A stretch of 64,000 bases of DNA from Octopus vulgaris (Eukaryota), in assembly GCA_951406725.2 (NCBI GenBank), contig OX597830.1, forward strand, positions 54,808,001-54,872,000, written 5' to 3'. Below the pieces are notes generated by a model. The model was not told the origin of the DNA and ran no database searches. It saw only the letters and a program-made list of their open reading frames with translations. The first letter of the stretch is position 1; every line of letters starts with the position of its first letter. This document shows positions 1 through 64,000 of the stretch, in pieces. Both the position numbers and the translations under genes were made by a program.

Positions 1-2197
1 TACTCCTCTCTCCCTCTTTGTCTTTAATTTCCTCTCCAAATAGTACTTAGAGATACTGATAAGAGAGTGAAACTTTACAGATGTTGATGAGGGGTTACTT
101 AATAATTTTGATAAAGAGGTGTAACTTTAAAGATGTCAATAAAAGTATAGAGAGGGGCTGGGGTTAGGGGTGTTAGGTCATCACTGGTCTTGTTTTTCCT
201 CTTCACTTCACCGCATATTCATACCTCAATCTCTTTTTCTCTTCTTCATTGATTGATGAAGAGACAGAGGAGAAGGACATCAGTATGTCACTGTTGTGCC
301 ATTTGGGCTAGTGGTGGCACTTCTGTGCCACTGACCACTCTTTGGTCAGTGGTTGTGCTAGTGTAGCTGACCCCGTCTGCTGTTGCATTTGGTTGGGATA
401 TTACCACAGTTATTGTCATTTGTGATGTTTTAATGGCTGTGGTTTTGACAACAAATAGGGGCTGAGGGTTTCCCCATCTTTTGCCTATCTTCAGTACTGT
501 GGGTCTGAATTCACACGTCTGTGCAACAGAATCAGCACAACATAGTCCTCCTACCCTCACCACAATTCTGACTTGATTCTCCCTCTTGAAATAAATTAGA
601 TCAAATATCTTCAAGGGGTTTATAAGGGCGAGTAATTTCCATATTTCTCTCTGAACTTTAAATCAGTTCTGACAGGAGATCATCTTGGACTCAATGACTT
701 AGCCATACTCCTTGAAGCCCCACTACTAGAAAAATTACATCTGTGAGGTAGCACATAATTTATTGTAACATCTGTCTCATTACTCTATGTAGGATACCAG
801 AACACACCCTTCAAAGGAGGATAATATAGATACAAGCCTTCAATGGGACACAAAACCTATGCCAACCTATATTTTCTCTCTTTTTTTTTTCTTTTCATCT
901 TTCACATAGCACCCCATACATTTTTCAGACATTTTCACTTGTATTGGAGAAAACTTACTGATGTGTTTTGGTTTTTGCTAATTAAATTTGTAAAGAATTT
1001 CTGTTTCTCTTTTATATCCACCGCTAGCAAAACAAGCATATCAGGTTAGATAATGCCTGGGTCTTGAAAATTTCTTTATTTACTGACAATTGTTCTGTCC
1101 ATAACTATGTGGATTCAGAGAACAAAAAGGTCTAATTAATGGTGGATTTTCGTAAACAAGATGGCCTTGAGTACACTGTTGTTTATGATGGTGGAGGTAT
1201 TGCTCCTGCTACTAGCTGGTCTAGCGGTCACCTCTGTTGTTGTTGTCATTGTTATCAAGGATGACAGTAACAGTGATTATTATATGGTTAAATGTGGTGG
1301 GACTTTTTTTGGTGAAGAGTATCCTCCCTTGTCCCTTAATGCCGGTGGCACTTAATTAAAAAAATTCTTTTTTGTAAGCAAGATAAATACAAGAACTTTA
1401 AACAATGTTTTACTCCTTAAGGCGATGGAAACCAGGAAATTACCATTCTGTCCTGCTCTCAGGCAAATCTATAAGAAAATGTTCCACAACAATTAAAAGC
1501 ATTAAGTCCTTGTTAGGACAAAACTAACAATCTTATTCACAAAAACCCATAGATCTGCACAATTCCATCATGCTTAGAATATAAAACAAATAATAATAAT
1601 AATAATAATGATCCTTCGTACTAAAAGCACAAGGCCTGAAATTTTTTTGTGGGTGGGGGACTAGTTGGTAACATCGATCTCAGCGTTAATTACTCACAAA
1701 CATATTTCTCCTCATGCCTTTTGAGTACTGAAAGTGTAGCAGACTCAGAATATTTTATGAGAATATGCACTTTCAAGTCTTTTTCAAAATTGCAGCCATT
1801 TGAAGGTAAAATGTTTGGCAAGTTCTGTCGAACTACTGTTATTGTGCCCAGTGTCATATCTGTGCCCATTAAATATTTTGTTTAATTGTTTAATTGTTCT
1901 GTATAGCCAACATAAATCAAGTTGTGTTTGGTGCCTTATGCTGCATACACCAAATGGAAATCTCTGTAATTTTGAATTTCTACGTATCACTTTTCATTTT
2001 GAACTCAACAAAGACAGGCAAGCTTTCGAAATATCGTTCAAACCAATAAGATATCTATTGCAATCACATTACACTCATTGTATTGTATATTTACCTTTAT
2101 GAGGAGTCACAGCAATCCTTTTAAAATATAATAATATAGAAATAATTATAGTAATGATAATAATAATTATTATTATTTGTAATTATTATTAATCGTA

Positions 2198-2275
<78 letters not shown>

Positions 2276-3160
2276 ATTAAGGTGACAAGGTGGCAGACTC
2301 ATTAGCATGCCAGACAAAATGCTTAGCAGTATTTCATCCATCTTTGCATTTTGAGTTCAAATTCTGCCCAGGACAACTTTGCCTTCATCCTTTCGGGGTT
2401 GATAAATTAAGTACCAGTGAAACACTGGTGCGTCAATGTAATTTACTAGTCTCCTCCCCCCAAAACTAAGTTCTTGTGCCTATAGTAGAAAGGATTACAA
2501 TTATTATTTCAATATTTGTTTATTTGTTTCTGGAAAAAAAAAGTGATGGAATTCTCACTTAAATTACAAACCATACATTCGTATTTTGGTGTTGGAAATG
2601 AAGTTTTCTGATCAGAATTTGGTACCTCAAAACCAATATTTCATTTCCTAAGAATTTCAGCACATCACTTAGTAATTTAGTGAAAGAATGGACAGACAGC
2701 ACCTTTGTCCTTTTGCAGTCCCCTCAAGAGTAGGGGCTGGAAAATGGAGACAAAATCATGACTGATAGGTACTTGAAATAGGAAGTCTTTCATTAAAGTA
2801 TTGAATTATTCTTAGACCTGACTTCTGGTTTAAAGGTTTGCAATAAAATGGACTCTGCTAAAGGTTCCCAACAGTCAGGTGGCAGTAGAGGTGGTGGTGG
2901 TGTTAAACTGGACAATGGTTTTAGTCAACTTCTCAAATTTAAAGTTCTTCTGGTGTGTGTGTGAGTATTTTCTTTTTTTTTTATTTTGGTTATTAAAAGA
3001 CAAAATATTCAAGTTCTGCAATGAGTTGTGTTGTTATTAAAAGACTTAATTCCTAAGACAACCGTACCGGAATATATGAACTACTTTACTTATTTCATGG
3101 AAACAAATAGTTTCATATTTTCTCCAAGATTTTCAGAAAATTCAACATACATGTATACAT

Positions 3161-3350
3161 ATATGGCCTGATCAATAAGTATTCAGACTGTTGCCATAGT
3201 AACGAAACTAAAGCACACAGAGTGAAGCTGCTTGGCACAGATTGACCTTGAACTCTGCTGTGCATGCACACTAAGTTTTAAAAGTCTAGCTCACCCCTGC
3301 TGTTTACAGCAGTGCTTGGAAGGAAGATGTGTAGCGTGTGATCATTGCAT
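3161..3350 (+). mobile_element. Possible mariner-type left-end relic
   Basis: Starts TATATGGCCTGATCAATAAGT, similar to mariner TIRs; no partner end found. Confidence 0.35.
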
Positions 3351-3724
3351 TATGAGTTTGATTCCTGGTGGCGTATTATATCCTTGAGCAAGACACTATA
3401 TATTTCATTGCTCCAGTCCATTCAGCTGCAAAGCATGAGTTTTACCTGTAATTGAAAGGGCCAGTCTTGTCATATGCTGTGTCACACTGAATCTCCTCAA
3501 GAGCTACATTCAGGATATGCATATCTGTGGAGTGCTCAGCCACTTGTGCTTTAATTTCACATGTGGTCTCTTTGGTTGATTGGACCAACTGGAACACTTG
3601 TCGTAACCTATGGAGAACCAGGCCACATATATATATGTATGTATGTATACATACATACACATTCATATGTGTGTGTTGTATACATACACATATGAATGTG
3701 TATGTATATATGTGTGCGTGTATT

Positions 3725-4133
3725 TACCCTTTTGACTGCGGCCATGCTGGAGCACTGCCTTTAGTTGAACAAATCGACCCCAGGACTTATTCTGTGTAAG
3801 CCTAGTACTTATTCTATTGGTCTCTTTTGCTGAACTGCTAAGTTACGGGGACGTAACACACCAGCATTGGTTGTCAAGCAATGTTGGGAGGACAAACACA
3901 CACATACACATACATACATGCATACATACACATATATATATATATACATACTTACATATATATACATCATATATATGATGGGCTTCTTTCAGTTTCTGTC
4001 TATCCACTCACAAGGGTTTGGTCTGTCCAAGGCTATAGTAGAAGACACTTGCCCAAGGTGCCTCACGGTGGGACTGGACCCAGAACCATGCAGTTCGTAA
4101 GCAAGCTACTTACCACAAAGCCACTCCTATGCC
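3725..4133 (-). mobile_element. SINE family A (tRNA head, CORE-like segment, internal microsatellite, CR1-type tail)
   Basis: Reverse complement of GGC.CAGGAGTGGCTGTGTGGTAAG…GGCACCTTGGGCAAGTGTC…CAGCATGGCCGCAGTCAAA. Confidence 0.8.
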
Positions 4134-4544
4134 TATGAAAATATATAAAACTAATAGATAAAAATATGAAAAATATATTGTGATTAAACTGGATTTAATA
4201 TTTAATAAACTCTGACTGGTTTAAGAAAAAAAAAAAACAGGAAAACTGCTTTTGTTTTTTCTTTTTTTTTTTTAAATCAGATCTCTTTTCTTTGAAATTT
4301 TTCAATCAATTTTATTTTTGGCCAATTTTTTTTATTTTGGAAAATTGGTTGAAGGAGTGAATTTTGCATTTCAAAGAGTCATTTAAATTTTGTATAATGG
4401 ATTTCTTATTACATTTTCTGTCTGTCTGTTTTATGTCTATATACGTGTGTCAGTCTGTCTCCTTGTACTCTATAAATAGCATCATATGTAAGGGAAAATA
4501 AAGTTAATATCATTTTGCCGAATTTTTTCACCCATTCTCATTAT

Positions 4545-5241
4545 CATCATCATCGTTTAACGTCCACTTTCCATGCTGGCATGGGTTGGATGAATGACTG
4601 AGGGCTGGCAAACCAGATGGCTGCACCAGGCTTCAATCTTGATCTGGCAGAGTTTCTACAGCTGGATGCCCTTCCTAACACCAACCACTCTGAGAAGGTA
4701 GTGGGTGCTTTTTACGTGCCACTGGCACGGAGGCCGGTCAGGTGGTACTGGCAATGACCTCGCTCGAATCTTTTACATATGCCACCAGCACAGGTGCCAG
4801 TAAGAGGATGCTGGTTACAATTACGCTCAAATGATGTCTTTTACGTGCCACCAGCACAGATACCGGATAGCCGCTCTGGCAACGATCACACTTGTACGGT
4901 GCTCTTAATACCCTACTAGCACGGAGCTTGAGTGCCAGTAAGGTGACGCTGGTAACGATTACGCTTGAACGGTGCCTTTTAAGTGCCACTGGCACGGAAG
5001 CCGGTTAGCCGCTCTGTCAATGATTACACTCATATGGTGCTCTTTGCACCCTACTAGCATGGACGTCAGTCATCGAATTTGATTTTGATTTCTGATTTCG
5101 CTTGCCTCAACAGGTTTTCACAAGCAGAGTTTTAGTGTCCAAAGAAGGAAAAGGTATGCATAAGTGGGCTGGTAATGCCCCTGGCATAAGCCATGAGATT
5201 ATGGTCTCATTTGGCTTGCCAGGTCTTCTCACGCACAGCAT
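4545..5241 (-). mobile_element. RTE 3'-UTR-only copy with internal tandem units
   Basis: (CAT)n then the reverse complement of the 16180-16706 UTR, including several GTGCCA…GGCAC units. Confidence 0.75.
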
Positions 5242-6323
5242 AAAAACAAAAGCAGTTCTCCATATTGTTATCATACTAGTGTGTAACAATTAGAAAATAT
5301 CTTTTATTCACTTATTTATTTATTCATACTATTATTATTACAGAGAATAAGGTAGCAAGCTGGTAGAATCTTTAGCATGCCAGGCAAAATGCTTAACTGC
5401 ATTTCATCTATCTTAATGTTCTGAGTTCAAATTCCACCATTGCTGACTTCGCTGGTTAACCTCCAGTGTTTGACCTGTGCAAAAAAAAAAATGAAAAAAA
5501 AATAGTGTAATAGGTGTAAAATAACATGTAGTAAACGAATATGAAAACAAAAATGCATGCTGGTGAACGAGGCGGGTGGGAAGGCGACTTGGAAAATTCC
5601 TATTGGGAGTGTTCCGAGCCCTCTCAATATTTCCCCATTTGTCGGTGCAATTTTTTTCTTCATATTCATTTACTACACATTATTTTACACCGAGTAAACT
5701 TTTATAACAGGGGTGGACTTGGATAATTCACACGATCCAGTAACCCGACTTCTACACCTGGCCACCAAAATAAAAAAAAAAAGAAGAAAAAGTGTAATAG
5801 GTGTGAAATAATGTGTAGTAAACGATTATGAGAAATAAAAAATGGGCACTGGCAAACAGGACAATTCACACGATCTGATTTTTTTCCCTCAAGAAAATGG
5901 ATATTCTTCCCAACCACACATGGTTCCAGGTTCAGTCCCACTGCATGGTACCTTGGGCAAGTGAATTTCCCAAGTCCTCACCCAAACCCCCCTTTGCCAG
6001 ATACTCTAACATAGGAGGGTATCATCTGAAGATAGATTGTAGAATACTGCAATCTATGTGTCTATGTACCAATTTTTCTATTCATCTATATATCTACTGT
6101 CTCTCTCACTTCCTCTCTTTCTCGCTCACTTCCTCTGTGTCCCTCCTCTCTCCCAAGTAAGTCAATAGCATTGACTAATTCTTGACTGGTATTGTTCTAA
6201 GATCAAATCCCACTTTACCTTTTATCCTTTCACGAATGAAAAATACCAGTCAAGAATTAGTCAACGTTATTGATTTACTCCACCCACTCAAAGATGGTGG
6301 CCTTGAGCCAAAAGCAGAAACCA

Positions 6324-6369
<46 letters not shown>

Positions 6370-6370
<1 letters not shown>

Positions 6371-6604
6371 GGTAGTGAGTTGGCAGAATTGTTAGCACAC
6401 TGGACAAAATGCTTCATGGCATTTTTTCTGTCTTTATGTTCTGGGATCAAATTCTACAAAGGCTGACTTTATCTTTCATCCTTTTCAGGGTTGATAAAAT
6501 ACATACCAGTAGAGCATTGGGGTCGATGTAATTGACTCATCCCCTCGATGTAATCAACTAGTTCCTTCCTCAAAGTTTCAGGCCTTGTACCTATAGTAGA
6601 AAGG

Positions 6605-6648
<44 letters not shown>

Positions 6649-7560
6649 CATCACCAGGCAAAATGCTTAGTGGTATTTCATTTGTTGCTATGTTCAGAGT
6701 TCAAATTCTGCTGAGGTCAACTTTGCTTTTCATCTTTTCAGTGTTGATTAAATAAGTACCAGTTACATACTGCGGGAAGGGATTAAGTCCATTACATCAA
6801 CCCCAGTGCGTAACTGGTACTTATTTAATTGACTTAATCTCTTCCCCCAAATTTCAGGCCTTGTGCCTACAGTAGAAAGGATCATCATCATCATCATCAT
6901 CAAGGCTGTGTGGTGGCAGAATCACAGCTACTCAAGACAAAAATGCTTTATGGCATTTCTTCTGGCCCTTTAGCTTCTGAGTTCAAATCCTGCTGAGGTT
7001 AACTTTGCCTTTAAAACTATTGGGGTTGATAAAATAAAGTAGCAGTCAAGTGCTGGGGTTGAAGTAATCAACTTACCGTTGCTCCTAAAATCACTTGCTT
7101 TGCACCAAAATTTGATGCCATTATTATTATGTTCCATCCTAAGGTAGCAAGCTGGCAGAGTAGTTAACATGCTGAGCATCATGTTTGGTGGTATTTCGTC
7201 TGGCGGCGAGCTGGCAGAACCGTTAGCACGCCGGGTGAAATGCGTAGCCGTATTTCATCTGCCGTTGCGTTGAGTTCAAATTCTGCCGAGGTCAACTTTG
7301 CCTTTCATCCTTTCGGGGTCAATTAAATAAGTACCAGTTACGCACTGGGGTCGATATAATCGACTTAATCCGTTTGTCTGTCCTTGTTTGTTCTTTCTGT
7401 GTTTAGCCCCTGTCTGTCTTTAATCTCTGCATTCAAATTCCACCAAGCTCAACTTTGCCTGTCGTCTATTTAGGGTCCATAGGACAGATACAGTTGATGT
7501 AACTGACTCGTCCCCTGCCCCAAACTTTCAGGCCTTGTTCCTGTAGCAGAAAGAATTATA
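6370..7560 (+). mobile_element. Pile of tandem and nested family-B SINEs
   Basis: Repeated GAGCTGGCAGAA…GAGTTCAAATTC…CTTTCATCC…GTACCAG units separated by (ATT)n or (CAT)n. Confidence 0.75.
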
Positions 7561-8046
7561 TTCTTTGTGTACTTGTCAATATAGACAGCAAACATGTTTA
7601 CTGTAAATTTATTTGAAACTTGTAATAAAATGAAGTCAGAACATTGCTTCTTTTTCTTTAATATTCTTTGTATGCTTCTAAATTTGCAGGAATGATATTA
7701 AAGAAACTTTTTTTATGGTTCAGTATTAACTTTTATATATGACTTAAAGTGAAAAAATTTAGCTATTTGCTGGAAAATGGTCAGGTTTTATTAACTCTTT
7801 CACAGTGAAATTAAATTTTATGGTTATTTCAGTAAAGATGTTCAATACAGGTATGGGTGTGGTTATCTGGTAAGAACTATGTTTCCAATCACACGATTCC
7901 AGGTTCAGTCCTTGGGAAAATATCTTCTGCTATAACCCTTGGCTGACCAAAGCCGTGTGAATAGATTTGGTAGACCGAAACTGAAAAAAAGCCCATAATT
8001 ATATATATGTTTGTGTGTGTGTGTATAGTTTATTTTTGTCCCTCAC

Positions 8047-8550
8047 CATCATCATCATCATCATCATCATCATCATTGTTTAACATCCGTTTTCCGTGCT
8101 AGCACAGGTTGGACGGTTCGAGTGGGGTCTGGGAAGCCAGGAGGCTGCACCAGGCTCCAGTCTGATCTGGCAGTGTTTCTACAGCTGGATGCCCCTCCTA
8201 ATGCCAACCACTCCATGAGTGTAGTGGATGCTTTTTATGTGTCACCGGCACAGGTGCCAGGAGAGGTTGGCAGCGGCCATGATCAGTTGGTGCTTTTTAT
8301 GTGCCACTGACACAGAAGCCAGTTAAGGAGGTGCTGGCATCGGCCACATCCGAATGGTGCTTTTTACATGCCACCGGCACAGGGATCGCAGCTACGATTT
8401 CCATTTAATATTTATTTTGATGTTGATGTACTTGACTCAATAGGTCTCCTCAAGCACAGCAGGTCATGTGCCACTGGCACAGAAGCCAGTCAAGGTGGCG
8501 CTGGCATCGGCCACGTTTGGATGGTGCTTTTTACGTGCCTCTGGCACAGG
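8047..8550 (-). mobile_element. RTE 3'-UTR-only copy inserted in a family-A SINE
   Basis: Same UTR motifs; family-A SINE halves lie at ~7850-8045 and ~8560-8720. Confidence 0.7.
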
Positions 8551-9165
8551 ATAATGAGTATTGGTTTGTTTACATCCCCATAGCTTAGTAATTCAGCATA
8601 AGAGAGCAATACTAGACTTCAAAAAATGTATTGGAGTCGATTCATTTAAGTAAAGCCCTTCAAGGCAGTGCCCCAGTATGGCTGCAGTTCAGTGACTGAA
8701 GCAAGTACAAAATAAAAGATATCTTCTAAAAGAACAGAATCCGTATTTTCTGCAAGTCCTGTTGCCCCAATAGACTTGACATATCTCAACAAAAATAATT
8801 TCAAACATGACATTCCTCAATTAAAGATCAATTGGAGTATAAAACTGCTTTCTGTGATTAAGGGTCATGAAATGCTGAGTGGATATGTCAATTCTGCAGC
8901 AAAGAGACTAAATCTATTAATTCACTTTTTACTACTTTTTGAAAACATCATGTGGCTAATTAAGCTTATTCTGGAAGTACTTATTTTTGCCATGTGCTGT
9001 TTCAAAATATTTTATTTATTCTTCTGTTGAGATGCTCATAAAAAAAGATCAAATAACAGACATTTTCAATTTGATAATTGTCATTACAAAAGGTGGAATG
9101 TTCTCTAAACAGAAGATTAGTGTTAACAGCTGTTAAATTTAATCCTCTAGCATTTAAACCAGCTA

Positions 9166-9520
9166 TCATCATCATTATCATCATCACCGTTTAACATCTG
9201 CTTTCCATGCTAGCATGGGTTGGATGATTTCACGGAGGATTATCGAACCAGATGGCTGAACCTGGCTCCAATCTGATCTGGCAGAGTTTCTACAGCTGGA
9301 TGCCCTTCCTAACGCCAACCACTCTGAAAGTGTAGTGGGTGCTTTTACTTGCCACTGGCACGAGGACTAGTCAGGCGGTACTGGCAATGGCCATGCTCAA
9401 ATGGTGCCTTTTATGTGCCACCTGCACAGTCCAGCTGCACTGGCAACAACCTCGCTCAAATGTTTTTTCACGTGCCACCAGCACAAGTGCCAGTAAGGCC
9501 ACCGGCATGGAAGCCAATTT
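9166..9520 (-). mobile_element. RTE 3'-UTR-only copy
   Basis: (CAT)n, CTACAGCTGGATGCCCTTCCTAACGCCAACC, tandem units. Confidence 0.7.
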
Positions 9521-9599
9521 GTTGCTATAGAACAAGATATGACCAGTCATTACAAATGCCTGACAAACTGTTGAAGAGTTCAATTATTCTTCCCATCTC

Positions 9600-9950
9600 T
9601 TAATCACTTCAATTTATTGATTGCCATAACATATTGATCATCTTATTGTATTGGTCATTATTGATTATTCTAAAATTTATTGACCACCTTAATGTATTGA
9701 TTTTTATTGGTTACTATAATGTATTGATTGCCTTCATGTATTGGTTGTCTCAATGTATTGATTGCCCTAATATTTTGATCATCTTGTTTATTGATCATGT
9801 TGATATATTGATCACACTGAGATATTGATTCTTATTGTCATCCTTTGTATTGATGACATTAATATATTGATCCCTCAGTTGTTAGTCACTTACTATATTA
9901 TTGATCACTACATATATTGATTATCTATTGCATTGATCACCTCATCTATC
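9600..9950. repeat. Degenerate minisatellite built on (G/A)TATTGAT(C/T)
   Basis: TATTGAT/TATTGG motif recurs roughly every 20 bp, more than a dozen times. Confidence 0.65.
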
Positions 9951-10528
9951 AACATTTCTTTTCACATCCCATTTAAATTCATTTGTAAAAATATTTAAAA
10001 TATTAATTAGTAAAATAAAAACATAACTTTTATCTGTGTTTTTACTTCTTTGAAAAATGTTTATTTTCATTTTTGCTTAAATGTCAAGATCTGAATTGTA
10101 GATAAAGACGAATGAGCTGTGATGATCATGCCTTTCCAATATTTATTTCATAAATATCAATTGGCTTTAACCAAGGATTGAAATCTCATTGCTATCTTGG
10201 CCAGTACTCCTTACCCTTGGCTCATTCAATTTCAGCTGGTTCTGATTCGACAGAATCACCGGAGCCCCAGGTTAGCTATTCCAATCTTTACTTTCACTAC
10301 TTCTCCATGTTTTGAGTTTCAAATCCTGCTGGAATCAACTTTACTTTTTATCAATCTGTGGTCAATAATGTCAACAGAAATTGTTTTTGTTTTTTTTTAT
10401 AAAATTTTGTCTCAGACAAAGCTTGAGGCCACCGTAGCATAAAGAGCCACAAAGAAGGAGAAGAAGGGGGTTCACAAAATGTGTATATATGCGTGTGCGT
10501 GTGTGTGTCACACACACACACACACACA

Positions 10529-10929
10529 GGTGCAGGCATGACCGTGTGGTAAGAAGCTTGCTTATGAACCACATGGCTCCAGGTTCAGTCCCACTGCATG
10601 GCACCTTGGGCAAGTGTCTTCTACTATAGCCTTGGGCCAACCGAAGCCTTGTGAGTGGATTGGTAGACGGAAACTGAAAGAAGCCCATCATGTGTGCGTG
10701 TGTGTGTGTGTGTGTGTGCGTGCGCGCGCGCGCGCACGCGTGTGTGTTTGTCTCCCACCACCAGTTGATAACCGATGTTGGTGTTTACATTTCCGGTTCA
10801 GCAAAAGAAACTGATCGAATAAGTACTAGGCTTTAAAAAACTTAGTCCTGGGGGTCCATTTGTTCGACTAAAAGACCTTCAAGATGGTCTCCCAGCATCA
10901 CTGCAGTCAAATGACTGAAACAAGTAAGA
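10529..10929 (+). mobile_element. SINE family A
   Basis: Pol III A/B-box-like head, internal (TG)n, CAGTCAAATGACTGAAACAAGTAA tail. Confidence 0.8.
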
Positions 10930-10948
10930 TATATATACATATATATAT

Positions 10949-10993
<45 letters not shown>

Positions 10994-11734
10994 ATACCGG
11001 TCTTTTGGTAATTCTGGACTTTTGGAAGTTTATAGAAACCGTTATAAACTAAAAATGATGACAAAAAAAAAGGGATCCAAGACAAAAGTGAGCTCTATAA
11101 ATTAGATCACTGAAAATAAACTACTTGTTAATTTTTGTAGGCTTTTTAAAACCATCTTTAAAACCATCTTGTTCCTACCGCAGGTAAATTAAGTTAAGGG
11201 AGGTAACTCTATAATATTCATGAAGTGTTATCTCCCTTGCAATCATCTTCTAGCCAATTTTATTTAACGTGCCTTGCTTTTTTTGGCTCTTATTTCTCGC
11301 AGCTTGAGCAATCATCTCCGTCATAAAATGGGGGGGGGGGGAGAGATTAATTTAATATGATGAGCTGAGGTCACAAGAGCATCAGTAGAAGTGTCAGAGA
11401 GAAGAGACACAGTAAGTCTGTGAGTCAATTATTGGAGAACAACAATCACCTACCTGTTTTGCCCCACAGTGGGTTTATACAGGACAATTTTTCCATGGTT
11501 TGGGGGAACCATGCACATAACAAAACACAGTTAAAGGTATAATATATATTTCTATTATTACGTATAAAGAGCATAATATACAAGATAATAATTACATTTG
11601 CATTCATCATCATCATCATTATCATCATTGTTTAACACTGTTGATTGCCAATTACGAGTTATCTCATACCTGGCAAGTATTACAATTTTGCCAGGTATGA
11701 GCATACTCGTAGAGGTCTATTTTATTGTTGTTTC

Positions 11735-12035
11735 TTTGTTCCTTCTTAAGCCATGCCTGGCTCATAAGGGCTGGTTTCCCGGTTTCCTTGGCGTATAGGT
11801 TCCCCACCTGGACGGGACACCAGTCCGTCGCAGGTGAGCTGCAAGATGCAGGAGGAAAGAGTGAGAGAAAGTTGTGGCGAAAGAGTCAGCAGAAGTTTTG
11901 CCATTACCTTCTGCTGGAGCCGCATGGAGCTTAGGTGTTTTGCTCATAAACACACACATCGCTCGGTCTGAGATTCCAACTCGCAATCCCTCGACCGCAA
12001 GTCCACTGCTCTAACCACTAGGCCTTGTGCCTCCA
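11735..12035 (-). mobile_element. SINE related to family C (shared head and body, different 3' end)
   Basis: GGAAAGAGTGAGAGAAAGTTG…GGAGCTTAGGTGTTTTGCTCATAAACACACAC shared with family C. Confidence 0.65.
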
Positions 12036-12258
12036 CCTATTTTATTATATTATTAAAATGAACTGGTGTCTGGAACTAACATTGTGAATGTGTTGTGGTA
12101 ACACTAAAGACACCCTTTATTTGCCCAATGATATGAGTTAACTTATATCATGGAACCTGCCAGGAAATATAATTGGTAAAGCATCTATATATATATCAGG
12201 TATAAGAAAAAAATATTTCCTTTATCATTTATTGCAATTTTTTACATTCGGGTTGTAA

Positions 12259-12657
12259 TCTTTATATATAAAAGTCAAGTTGTGTGTCTGTCTCCCACGA
12301 TTTAGATTCCTAACTACTCCAACATTTTGCGGTGCAGTGTAACCAAAAGCGGGTATCTTATAGTCGTGATTCATATCGAGCCCTTCTGGGAATTAGCGCG
12401 CGTCTACGATGAGTCTACGATTTTAAAAATAATTTACCATCATTTTTTTCCATTTTAATGCATATTTTTCACTATTATATAAGGGAAGTAACTCTCTAAA
12501 AATGCCTACGATGAGTCAACGATTTAAAAAAAAATTTACCATAATTTTTTTTCCATTTTTAATGCATTTTTTTTGCTATTTTTGGCTATAACTCTCTAAA
12601 AAGGCTTATATAGTTATTTCCCTTACAAACCCGAGTAACGCCGGGTGATACTGCTAG
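12259..12657 (+). mobile_element. Non-autonomous Helitron
   Basis: A|TC start (TCTTTATATATAAAAG), subterminal hairpin CCCG…CGGG, CTAG|T end, no TSD; internal ~100-bp tandem duplication. Confidence 0.85.
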
Positions 12658-13903
12658 TAGCATATAAAAGTTTAATTCCTCTAAATTGAAATACATTATA
12701 ACGTGAAAAATTGAGCATAAAGAGAAAAAAGGAATGTAAAAATATACACAGGCGCAGGAGTGGCTGAGTGCTTACCAACCACATGGTTCTGGGTTCAGTC
12801 CCACTGCATCGCACCTTGGGCAAGTGTCTTCTACTATAGCTCCGGACCGACCAAAGCCTTATGAGTGGATTTGGAAGACGGAAACTGAAAGAAGCCACTC
12901 CTATGCCATATATATAATGTAAAGCGGCAATGTGGTAGAATTGTTACTGCACTGGGTAAAATGCTTTGTGGCATGTCACCCATCTTTACATTCTGAGATC
13001 AGTTTCTGCAACAGGCAGCTTTACCTTTTGTTCTTTGAGGGTCAGAAAATAAGTACTATTTGAGCACTAGGGTTGATGTAATCAACTTAGCCCCTCCCAC
13101 AAAATTGCTGGCCTTGTGCCAAAATTTGAAATAAATATGTATCAATGTAACCAAGATGGTGAGCTGGCAGAATTGTTAGTGTGCTGGGCAAAATGCCTAG
13201 AGGCATTTCATATCTTGACATTCTGGGTTCAAATGCCATCAGGGTCAACTTTGCTTTAATCCTTTCAGGGTTGATAAGATAAGGACCAGTTGAGCACTGG
13301 GGTTGATTTATCTGACTTAGCTTCTCCCCAAACATTGCTGGTCTTGTGTCAAAATTTGAAACCAATCTATATTACTCAATTTTAAAGATATCTTCTTTCT
13401 GTGCTGCCTGGTACCAAATGATCCACAACCTGGTATTGGTCTGCAGCTTGGTGATCGAGAAATCTCTGTTGTAGGGAACACTAATTACAGATACAAGGAA
13501 GATGACATTATAGGACAGCCTTAATTAGGATTAATTGCTTAATTAATGTCAAGTGCATAGGATTTCAAATGAAAGAAGGGGTGGCTCAATAACTTATGTC
13601 CCATGTAACAGAATAGTATTTCTCTGGATAGGGATCCAATTCTCATTGGCTTAGTTTACCAAAATGTCAACTGGAACTATGTCATGGTACAGCGCATTGC
13701 CACTAAATGATAGCAACACATATATTGACACATGTAAACAAGCACACACACACACACACACACATTTATAAGTTCTATGCATTCATGCACATATACCTAC
13801 ATATCTATACACATTCACATGCACACATACATGCACTATTATATTCACTTATGTGTAAACACCTATTTTCTCACCATGCACACACACACACACACACACA
13901 CAT

Positions 13904-13940
<37 letters not shown>

Positions 13941-14035
13941 CATACACACACATATGCACACACACATCTATACACATACGCATGTTCATGTACACAAGCA
14001 CACTCTATAACAGTGCATTATAAATGTTATTACAT

Positions 14036-14168
14036 CCTTTTAAGGCCCTCATGCTTTCCGAAATCCGCCGAAACTACACCTGATTATACATACACTTTAG
14101 ATGAGTTGTAGTGCACCTGAGCACTGTACACAATGTTTTTATTATTATTATTATTATTTTTATTATTA
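14036..14168 (+). mobile_element. Very short 3' fragment related to the 46105-46593 LINE family
   Basis: FKALMLSEIRRNYT* versus FKTSMLPEICQHYT*; shared GTGCACCTGAGCACTGTA and (ATT)n tail. Confidence 0.7.
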
Positions 14169-14170
14169 CA

Positions 14171-14728
14171 TTAACCCCATAACATTGGTTGATGTAAATT
14201 TATGTGCACTGTGTACTCACTTCAATTGGATGGCGAAAATATATGCAGCCCTATCAGCTGAGGTTTTGTACTTGTTTGTGAACCAGTTGATATAAATATC
14301 CGCTATCACTCACAGAATCGATAACAGAGGCCACTGTGCAAATTTCAAGGAATCTGATAGGTTTCTTAGACTCTTCATGTAAATATTTCCAACTCAGTTC
14401 GAGGCTTCATCACCATAATAGTATAAAAAGCATCAGTTTTTGTGGTTACGTCACCAATTCCACGAAGACTTCCTATCATATTCATACAATTTCAGCAAAT
14501 TCTTCTGGTCCTTCATGGAATTTACAATTGCATCCAGCTGTGCCAGCTTCTTTGAAGTTTTGGTTCTTGCAGTGGTGGCACTCTACATAAATAAACGGTG
14601 CATGCTTTAAAGCAGTTGACATAAATATATGCCGAACCATTGTCATGCGCTAATTGCTAACCTTGACCGAGATAATTACTATCAGTGCAACCTAGTTGCC
14701 AGATAAAAATGCACTATCATGGGGTTAA
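14171..14728. mobile_element. Possible piggyBac-like non-autonomous element
   Basis: TTAA-CCCCAT…ATGGGG-TTAA ends; only a 6-bp TIR match. Confidence 0.4.
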
Positions 14729-15041
14729 ATCATCATTGTCATCATTATTATAATCATCAACATCATCATCATCATCACCACCAGCACCACCACCCTCATC
14801 ATCATTGAATGTCCATTTTTCTATCCTAGCATAGGTTGGACAGTTTGACAGGATTTCGTGAGTCATGGGGTTACATCAAGTTACAATATCAGTTGTGGCA
14901 TGAGTTTACAGCTGTTCTTTCTGTTGCTAACCCCTTTACAGAGTTTGTTGGATGCCATTTTCATGCCAAGTGCACAAATAATTTATGAAACAGACAGAGT
15001 CAAGACTATTAATATATATATTTCTCTCTCTCTCTCTCTCC

Positions 15042-15112
<71 letters not shown>

Positions 15113-15116
<4 letters not shown>

Positions 15117-15538
15117 GGAGTGGTTGTGTGGTAAGTAGCTTGCTTATGAACCACATGGTTCCGGGTTCAGTCTCACTGCATGGCACCTTGGGCAAGTGTC
15201 TTCTACTATAGCCTCGGGCTGACCAAAGCCTTGTGAGTGGATTTGGTAGACGGAAACTGAAAGAAGCCCGTCGCATATATGTATGTATATATATATATAT
15301 ATATATTTATGTATGTGTGTGTATGTTTGTGTGTCCGTGTTTGTCCCCCCAACATCACTTGACAACCAACGCTGGTGTGTTTACATCCCCGTAACTTAGC
15401 GGTTCGGCAAAAAAGACTGATAGAATAAGTACTAGGCTTACAAAGAATAAGTCCTGGGGTTGATCTGTTTGACTAAAGGTGGTGCTCCAGCATGGCCACA
15501 GTCAAATGACTGAAACAAGTAAAAGAGTAAGAGTAAGA
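15113..15538 (+). mobile_element. SINE family A
   Basis: Near full length with AAACAAGTAAAAGAGTAAGAG tail. Confidence 0.85.
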
Positions 15539-15552
15539 ATATATATATGCTC

Positions 15553-16702
15553 TGAGACCAACTTCCGTCACTTTCCAGGGAGAAAAACTAGAAATAGTTG
15601 ATAGCTTCCGTTACCTAGGTGACCAAGTCAGCGGCGGGGGCAGGCGTGCTGAAAGTGTAACTGCTAGAGTAAGAATAGCTTGGGCAAAGTTCAGAGAGCT
15701 CTTACCTCTGCTGGTGACAAAAGGCCTCTCACACAGAGTAAAAGGCAGACTGTATGATGCGTGTGTACGAACAGCCATGCTACATGGCAGTGAAACATGG
15801 GCCGTGACTGCTGAGGATATGCGTAAGCTCGCAAGAAATGAAGCCAGTATGCTCCGATGGATGTGTAATGTCAGTGTTTATACTTGACAGAGTGTAAGTA
15901 TGTTGAGAGAAAAGCTGGACCTAAGAAGCATCAGTTGTGGTGTGCAAGAGAGACGTTTGCGCTGGTATGGGCATGTGGCGAGAATGGATGAAGATAGTTG
16001 TGTGAAAAAGTGCCACACCCAAGCGGTTGAGGGAACCTGTGGAAGAGGCAGACCCAGGAAAACCTGGGACAAGGTGGTGAAGCACGACCTTCGAACTTTA
16101 GGTCTCACTGAGGAAATGACTAGAGACCGAGACCTCTGGAAGTATGCTGTGTGCGAGAAGACCCGGCAGGACAAGTGAGACCATAACCCGTGGCCTTCTA
16201 CATGGGATGGAGCCAGCCTACGTATGCATACCTTCCCTTCTTGGGACACAAAACTCCACTTGTGAAGACCTGTTGAGGCAAGTGAGGATCAGAATCGAAA
16301 TCGATCAATGGAAATTGCGGATGTGTTACCAGTGCTGGTGGCACGTAAGAGAACCATCCGTTCGTGACCGTTGCCAGCACCGCCCCAACTGGCCTCGTGC
16401 TGGTGGCACGTAAAAAGCACCATCCGTTCGTGTCCGTTGCCATCCTCGCCTGGCCCCCGTGCCGGTGGCACGTAAAAGCACCATCCGTTCGTGGCCGTTT
16501 GCCAGCTCCGTCTGGCATCTGTGCGGGTGGCACGTAAAAAGCACCCACTACACACGGAGTGGTTGGCGTTAGGAAGGGCATCCAGCCGTAGAAACACTGC
16601 CAGGTCAGACTGGGCCTGATGCAGCCTTCTGGCTTCACAGACCCCAGTTGAACCGTCCAACCCATGCTAGCATGGAAAGCAGATGCTAAATGATGATGAT
16701 GA

Positions 16703-16706
<4 letters not shown>
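15553..16706 (+). mobile_element. RTE-clade LINE 3' fragment (RT C-terminus + long 3' UTR ending in (GAT)n)
   Basis: Translates to VDSFRYLGDQVS…AMLHGSETWAV…RRLRWYGHVARM…GRGRPRKTW with one internal stop; stop at 16178. The UTR contains ~63-bp tandem units, GGTTGGCGTTAGGAAGGGCATCC and a (GAT)n tail. Confidence 0.9.
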
Positions 16707-16738
<32 letters not shown>

Positions 16739-17197
16739 CAGTATATAAAAATTCGATTAGAGGTTATGTTAACCTCTTGAAGGGATGGCGTCATGTAAGG
16801 AAATACTGGTTCAATACCTAATATTTTGGGAGGATTAATTTCCTTAGAATAATAGGTATGTATATAAAAGCCATGTAGTTTATATTCATGTAAAGGAAGC
16901 AAAAGGAAATGGAGATAATGAATTTAATAAATGCTTATCATCAATAACAAATCAATCATTAATGATTGATTTGTTGTTGATAAGAAACATTTATTAACTT
17001 TGCTATCTCTGTTTTCTTTTTCTTTCTTTATATGTGTATATAATTGTATGTATGTATGTGTGTATGTATGTATGTATGTATGTATGTATGTATGTATGTG
17101 AGTGTGTGTGTATATATATATAAGTGTGTGTAAAATAAAAATTGGGATTAAAAATGTGTGTTTGTATATAATATATACATATGTATACATATATTTG

Positions 17198-17248
<51 letters not shown>

Positions 17249-17299
17249 GTATTTATATATATATGTATATATGTCTGTGTGTGTGTGTGTGTGTGTATA

Positions 17300-17632
17300 G
17301 GGCCACTGACTGGCTCCCGTGCTGGTGGCATATAAAAAGCACCATTCAAGTGTGGGCATTGCCAGCGTCGCCTGGCTGGCTCCTGTGCAGGTGGCACATA
17401 AAAAGCACCATTTGAGCATGGTCGATGCCAGTACCACCTGACTGGCCCTCGTAAAAGCACACACTACACTCTCAGAGGGGTTGGCGTTAAGAAGGGCATC
17501 CGGCTGTAGAAACTTTGCCAGATCGGATTGGAGACTGGTGCAGCCTTCTGGCTCCCTAGCTCTCAGTCAAACCGTCCAACCCATGCCAGCATGGAAAGCA
17601 GACGTTTAAACGATGATGATGATGATGATGAT
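17300..17632 (+). mobile_element. RTE 3'-UTR-only copy
   Basis: GGTGGCACATAAAAAGCACC units, GGTTGGCGTTAAGAAGGGCATCC, (GAT)n tail. Confidence 0.7.
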
Positions 17633-17635
17633 CTG

Positions 17636-18125
<490 letters not shown>

Positions 18126-18964
18126 GTATATAGTACGTATCAGCTACACACATCTGCTATGTGCCTCAAGGTGAACTGTAATCAACAAAAGCTAGTTCGT
18201 TCATTAATGTGATACAAACCAATTATTTATATTTTTTGACAGAGACAAATAGCTTTTGCTTTTACTTAACCATATTATCGGAAGACTTTTGTCTAAGTTT
18301 ATGTGTCTGTCTGCTATGGTTCCTGGGGGTGGAAATTGGTACATTCTGTCTGCTTTACAACAGTGCCATTGATTTTTATATATAATAGTGTAGATTTTGG
18401 GTCTATTACTTGTGTAGGTAGTGGCGGTGGTGATGTGGTGGTGGTGGTGGTGGTGGTGGTGGTGGCGGCAGCGATGATGGTAGGGGAGGCAGTGGTGGTG
18501 GTGGTGGCAGTGGTAATGGTTTTGCTAGTGATTTTTACTGGTTGCTATAGTGGTAGTGATTGTAGTAGTGGTGTTCTTGTTGTTAGTGGTAGTAATGATG
18601 GTGGTGGTAATGGTGGTGGTGTGTGTGATGTGTGATGTTGTGGTGGTAGTGATTGTAGTAGTGGTAGTAATGATGGTAGTGTTGGTGGTGGTGGTTTGTG
18701 ATGGTTGTAGTGGTATTCTTGTTAGTGGTAGTAATAATGGTGGCGGTAGTGGTGGTGGCGGTGGTGGCACTAACCATAGGCTATTTTTTTCCTATCTAAT
18801 TACTAGAATTCCTTCAACGAGGAAGGAACAATCTCTTAACAAAGACATCAAGTTCCATTGCCAGAATTTAGATAACAACGATAGCAAAGAGTTACATGTT
18901 AAAAATTCTAGAAAAATCTGGCATATTTTTACTGTTTTGCTTATAGGATTGTCTTTGTAAATTG

Positions 18965-19635
18965 TATTTAATCTGGTATAACATGTTATAACTTGGTATA
19001 ACTTGGTATAAATTATGATAACTTGCTATCATCATCATCATCATCATTTAGCGTCCGTTTTCCATGCTAGCATGGGTTGGACGGTTCAACTGGGGTCTGT
19101 GAAGCCAGAAGGCTGCATCAGGCCCAGTCTGATCTGGCAGTGTTTCTACAGCTGGATGCCCTTCCTAATGCCAACCACTCCGCGAGTGTAGTGGGTGCTT
19201 TTTACGTGCCACCTGCACAGGAGCCAGACGGAGCTGGCAAACGGCCACAAACGGATGGTGCTTTTACGTGCCACCGGCACGGGGGCCAGGTGAGGCTGGC
19301 AACGGACACAAACGGATGGTGCTTTTTACGTGCCACCGGCACGGGGGCCAGGCGAGGCTGGCAATGGCCACGAACGGATGGTGCTTTTTACGTGTAGCTT
19401 TGTATAATCTGGAATAACATTGTATAACCTGCTATAACAACATAATTCCGTATAACTTGGTATAATTTGTTATAACATTATATGACTCAGTATAACTTGA
19501 CAAAACCTGGTATAACTTGGTATAGCATGGTATAACTTGATGTAAGTTGGATTGGTTGATTTATGATAACCTGGTATAATTTGGTATAATGTATAAAACC
19601 TGCAATAACTTGGGTCAAACCTAGTATAATTTAAG
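18965..19635. repeat. Degenerate 10-bp satellite (GGTATAACTT)n
   Basis: Repeated TATAACTTGG units, interrupted by an RTE UTR copy. Confidence 0.7.
19028..19395 (-). mobile_element. RTE 3'-UTR-only copy inserted in a 10-bp satellite
   Basis: Near-identical reverse complement of ~16400-16706. Confidence 0.78.
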
Positions 19636-20102
19636 TAACATTCTTTGCCTTTTAAATACAAGCATTTTGAGATTGTTTCCCAAATGTTTACTGCCATACC
19701 AAAGTGTATCAACAATCCACCACATTCCTCCTCTTCCTCCTTCTTCTCTTCTCCATCACCATGGTCATCATCATCATCATCATCATAATTGTCGCTCTCT
19801 TGTTGAGCAGACACTCTTCTTCTATCACCGGCAGCACTTGCCTGTTTCCAAATAAAGTAATATTTACAGCACAATCATTGCTGTGTGGTATAAGATTGCA
19901 AATGAATGATACCACTTGTATGACAATGATGTTTGATTACACTTAGGGTAAAATGTTAAATGAAAGAGACACAAACACACTCTCGTGTTCATCCACTTAA
20001 ATATATACGTGGGTTTGTTTACAAATTTATATATTTATAAACAAACCCAAAGGCTGTAAATTATGGTAAAAGCAACACATATAGGTCCTTTTTAATAATA
20101 AC

Positions 20103-20367
20103 TATAATTATATTATATTACTTACAATAATATATGCTCCATTTGAAGTGACTAAACCTAAACAAATGACTGGAAAAAAAAAGTGGGTAGAACCACTGGG
20201 AATTGAACATGACACCAATGCTTACATATGGACCCAATCCACCCACAAGGTCTACCTATCGATTTCAGCTAATTTTAGTTTAGAATATATATTTACAAAT
20301 TTGTAAACAAATTTAGTTGCTTTAAATGGAGCATATATTATTGTAAGTAATAATTATAGTAATTATA
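20103..20367. repeat. Inverted repeat (~50-bp arms), MITE-like
   Basis: TATTACTTACAATAATATATGCTCCATTT / AAATGGAGCATATATTATTGTAAGTAATA. Confidence 0.7.
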
Positions 20368-20383
20368 AATATATATATATATA

Positions 20384-20600
20384 TCATCATCATCATCATC
20401 ATCATCGTTTAACGTCCGTTTTCCGCGCTAGCACGGGTTGGACGGTTTCGACCGGGGTCTGGGGAGCTCGGGACTGCCCCAGGCTCCAGTCTAGTCTGGC
20501 AGTGTTTCTACAGCTGGATGCCCTTCCTAACGCCAACCACTCCGCGAGTGTAGTGGGTGTTTTTTACGTGCCACCTGCACAGGTGCCAGAGGGGTCTGGC
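20384..20600 (-). mobile_element. Short RTE 3'-UTR-only copy next to the CR1-type LINE tail
   Basis: (CAT)n plus conserved UTR core; TA repeats on both sides. Confidence 0.72.
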
Positions 20601-20610
20601 ATATATATAT

Positions 20611-23577
20611 TACTCTTTTACTCTTTTACTTGTTTCAGCCATCCGGCTGAGGCCATGCTGGGGCACCGCCCTTGTTGCTACCCTCTCTAAGTCCAGTTTG
20701 CCGTGGCTGGCCACTGATCTAAGAGAGAGTTTGTAGCTGCTGCCCTTAGGTTACCTTCGTACCTTGCAGTGGGTTCATCTGGGATCCCGGAAAGCAGCTT
20801 GTCTAGATGTTTTTTGAAAATGTCCACATCCGCATCATGTAGATCTCTTAGTTTTCTTGGCAGTTTGTTGAACAGCTGAGGGCCCCTGAACCCCAGGCTA
20901 TTACAGTATCTGCTCCTTACCCTGGATGTGGAAGACGGGACCTTTGGCACCACACAGTGACGACCTGTACGGGGATTGGAACAGCTCTCAATTCCAAAAT
21001 TTGGTGCTAGTCCCTCCAGGATTTTCCATATGTATATCACTGCATATCTCTCTCGTCTTCGTTCCAAGGAGTACAAATTGAGTTCCCTAAGCCTCTCCCA
21101 ATAGTTCTTTTCTTTCATGGTGGAAATCCTCTTGGTGAAATGTCTTTGGATTGTCTCAAGCTCTGTGGTTAGTTTGACACTATGCGGTGACCACAGTTGG
21201 GAGCAGTAGTCTAGGCGGCTTAGGACAAATGTCCTCCATAGTGTCAACATGGTCTCGCAGTCTCTTGTCCGGAATGTCCTCAGGATCCAGCCAGTGAGTC
21301 GTCTGCACATTGTCGCCACCTTCGCGATGTGTGAAGAAAAAGATGCATCGTCACTCATGTCTATCCCCAGGTCCCGTATTGATTTCGATACTGGGATTTC
21401 GATCCCTCCTGGACCAGTATAGTTGTGTTGTAATGTATATGTGTTTACAGCTTGATATTGTAAGGCTTGAAATTTACCAGCATTAAATTGCATGTTGTTG
21501 TCTTCAGCCCATTTGTATATGGCATCCAGATCTTGTTGTAAAAGGTCAGCATCAGCTGGGTTTTTGATTGCCTGTGCTACCTTTGTGTCATCAGCATAGC
21601 TAGTGAGGGATGTTGTTTGTGCTACCAAGGGCATGTCAGAGAGCGCCACCAAAAACAGCAAGGGTCCCAAGACTGTGCCCTGTGGCACCCCGCTTGCTAT
21701 TGGTGTCTTTCCCGAGAGGGCTCCATTGGCTGCAACCATCTGGCTTCTGTCCTTCAGGAAGTCATGTATCCACTCACCTACTTTTCCTGTTATGCCGAGT
21801 CTGAGTAATTTGTGACATATCACTCCGTGGTCGACTTTGTCAAAGGCCTTCGCAAAGTCGAGATAAACCACATCCACCTGTGAGCGATCCAGTAGTTGTT
21901 TCAGTACCCAGTCGTAGTGTTGTAACAGCTGCGTAAGGCAGCTTCTTCCTGGGCGAAAGCCATGCTGTGTGTCAGTGAGACGGTTAGTTTCTTCGAGGAA
22001 CGTGATCAGTTTTTTTCTGATGATTCGTTCCATGACCTTACTTATGTGTGACGTCAGGGAGACTGGCCTGTAGTTTTTTGCCTCTGCTCTACTCCCTCCT
22101 TTGTGGATAGGGCATATGGTGCCTTCTTTTAGCGCCCTGGGCAGTTTACCGTTAGCCAAGGAACCACTGAAGAGCATCTTCAGTGGTCCCGCTAGGGCAT
22201 GCCTGCATGTTTTTAGGAGGACTGCTGGGAATCCATCTGGTCCAGCAGCTGAGTTTATTCTCATTTCTTCTATGGCAGATATTACATCCCTCTCTGTTAT
22301 GTCTATGTGGTCGATGGTTGTTGTTTGGTTTTGGAGTGTTGTGGCATCAAAGAAAACTTCTGGGTTTGTGATTTGCATGTGCCCCAGAGGGGATGTGAAC
22401 ACACTTTTATACTGTTCCTTTAGTATTTCACTTATCCCTTGGGGGTCCTCAGTTAGAGAGCCCTTTTTATCAAAGAGTGGGCCAATCTTGCAGTGTACCG
22501 AGGTGGTTTCTTTCGCAAATTTAAAGAAAGCTTTAGGGTTTGTTTTAATATTCTCTATGGCCCTGGCTTCTCTCTCTGCCCTCTCCTTCTCATAGGAAAG
22601 TTTGAGTGCAGTTTCCGTTTCAAAAAGTTTCAGGTGGAGTCCCTTATTGTTTCTCTGCCGTGCATTCAGTTGCTTCGAGAGCTTAGCTCTTCGCCTCATA
22701 AGTATTTTCCTGTCTCTGGGAATAACGTTCCTATGCCCGCTGGCTTTTTTCTCCGGGACAAACTTATGGCATATGTTCTGTATTGTTGTCATGAAATGTT
22801 GGAAATGTGTGTTGGTCTCTTGTGTGGTGATGAAGTCACTCCAGTCATGTTTTCGGATCTCTTCGTTGATCTTCTTCCAGTTTGCCTTATGGAAGTTTAG
22901 ACTGGATAGGCCTGTGGTATTTTCTAATGGCTGCGTCTCAACTAACTCTCTCATACCATATATCATTACCTCTACTAAGTTGTGATCTGAGAGAATTGTA
23001 GGTGTTACCATTATGTTGTGGATGAGCATCGGGTTGCTTGTGAAACAGAGGTCCAAGACATTCTCACCTCTTGTTGGCCGAAGCACTGCTTGTTCCATGA
23101 AAAACTTGCGTGTGAGAGCCAACAAGGACTCTGTCTGTCTCTGTTCAAGTGATGTCATTCCAGGGAGGAGATGGCCATCTGGCCATTTGACTTTCGGAAG
23201 GTTAAAATCTCCCAGCAGTAGAATGGTGTTACCCTGGTCCAGTTTGTCCAGGACTTCTTCTATTCTTCTGAGGCTATCTTCAAACACTCCTTCATGACTA
23301 GGGGTGTCTGGTGGCCGATATGTGACACATATTACTATTTTCGGTTGTTTCATGTGTACTATCAGTGTGTCACAGACTGAGTTTGAGTGTGTCAACAGTA
23401 CTATGGGTGTGACATCTTCACGGACGTACAGGGCAACCCCACCATGAGTTCTTTCCTTCCTGTCTGACCGAAAAACAGTATACTTTGGTACGTGTATTTC
23501 TGCATCTGCTATACTGCTTGACAGGTGCGTTTCAGTCAGCGCTATGCATATTGCATGGTTGCTTGTGCTTAAGTCCC

Positions 23578-23578
<1 letters not shown>
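20611..23578 (-). mobile_element. CR1/L2-group LINE, 5'-truncated, recently inserted into a (TA)n tract
   Basis: Uninterrupted ORF2, a ~76-nt 3' UTR with hairpin TCAGCC-GGAT-GGCTGA, and a terminal (GAGTAAAA)n repeat; (TA)n on both flanks. Confidence 0.93.
20687..23578 (-). CDS. LINE ORF2: apurinic-like endonuclease + reverse transcriptase (N-terminally truncated, 963 codons plus stop)
   Basis: The frame stays open upstream of the listed 902-aa ORF (…IALTETHL…[19 protein letters not shown]…). APE motifs YRPP, LGDFN, LDLCF, SDHNLV; RT motifs [47 protein letters not shown]; CR1-like C-terminus SLERRRER. No native ATG. Confidence 0.92.
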
Positions 23579-23652
<74 letters not shown>

Positions 23653-23711
23653 ATATATGTATTTATGTATGTATGTATATATATGTATTTATATATGTAT
23701 GTATATATATA

Positions 23712-23747
<36 letters not shown>

Positions 23748-23791
23748 CAGAAGAAAAGAAAATGGAGAAAAGGAAGTTAACAATAATTTAT

Positions 23792-24005
23792 TCTGTTCTA
23801 CTCTAGGCACAAATCCCAAAATCTTGGAGGAGAGGGCCAGTCGATTAGATCGACCCCAGTACGCAACTGGTACTTAATTTATCGACCCCGAAAGGATGAA
23901 AGGCAATGTTGACCTCAGCGGAATTTGAACTCAGAACATAAAGACAGACGAAACACCGATAAGCTTTTCACCCGGCGTGCTAACGTTTCTGCCAGCTCTC
24001 CACCT
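23792..24005 (-). mobile_element. SINE family B with TSD
   Basis: Flanked by AGTTAACAAT(A/C)ATTTATT direct repeats. Confidence 0.78.
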
Positions 24006-24031
24006 TAGTTAACAATCATTTATTATCAACG

Positions 24032-24230
24032 AATTGGTCTTCTTCACTTCTTACAACCATTTCAATTAATACTCGATAATTTAATAACAAATTTGTACAT
24101 TAGTTTTGCATTTATTTTTTTTCTGATGAAAATATGCTCATATCACATAAATACAAATTTAATGTAGAAATTCGTAACTAAATTATTGAGTATTAATTGA
24201 AACGGTTGTAAGAAGTGAAGATGACCAATT
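24032..24230. repeat. Imperfect inverted repeat (~80-bp arms)
   Basis: AATTGGTCTTCTTCACTTCTTACAACC… / …GGTTGTAAGAAGTGAAGATGACCAATT. Confidence 0.8.
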
Positions 24231-24633
24231 TACTCTTTTACTCTTTTACTTGTTTCAGTCATTTGACTGCGGCCATGTTGGAGCACCGCCTTTAGTTGAG
24301 CAAATCGACCCTGGGACTTATTCTTTGTAAGCCCAGTACTTATTCTATCGGTCTCTTTTGCCGAACCGCTAAGTGACGGGGACGTAAACACACCAGCATC
24401 GGTTGTCAAGCAATGCTAGGGGGACAAACACAGATACACAAACACACACACATATACATATATATATACATATATACGACAGGCTTCTTTCAGTTTCCGT
24501 CTACCAAATCCACTCACAAGGCTTTGGTCAGCCCGGGGCTATAGCAGAAGACACTTGCCCAAGGTGCCATGCAGTGGGACTGAACCCGAAACCATGTGGC
24601 TGGTAAGCAAGCTACTAACCACACAGCCACTCC
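24231..24633 (-). mobile_element. SINE family A
   Basis: Terminal 60 nt match the LINE 3' end (20611-20670) at 53/60 positions. Confidence 0.85.
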
Positions 24634-24989
24634 GAATTTTTTCTAAGATAGTAGTGGTGTAATTTGAGTACTATTTAACTACTGTTTTCAGCAGGATAAG
24701 CAAGATAAGGAGGATAAGCAGCTTAGGGCTCTAAATATGTTGAGAAATGGTAGAGAAATTGCTGATTAAATCAACCCTGCTATGACAACCTGCTAAAAAT
24801 AACAGCTGAATCATAGTATTAAAAATGGAAGGATTCCTGAAATCATGTAGGTGTATAACCATTATGTGTGGAATAAAAGACACGTAAGAGTCAAGGCTGG
24901 GATGTTTGTTCATACATGTATTTGACAGATCAGGACCGTTCAAGGGCCAAACAACAATATCAAGAAAGGGAACATTATATAATAGAAAG

Positions 24990-25288
24990 AACCATCCGAA
25001 CATAGCCGTTGCCAGCACCACCTCAAATGGCCTCCATGCCAGTGGTATGTAAAAAGCACCAACCGATCATGGCCGTTGCCAGCCTTGCCTGGCACCTGTG
25101 CCGGTGGCATGTAAAAAGCACCCACTACACTCACAGAGTGGTTGGCGTTAGGAAGGGCATCCAGCTGTAGAAACACTGCCAAATCAGACTGGAGCCTGGT
25201 GCAGCTTCCTGGCTTCCCAGACCCTGGTCAAACCATCCAACCCATGCTAGCATGGAAAACGGACGTTAAACGATGATGATGATGATGA
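24990..25288 (+). mobile_element. RTE 3'-UTR-only copy
   Basis: Same UTR core and (GAT)n tail. Confidence 0.7.
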
Positions 25289-25783
25289 GACACACTGTAA
25301 CTAGATGATAGATCTGATGGTCACAGCTGGAATGTCTTTGATCATAGGTCTAATAGATTAGGCCTGACCCGGGGTTAAATAAACAGTGAGATCAATAAAG
25401 AGAGCATTGAACAATATATTCCTAGATACACTGTGTCTGTATGTTAGACATGATGGTCACAGCTGGAATATCTTTGATCATAGGTCTGCTGGAATAAGAT
25501 TAAACAAGGGTTAAATAAATAAGATCATTAAAGAGAACATTAACCAATATAGTCCTAGATACATTGTGTCTGTAATAGACGTGATGGTCACAACTTGAAT
25601 GTCTTTGATCATTGGCCTCATGGATTAAGATTGACCAAGGGTTAAATAAATAAGATCATTAAAGGAAGCATTAAACAATATAGTCCTAGATACATTGTGT
25701 CTGTAATAGACGTGATGGTCACAACTTGAATGTCTTTGATCTTTGGCCTAATGGATTAAGATTGACCAAGGGTTAAATAAATA
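25289..25783. repeat. ~131-bp tandem repeat, about 3.8 copies
   Basis: CCTAGATACA…GATGGTCACA…TCTTTGATC…GGGTTAAATAAA recurs at ~131-bp spacing. Confidence 0.85.
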
Positions 25784-26227
25784 ACCACCATGAGCAACAA
25801 CAACCCCATGTAAGACTAATATATACTTGATATACTTCTGGAAAGTTGAAATGGTAGTGTGTCTTCTTGCTTGAATTGACCTCAGACATTAAGGATACTC
25901 AGGAAATACTAAATATGGTAATTGTGTCCAACAGTTTACCGATTCCATCATCCACTGCAGACATAACAGAATAATAACTGCTATCATTTTCTCTCTTTCT
26001 CTCTATCTTTTCTCTGTGTGTGTGTGTGTGTGCGTGTGTGTGTGTGTGTGTGTGTGCATGCATGTGTATACATATATGTGTATATGTATATGCATGTATT
26101 TGTATGTGTGTGTGTATATATGTATGTATGTATATATATTTGCATATATATGTGTGTGTGTGTGTATGTGTGTGTGTGTGTGTTTGTATTATATACATGT
26201 ATGTATATATGTATGCATGTATATATA

Positions 26228-26258
<31 letters not shown>

Positions 26259-26259
26259 T

Positions 26260-26310
<51 letters not shown>

Positions 26311-26749
26311 GTATATTGTATATACACATATACACATCTATACATACATAATATTTCTTTTCACTTATATTACAGAGAGAACAAAAAAAGAGAGAGAGAG
26401 AGAGAGAGACAGAGAGAGAGAGGTGGGTGGGTGGAAATTGATAAGGGGAGAAGGGAGAGAAAGAGAGTGAGAAAGAAAGTACAGAGGGACTAATAGGAAG
26501 CAGAAGAAAGAAAGACTGCAAAAAATAGACACACACACGCACACACACACATACACACACGCACACACACACACACACACGCACACACATATGTAATGGC
26601 TAATCTTTAAGGTCACAGACTGACATTTCTGGTTAATAATGGCTTCTATTCATTTCCAGAATCACTTCTGTAATATAACCAGGGGAGTCTTTTATATATT
26701 TGTGGAGGTTTTTAGTTTATCACCATCATTATCATCATCATCACCACCA

Positions 26750-26788
<39 letters not shown>

Positions 26789-27374
26789 TTGATACTATTA
26801 TCATTACCATCATCAACACCATCACCATCACCATCACCACCACTACTATCATGAGCATCATCATCATCATCGTTGATGTCATCATCATAATTATCTCATT
26901 ATCATCATTATCATCGTCGTCGTCGTCATCATCATCAACATCATCATTATCATCACCATCATCGTTATTCAACATCCTCCTCCTCCTCCTCCTTCATTTC
27001 TTCTTCCTAGTCGACTGCCTGCCAACAACAACAGCAACAACATCACCAATAAGCATAATTGTTTCTAGAATTGGCACAATGCCTGAAATGTGTAGGAAGA
27101 ATGGTTTCAATCCAATTCTTTATTTCATCAAACCCAGAGAGATGAAATTCAAAATCGACCTCAGCGCAAGCGGAACTCAGAATGCAGCGAGTTGGAACAA
27201 GTTTCTGGAATAATAAGTGAAATGCCTTATCATATTTCTTCCAATTCCTTAACTTCAGAGTTCAAATCATGCTAAGGTGAAATTTGCCTCTCCAGCCTTA
27301 GAATATTTGTAACTGTTTTGTACAGAAATTATGTCATCTCAATATGTTTATATAGTTTAAAACAAAGTTTTTAT

Positions 27375-27610
27375 CTCTGCCTCGTGACCCCAGCAGACAA
27401 AATGGAAAAGGTATAGTCCCAGAGGATGATGAGGGAGATGTGCTGGAACAGCCACTCTAACTCATGGGGATCACACTTGCAAACAGCTATCTCTGCTTCA
27501 ATATCGGTGAGCAGGGACATGGTCCAAGGGCCAAGAACGCCAGTGGTCTCCACTGCCACTGGTTTGACTATAAACCTGTCAAAGAGTGGCCGATACCTTT
27601 TCATCATTAT
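27375..27610 (-). pseudogene. CRE-like non-LTR retrotransposon RLE C-terminal fragment
   Basis: KRYRPL…FIVKPVAVETTGVLGP…ELEWLFQHISLII…SIL matches the K..Y…P.AVET.G…WL.QRIS pattern. Confidence 0.65.
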
Positions 27611-27984
27611 GGAGTTGATAAAATCAGTACCAGTTTAGTACAAGAGTTGATGGTCTTGACCAACCTTCTCCCGTCAAAACTGTTGGCTTTGTGCCTAATT
27701 AAGAAACCGTAATTAAAAGCTGGTAGAATCATTAGCACATCAGAGAAAATGCTTAGCAGCAGCAATTCTTCCAGTTACATACATTTTGAGTTCAAATTCC
27801 ACTAAAGCTGCATTTGCCTCACATCCATTCAGGAGCAATAAAATAAATACCAGTTGAACACTGGGGTCGATATAACTGACTTCCCCTCACCTCAATGTTA
27901 CTGGCCTTGAACCAAAATTTGAAAGAATTATTATTATTATTATTATTATTATTACATTTTTCCGGGGTTGATGAAATAAGTACC

Positions 27985-28095
27985 TTACAGGGACATAAAC
28001 ACACCAGCACCGGTTGTCAAGCGATGTTAGGGGGATAAACACAGACACACAAACATATACACACACACACATACATACATACATACATACATACA

Positions 28096-28131
<36 letters not shown>

Positions 28132-28313
28132 TATATAAATACATATATACAATAGGCTTCTTTCAGTTTTCGTCTACCAAATCCACTCACAAGGCTTTGG
28201 TCGGCCCGAGGCTAAAGTAGAAGACACTTGCCCAAGGTGCCAAGCAGTGCGACTGAACCCAGAACCATGTGGTTCATAAGCAAGCTACTTACCACACAGC
28301 CACTCCTGCGCCT
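27985..28313 (-). mobile_element. SINE family A, 3'-truncated
   Basis: Head at 28313; internal (ATAC)n. Confidence 0.75.
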
Positions 28314-29317
28314 ATCAATATATTTATTTCTAGAAACCTTGGCTGCTGTTTAAGACGATCTGGTGTAGTTTCCTCATTGATTTTCCATACGAGTGATTTG
28401 AGTTTCTGGATGGTTGTTTGACCTGCTAAAACCAGCTGCCAGATCTTCCTCAAAATCATGTCCTACCATCTTAGATATGGAGGAATATAGAGAACAATAT
28501 AGTACCAGATATATTAAAAGACAACTGGGATATCTTTGACCTTGTGTCCACTCATGTAGGAGTGACATAAAACTAAGCAATGACAGCAGTAACAACGACA
28601 ATAAACACTAAGTTCCTTCATACTGCAAAGATGGTAAACCTGGTAAATTTAGAATTCTTTTCTCACTGTTTTTTTTTTATCTATTTTGTATTTTGGCGTT
28701 TGTTTTGGATATTTGTAATTTTGTATTTGTTGTATATTTCAATAGATTTTCTTTAGTGGTGGAGTTGGGGGTGAGAGAAAGTTGTGGTGGGAGCGGAGCC
28801 AGTTGAGGTGAGATGTAGGGGGAGATGTGGGGGTGGTATGTTTACTTAGAGCTGGGTGTCGGTTTCACTCTGGCAATAACCCCACCACTACCACCAACAC
28901 CACACCCTGCCTCAGAAAATACACACAGCCATACCTAAACACAATGCTGCATGCATACATACATATACATACATGCACACACATTTATACACACATATAC
29001 ACTAATACAAGTACATACATAAATATGCATGTTCATGGGAATGTCTTTTTGTTCTCCAAAAGTAAAATACATACATAGATATCTACACACACACACACAC
29101 ATGCACATGCATACGCGCACACATGCATATATATATTTATGCTTATATATGTATGTATGTATATATATATATATACACACGCACATATATGTATGTATAT
29201 ATGTATATGTATATATGTTTATGTGTGTGTGTATATATATGCATGTGTGTGTGTGTATATATACATACACATATACACATACACATGTTGTCATACATAA
29301 TTGCATCAACGTCTGTG

Positions 29318-29362
<45 letters not shown>

Positions 29363-31580
29363 ACGTGTAGTTTTTTTCTGTAAATGCACCATCTCCTACT
29401 GTTACTTTAGGGAAAGATTATCTGGCATAAGGAATGTCATCAAACACCCACGGTCCTGTTTCTCTCACGCTACCCTGGTACCAATTGTGTAATGCTGTGT
29501 ACATTAAATTTGTACACTAACTTTCTTTAGAAGCTTACTGGGGGTGAATGACAACATTCTTGTGGGTTTGCAGGAAGGAGTACAGACAGAAACATTCAAC
29601 ATAGACAGATATCAATTTGGATGGTCGGTTCTGGAAGGTTTCAGCCCAAGAACTGTAAATTATCATCATTATTGTCGTCATTGTCGTCATCGTCGTCGTC
29701 ATCGTCATCATCATCTGTTTTCCATTATTTCTTATTTCTTTATTGCCCACAAGGGGACAAACATAGAGGGGACAAACAAGGACATACAAAGGGATTAAGC
29801 TGATTAGATCGACCCCAGTGCATAACTGGTACTTAATTTATCTACCTCGAAAGGATGAAAGGCAAAGTTGACCTCGGCGGAATTTGAACTCAGAACATAA
29901 CGGCAGACCAAATACCGCTAAGCATTTCACCTGGCGTGCTAATGTTTCTGCCAGCTTGCCGCCTTTTCCCTGTTTTCCATTATGGCATGGGGTTGATGGT
30001 TCAACAGGAGCTGGCAAAGCCAAGATCTGCACCAGGTTCCATAGTCTATTTTGGTTTGGTTTCTTCAGCTGAATGCTCCCTTCCTAACACTTTACAGAGT
30101 GTACTGGGTGTTTTTTCCATGGCACCTTCACCAGCGCATTTTACATGGCACCAGCACCAGTGCTTTTTAGATTTTTACATGGTACTCTGGACTGGCAATA
30201 CCAGCAAGGGGCATTACTAGTTTAAAATAAACTCAGAAAGGAGGGAAACACTAACAGCTGAGCTTATCTGAGGTAGCATAAATTGAAAGATGGGCATAGG
30301 TGAGGGCATATGGATGGTCAACTCCAGGCACTGCTTTCATGAGGGCAGCACTTTTGGGTCTACTAAATAAATCTGTAATTGGGACCGGGAAGAAAGAGGG
30401 TGGAACAAGCTTAAGGGCAGCTCTGTAACTACACCACGGCTTATCTGAAATATGTGCAGAACCATGAAACTCTTCTGTATGCACTCATTTAGGGTCTGAG
30501 CATGATTGAGTTTTGAGGTCTTGATGAACAGTCTGGCAACAGGACTTTTTACCATGCCACACAAGCAGGAGAACCCAGTCATGGCTATCAGACAATTTCT
30601 GTGACCACATCACCTGTAACATCTGGCCACCTAATTCCCCAGACTGCAACCCCCTTGATTATTATGTGTGGGGCACAGTTGAGTGAGAAACCAACAAAAC
30701 TCCTAGTAACACTAAAGATCAACTGGCGATTTTATTGAATAAATTTACTCTTTTGTATTTCAAGATATTTTCATGTAATTTTGGTAAATATATCTGTTAA
30801 AATGAGATGTCAATGTTATTTCCATTTTTGCATAATTTAGATGACAGTTTATTCATCACACTCTGTATACATGTGTATATATATATAATTAATAAAAAAA
30901 AAAAACAGAGAAAAAAGCAAAAGAACAACATGAGTATGCGGGGGATGTGGTACATGCAAAATATTAATAAGCCTTTCAGGGAAGAAAAGAAAAGGTGTTT
31001 TATGCTTCAAGCAAAGTTCTTCTTCAGAAACAAGAAACAGAGGAAAGTCAAAAAGTAAAGGAAGATGGGGAAAAAATTCGCCAACAATCCACATGTACTT
31101 ACATTATGGAATGAATGGAAGTAGATGAACAAAGAGAAAGTGCTTTCTAAGAGTGTAAAGAAAGGTGGTGGTGGTGGTGGTGGTGGTGTGTGTGTGGTGG
31201 TGGTGGTGTGTGTGTGGTGGTAGTGGTATGTGCATGTGATACCTTGTATGTGTGTGTGTGTATGCATGTGGTGGTAACTCTGAGTGTGTGTGTGTTCCCG
31301 GTATTAACTGTTTATCTGTGTATTTGGGAGTGATCTATGTGTTTTTTTAATGTAAGAGGTCAGCAGCTAGGGTAACAGGTGTGGTTATTTTTGTGTAGTT
31401 CTGTGTTTTTGCATAGATGAGATGGTCTGTGGTAGGGTGTTTGAGAGGCAGTCTGAAGGGTGTGTGAATGGATGGGTGTGGATGTGAGTGTGTATATATA
31501 TTTAAATATACACGCACACACACATATATATATACTTATGTATACATGCACACACAGAAACACCCCCACATACACACACA

Positions 31581-32070
31581 CTAGGGCGTTTGGAAAGTAG
31601 TTGCATTTTTCCACTATGAAATATGAATCAATCAATCATGCCAGAGCCAAGGCGGAATGGGTGGAAACTGTTTAGAAATACTCTATCATTTCTTCTATCT
31701 AGTGGTTTGTCATTCATAGTTATTTTGGTAATTAACCCCATGGAGGATAAGAGCTTTATGAGACAACATTTTGGCTGTTGCTTACTGCATGTGTTTCAGA
31801 AGAAAAGTACTGTTATAGAAGCAATCAAAAACACTTGTGCTGTGTATCTGGATGCAGTGAAAACTCATACATGTCAGCTGTGGTTTAAAAGGTTTAAAGA
31901 TAGCATTTGTGCCATATCTGACAATCCTCACTCAAGAAGACAACCCACTGTGGATGACAACCTTTTGAAGGAGACTGTTGTATCAGATCTACATCAAAGC
32001 ATCAGAGATTTGGTTCAAAAATTTAATGTGTCATGTTCAATTATCCATGAAGATCTCAAGCAAGCAAATT
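31581..32070 (+). mobile_element. mariner transposon 5' fragment (HTH DNA-binding region)
   Basis: QHFGCCLLHVFQKKS…CQLWFKRFKD…SDNPHSRRQPTVDDNLLKETVVSD…IRDLVQKFNVSCSIIHEDLKQ. Confidence 0.8.
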
Positions 32071-32094
32071 GGGGGGGAAGATGATTTTTTGTAT

Positions 32095-32318
32095 ATGGCA
32101 AATGCTCAAGTGCTATAAACACAGAAAATATGCAGAGAACAGCCTCTGTCATATTCCAGGGACAAAAACTAGAAGTAGTTGATAGCTTCCGTTACCTAGG
32201 GGACCAAGTCAGTAGCAGGGGTGGATGCTCTGAAAGTATAGCTGCTAGAATAAGAATAGCCTGGGCAAAGTTCAGAGAGCTCCTACCTCTGCTGGTGACA
32301 AAGGGCCTCTCGCTCAGT
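32095..32318 (+). mobile_element. RTE-clade LINE internal fragment
   Basis: KLEVVDSFRYLGDQVSSRGGCSESIAARIRIAWAKFRELLPLLVTKGLSL, near-identical to 15585-15730. Confidence 0.85.
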
Positions 32319-32409
32319 ACAAATAAAGCTTCCAAATATATTTGCCATTGGTAGCTACATATAATATGATTTCATCCTTTTTTGGAATCATCGTCATGAC
32401 ATAACTCAA

Positions 32410-33680
32410 AACTCAGTCCCAATGTGTGGCACCTTGGGCAAGTGTCTTTTGCTATAGCCTCAGGCCAAACGAAGCCTCGTAAGTGGATTTGGTAGATGGA
32501 AACTGGAAATACGTGTTTGTGTCTTTGTGCTTTTGTTTGTCCACCACCACCACCACTTGATAACTGGTGCTGGTGTGTTTAAGTCCCTGTAACTTAGTGG
32601 TTTGGCAAAAAAGATCAACAGAATAAGTAACTGGCTTAAAAAATAATGAGTACTGGGGTCGATTTGTTCAACTAAAATTCTACAAGGTGATGCTTCAGCA
32701 TGGCCACAGTCTAATGACTGGAACAAGTAGAAAATATAAGTTATATAGGCACAGGCATGGCTGTGTGGTAAGAAGATTGCTTCCCAACCACATAGTTCCA
32801 GGTTCAGTCCCACTGCATGGCACCTTGTGCAAGTGTCTTCTACTATAGGCGCAGGAGTGGCTGTGTAGTAAGTAGCTTGCTTACGAACCACATGGTTCCG
32901 GGTTCAGTCTCACAGTGTGGCTCGTTGGGCAAGTGTCTTCTGCTATAGTCTCGGGTTGACCAAAGCCTTGTGAGTGGATTTAGTAGATGGAAACTGAAAG
33001 AAGCCCGTCGTATATATGTATATATATGTATGTGTATGTGTGTGTGTATATGTTTGTGTGTCTGTGTTTGTCCCCCAACATCGCTTGACAACCGATGCTG
33101 GTGCGTTTATGTCCCCGAAATTTAGCAGTTCGGCAAAAGAGACCAATAGAATAAGTACTAGGCTGACAAAAAATAAGTCCTGGGGTCAATTTGCTCGACT
33201 AAAGGCAGTGCTCCTGCATGGCCACAGTCAAATGACTGAAACAAGAAAAAAGAGTAAAAGAGTATAGCCTCAGGCCAACCAAAGCCTTGTGAGTGGATTT
33301 GGTAGATGGAAACTGAAAGAAGCCTATTGTGTATATATATTTATGTGTGTGTGTGTGTGTGTGCATCTCTGTGTTTGTGTTTTCCACCCACCATCACTTG
33401 ACAACCGATGCTGGTGCGTTTATGTCCCCGAAACTTAGCAGTTTGGCAAAAGAGACCAATAGAATAAGTACTAGGCTGACAAAGAATAAGTCCTGGGGTC
33501 ATTTTGTTTGACTAAAGGCAGTGCTTCAGCATGGCCACAGTGTTTCCACTCAGATTCTGTTTATCAAATTCACTCACAAGACATTGCTCAGCCCAGCATT
33601 ATAGTGGAGGAGACTTGCCCAAGGTCCCATGCTGTGGTAGTGAACCCAAAACCATATGATTTCAAATTGAGCTTCTTAAA
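32410..33680 (+). mobile_element. Cluster of tandem and nested family-A SINEs
   Basis: Copy 32848-33264 sits inside an older copy (32748-33540) at TATAG; a further copy precedes it. Confidence 0.75.
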
Positions 33681-34039
33681 TACAGCCATCCATTTTGTTA
33701 TTAAATATATTTCTCAGGCTGTGAAAATAAATAAACAAACAAACAAATAAATATAACAAAAATAGCACCACCCCCACCACTTCCCATAATAAAATGAAAA
33801 ATATGAATAAAATTTGAATATTTCCATCATAAACCAATGTTGCAGTTACAATTCTGTCTTCTTTTCTCTGTTTTTGTCTGTATTTATGCTTCTGTAGCTC
33901 CACCTCTCCACCCATTTCTTCATAACAAAACCAACCAACCAACCAGTCGACCGACTGACCAATTGACCAACCAGCCAACCAGCCGGCTAACTAGGTTCTA
34001 TAGACTCTTGTAACAGTCAAATGTACCAGTCTGTAATGC

Positions 34040-34715
34040 AAGGAATGACCAATAATAAGGGCTATGTACATACATAAGGTGAGCAAAAGTGTACATACAT
34101 TCATACATACATAGTCCCAGTGAAAACCTCAATAAAATGTAAACACAATAGACCTGACAGTAATTTGGGATGAGAAAAGAAACTGTGTGAAGCTGTGGAA
34201 ATCAGCTGCCCAGCGGATGTTAAAATAAAGCTGAAGATCAGCGATAAAGAGAATACCGTCATTGAACTCTTGAGGAATCTACAGCTACTATTTCCAGATT
34301 ACAAGTTCAGGTTTATACCCGTAATTATTGGGGCACTGAGATATGTAACACACTGCCTAAATACCAATTCTGAGAAATTAGGCTTCTCAAAACCAGAAAG
34401 GAGAAAGCTGATTTGAAGACTATAGATGCAAGCCATCACTGGAACTGTAAAAATCTGTAAAACTTTCCATAAGTTTATCAGTTAAGAATATATGAGCATG
34501 TCTAGAAATGCAACTGTATGCCTGAGAATACATACATAAAATAAGAGATACAAAACTGCACATCAACATACATACATACATACATACATACATACATACA
34601 TACAAAGATACTCTGTTGTTGATGTCGAAATTCCAATGAAGGAGCCTTGGATCTAGGTTAGAAACCATCTCTCTCTTTGTATTGGCAAGAAATCTTGAAA
34701 TAAAACTGAATGACA
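34040..34715 (+). mobile_element. R4/Dong-clade non-LTR retrotransposon 3' fragment (restriction-like endonuclease + 3' UTR)
   Basis: KCKHNRPD…VEISCPAD…FIPVIIGAL…ITGTVKICKTF. Confidence 0.75.
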
Positions 34716-34966
34716 TACAAACACACACACAGACACACATACGTGTGTGTGTGGGGGGAGTAAGTCTTATTTATTTGCACATGATGACACCCAATTCTCA
34801 GCCATTCTCATCTCTGAATTTCGACACAAGAAGACTTTTATGAAAATCGCACTGAAAGGCTGCTGATTTTCAGACAACACAAGAGAACGATGAAATTTCA
34901 CAATGAGAACTGTACACTACTCATGGATAGGTTCCCAAACTCAAGAAACTATATCAATATAGGCAT

Positions 34967-35039
34967 AGGCGTAGGAGTGGCTGTGAGGATTTGGTAGACG
35001 GAAACTGAAAGAAGCCCGTTGAATATATATACATATATG

Positions 35040-35112
<73 letters not shown>

Positions 35113-35392
35113 AAATTAGAGACAAAACCACTATTATGCAAATCAAAATATATATATATATATATATATGGGGGGCGGTATATGTTTGTCCCCCCAACAT
35201 TGCTTGACAACCGATGCTGGTGTGTTCATGTCCCCGTAGCTTAGTGGTTCAGCAAAGGAGATCGATAGAATAAGTACTAGGCTTACAAAGAATAAGTCCT
35301 GGGGTTGATTTGCTCGACTGAAGGCGGTGCTCCAGCATGGCCACAGTCAAATGACTGAAACAAGTAAAAGAGTAAAGAGAGTGAAAAGAGTA
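34967..35392 (+). mobile_element. SINE family A with internal deletion and expanded (TA)n
   Basis: Head joined directly to GGATTTGGTAGACGG; standard tail. Confidence 0.75.
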
Positions 35393-35650
35393 TATAGAGG
35401 TAACCGTTTTGAAGGAGAGAAGTCTGATTAATTTATGAAGGAAGCAATAAATTTGATTTTTTCATTTTTTGGGAAAATTTAGCTTATGTTGGTCCCACCC
35501 TGGGCTGATATTGTTACTTTTGATTCATTTCTGGTTGTTATTGTTGTTACTGCTGAGTTTGTTGTTATTGCTGTTGTTGTGGTTGCAATTATTGTTGCTT
35601 TTATTATTGTTGCAGTTGTTCTTACTGTTGTTGATGCTATTGCTGTTGCT

Positions 35651-36018
35651 GTTGAGCGAAGCAGTCTTCGTCCCAGAGCTTGCAGTGGGACAAGTCTGAA
35701 ACGTGGTCCTTTGCTGTTCATAAGACCCGCAGAAGAGAAACCAGGTCAACCCCTGCCACTGAGAGCATCGACGGATGGATGAATGCGCATCCAGGCTCAG
35801 CAGTTGCGTAGGAAGTCGGGGACAAGAAACAGGAAGAAAAAGTGAGAGAAAGTTGGGGCGAAAGAGTACAACAGGGGTCGGCACCACCCCCTGCCGGAGC
35901 CTCGTGGAGCTTTAGGTGTTTTTGCTCAATAAACACACACAACGCCCGGTCAGGGAATCGAAACCGCGATCTTCCGACCGTGAGTCCGCTGCCCTAACCA
36001 TTGGTCCATTGTGCCTCC
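35651..36018 (-). mobile_element. SINE family C (tRNA-derived) within (GTT)n-rich tract
   Basis: Head GGAGGCACAATGGACCAATGGTTAGGGCAGCGG…GGTTTCGATTCCC; matches 40745-41111 and 54410-54770. Confidence 0.82.
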
Positions 36019-36634
36019 ATTGTTGTTGCTGTTCTTATTGTTGTAAGTTTTGATGTTGTCATTGTTGCTTTTATTGTTGTTGCTGTTGTTGTTGTTGTTA
36101 TAAGTCATTATTGTTGTTGTTATTGTTGCTGTTATTGTTGTCATTATAGTTTCTGTCGCTGCTGTTGTTGTTGTTGTTGTTATTGTTGTAATTGCTGTTG
36201 TGGTTATTGTTATTGCTGTCATTATAGTTGTTGTTATTGTTGTTGTTGTTGTTGTCGCTATTGTTGTTGTTGCTGTTGTTATTGTTGCCATGGTGTAATC
36301 ATTGTTGTTGCTGATGTTTATAAAACCACAGTTCTATGGAGAGACACAGCTGTAGAATGAAGGATCATCCATCTATAAAATAACAATTAATCTGGTAATA
36401 TGCAAATTATCTGAATCAATATGCAAATTAGCTTAAGTTTGTAGAAACCATTCCGGTCGTGTTAACACATGTGTGGAAAAATTAGATATAAAAAACACAA
36501 AATACAAATCAATATTTATTTCACATTAGATAAGTATATTCATATACACACACTGACACACACATAGAAACACACACACACACATATATATGAATATATA
36601 TGCATCTGTATATGTGTATATATGTGTGCATATA

Positions 36635-36758
<124 letters not shown>

Positions 36759-37733
36759 GATAAACTCTGCTTGTGAAGACCCATTGAGGCAAGTGAGGAT
36801 CAGAATCGAAATCGATCAATGGAAATCGATCAATGGAAATTTGGAAAACGGACGCTAAATGATGATGATGATGATGATGATGATAGTTTTATATCTATAT
36901 TTAGTTTTGTGTTTATATTTATGTTTATATTTGATAAACAAAGTTTGTTGCTCGATTTACATTTTTGCAGCCTGCCCCTCCCCCCCCCCCATCCTTCTAA
37001 CACATGTATGGAAATTATGCTAAACTAATGTTGCTGTTCAGTTTATAATTAAATGGAAATATAAAACTTCCCGTGTTTATTCCTACATATCTTAATGTTA
37101 TTTTAAGAAATACAAAAAATACAAAAAAAAACAAAAAAAAAATAATACCAAAAAATACAAAAAGGAAAAATAGAAAGAAATTATGTATATTTAATAGCAA
37201 ATGAAGAATAATTCTACAATTTCTATATTTTCCTCTCACTGAATACTTATTTCCAATATTAATTTTAGGAAGCAACATTTTTTGTGTGGTCAACTAAATT
37301 TCAGTTATTTGAGATTTTAAGTAGTCTCCCTTGGCTGTTGGTGATAGATTTTATTCTTTTAGTACCAACCTGCTTGGTCCCATGATACAAACTTTCCATT
37401 TTAATGTGATCTAAATTAAAACTTCCTATTAAATTTTTTACTAAATTACATTCCAAATGCCAGCATAATGACGATAATGTCATTTTACTGAATTCTTTAT
37501 CGTTTTTCAGAATTAATCAAAAATCAGTATATTTAAAAGAAATATAGTAAAATGAGGGATAAAGCGATCCTAATTAAAATCTCTCATCAAAATTTCATAT
37601 TAATTTATGTTTCAAACACCAGCTTAATAATGACAAAAGTTATTTTACTAAATTCTTTATTATATTCAAAATGAATTGTAACGAAGGTAGTGTATCTCAG
37701 CAGAAACATGGTAACAAATCCTTATTCATATAA

Positions 37734-37764
<31 letters not shown>

Positions 37765-37963
37765 TGAGTAATTGAATGAGTTATCTTATTAAGGATAATT
37801 CGAAAGATAACCGATACCTGGGTAGCAAATTCACATCAGAATGAAGACAGTTGAAGCTACATCCCTAGGGCATAGACTACGTGTCTTTGTGCGGAAATTT
37901 GTATGTTTATTTTAAAATTATAAGTATATGAAAGAATGGAGTTGAACGACTAGTTAACAAATA

Positions 37964-38060
37964 TCCTTTATTCTCGACATATGTTTCAAAGGCTGCATAT
38001 TTCTAATTCCGAAGGAATAAGGAGTACATTATGCAGATTTCTCATCAGGAAAATCAAGGA
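37964..38060 (-). ncRNA. Type I hammerhead ribozyme (intact core)
   Basis: Minus strand: TCCTTGATTTTC-CTGATGA-stem II (GAA..CTGCATA/TATGCAG..TTT)-GAAA-C-ATAT-GTC-GAGAATAAAGGA. Stem I pairs 11 of 12 positions; stem III is the palindrome ACATATGT. Confidence 0.75.
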
Positions 38061-38190
38061 ACTTATGTCGACATCAAAATGCACAAAAAACTTTTAGCTG
38101 ACCGCTCTCAAGGGGCCCATGATTATCGCCATGGGCTCCTTGAGAGCGGTCAGCTAAAAGTTTATTGTGCATTTTGACGTCGACATAAGT

Positions 38191-38287
38191 TCCTTGATTT
38201 TCCTGATGTGAAATCTGCATAATGTACTCCTTATTCCTTCAGAATTAGAAATATGCAGCCTTCGAAACATATGTCGAGAATAAAGGA
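38191..38287 (+). ncRNA. Type I hammerhead ribozyme copy with core change CTGATGA>CTGATGT
   Basis: Mirror copy; GAAA 38264-38267, GTC 38273-38275; A9 replaced by U. Confidence 0.6.
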
Positions 38288-38317
38288 TATTTGTTAACTA
38301 GTCGTTCAACTCTATTC

Positions 38318-38371
<54 letters not shown>

Positions 38372-38963
38372 TCAAAGTGTGACTTAGAAACAATTACTGA
38401 AAAAAGGACAATGAAGTATGGAATGCCTTTTGTCAGCCATAAAGTCCAGAATCATCATAGTTTCAACACAATCAAAGTCCTAAAAATTTAATCCTCTGAT
38501 ACTACCCCACTGATTGTGCTAGCAATTATAAATATCACTGACATGATGATCGTTACAAAGCAAATGACTTTCAAGATTGAGGGTCAACAATATAAAAATG
38601 AGATAATATATACTACAGACAAATGAATGTAACAGAGGTCAATATAAAATCAATTGTAATCTTTCGACTGGGTACAGGAAGGCTCTCACACTCATATACA
38701 TATGCATACACCCTCACATACACACACACACACAAACACGCACACACTCACACACACACACATACACTGAAACACACATTAAGATCATTGTCAATGTTTC
38801 ATGTCTGCTTTTCCCTGTTGGCAATGTTGACATATTTTCAATGCTGAATCTTTTCACAAACCTCTTTAGTCCCCTCTGTTGCATACAAAGACATGGTGTA
38901 GCTATTCTTAAAATCACGGTACACATATTGATACTACATACATATATACACACATAAAAAATG

Positions 38964-39826
38964 GTTCTTGAGCAAAACACTTCATTTTACGTTGCTCCAG
39001 TCCACTCAGCTGGCAAAAATGAGTAATCCTGCGATGGACTGGCATCACGTCCAGCTGGGGAACACATACGCCATAGAAAACAGGAAATCGGATCCAGGAG
39101 CCTGGCTAGGCTTTAAAAGGGCGTATTTATTTTATTTATTATGTATTCACACACAACAAATGTCCAAACACAAGCTTGGAAGTATGTATAATGCTATTGC
39201 TGGATAGTACAGGGGAAATCTGAAGGTGAATGAGCTGTATACTGTACTCTACTATGTTCTTTACAGAATGTACCATGACTATGTATATATGTGTGTCTAT
39301 AAATAAGGGTAGAAATTGATATTAATCAATTAAAACCAGTGACCAAGCATATTTTAAAAAAATTCGAAGATTAAAAATTTTTTGCATACAAAATTTAGAG
39401 GACTGACCTCTAAAAGTGGACAGCCTATATGCTAAACATATGCTTGGTCACTGGTTTTAATTGATTAATATCAATTTCTACCCTTATTTATAGACACACA
39501 TATAAACATAGTCATGGTACATTCTGTAAAGAACATAGTAGAGTACAGTATACAGCTCATTCACCTTCAGATTTCCCCTGTACTATCCAGCAATAGTATT
39601 ATACATACTTCCAAGCTTGTGTTTGGACATTTGTTGTGTGTGAATACATAATAAATAAAATAAATATGCCCTTTTAAAGCCTAGCCAGGCTCCTGGATCT
39701 GATTTCCTGTTTTCTATGGCGTATGTGTTCCCCAGCTGGACGTGATGCCAGTCCATCGCAGGATTACTCATTTTTGCCAGCTGAGTGGACTGGAGCAACA
39801 TAAAATGAAGTGTTTTGCTCAAGAAC
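38964..39826. repeat. Inverted duplication, 389-bp arms with 85-bp spacer
   Basis: 38964-39352 is the reverse complement of 39438-39826 with about five substitutions and no indels. Confidence 0.95.
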
Positions 39827-39910
39827 ACAAAGCATCGTCTGGTCCAGGAATTGAAACCACAATCTTATGACCATGATGCTGACACCCTAACCACTAAGCC
39901 ACGCACCTCC
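39660..39910 (-). mobile_element. SINE family D (tRNA head, CTTGAGCAAAACACTT core)
   Basis: Head GGAGGTGCGTGGCTTAGTGGTTAGGG; relatives at ~3350-3625, ~42509-43085 and ~52158-52400. Confidence 0.7.
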
Positions 39911-40679
39911 ACGTGTGAATAGACAACTAAAAAAATTTCAACAAGAATTAGTCAACAAGAAGGAGTACAGTTGGACATTTATTTTTCAATCACTACAATT
40001 GTTTCTACACACTGTAGTTCTCCATATATGCAGGTTTTTGACGATGCACCTGTTTTCCTGCATTATGAGATCTAGTTGTGTTTTGACGATATGTAAATAT
40101 TGTCTTTTTTAATTACACACACACACACACACACGTACACACTTATATATACATGCATAAATGCATATACATACACATACATGTGTGAGCATGTTTAGTT
40201 AATAAGACATAATTTCTTATTCCTCTGGTCTATAATCCACTCAGTTGAGGAGTCTTGTCTTGTGGATACTTGGTGACCTCACTGGCACTGGTGCCATGTT
40301 AAAATTACCCAGTGCACAAGATTAAGTGGTTGGTGTTAGGAAGGGTATCTAGCTGTAGAAACCATGTCAAAGCAGTCAAAGAACCTGGCAGAGTCCTCTT
40401 ATTTCTTAGAGAGGACAAACAAGGACAGACAAATGGATTAAGTCGATTACATCGACCCCAGTGCATAACTGGTACTTAATTTATCGACCCCCGAAAGGAT
40501 GAAAGGCAAAGTTGACCTCGGTGGAATTTGAACTCAGAATGTAACACCAGATGATATACCGCTAAGCATTTCGCCCGGCGTACCAACAGTTCTGCCAGCT
40601 CACCGCCTTTCCTCTGGCTCATCTGTTCTTATCAAACCATCCAACCCATGCGAGCATAGACATAAAGGACATTAAATGA

Positions 40680-40710
<31 letters not shown>

Positions 40711-40744
40711 AATGATGATGACGATGATGATTGTTGGTTTGTTT

Positions 40745-41111
40745 GTTGAGCGAAGCGGTTTTCGTCCTCTTGGGAGAAGTCTGAAATGTGGTCCTTTGCT
40801 ATTTGTAAGACCCGCAGAAGAGAAACCAGGTCCACCTCCCCACCCCCGACGCCGAGAGCATCGACGGATGGATGAATGCGCATCCAGGCTCAGCGGTTGC
40901 ATAGGAAGTCGGGGACAAGAAACAGGAAGAAAGAGTGAGAGAAAGTTGGAGCGAAAGAGTACAACAGGGGTTGCCACCACCCCCTGCCAGAACCTTGTGG
41001 AGCTTTAGGTGTTTTTGCTCAATAAACACACACAACGCCCGGTCTGGGAATCGAAACTGCGATCCTCCGACCGTGAGTCCGCTGCCCTAACCACTGGGCC
41101 GTTGCACCTCC
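40745..41111 (-). mobile_element. SINE family C
   Basis: Same head and body as 35651-36018. Confidence 0.82.
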
Positions 41112-41434
41112 ACTAACGATGATGATGATGATATATACACACACATATATGTGCATACATATATAAGTATGTGTGTGTGTGTGTGCACACGCATGTGTAT
41201 GTGTGTGTGCGCATGTGTGTGTGTATGTGTGTATGTATATAATATATGCATTGTATACGTGCATGTGTGCACGTGTTTGTGTTTGTAAGATATTAGAATG
41301 GATTTGTTTGTGCTTTGAGAGTCTCAGCTCCTGTCTGTGCCTAAGTCCAAGTGGAGAACTTGAGAGTTGTTTTGACTGTATGGAGTAGAAGAGAATGCTA
41401 GTACAATATCTAGGTCAACCAGGAAATAGATTTA

Positions 41435-41482
<48 letters not shown>

Positions 41483-42038
41483 GAAAACATTGCCAAAATG
41501 GGTGGACTGCAGCCAAAATAATGTGTTATTGACTGAACACACAAAGACACACATCTGCATGTGATTTTTAGCATGTATGTATATGTATACATGTATATGT
41601 ATGTGGTAACAAGCACACACACACACACACACAACACAACACACTGCATCTCAAAGGTCATTCAGTCCAGACTATATTTCAGTAATCATCTTCTACAAGT
41701 GTTTCATTGTTTACACTTTACTCTCTCTCTCTCATTTTTTACTTTTGTTTTGATTTCACATCCTCCACCACCACCACCTTCTCACATGTCACAGAATGAT
41801 CCAGCTGTGTGGGCTTGCCAGGTCAGGCTGTTATGGACATTTAAACCGACCCCCACCCCCGTATTTAAACCCCCCCCGCTTCCTCCCCCTCGGCCATATC
41901 TGGGGTGGGGGGGATGGGTGCAAATATTTTATGTTTAAACCAGCCAGAGGTGTCTTCTCACACCTACCCTACAATGTCATTCTAAAAATGCAACAATCAC
42001 ATTATTGCACTCTCAAAGCTACAAATAATGAATGATTA

Positions 42039-42458
42039 GGCGCAGGAGTGGGTGTGTGGTAAGTAGCTTGTTTACCAACCACATGGTTCCGGGTTCAATC
42101 CCACTGCGTGGCACCTTGGGCAAGCGTCTTCTACTATAGCCTTGGGCCGACCAAAACCTTGTGAGTGGATTTGGTAGATGGAAACTAAAAGAAGCCTGTC
42201 GTATACATGTATATATATATATATATATACGCGTGTGTGTGTTTGTGTGTCTGTGTTTGTCCCCCTAGCATTGCTTGACAACCAATGCTGGTGTGTTTAT
42301 GTCCCCGTTACTTAGTGGTTCGGCAAAAGAGACCGATAGACTAAGTACTAGGCTTACAATGAATAAGTCCCAGGGTTGAGTTGCTCGATTAAAGGTGGTG
42401 CTCCAGCATGGCCGCAGTCAAATGACTGAAACAAGTAAAAGAGTAAAGAGTAAGAGTA
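42039..42458 (+). mobile_element. SINE family A inserted in a TTAA-MITE
   Basis: Full length; MITE sequence continues on both sides (~41860-43127). Confidence 0.82.
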
Positions 42459-43270
42459 ATTAATTTAAAGCCATGTGAATAAATAAGCTTTACATTTGAC
42501 GGAATTGTAGGTGCATGGCTTAGTGGTTAGAGTATTTGACTTATGATCATAAGGTCACGAGTTCAATTCCTGGTGACATGTGTCCCTGAACAAGACACTT
42601 TCTTTCACGTTGCTCTAGTCTGCTCAGCTGGCAAAAACAAGTTGTACCTGTATTTCAAAGGGCCAGCCTTTCTGCACTCTGTGTTACACTGAATCTCCCT
42701 GAGAACTACATTAAGGGTATGGGTGTCAAGGCGACGAGCTGGCTAAGGTGACAAGCTGACAGAAACATTAGCACGCCGGGCGAAATGCTTAGCCGTATTT
42801 CGTCTGCCGTTATGTTCTGAGTTCAAATTCCGCCGAGGTCGACTTTGCCTTTCATCCTTTCGGGGTCAATAAATTAAGTACCAGTTATGTACTGGTTTCG
42901 ATATGATTGACTTAATCCGTTTGTCTGTCCTTGTTTGTCCCCTCTGTGTTTAGCCCCTTGTGGGTAGTAAAGAATTAGGTATGGGTGTCTGTGGAACACT
43001 CAACCACATGCATGCTAATTTCACAAGCGGGCTATTCTGTTGATTGGATCAATTGGAACCTTTGTCGTCGTAAGTGATGGTGTACAAGTTTACAGTTGAC
43101 AGGAAAATCTGAATGCTAAAGGGTTAATGGCCATGCTGCATGTTGGTAAAGGTTGGATGGGTTGACAGGATCTGCCAGCTCCAGGGACAACATTGTGCAC
43201 TAATACTTGCTTTGACATGGTTTCTACCACTTGATGCCATTCATAATGACATGAGTGTGTACATATGCAA

Positions 43271-43311
<41 letters not shown>

Positions 43312-43454
43312 TGCACCCCTCTAAATGAACCGCTATATATGCACCTCCAACATACTTTATACACATAACTGGCATACTTATACTTTTTTGAAGTTATTGT
43401 GATCAACTTGGAATCTTATAAAATTGAATAAAAAATACACACTTGCTACATTAT

Positions 43455-43499
<45 letters not shown>

Positions 43500-43739
43500 A
43501 CACAAACTTCCAAGTATTTTATTAGTACTGGTGTTGTTATTCCATAACATTCTTTTTTATATTTGTACAAGGTCCCATTCAGCTTTGGTATGTTTTATAT
43601 ATGTCAACTGTTTCGTTTTTGGATTTGGTTCCCAAGATTCTTTATGTGAGTTCGTGTGTTGAAGCATATTCTGTTGTGTCTGGGGAGAGTCATTTTCTTT
43701 TTGCGCCTTATAATGTAACACACTCACCAGTAAAATTTC

Positions 43740-43855
43740 CACTTATTTCTTATTTTTATTTTCCTAAAATTTCCGTTGCATCTTGCAACCTTTTCAATAG
43801 TCAAGACAACAAAAATTTTAGGAAAATAAAAATAAGAAATAAGTGCTTTGATTGT
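43740..43855. repeat. Inverted repeat (33-bp perfect core)
   Basis: CACTTATTTCTTATTTTTATTTTCCTAAAATTT / AAATTTTAGGAAAATAAAAATAAGAAATAAGTG. Confidence 0.8.
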
Positions 43856-44119
43856 GGTTGACAGAATGGTTGACCAAACCAATACAGGTACTTTTGAATA
43901 AGAGTTGAGGAAAGGAATTGATCGAACAGTAATGGCAAACTTTGGAATTGACACAAGATGCAAAAGCACAAACATGAAGAATCCAGTAAAGGTAAACTTG
44001 TCCAAATATTTTCAACATGTACAAGTCCATTATTGGGAACTGGACTATCTTATAGCCAAAACAGGACAGTGTGAACAAACACATGGTATTGGGGAATTTT
44101 GCCACAATACTGATCACTG

Positions 44120-44167
<48 letters not shown>

Positions 44168-44899
44168 CAACAACAACAACAACAACACTAATATATTTTT
44201 ATTTGTCTTCCATACCCATCCCTGTCAAATATAAGTGAGCTGTAGACTGCTTTCTTATAATAGATTTTCTTTGAACCAAACACCAGAAGATCTGGTTGAG
44301 CCAAACTGGAATTTCTGGTTGTTCTTTCGGTAATGTTTATGGAGATTAGTGTGTATGTAGGTGTGCATGTGTGTGTGTGTGTGTGTGTATGTGTGTGTTA
44401 ATGAATCAGTTGTCAGGATGGTCATGGATAGAGGAAGTGGGAGGTAAACCAGTCCAAATTCTTTACATTCAGTTGTGATGTTATATTAGTTCAACTGTTA
44501 TTTATGTAAGTTTGTACTGACAAAGTTCAAATTTCATGTCTACAAGGTTAAATGAAAGTAGCTAGATGTTTATTTATGGATCACAAGGCTGTAAATTCAA
44601 TTCTTATGACTGCCAAATTTTAGTTACTTCTATTTTAATATTCCTTCAAAGGAAGAAAAGAGTCAAGGATTAACAAATTAACAGATTAAAGAAATCATTA
44701 TTTAGTTGTTGTTTAATTCCAGATCAATTCTAATCAAGCAAACCTATGATCAAAAGCAGTTCAACTGTGATCTTCCCATCTATTTTCTTATCCACAGAGG
44801 CCTGAAGACTATGTTGTCCAATGAGTTTGTTTTTAAAACAGTAACGCATGATTTGAAGGCGATTTGGATGTTAACTGTAGTAGGTCCAGTGGTCAACCA

Positions 44900-45447
<548 letters not shown>

Positions 45448-45489
45448 TTAGATGCATATATGTACATATATGCATACATAAACATATAT

Positions 45490-45900
45490 GTACAGTAATG
45501 CCTTGATATATGAGTTAATTTGTTCCCAGAAAAATATTTTACCAATAAAATTTATAATGCTCATAAATAAATAGCAATAAAACAACAGTAAAATATGAAG
45601 CAAAAAGAGTGTCAAGATCATTGATAATATTATCATTATAATTGTTTTCTTAATTACTTTCACTCACACTAGACTTGTGCACACCAACACTTGTTGACGT
45701 GATTGTTGATTCACAAGCACTCATAGACAGACTCGTAGATTTCTTTTTAAAAAAACAAGTCTAATGTTGTTTTCTTAGAAGAAGCTTTTTTCACTCTATA
45801 AATTTCTTGGTAATACGCAGAAGTGTTTGTTATGGCAGTAGAAACTTTTGAGCTTCATTCAAACTTTCGGGCTTACAAAACGGATGTATAAATTCCAGAT
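45490..45900 (-). mobile_element. pogo/Tigger-like transposon 3' relic
   Basis: Minus strand reads …SSKVSTAITNTSAYYQEIYRVKK…KKTTLDLFF (Tigger-like C-terminus); TA|CAGTAATGCC terminus at 45490. Confidence 0.5.
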
Positions 45901-46102
45901 ATAAAGATATAAAAGTATATATAAGTAGATATAAGTCGGTGTTATACATAAAACACAGTGAATTTACATTTTAAAAGTTATAAAATATTGGTATAATTAA
46001 AAATTTGGGATGATGAAACATTAAAAGGACATATTAAAAACCTCTGAAAAATAGCACAAAAATGTATAAATCTAGAGCTCCATCTACTAAGCTTTATTAT
46101 AT

Positions 46103-46104
<2 letters not shown>

Positions 46105-46142
<38 letters not shown>

Positions 46143-46593
46143 AATTATTGTATACAGTGCTCAGGTGCACCACAACTTGTCAAAAGTGCATATAAAGCAT
46201 ATGCAGTAATGTACAAATGTCTGGAAAGTGAACAATGTATGAGTCAGATACATGCTTGCATGTGTATGGAGGGGAGAAAATCAGGTGTAGTGTTGGCAAA
46301 TCTCAGGAAGCATGGAAGTTTTGAAGGATGCAGTGCTCCGACAACTAACAACTGATGCCGGCAGTTTGTTCCCTGCTTCAGCAACTCTTAGCGTGAAAAA
46401 ATGCTTCCAAAAGTCATGGGAGCTGTTCTGTTTTCTGACTTTGTAAACATGTCCACGGGTGTTAGACTGGTGGAGTTTGAAAAGGTGCTCTGAGTTATTG
46501 TTTGTAAGATGGTTAATAATTTTATGGGTGTCTGCTAAGTCAGCTGCCAGACGTCGGAGTTTCAATGTATCCATGCCCAGGGAAGTAAGGCAT
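46105..46593 (-). mobile_element. CR1-type LINE 3' fragment with (ATT)n tail
   Basis: TLKLRRLAADL…NTRGHVYK…FFTLRVAEAGNKLPASVV…FKTSM; 3' end GTGCACCTGAGCACTGTA followed by (ATT)n. Confidence 0.8.
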
Positions 46594-46599
46594 TCAGAA

Positions 46600-46945
46600 T
46601 ATGGCGTCTTTTAGCAGCTTATCATATAAACCATTAATAACTTCATATAGGTTATTAGTCTTATCCGAAAATACAAACTTATTTTTAGAACTTCTAAAGT
46701 TTTTAATATCAAATATCACTTTAGTTTGAAAGGAGATATGGTATTTACGAAATCTAATATTGGTAACTAAATTCAGGAGGTCAGACTCAAGGGGGACTAA
46801 ATCTATAACAATAGGAGGATATTTACATGTCTTTAAACCATAAAGTTCTCTATATGAGGGAGATAATCTGGAATCAAGAAATAAAGTTTTCCATCTCATC
46901 TGTTTCACAAGATCTTCAACTTCCTCAAGTATGATTCTGAGATCT
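46600..46945 (-). pseudogene. Penelope-like element ORF fragment (region N-terminal to RT)
   Basis: EEVEDLVKQMRWKTLF…YGLKT…PP…ESDLLNLVTNIRFR…FQTK…SDKTNNLY…YDKLL resembles the PLE 'KRMRWKA…ADKT.NLY' region. Confidence 0.7.
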
Positions 46946-47054
46946 GAAACTATTAATAGCGCTTTAATACATGTATTGTGACCTTTAAATAAGCAATATA
47001 TATCTCTCACCAGTTGGAATACATTTTTTTGTCAAATTTTCTATCATGAATCAG

Positions 47055-47109
<55 letters not shown>

Positions 47110-48154
47110 CAAAATAAGCAACAAGGATATCCAAGGTAGTGTAGTACAATTGTTTCATGCTACTTCATTTTATTAAACACTGTAAGTACTACATAATGTA
47201 CATACATACACACACGCACACACACACACATATACATATATACATGCATACATACACATATATATCACCATCATCATAGTTACACAAGTTACACATGTCT
47301 ACCTGTGATGTGTGTGTGTGTGTGTGTGTCTTCATTTGTTCATTCATTTATTGTCTGTCTTTCAGTGTCAGCATGACCTGACAGGAATCTATTCCCAATA
47401 AAGTATTACATGGCTGGATGCTCTTCCTGCAACTAACCTTTGCCTGCCTCTTAAAGATGGATTCATTTTATTTCACAGGACTTTCAAAGAGCAGAGTGAA
47501 TGATTGCAATGTCAACATGATGTGTAAACATCAAGATGGTTTCACTCAAATGGTGGTATTGAAATATCAACATTCACTTACATTTGCACAGAAACACACA
47601 CACACACACACACACATTACTAAATGTGTTGCAAAAGATTAATCTATAGAAATATGTACTGATGACTGGGAGGTGATACGGTCAACTAAACATTCTTAAA
47701 GGCAGTGCCACAGCATGGCCACAGTCTAATGTCTGAATCTAATAAACTAGTAAAAGCTGAAAGAAAAAAAGGAAAAATTAAAAGTGTGATGTCATTTAAG
47801 ATAGATTTGAATGCCGATATTTTGAGCATTGGCTCTTGCTCATATAGCATAATGTTATTATTTATGGCTTATCTTTCAGAAAATTGTTCCATACTGACTG
47901 TAGATGGGGTAGGTATATGTGGCTAGCAATAGAATCTAATAAAAGAGATAAATGTTGCTTCTTAACAAGATTTATATGAATTTTGTGAATTTAGCAGCCA
48001 AGATAATTATAATATTCTTCAAATAAGTCAGTTGGAAAACATAAATACTATTTCTGGAAAAAAAAATCTGAAATTTTACTTCAGTGAACATTTTGTGATA
48101 GAGAAAAAGAATGACTGGATCTGGTTGTATGGAAAATATTGATTATCCTCTTGG

Positions 48155-48477
48155 ATATCTGTGTGTAGACATATGTGCATGTGTGTGTGTGTGTGCGCGC
48201 GATAGTTTGTATGCATAGATATGTATGTTCATGTAAGTATGTATGTGTATGTATGGATGGATGTGTTTATGTATATATGTATGTGTATGTGTGGATGTAG
48301 ATATGGGCATGTGCTTAAAGGGATGTATGTATATATATATATATATGCATGTGTGTATATATGAATTCATGAATGTGAGCATGTGAGTGCACAGTAGTGT
48401 GTATTTGTGTTTGTGTATGAGTGTATATGTATGTGTATGCATGTGTGTAGATATGGGTGTATATATATAAAGGGATG

Positions 48478-48515
<38 letters not shown>

Positions 48516-48625
48516 TATGTGCATTTTATGTGCACATGCATGTGTGTGTGCACATGTCTATGTGCATATGTGTATATGTATGTCTATGCATGGACGTAGA
48601 TATGGGTATGTGAATATAGGAGTGC

Positions 48626-48698
<73 letters not shown>

Positions 48699-49776
48699 CA
48701 TGCATGCGTATTTAAGTTTGTATATCAAAAGATGGGTGAGGGTGTGTGAGTATGCAATCATTTATATTTATGTGGGCGGGTGTAAGTATGTTTGTGTATG
48801 TGAATGTCTGGGTATATGTACATGTGTGTGTATATATATATATACACACATACATATATATATATCTATATATCTATACATATATATATACATATATATG
48901 TGCTTGTGTATGCATGCATCTATACATTTGTGAATGTTTGTATGTATATGTATCAGTGTAAGCCTATGTATATGTGTGTGTGTGTGTTTGTACACACACA
49001 CACATGCCGGCGCACATATATATTTATAGATATGTCTGGGTGTATAGAGAGGTATGTATATGTATGGGTGTGGTGTATGTATGAATTATTTAAGTTTTTC
49101 TTTCACACAACTCAAAACCACCCACTAACAAGACACCCAAAACTGCTTCTGGTATTTTTTGAATATGTAAATGAGTTAGTGTGTGCATATATGTAGATGT
49201 GTGTGTGTGTATCTCTGTGTGTGTGTATCTGTGTGTGTGTGTATCTGTGTGTGTGTGTTTATGTTTGTGTGTGTGCACGTATGTGTGTGTGTGTGTGTGT
49301 GTGTGTAAATTTCCTCTCATGTAATGTACGTATCTGTTTCTTTAGTATACAAGAGTGTGTTCATGTGGGATTTACTACTCTGTAAATATGTGTGTGCCAC
49401 TGCACATGTGATTGTGGGTATGTGTTCAATCCAGGGACCTCAAATGGAAAATCCCTGAAATGTTCTACAAATTTTCACTGTACCCCTGTCTGTCTGTCTG
49501 TCTGTCTGTCTGTATGTATGTATGTATGTATGTATGTATGTGTGTGTGTGTGTATGTATGTATGTGTGTGTGTATGTATGTATGTATGTATGTATGTATG
49601 TGTGTGTGTATGTATGTTTGTATGTGTGTGTGCATGTATGTATGTGTGTGTATGTTTGTATGTGTGTGTGCATGTATGTGTGTGTATGTTTGTATGTGTG
49701 TGTGCATGTATGTGTGTGTGTGTATGTTTGTATGTGTGTGTATGTTTGTATGTGTGTGTGTATGTATGTGTGTGTG

Positions 49777-49807
<31 letters not shown>

Positions 49808-49970
49808 TGAATATGTGCCATATTTGTATATATGAATGAATTTAATATATGTGTATGTATGAATTGAATGTAATATATATGTGTGTGTATATGTAATACA
49901 TGTAATATATATGTGTTTGTATGTGGGCAATGAATGTATGTATGTAGGTGTGTATGTGTGTGTATATTTT
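48155..49970. repeat. Extended (TG/TA/TATG)n low-complexity region
   Basis: Directly visible; source of many spurious ORFs. Confidence 0.9.
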
Positions 49971-50186
49971 TTAGAATTTTTCCTATGAGGAAAGAGGTGG
50001 TTTCTAACAAAGAAGCAAAAGTACCATCACTTGAATTTGAATAGCAAAAATATCAACTATTACATGTTGAAACTTAAAAAACTCTTGCATATTTTTACAG
50101 TTCCACTTATAAAATTGTATCTGCAGAGTTCATATTAACCAGTCTTCTAATTTTGCTTGAAAATCCTAGCTTTTCCAGTTTGTCAC

Positions 50187-50414
50187 TTAACCCTTTAGCG
50201 TTTAAACCGGCTATATCTCTCCCATATACTCTACTCATTTTATGCTCAAACTGGCCAGAACCAGTATCTCACACCTACCCTGCAATGTCATTCTAAAAAT
50301 AAACAATTACATCTTTCAAATCTTGATGCTACAAGATAATACCAGATTAATTTTTTTAAATGTAAATGAATAAGTATTACTTCTGACATATTAATTTGAA
50401 CACTTAAGGGTTAA
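50187..50414. mobile_element. TTAA-flanked piggyBac-like MITE (same family as 59907)
   Basis: TTAA-CCCTTTAG…TAAGGG-TTAA; similar interior. Confidence 0.68.
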
Positions 50415-50479
50415 ACATTTACTAACATAACCGAATGCATCAATGATGATTGATATAAACGTATATTTATAATCAGGGT

Positions 50480-51045
50480 TGTGTAACCACAGGTTTTTGA
50501 AGCAGTTATCTAAAAATATTCTCCTCGCCGATTTTGGAAAAAATGTTAATATCTGTAGAATAACTAACCTCTATGATGGTATTTGACTTTTTTGTTTTTG
50601 CATCATGTAACTATATCAGTTCTGTTATGTTTGTACTCAGAAGCAGCTTTGATTAAAATGTTTCACCAATATTCTTTGTATTGGAATGCATGTATTCTAT
50701 AGCAGAGGTTTTGTTTACATATGTCCTTGGGTAGTCTTTTCTGTAGACAGCATTGCATATTGTTTCAGTAACAACATCATATCTCAGCAGGCGGTAATAC
50801 CTCAATGACACTTTTGGAAAGCAGCTGCTTATTATATGTAATGCCTTTCTTTGAAAAGAACCATAGTTGACATTTACCATTGTATCTCAAGAGTTTAAGG
50901 GTTTCGCAGTCTCTGTTTTTCTTTAAATATTCCATAGCTGCCTGCTGCTCATGGATTGCAAAAGCATCACTTTTGAAAAGTGATATGATTTAACAACCAC
51001 AAGTTCAAAAATGGCTACACTTCATGTTAATATTGTCATCCTCCT
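50480..51045 (-). pseudogene. R4/Dong-clade fragment (CCHC-to-RLE region), highly decayed
   Basis: FAIHEQQAA…HIISSC…RYYRLLRYDVV (degenerate HIISGC…RHD). Confidence 0.55.
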
Positions 51046-51049
51046 CATA

Positions 51050-51210
51050 GGCGCAGGAGTAGCTGTGTGGTAAGTAGCTTGCTTACCAACCACATGGTTC
51101 TGGGTCCAGTCCCATTGCGTGGCACCTTGGGCAAGTGTCTTCTACTATAGCTTCGGGCCGACCAAAGCCTTGTGAGTGGATTTGGTAGACGGAAACTGAA
51201 AGAAGCCCGT

Positions 51211-51259
<49 letters not shown>

Positions 51260-51690
51260 TGGCACGTAAAAAGCACCCACTACACTCACGGAGTGGTTGG
51301 CGTTAGGAAGGGCATCCAGCTGTAGAAACACTGCCAGATAAGACTGGAGCCTGGTGCAGCCTTCTGGCTTCCCAGATCCCCGGTCGAACCATCCAACCCA
51401 TGCTAGCATGGAGAACGGACGTTAAACGATGATGATGATGATATATATGTGTGTGTGTGTGTGTGTGTGTATGTGTGTTTGTGTGTGTGTGTTTGTCCCC
51501 CCAACATCGCTTGACAACCAATGCTGGTGTGTTTACGTCCCCATAACTTAACGGTTCGGCAAAAGAGACCGATAGACTAAGTACTACTCTTACAAAGAAT
51601 AAGTCCTGGGGTCGATTTGCTCGACTAAAGGCAGTGCTCCAGCAAGGCCGCAGTCAAATGACTGAACCAAGTAAAAGAGTAAAGAGTAAG
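51050..51690 (+). mobile_element. SINE family A (interrupted by an RTE UTR copy)
   Basis: Head at 51050, tail AAGTAAAAGAGTAAAGAG. Confidence 0.8.
51258..51442 (+). mobile_element. RTE 3'-UTR-only copy nested in the internal (TA)n of a family-A SINE
   Basis: GGTGGCACGTAAAAAGCACC…(GAT)n between the SINE halves 51050-51257 and 51443-51690. Confidence 0.78.
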
Positions 51691-51849
51691 ATGGCAGAGC
51701 TGGTAGATAAGGTGCCAAGCTGGCAGAATTGTTAGCTTGTCAGGCAAAATGCTTTACAGCATTTTGTCCATCCTTAAGTTCTGAGTTCAAATCCTCATGA
51801 GGTTGACTTTGTCTTTCATCCTTTTGGGATTGATAAAATAAGTACCAGT

Positions 51850-52042
51850 CAGAGGCATATATTCCGGGTGTGCTAGGTGTGCGATGCCCACCCATTGAAA
51901 ATGGCAAATGCATAATAAAAATTAAGCTTACTCATTAATTTAATTACAAATCTTAATGGAAAACTTTTGTTGCGCACCTGCTTGAAATTCGGTGGCACTG
52001 GGTGTGGCAGCTCACCAAATACAACAACCATATACACCACTG
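51850..52042. mobile_element. hAT-like MITE inserted in a family-B SINE
   Basis: Imperfect TIR CAGAGGCATATAT / CAGTGGTGTATAT; 8-bp TSD GTACCAGT / GTATCAGT. Confidence 0.7.
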
Positions 52043-52458
52043 GTATCAGTTGTGTACTGGCATCAATGTAATCAACTTACCCACTTCCCTGAAATTGCTG
52101 GCCTTGTGCCAAAATTTGAAACCAATATTGTCATCCTTCTCATGTTTACAAATGTGAAGGCATGTGGCCTAGTGGTTAGAGTGTAGCACAAATGATTGCA
52201 AGATCATGGTTTCAATTCTTGGACTGGGCAGTGGATTGTGAAATTGTGTAAAACACTTTGTTTCACTCTGTTCTAGTCCACCCAGATGTGAGTGACTCTA
52301 CGATACACAAATATCCTTTTAGGGAGAATGATGTGATCATGATCCCTTTCATTCCATACAAACTAGGTATCTGACCCTATGAGTTCGAGGACTTCAGACA
52401 GTAATGTCCAGAGATTATCTTTACCTTTAACTTTACCAAGTTTTCAAGTAACATACCC

Positions 52459-52626
52459 GAGTGGCTGTGTGGTAAGTAGCTTGCTCACCAACCACATGGT
52501 TCCAGGTTCAGTCCCACTGCGTGGCACCTTGGGCAAGTGTTTTCTACAATAGCCTCTGGCCGACCAAAGCCTTGTGAGTGGATTTAGTAGAAGGAAATTG
52601 AAAGAAGCCTGTCGTATATATGTATA

Positions 52627-52664
<38 letters not shown>

Positions 52665-52873
52665 TGTGTCTGTGTTTGTCCTCCCAACATCGCTTGACAA
52701 CCGATGTTGGTGTGTTTACATCCCCGTAACTTAACGGTTCAGCAAGAGAGACTGATAGAATAAGTACTAGGCTTACAAAGAATAAGTCCTGGGGTCAATT
52801 TGCTCGACTAAAGGCGATGCTCCAGCATGGCCACAGTCAAATGGCTGAAACAAGTAAAAGAGTAAAAGAGTAA
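52459..52873 (+). mobile_element. SINE family A
   Basis: Internal (TG)n and (GAGTAAAA)n tail. Confidence 0.82.
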
Positions 52874-52996
52874 GCATAACTTTTTCTGTGATGTGTAGTG
52901 CATGAATCATTGCTGAGATATACTAAACCTACAGTATTGGATTCACATGAGAGGTTAGTGAGAAGTGATTGCTTCTTCAGGAGGATATGCATTTTT

Positions 52997-53415
52997 TTTA
53001 TTTCTTTACTACTCACAAGGGGCTACACACAGAGGGGACAAACAAGGACAGACAAATGGATTAAGTCGATTATATCAACCCCAGTGCGTAATTGGTACTT
53101 ATTTAATTGACCCCGAAAGGATGAAAGGCAAAGTCGACCTCGGCGGAATTTGAGCTCAGAATGTAGAGGCAGACAAAATACCTATTTCTTTACTACTCAC
53201 AAGGGGCTAAACACAGAGGGGACAAACAAGGACAGACAAATGGATTAAGTCGATTATATCAACCCTAGTGCGTAACTGGTACTTATTTAATTGACCCCCG
53301 AAAGGATGAAGGGCGAAGTCGACCTCGGTGGAATTTGAACTCAGAATGTAGCAGCAGACGAAATACCGCTAAGCATTTTGCCCGGCGTGCTAACGATTCT
53401 GCCAGCTTGCCGCCC
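52997..53415 (-). mobile_element. SINE family B with tandem partial duplication
   Basis: Two consecutive TATTTCTTTACTACTCACAAGGGGC…AATTTGA(A/G)CTCAGAA units. Confidence 0.78.
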
Positions 53416-53606
53416 TAGATATATATTACATCATCAACATCGTTATTGTCATCATCTTCACCAATTTAACACCTTTCCCACATGACAAATGGACTAACCT
53501 AGTCACTATAAGGAAAGTACCGGAGTACATAGTAGGTGATCAGAAATAGTCATGTCTTTACTGGTTTTACTAAGTATACTGTATACCAGAGTGGCATTAT
53601 AATAAT

Positions 53607-53837
53607 GGCGGTGAGCTGGCAGAAACGTTAGCATGCCGGGTGAAATGCTTTGCGATATTTCGTCCACTGCTGCGTTCTGAGTTCAAATTCCGCCGAGGTC
53701 GACTTTGCTTTTCATCCTTTCAGAGTTGATAAATTAAGTACCAGTTACGCACTGGGGTCGATGTAATCGACTTAATGCGTTTGTCTGTTCTTGTTTGTCC
53801 CCTATGTATTTAGCCCCTTGTGGGTAGTAAAGAAGTA
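53607..53837 (+). mobile_element. SINE family B (tRNA head + Nin/Deu-like central domain) inside the Gypsy 5' LTR
   Basis: 14-bp TSD GGCATTATAATAAT at 53593-53606 and 53838-53851; central TTTCATCCTTTC…GATAAATTAAGTACC. Confidence 0.88.
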
Positions 53838-53895
53838 GGCATTATAATAATCCAACATTTTAGGAATTACAGTGATGGTGATGAAGGTTATAACA

Positions 53896-54140
53896 GTTAG
53901 TTAGTTAGTTAGTTAATTTTTGGCTCAAAAAAGCAAACAGCAAGGCCATGTAGGGGGGCATGGAGTTATGTACAGGGTGGTGTTCATGTAAAGAGTTCAG
54001 GCCACTTGAGGTCAAGGGAGACTTTGAACCGAGCGGTTGTCGGCATCTTCACCATCTCATCTGGCAGCTTATTCCACGGATCCGCAACCCGGATGGAGAA
54101 AGCCCCTCTCCTTCGATTGAGATGAAATCGTCGCAGATAG
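53896..54140 (-). mobile_element. CR1-type LINE 3' fragment with (TAAC)n tail, inserted at the Gypsy LTR/PBS junction
   Basis: Minus strand reads YLRRFHLNRRRGAFSIRVADPWNKLPDEMVKMPTTARFKVSLD…*, then a short UTR and (TAAC)n. Confidence 0.8.
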
Positions 54141-54409
54141 TGGTGACATCAATTCATGTGGTGTTAATAGAAACTTGAAGAGGAGATAATAAACTCAACA
54201 AAGTTTTGTTGTGCAAGTTTTATGAAGATATTCATAAAATTATGGAAAATTTGTTGGCCGGTTTGCTTGAGTTGCAAAAACAGCAACAACAGCAACTGAA
54301 TGCGCAACAATGGCAGCAGATACAACTGCAAGAACAACAGCAACTGAAAGAATAACAACAACAGCAGCTATAACTGCAAGAACAGCTGAAGCAACAACAG
54401 CATCACCGT

Positions 54410-54770
54410 GGAGGTGCAATGGCCCAATGGTTAGGGAGCGGACTCACGGTCGGAGGATTGTGGTTTCGATTCCCTGATTGGGTGTTGTATGTGTTTATTG
54501 AGCAAAAACACCTAAACCTCCACGAAGCTCCGGCAGGGGGTGGTGGCGACCCCTGTTGTACTCTTTCGCCCCAACTTTCTCTCACTCTTTCTTCCTGTTT
54601 CTTGTCCCCGACTTCCTACACAACTGCTGAGCCTGGATGCGCATTCATCCATCCGTCGATGCTCTCGGTGTCGGGGGTTGACCTGCTTTCTCTTCTGCGG
54701 GTCTTACGAACAGCAAAGGACCACGTTTCGGACTTCTCCCAATAATGGGGTGAAGACCTCTATGCTCAAC
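54410..54770 (+). mobile_element. SINE family C inserted in the CAA/CAG poly-Q region of Gypsy gag
   Basis: CAACAG-type repeats on both sides. Confidence 0.82.
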
Positions 54771-54859
54771 AGCAACAGCAACAGCAACAACAACTGAAAG
54801 AACAAGAACAATATTACAGCAACATATACTGCAATTACCGAAATCATTAAGAAAGTCAG

Positions 54860-55667
54860 GAAATGCGTTCTTGACAGATTATGTCATGAACTCCATAACT
54901 GAGTTCAAATACGAACCTGACGAAGGAGTTCCCTCGAAGCATACCACAGAAGACATGAGCAAATCTTCAAGAAAGAATGTAAAGATTGGGACGACAAAAT
55001 GAAAACACGCTTAATCTTGAGAAAACTGCCGGCAACAGAACATGAATGATACAGTAATTATGTACTGCTGAGAAAACCTTCTGAGACAAACTTTAATTAT
55101 AAAATAGATATATTGTGTAAAATCTTCAGTGACAAAAAATCATTGTTCAATACACGTTGGAATTGTCTGAACATAGAAAAAGCAAGATGGATTACATCAG
55201 TTATGCTGATAGAGTTAACAGGGAATGTGAAATGTTTAAGCTGGACGAATTAATAGCAGATTTGTTCAAATGCTTGATGTTTTACACAGGGACTTACTGC
55301 CAAAAAGGACACAGAAGCTAGAGTAAGAATTCTCACAAAGCTGGGATAAAACCAGGCTGTAACCCTACAGCAAGTGTCTGAAGAATGTGAAAGGATAGTC
55401 AAATTAAGACACGACACAGAGGAAATTGAATGGAAAGATAGTTTCCTAGTGAAACAAGTGCAAAATAGTCAGAATAGAGATAAAGTGTTTTCTAAAAAAC
55501 ACAACAAATATCAAGAAATAAACCCATGTTTTGTGTGTAGAGGAATACACCTGAGGAAAAATTGTCCATCTATAGAAGCAGAGTGCTTTTATTGTGAAAA
55601 TGTAGGACATGCAAAGACGCACTGTAGAATGAAGATGAAAAATGTCAGAACAAAGGAAAAAGAATAA
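54860..55667 (+). pseudogene. Gypsy gag remnant with zinc knuckles
   Basis: DYVMNSITEFKYEPDEG…SLFNTRWNCL…DLFKCLMF…CFVCRGIHLRKNC…CFYCENVGHAKTHC (CX2CX4HX4C); stops and frameshifts present. Confidence 0.8.
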
Positions 55668-55704
55668 ATAGTATGTCAGCATAAGAAATTGGTAATATAA
55701 CAAT

Positions 55705-56010
55705 GAAGACATTTGTGAAGGTGAAAATTAGAAATGCAAGTGTTAAAATGCAGTAGAACATTGGTAGTGATATCACCATTACAAACAAAAAAACTTGGAA
55801 ATATGTCAATAAGCCAAAATTAATTAAATCTAAAAAGGTAGCATATGATGTTATGAGAAAAAGATATTGTTTTAGTGAATTCGTATGAAGTGTAACATTT
55901 CGAGGTCAAACGAAAGAATCAAAGATGTATGTGTTAAAACGTTCACTTAATCTATTTGGCACAGAGTGGATGGAACTATTCAAAGTGTGGAATACACGCA
56001 TAAGTGTTTT
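55705..56010 (+). pseudogene. Gypsy aspartic protease remnant
   Basis: VKIRNASVKMQ*NIGSDITI (degenerate LDTGSDIT) and a downstream NLFGTEWM motif. Confidence 0.6.
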
Positions 56011-56149
56011 ATGTGGAAATATAGTTGGTTTAATCAAAGGTTCAAATGTAACTGAGGGACTGAAACAAAAAATTGCAGTAAAACAGAGTGAAACACCTGT
56101 ATGTAAGCCAAAACGAAATAAAAAAATTGCTCTCAGTAAAAAGTAAACA

Positions 56150-56850
56150 TGTTTCAAAAGTAGATATTCCATGGGCAAGAATACACATCGATGTTGCTGG
56201 TCTTTTAAATGGTTATTACTACTTAGTGGCAGTTGATAGTTTTTCAAAATGGCCTGAAATTTGCAAGTATAAAAAAACCAACATCCTCAACTGTAATAAA
56301 GTTTTTTACATTAATTGTTTGCAAGATTTGCCATCCCAGACAAGATAGTGTCTGACAATGGAACACAATTTGTGTCTAGCGAATTAAAAAAATTTTGTGA
56401 AACATTTGCAGTATACCATGGCACCATACCATCCTAGATTTAGTAGATAGGCAGAATGCTTTGTTGGTACCTTCAAAAGAGCCCTTAGAAAATCGAATAA
56501 GGAAGTCACAGATGAGGTAGATCTACAACAATTTTTAAGAGTGTACCGTGTGACACCAAATCCGAATACACCTGCAGGTAGCTCACCAGCAGAACTAATG
56601 TTTGCAAGGAAACTAAAATCAGTTTTTTTATAAATTGCTATTGGGCAAGAAAAGAAAAAGTGCCAGGGAAGACATAGCGAGGTTCTGTAAAGTTGATGAA
56701 AAGGTGTATATAAGGGCATACAAGAATGGAAAGCAGAGTTGGGAAGATGGCATAATAACCAAATGCATAGGTAAAGTGATGTATTGGGTAAGAAGTAGAA
56801 AAGGTATATAAAAGAGACACTGGAACCAACTGCAAAAGAGATTCTGGGAA
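56150..56850 (+). pseudogene. Gypsy integrase remnant
   Basis: PWARIHIDVAG…LVAVDSFSKWPEI…IVSDNGTQFVS…PYHP…FKRAL…YRVTPN…SPAELMFARKLKS, with frameshifts. Confidence 0.85.
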
Positions 56851-57599
56851 AAATGAACCAAAGAAGTTAGAGTAACCGATGGAATAGTTGCATGATATGT
56901 TTCAAGTACCAATGCCACTGCAGATGATTGAACCCAAAGTTCCTGAAAATAGATGCCAGGCATAAAAGATATTAAATTGTATGATAAAAACTCAAAAAGG
57001 GAGGTGGGGTTAATAAAAAAAATTATTGCTTAATAAGATGACATTTCCTAAGAAAAACTTAAAAGGAGAGCTGGTGTAGGGAATTAGTAATAATGGTACA
57101 CCTCTTCCACATGACAAATGGAATAACCTTGTCACTATAAGTAAAGAGAAGTACATGAAGTACCGGAGTACATAGTACATGGCCAGAGATAGTTGTGTTT
57201 TTACTGGTTTTACCAAGTATACTATATACCAAAGTGGTGTTATAATGATCCAATTACAATGGTGGCAACGAGGGTTAACAGAATGTTGTTTGTCATTCTT
57301 GAGAATTTGAGTTCTACTTAGTTTGATTCATGTTTATTTGTCTATTTAAGTATATATTAAATGGTGCATCTTGGAGCAGCATACAAAGAATTGCTTCCCT
57401 TATTGCTGAAGAGCTAAAGCAGGTTTTGAAGAATGGCATAAAATTGCCCTAACAGCAGTTCAGAACCTGTATGAGTCAATTCCTTAATGTATAAAAGTTG
57501 TGGATGATGGCAAAAGTGGACCAACTCTGTATTATATAATATAACTTCCATTTAACAAGGTGGTTCTTATTACTTGCTCTAACTTCTGTATCCGTTGTG

Positions 57600-57664
<65 letters not shown>

Positions 57665-58184
57665 GTGTGTATACATATATGTAAAATTTAGGCTACCTAA
57701 AATATATTTGTGACATATTTCAGTTGCTAAAGGCAAATTCACGTAGTTATCATGAAGAAAAAAATTCTCTCTTATGGTAAAAAGAAAAAAGATGTAAAAA
57801 CACCATATCTGTTTTGTGCTGTCACCTGTTGTATTCCCAGACATCGATGTTGCTAGCTCTTTAGCCTTTATCAATGGGAGATACCAAAGAGAGGCAACCC
57901 TGGACAAACCTAATCAAAATCGTAGCTTTAGCTAAAATACAGTCAACAACATTGACTGATTTGTGCAAGTAGACCATCTGCCTTTAGCAGTTGATATATG
58001 TCCCAAGCATATTTTAACTAACTTAAAGTTTGCTTATGCCTAAACATTGCTTGGCACTGATAGTTACGTATATATATATTTATATAGTTTATAGATTCAA
58101 TATAGATAGAGTCAAAAAGGTAAAAAAAAGTACTTCATCCAGTGAGAGATAAATATCAATTTAATACCAAAAGAGTTATGAATA

Positions 58185-58549
58185 GTTTTAGCATGGGATT
58201 CTGGTGTTTCTTCTTTCCCTACTCACTCTCTTCAGCACTTGACATTTGGATAGAGAACCCATTTCTGGTCACCAGTCACTATTTATTCTCAAAACGGTTC
58301 ATTTATGAGACATGACAGCAAAAAAGAGCACACATTCACTTTCTGCACACAATTAGACTAGGAGAATTTGCGAGGAACCTATTGACCCAATTTGCTGACT
58401 TTTCCAATGGCACACAGATATCGATGAATAGTTGAATGACCAAATCCAAGCTTCTCTGCTAAATTCTCAACAGGTAGTTTATCCCATCTCCCTCTGACTT
58501 TTAGTTCATGCAATTGAAAAAGCCACATTATTTATAGGGTGACCCAATA
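58185..58549 (-). mobile_element. mariner relic with TIR and partial transposase
   Basis: TIR-like TATTGGGTCACCCTATAAATAA; LAEKLGFGHSTIHRYL…KLGQ*VPRK…IVTGDQKWVLYPN. Confidence 0.75.
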
Positions 58550-58582
58550 TATATACATGTATGTATGTATGCATATATGCAT

Positions 58583-58627
<45 letters not shown>

Positions 58628-58730
58628 ATGTACATATATATGTATATATACATACACACATGCACACACACACGCATATATATATATATATATATATCAT
58701 GTTTGTATGTCTATTTCTCTATAATGTTCA

Positions 58731-58789
<59 letters not shown>

Positions 58790-58794
<5 letters not shown>

Positions 58795-58990
58795 TTAATC
58801 CAAACAAGAAAACAAAAAGACAACAACGCGAGGTTGTGGAACAAATAAAGTATTATTGGGTGCTCAGGAAAGAAGGGAAGAAGGAGGGTATGACGTTTCG
58901 AGCGGAGCTCTTCGTCGGAAACATAGGAGAAAGAAAGATCCTGAGGTGGGAGGACAGAGGGAAAAAAATGCAAGTGGTCTTCACGAGATT
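58790..58990 (-). mobile_element. Penelope-like terminal fragment with minimal hammerhead-like motif
   Basis: CCGACGA-A-GAGC-TCC-GCTC-GAAA-CGTC at 58918-58892; abuts a (TA)n tract. Confidence 0.5.
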
Positions 58991-59096
58991 ACATACTGAA
59001 AAAGTATATATATATACTTAACCAAAACTGTCTGACAAGTGGGAATGTTAAATTCTGAGTAACAGCTTTTGTGAAGTCTTTGTAACTTTATTGATA

Positions 59097-59141
<45 letters not shown>

Positions 59142-59363
59142 GTGTGAGTGTGTGTGTGTGTAGATGCACATAAATACCAACAAGAAACAAGAAAACTGGA
59201 ATGTTTTATGTATTTTCACAGGTTTGTTAATGGTTTGTAATTGTAATTCCTTAATTAGCCATGTTCTTAGTGATTTTATGAAACCTAGCTTCCAAGAATT
59301 GGTGTTTATCCAAGTGCCCCAATAATTGCATGTATGAATTTAAAGAAAAGAAGAGAAAGAGAA

Positions 59364-59396
<33 letters not shown>

Positions 59397-59464
59397 AGGA
59401 GAGGATGAAAGAAAGAAACGAACATAAACATTTACACTCACAAGCAAATACATACTTACACACA

Positions 59465-59505
<41 letters not shown>

Positions 59506-59906
59506 TAATGATTTATAATTGTAATTTCATAATTAACTTAGTTATACTTGAGCTTTGTGAAACAGCCCAGCTTTTCAAGATTAGTACAGAGGCAGTTAGT
59601 GGCATAATTAAATACCCCACTCCCATTAATTACTAGTATATATCTAGAGTTATAACCTGGGCGTAACAGCCACCAATTTCTCATTAGTTCACCTTAGATA
59701 ATTTGCTCTTCTTTCAGCTTAACCTGGTAGCATTCGGATTACTCAGTCAAATGCAATGTTTATTTATTCACAATGTTTTGAATTTATCATGCATTATCTT
59801 GTGACTTAGAGGTTTCATTGATATTATCATTTTATGATATTGTGTGAGAGGCTGGATCTGGTTAGTTTGAGCATGAAACAGAATGATTGGGTTAGATATA
59901 GCTGGT

Positions 59907-60136
59907 TTAACCCTTTAGCATTTAAACCGGCCATATCCGGCCAAAAGTATTCTGCCTGTTTTATGTCCAAACTGGTCAGATCTGGTCTTTCACACCAACC
60001 CTACAATATCGTTTTAAAAATTAACAGCTACCTCATCAAAATCTCATAGATACAAGATTAATGAATGATTAGTTCAAAACAGTGTGGATAAAAAAGGATT
60101 AACTTTGGCAGAATAATGTGAACACTAAAGGGTTAA
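59907..60136. mobile_element. TTAA-flanked piggyBac-like MITE
   Basis: TTAA-CCCTTTAG…CTAAAGGG-TTAA; an opposite-orientation relative adjoins at ~59719-59910. Confidence 0.72.
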
Positions 60137-62001
60137 ATTCTAAACGTTAAACTAAGTCAGGATGAAATAGGGCTGTCTTGTGAGTTACTTGGTGACCTCA
60201 GCCATATCATTGCCATGAAAGAAAGTATCCAGTATACTCTTTTAGGGGTTAAGAGTTCTAGAGTTCCCTTTCATGCTGTTGAAGACAGGACAATCTCTCT
60301 AGTGCCAGTTTCACAAGAAGTGGAAGAAATTAAAGCTCCCTGTACATTCTGTGAAGTGTTTGGAAATGGGAAGGACCTTACAGCCGTAGGAACCATGCTC
60401 AGATGGATATTGGTACTCAACACAGTCCTCCAGCTTTTTAGATCCTGTCAAATCATTGAAACTGTGCAGCATGGAAGACAGATAATAAATGATGACGATG
60501 ATAACGATGATGACGATGATGCTGATGATGATGATGACGACGACGACAATGACAATGATGATGATGATGATGATGATGATAGATATGACAATAATAAGCA
60601 CCCTGATTGAGAACCACTGTTTTAAATGGTCAAGGGCATTGCTTTCTCTCCTAATTAAAAGATTTAAAAAATTAAAATTTGCAAGGTGATTGATTTCATC
60701 TGCTGATTGAGCTACATGGAATAATAAAAGGAGACTTTACTTGTTGTTTATGTTGGTGTTGTTGGTGTTTTTTTAGCCCTAGGACAGTCCTGATTGGGTA
60801 GAGCTTTGATCAAAGGCATTCCAGCTATGTCCATGGCATCATTTTGTCAAGCATATTATTCCTCAGGCTACATTATCGAATGTATCCTTTCTCTTAAGAC
60901 AGCCATAAGTGGTTTGAGGAAGATTTGGCTGTTATTTCTTGCAGGCTGAGCAACCACTTAGAGGCTTCCCTATTGGTTTATGCTGCATCACATTTGCTTG
61001 GCATGCTAGACACATCAGCCTGATCTCCCTTAAATCAAACTTTATTGTTTGAAAAAAAAAGGAAGGTCACATTCGAAAGCATATAGTATGAATGTTAAGA
61101 AAAGATGGCATGGCCATGGTCAGAATGTCTTTGATCCTGAGTCTGTTGTATAAACTTTGACCTGGGGTTAAACAACAATCAATAATAGCTACGCTAACAA
61201 CTACAATGCTGACAAGGCAACGAAAGAACCACCACCACCACCACTGCCACTGCCACCAACACCACCGCCGCCACCGCCGCCGCCGCCTCCACCACCACCA
61301 CCACCTATATAACTTCTCTAAGAACAAAAGCAGCAACAACAACAATAACAACACCAGCAATAACATCAACAAACACAGCAACAGCAAGAAGAAGAACAAC
61401 AATAATAACGACAGCATCAGTAACAACAATAACAATAACAACAACAGTGTTTCGCCACTCTAACTAATGGATTTTTGATTAAATTAACCTGAGAGTAGAG
61501 AATGTACCGAATGGATATGGATTTAGATGTGAGCATCATCCTCATCATCATTGTCATCGTTGTCATCATCGTCATCATCATCATCATTATCATCATCATC
61601 CTCATCATCATCGTCGTTGTCTTCACCATTACCATTGTCATTGTTGCTATCATCATTCTCCTCCTCCTCTTCCTCCTCCTCCTTCTCCTCCTCATCCTCA
61701 TCATCATCACCAACGAACCAATGAGGGAGTTCAGTCTGCAGTTGCTTGGTCTGCTTGAAACAGCAACCCCAAAATCTTCCTCAAATCACAATCTTCCTAC
61801 TTAAAATAAAAGGAGGGGGGGGTCCCATACATAGAATAACCATCTGATGAAAAGACAGAATGGACATAACTGGGAATGCCCTTTGGTTAAAGAACAGAAC
61901 CGACACCTCTGTGACTATCACTAATTTTTATAATAATGATTTGAAACCAAATCACAAAGGTATCACATGTTGTGAGGGAGAGTGAGTTGGGGTTGATTAA
62001 A

Positions 62002-62730
62002 TTAACCCTTTTCATACAAACCTCCTGAGACTGATTCTGCTTCTATGATCTATGGTACAAATTTCCTGCTTCAAATGATCTAAATTAAGACCTTCCATCA
62101 ATATTTCCTCTTAAAATACAAGGTGGAGATCAGGCAGAATTGTTAGCATGCAAAAAGGCTTAGCAGTATTTCAGCTATCTTCATGATCTGAACTCAAATT
62201 CTGCCGACTTTGCTTTTTATCCTTTCAAGGGTTGATAATTTAAGTACCAGTTGAACACTGGAGTTGATGTAATTAACTAGCTCGCTTCTCCAAAATTGCT
62301 GGCCGTGTGTCAAAATCTGAAACCACTATTTCATTTTAATTTATGTTCCAAAAGCTAATTTTTTTTATTTTCAAAATTGATACAAACAAAAGTTGGAGTA
62401 TTCCAACAGAAAAATGGTAACAAAAGACTTAATAATAACTAAGTTATTTTTACTAAATTCTTCCTGAATTTCATAATTAAGTGAAACAAAGACAGTTGTA
62501 TTTCAACAGAGATATGGTAACAAAAGGATCGATAATAACTAAGTTATTTTACTAAATTCTTCCTAAATTTCATGATTAATTGCAACAAAGGCAGTTGCAT
62601 TTCAACAGAGATTTAGTAACAAAAGGGTCAATAATGACTAAGTTATTTTATTAAATTCTTCCAAAATTTCATAATTGATTGGAACAAAGACAATGTATAT
62701 CAAGAGGAATATACTAACAAAAGGGTCAAC
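62002..62730. mobile_element. TTAA-CCCTTT MITE with tandemly amplified ~100-bp right end and a nested SINE
   Basis: Starts TTAACCCTTTTC; about four units each ending …TAACAAAAG(G) from 62330 to 62730; SINE at ~62120-62325. Confidence 0.55.
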
Positions 62731-64000
62731 CATCTTGCAGTCTGAGAAGTTCTATAAAAGAGAAAGACAAGACAAAGTAGCAGACTTGAAGAACTGTTAC
62801 CAGAATTTTACTGGGGTAGTATACATGGTATATCTGTGGTGGTGGTGGTGGTGGTGGTGGTGGTAGTGATGGTGGGTGTCAGCAAGGGAAGCTTTATGGT
62901 GGGGTACTTTAACCCTTTTTATACCAACCTGTCTGATACTGCTCTTGGTTCCACGATATGAACTTCCTGTTTAAAACGATCTCTTTCTTTACTAGTTTCA
63001 GCTCAAGAGCTGTGGCCATGCTGGAGCACCGCCATTTATGTTTCTGTCTACCAAATCTGCTCACAAGACTTTGGTTGGCCCGAGCTTACAGTAGAAGACA
63101 CTTGCCCGAGGTGCCATGCAGTGAAATTGATACTGGAATCATATAGTCGGGAAGCAAGCTTTTTACCACACAGCCACAGCTGCACCTCTATTCTTACCAC
63201 ACAATCACACCTAAGCTTTCATCGAAATTTCATTTTATGTTCCAAATGCTGAATTTTTTGTTATTTTCAAAATCAGTTGAAACAAAGACAGTGTATTTCA
63301 ACAGAAATACAGTAAGAAAAGGCTTAAATTAACCCCAATATATGTCAGGGAGCTACAAGATATATGTTTGGTAAAAACTTATATGGTTGCATCATCAGCA
63401 ACAAGCCTGAATCTCTACCCCAGGACTAGAATCTGTCAAAAGGTATACATCATTGATTCCCAATGTGTGGCATACATCACACTGATGGAGCCTGGGAAAT
63501 GCTTAGTGAAATATCAAAATGCTTAGTGGTATTTCGTCTACCGCTACATTCTGAGTTCAAATTCCGCCGAGGTCAACTTTGCCTTTCATCCTTTTGAGGT
63601 CGATTAAATAAGTATCAGTTATGCACTGGGGTTGATATAATTGACTTAATCCGTTTGTCTGTCCTTGTTCGTCCTCTCTGTGTTTAGTCCGTTGTGGGTA
63701 GTAAAGAAATAGGTATTCTGAGGTAGCGTTTACAGATGAATGCCTTTTCTTTTGCCAGTCCCCTTAGCTGTCTTTTACAACATCCAGGGAGAAGGTGTAC
63801 CTCATTTTAGAACCAGGAGAGACTGGTAAAATAAGATGTGCTTCTTTTAGAACTCAGATACACACAGAAAGCTGCATCATGCAAAAAAATGAAGGGCAAA
63901 ATTAACCTTGGCTAGATTTGAGCTCAGGATATACAGATTTGGAATAAATACAGCAGAGCATTTTGTCCAATGCTGAATTTTGCCAATCGATTCTTGTTAT

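Follow-up and report, generated by a model that had tools for sequence, protein, structure and literature searches.

The palindrome in the 64,000-nucleotide stretch of Octopus vulgaris DNA analysed here (the window) belongs to an insertion that, with good probability, consists of two truncated tail ends of a Penelope-like element (PLE) placed head to head in a TA repeat. Judged by sequence comparison, the inserted material is the pseudo-LTR (pLTR), that is the 3′ end, of an abundant PLE family. The locus is a real, ordinary PLE stub, and inverted 5′-truncated copies, a tail at one end and (TA)n targets have already been published for PLEs (PMC8557442). The lineage, together with a long covarying stem II in its hammerhead, is mildly new, a modest novelty.

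Geometry of the insertion

An inverted-repeat search identifies arms at 37919-38121 and 38130-38332, each of 203 nt and with nine mismatches between them, seven of which fall in a 197-nt core; 8 nt separate the arms. The first-pass annotation had described a palindrome with 197-bp arms, about seven mismatches and an 8-nt spacer, and this holds. Its left boundary, a (TA)n run at 37925, does not, since BLAST against a near-full family copy (L031) extends the element leftward to approximately 37762. The insertion is thus larger than had been stated, at 565 bp (Table 1). The same comparison divides the region into a minus piece (37756-38121) and a plus piece (38122-38332), in which the outermost few bases are TA, and the 8-nt "spacer" proves to be ordinary family sequence that forms part of the plus copy.

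Table 1. Features of the insertion and its flanks (window coordinates)
Feature	Position	Strand	Basis
Left (TA)n target; boundary merges with AT-rich element end	37738..37762		Family copies end in TA runs
Whole insertion: two 5′-truncated 3′ ends of a Hydra-related PLE, head to head (probable)	37762..38326		BLAST to L031
Tail, ~160 nt, left copy only (long 3′ end)	37762..37924	-	Family comparison including L097 and L098
Left arm, pLTR segment, sense on minus strand	37925..38121	-	Inverted-repeat search and family matches
Type I hammerhead motif, full core, G10.1-U11.1, predicted cut 37976|37975	37964..38060	-	Motif search, folding
Stem III, 8-nt palindrome, predicted intermolecular helix of -7.0 kcal/mol	37977..37984	-	Alignment, folding
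Stem II domain, 54 nt: 3 bp, 2x2 internal loop, 7 bp, apical hairpin	37988..38041	-	Alignment, folding
8-nt spacer, the 5′-most bases of the plus copy	38122..38129	+	BLAST to L031
Right arm, pLTR segment, short 3′ end without tail	38130..38326	+	BLAST to L031, end comparison
Second hammerhead motif, A9U at 38209, predicted cut 38275|38276	38191..38287	+	Subfamily alignments, folding
Right flank, (TA)n then (GA)n	38322..38371		Sequence

The arms are unequal in content. The left carries the 160-nt tail and the right the 8-nt spacer, and each of these is absent from the other, so neither arm is a simple copy of its partner. The two 3′ ends lie 212 nt (left) and 46 nt (right) past the hammerhead cut site; the tail, where copies are in tandem, leads directly into the beginning of the following unit. 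In the family sequence, CRE-like and TATA-like boxes lie upstream of the point where each arm starts, and both arms are without the putative promoter. A 20-mer spanning the junction 38121|38122 occurs once in the 2.8 Gb genome (227 contigs).

Near-perfect inverted repeats are a known artefact of long-read sequencing and of amplification, and a second inverted repeat with 392-nt arms lies only 640 bp away. An assembly or library artefact of the fold-back chimera type, or a later inverted duplication confined to this locus, is nevertheless scarcely credible given the seven arm mismatches, the unequal ends at two family-specific stop points and the dozens of other loci with the same layout.

The window holds other fold-back sequences. 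The larger inverted repeat just mentioned (38964-39826) has six mismatches between its arms, a 79-nt spacer and SINE-like sequence inside; its right arm reaches approximately 85 nt deeper into the SINE-like repeat. A search for hammerheads in the usual order gave none within this inverted repeat. At 16881-17040, 24032-24230 and 43740-43845 there are short fold-back repeats that are more diverged (80-84% identity), and several of the family loci fetched from elsewhere in the genome also contain unrelated fold-backs.

A Hydra-related family of Penelope-like elements

With one arm as query, scoring 40 of 2,272 candidates yields 49 matches at 96-100% identity. A 23-mer spanning the cut site has 1,322 exact copies in the genome and its reversed control none, so the motif is not a product of chance. 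Exact cut-site tags for two further subfamily groups give 352 and 1,823 copies (reversed controls 0), which brings the family to at least 3,497 exact tag copies. L031 retains an inverted pLTR, a broken ORF, 3′ UTR, hammerhead, tail and (TA)n; its reverse transcriptase (RT) as query yields 125 matches at 72-100%. The first-pass annotation had claimed a Penelope-type pLTR, to be checked by linkage to an RT and GIY-YIG ORF. The long-stem hammerhead lies downstream of an ORF of that type in 32 of 40 loci chosen by RT alone, and the claim stands.

The layout marks of endonuclease-positive PLEs are present, namely tandem or partial tandem pLTRs, inverted 5′-truncated copies and a tail at one end (L077, L031, L097 and L098), with L077 a head-to-tail tandem with a period of 3,624 bp. 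The family inserts at (TA)n, is young and retains many ORFs that are intact. Contigs from four runs contain the family and its variants; these contigs give no ends, strand or level. A sister subfamily (approximately 79% RT identity; L077 and others), with many intact ORFs of 899 aa, head-to-tail tandems and the 1,823 tag copies, looks recently active.

The 40 fetched loci include 17 ORFs longer than 780 aa (785-934 aa). DKT and YRDD occur in 17/17, CxxC..E in 17/17, CxH in 14/17 and RW(K/R/L) in 12/17, there as RWL; a C-terminal GIY-YIG-like motif without CCHH is seen in 15/17. Pfam and PDB searches with the family protein gave no significant match, and RT and GIY-YIG are assigned by motifs and by-eye likeness to published Hydra proteins. 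The nearest database proteins share 29-43% identity and carry Hydra motifs. A C-terminal GIY-YIG without CCHH, RW, DKT, and CxxC plus CxH near the end are marks of the Hydra clade (Craig et al. 2021, PMC8557442), and with the members described there, such as Hydra-1_Obim and Penelope-13_HM, the family has in common these motifs, the placing of CxxC and CxH around a conserved E/N, (TA)n targets and a type I hammerhead with a palindromic stem III. Penelope-13_HM also has an inverted 5′-truncated copy, and its hammerhead is present on both strands (PMC8557442).

Several features set the family apart. The CxCx5C linker ahead of the endonuclease is present in 104 of 120 listed database homologues and in none of the 17 family ORFs, which is why we describe the family, on its motifs, as Hydra-related rather than file it as a member of the Hydra clade. 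The protein is about 900 aa with Asn/Ser-rich inserts, compared with about 706 aa for the listed homologues. Relative to the Hydra clade as documented in PMC8557442 the unit is longer (approximately 3.5-3.6 kb against less than 3 kb), as are the tail (approximately 150-160 nt against 30-40) and the stem II domain (53-56 nt, where the Hydra motifs listed there have about 24 nt or less). The hammerhead of Hydra-1_Obim is a different one with a short stem, and the supplement of that paper contains none of three tags of the present family. Naiad and Chlamys elements, which have an N-terminal GIY-YIG and of which Naiad had first been suggested by RT motifs, are ruled out by the C-terminal position of the endonuclease.

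Other retroelements are found in the window and beside family copies. A decayed N-terminal piece of another Hydra-like PLE, with RWK and DKT, lies beside (TA)n at 46594-47031 on the minus strand, and no hammerhead was found near it. An open frame of 991 codons with a YADD motif (20687-23662, minus strand) is presumably a LINE protein with AP-endonuclease and RT. At one locus (L043:4216-5400, minus strand) two family copies enclose a different PLE, which has a Cys-rich linker and a weak GIY-YIG Pfam match; we take it to be Neptune-like. The flanks of L053, L055, L074 and L085 contain further type I hammerhead motifs that are unrelated and whose stem II domains measure 14-60 nt; two of these motifs have the 8-nt stem III palindrome of this family.

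Head-to-head pairs and the origin of the two arms

Is the arrangement in the window peculiar to this locus? Among the first 100 listed tag matches there are, counted by eye, 22 opposite-strand pairs within 7 kb, and in all of them the 5′ ends face each other; one pair of the opposite orientation is present in the match list of the 352-copy tag. Approximately four in ten tag matches of the sampled list belong to inverted pairs. Past the cut site, family copies stop either after about 41-71 nt or after about 200-214 nt, and 17 of the 20 pairs fetched (two of the 22 were left out) combine one long with one short end (p=0.0013 against 50%). The three exceptions are one long with long, one short with short that has a detached tail piece and one rearranged pair. 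Inspection of the first 20 apparent singles reveals an inverted partner for nine, all nine again long with short, and five of these partners are tail-only, with little or no overlap with the other arm. Overall, 26 of 29 pairs are long with short (p = 8e-6 against 50%), and the junction positions vary from pair to pair. The inverted pLTR copies proposed in the first-pass annotation fit the palindrome, but the left tail, the clade and the status of this layout as the family's routine insertion product had been missed.

We consider it likely that a single event produced the insertion, in which reverse transcription was primed by both nicked strands, at the two start sites of the element. The element's endonuclease would nick both strands of (TA)n, with priming about 210 nt past the hammerhead cut site from one strand and about 50 nt past it from the other. 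The two cDNAs would end near the 5′ end of a pLTR-started RNA and then be joined. They may have run off the RNA 5′ end, which is the weak step because the TATA-like box is not conserved. For the parent element the prediction is that two hammerheads join through the 8-nt palindrome and, as a dimer, cleave transcripts that are tandem or paired.

A precedent is the purified PLE protein of Poseidon_Ac (PAc; Frangieh et al. 2024, PMC11167929), which in vitro cuts both strands of the target, extends each of them, and begins at two adjacent internal sites, the limits of the tail. PAc and the octopus family are alike in their AT-rich targets and in a hammerhead upstream of the start sites, which in PAc is not needed for insertion in vitro. 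PAc belongs to another clade and its start sites are inside the ORF, whereas here they lie upstream of the start codon and approximately 150 nt apart (PMC11167929).

The main alternative invokes the same element with a mirror arm made by fold-back, one cDNA forming a hairpin and copying itself. Many pairs stop at a nearly identical 5′ position, often within 30 nt, which fold-back would also give, and arms have rare variants in common. In the window both carry a rare G>A (6 of 96 other alignments have it), suggestive of a single source RNA or locus, and at L102 and L106 both arms of each locus carry the same core change, A6G. The latter also suggests that core-mutant RNA was still copied into the genome. 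A simple fold-back cannot, however, give the arms seen in the window, as they are non-nested and each holds sequence absent from the other. The tail-only partners overlap the opposite arm little or not at all, and the 26 of 29 long-with-short joins point to two priming events rather than to fold-back. The non-nested arms largely refute the alternative and we regard it as unlikely.

The motif TGACGTCA (CRE-like) and TATAAA lie 15-35 nt upstream of where the window arms start, and 11 of 34 arms (from seven loci) start in that 45-nt zone compared with two in the 160 nt upstream, so that 5′ ends cluster a short way downstream of the pair of boxes. Other subfamilies have not retained TATAAA, and the putative CRE/TATA promoter is poorly conserved among them; that the boxes are the promoter of a pLTR-started RNA is a weak inference from sequence. 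Hairpins that are 85% paired can be drawn ahead of both 3′ ends in an alignment that left out 6 of 33 tail segments, with both-side changes at only 1 of 20 pairs, and the hairpin sequences differ.

Hammerhead motifs and the long stem II

Each arm comprises stem I, CUGAUGA, a 54-nt stem II domain, GAAAC, AUAU, GUC and stem I′, and motif searches and folding agree with the type I hammerhead layout first noted for both. Stem I pairs at 11 of 12 positions, as had been reported, one of the pairs being G-U, and the minus-strand cut is again predicted at the position assigned earlier. The A9>U change described for the plus copy is likewise present; the position is A in 92 of 93 subfamily alignments and, on this comparison, the plus-copy hammerhead is likely to be impaired. 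The minus-strand core had been called intact. All core nucleotides are indeed there, but C>T at 37988, private to this copy (C in 97 of 98 subfamily alignments), converts the G10.1-C11.1 pair to G-U. A G-U at 10.1/11.1 is the normal state of the sister subfamily with 352 exact tag copies, so the minus copy need not be inactive when it is an isolated RNA.

An Rfam search of 36000-40500 up to E=10 returned no hammerhead, only sub-threshold miRNA-like matches to hairpins and simple repeats. The hammerhead models may miss the motif on account of its long stem II. The minimum-energy monomer fold mispairs the core (-25.3 against -23.1 kcal/mol). The whole insertion, as a hairpin, is predicted at -365 and -362 kcal/mol for the two strands, and a read-through hairpin of about -365 kcal/mol compares with -222 kcal/mol when the hammerhead is forced. 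The earlier suggestion that a read-through duplex would trap the ribozyme is thereby supported by a predicted advantage of approximately 140 kcal/mol. Whichever strand is read, the antisense arm is transcribed first. The hammerheads at this locus are, on these predictions, probably inert passengers.

Long duplexes of the kind predicted here, 197 bp and 96% paired from either strand, are substrates of ADAR and Dicer. The palindrome might then itself be a mobile or selected unit, whether MITE-like, a retrozyme or a host dsRNA switch that masks the ribozyme or feeds ADAR or RNAi. We judge this very unlikely. Its junction occurs nowhere else in the genome, the position of the junction varies between pairs, both arms have private changes (A9U and C11.1U included), there is no tandem unit and no host exon was recognised among the 72 long open frames of the window inspected by eye. 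Metazoan non-LTR retrozymes are similar in being non-coding and in having a type I hammerhead derived from PLE pLTRs; they form head-to-tail tandem units, unlike the one-off head-to-head stub of an autonomous family considered here (10.64898/2026.07.22.740005; PMC7229834). A non-LTR retrozyme is ruled out by the single head-to-head pair with its unique junction.

The structure was assessed with an alignment of 35 distinct motifs, two of an initial 35 (a near-duplicate and a mis-parsed sequence) having been dropped and the two window arms added. The motifs were chosen by core pattern, so that core invariance is by construction. The whole structure is 81% paired compared with 36-48% in slid controls. 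Pairing reaches 88.9% in outer stem II, where 7 of 12 pairs show both-side changes; in stem I, 4 of 11 pairs do. There are 75 cells with both-side changes where shuffles give 33.9, although these are sequence counts that represent few independent events; counted as pairs, such changes show no excess over shuffles (13 against 13.1). The apical hairpin is weaker, 73.7% paired with both-side changes at 1 of 10 pairs, and RNAalifold recovers outer stem II only, without predicting the apical hairpin. In 60 tag-picked copies the 5′ core is at the right distance in 41, and many of the other 19 are 5′-truncated. The stem II of about 54 nt, noted from the window as unusually long, is accordingly a conserved family trait; the stem covariation proposed as a check on it is seen in outer stem II and stem I. 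We predict that the long stem II acts as a conserved accessory arm of a dimer-cleaving hammerhead.

At the centre of the stem III palindrome 25 sequences have UA, five CG and four UG, and the CG form is represented by the 1,823 tag copies. The change from UA to CG is probably a single event; it preserves self-complementarity, as the dimer model expects (PMC4209133). The minimal hammerheads of metazoan PLEs (Cervera and de la Pena 2014, PMC4209133) resemble those of this family in being type I motifs in pLTRs with a short palindromic helix III, a conserved G10.1-C11.1 and a dimer model, and dual hammerheads 100-700 bp apart on opposite strands are reported there also. They differ in having a helix II of 7-8 bp and an unpaired base after A9, where the present family has a multi-part arm of 54 nt and a stem I of up to 12 bp. 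A stem II of about 50 nt is known from PLE-X1_sMoe and PLE-X1_sTam, flagged as deviating from the canonical structure (PMC8557442); these are endonuclease-less, Chlamys-related elements of spike moss and their sequence is unrelated to the family.

Literature searches returned no paper with this family or with a count of long and short ends, and none on a type I hammerhead with a long stem II in retrotransposons; those on Penelope-like twin priming and inverted copies gave off-topic papers only. Long-stem variants may appear in Lunse et al., who, according to the review PMC6765202, deal with PLE hammerhead dimers.

What does the family offer? It has a natural variant of the hammerhead, missed by Rfam models and with a long stem II that covaries. 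Two RT start sites 150 nt apart make the long-with-short rule cleanly countable, and the family renders testable how Penelope-like elements produce inverted copies. If transcribed, it could add many dsRNA hairpins. A further idea, which we offer tentatively and think rather doubtful, is that the lineage exchanged a zinc-finger linker for low-complexity inserts and evolved a functional 54-nt stem II module. Were this so, the module might serve, for example, as a docking arm for the element protein or as a tertiary contact that gates dimer cleavage, and the thousands of head-to-head insertions would document, across a whole genome, how a dimeric PLE enzyme primes from two strands, and would also supply perfect dsRNA hairpins in large numbers.
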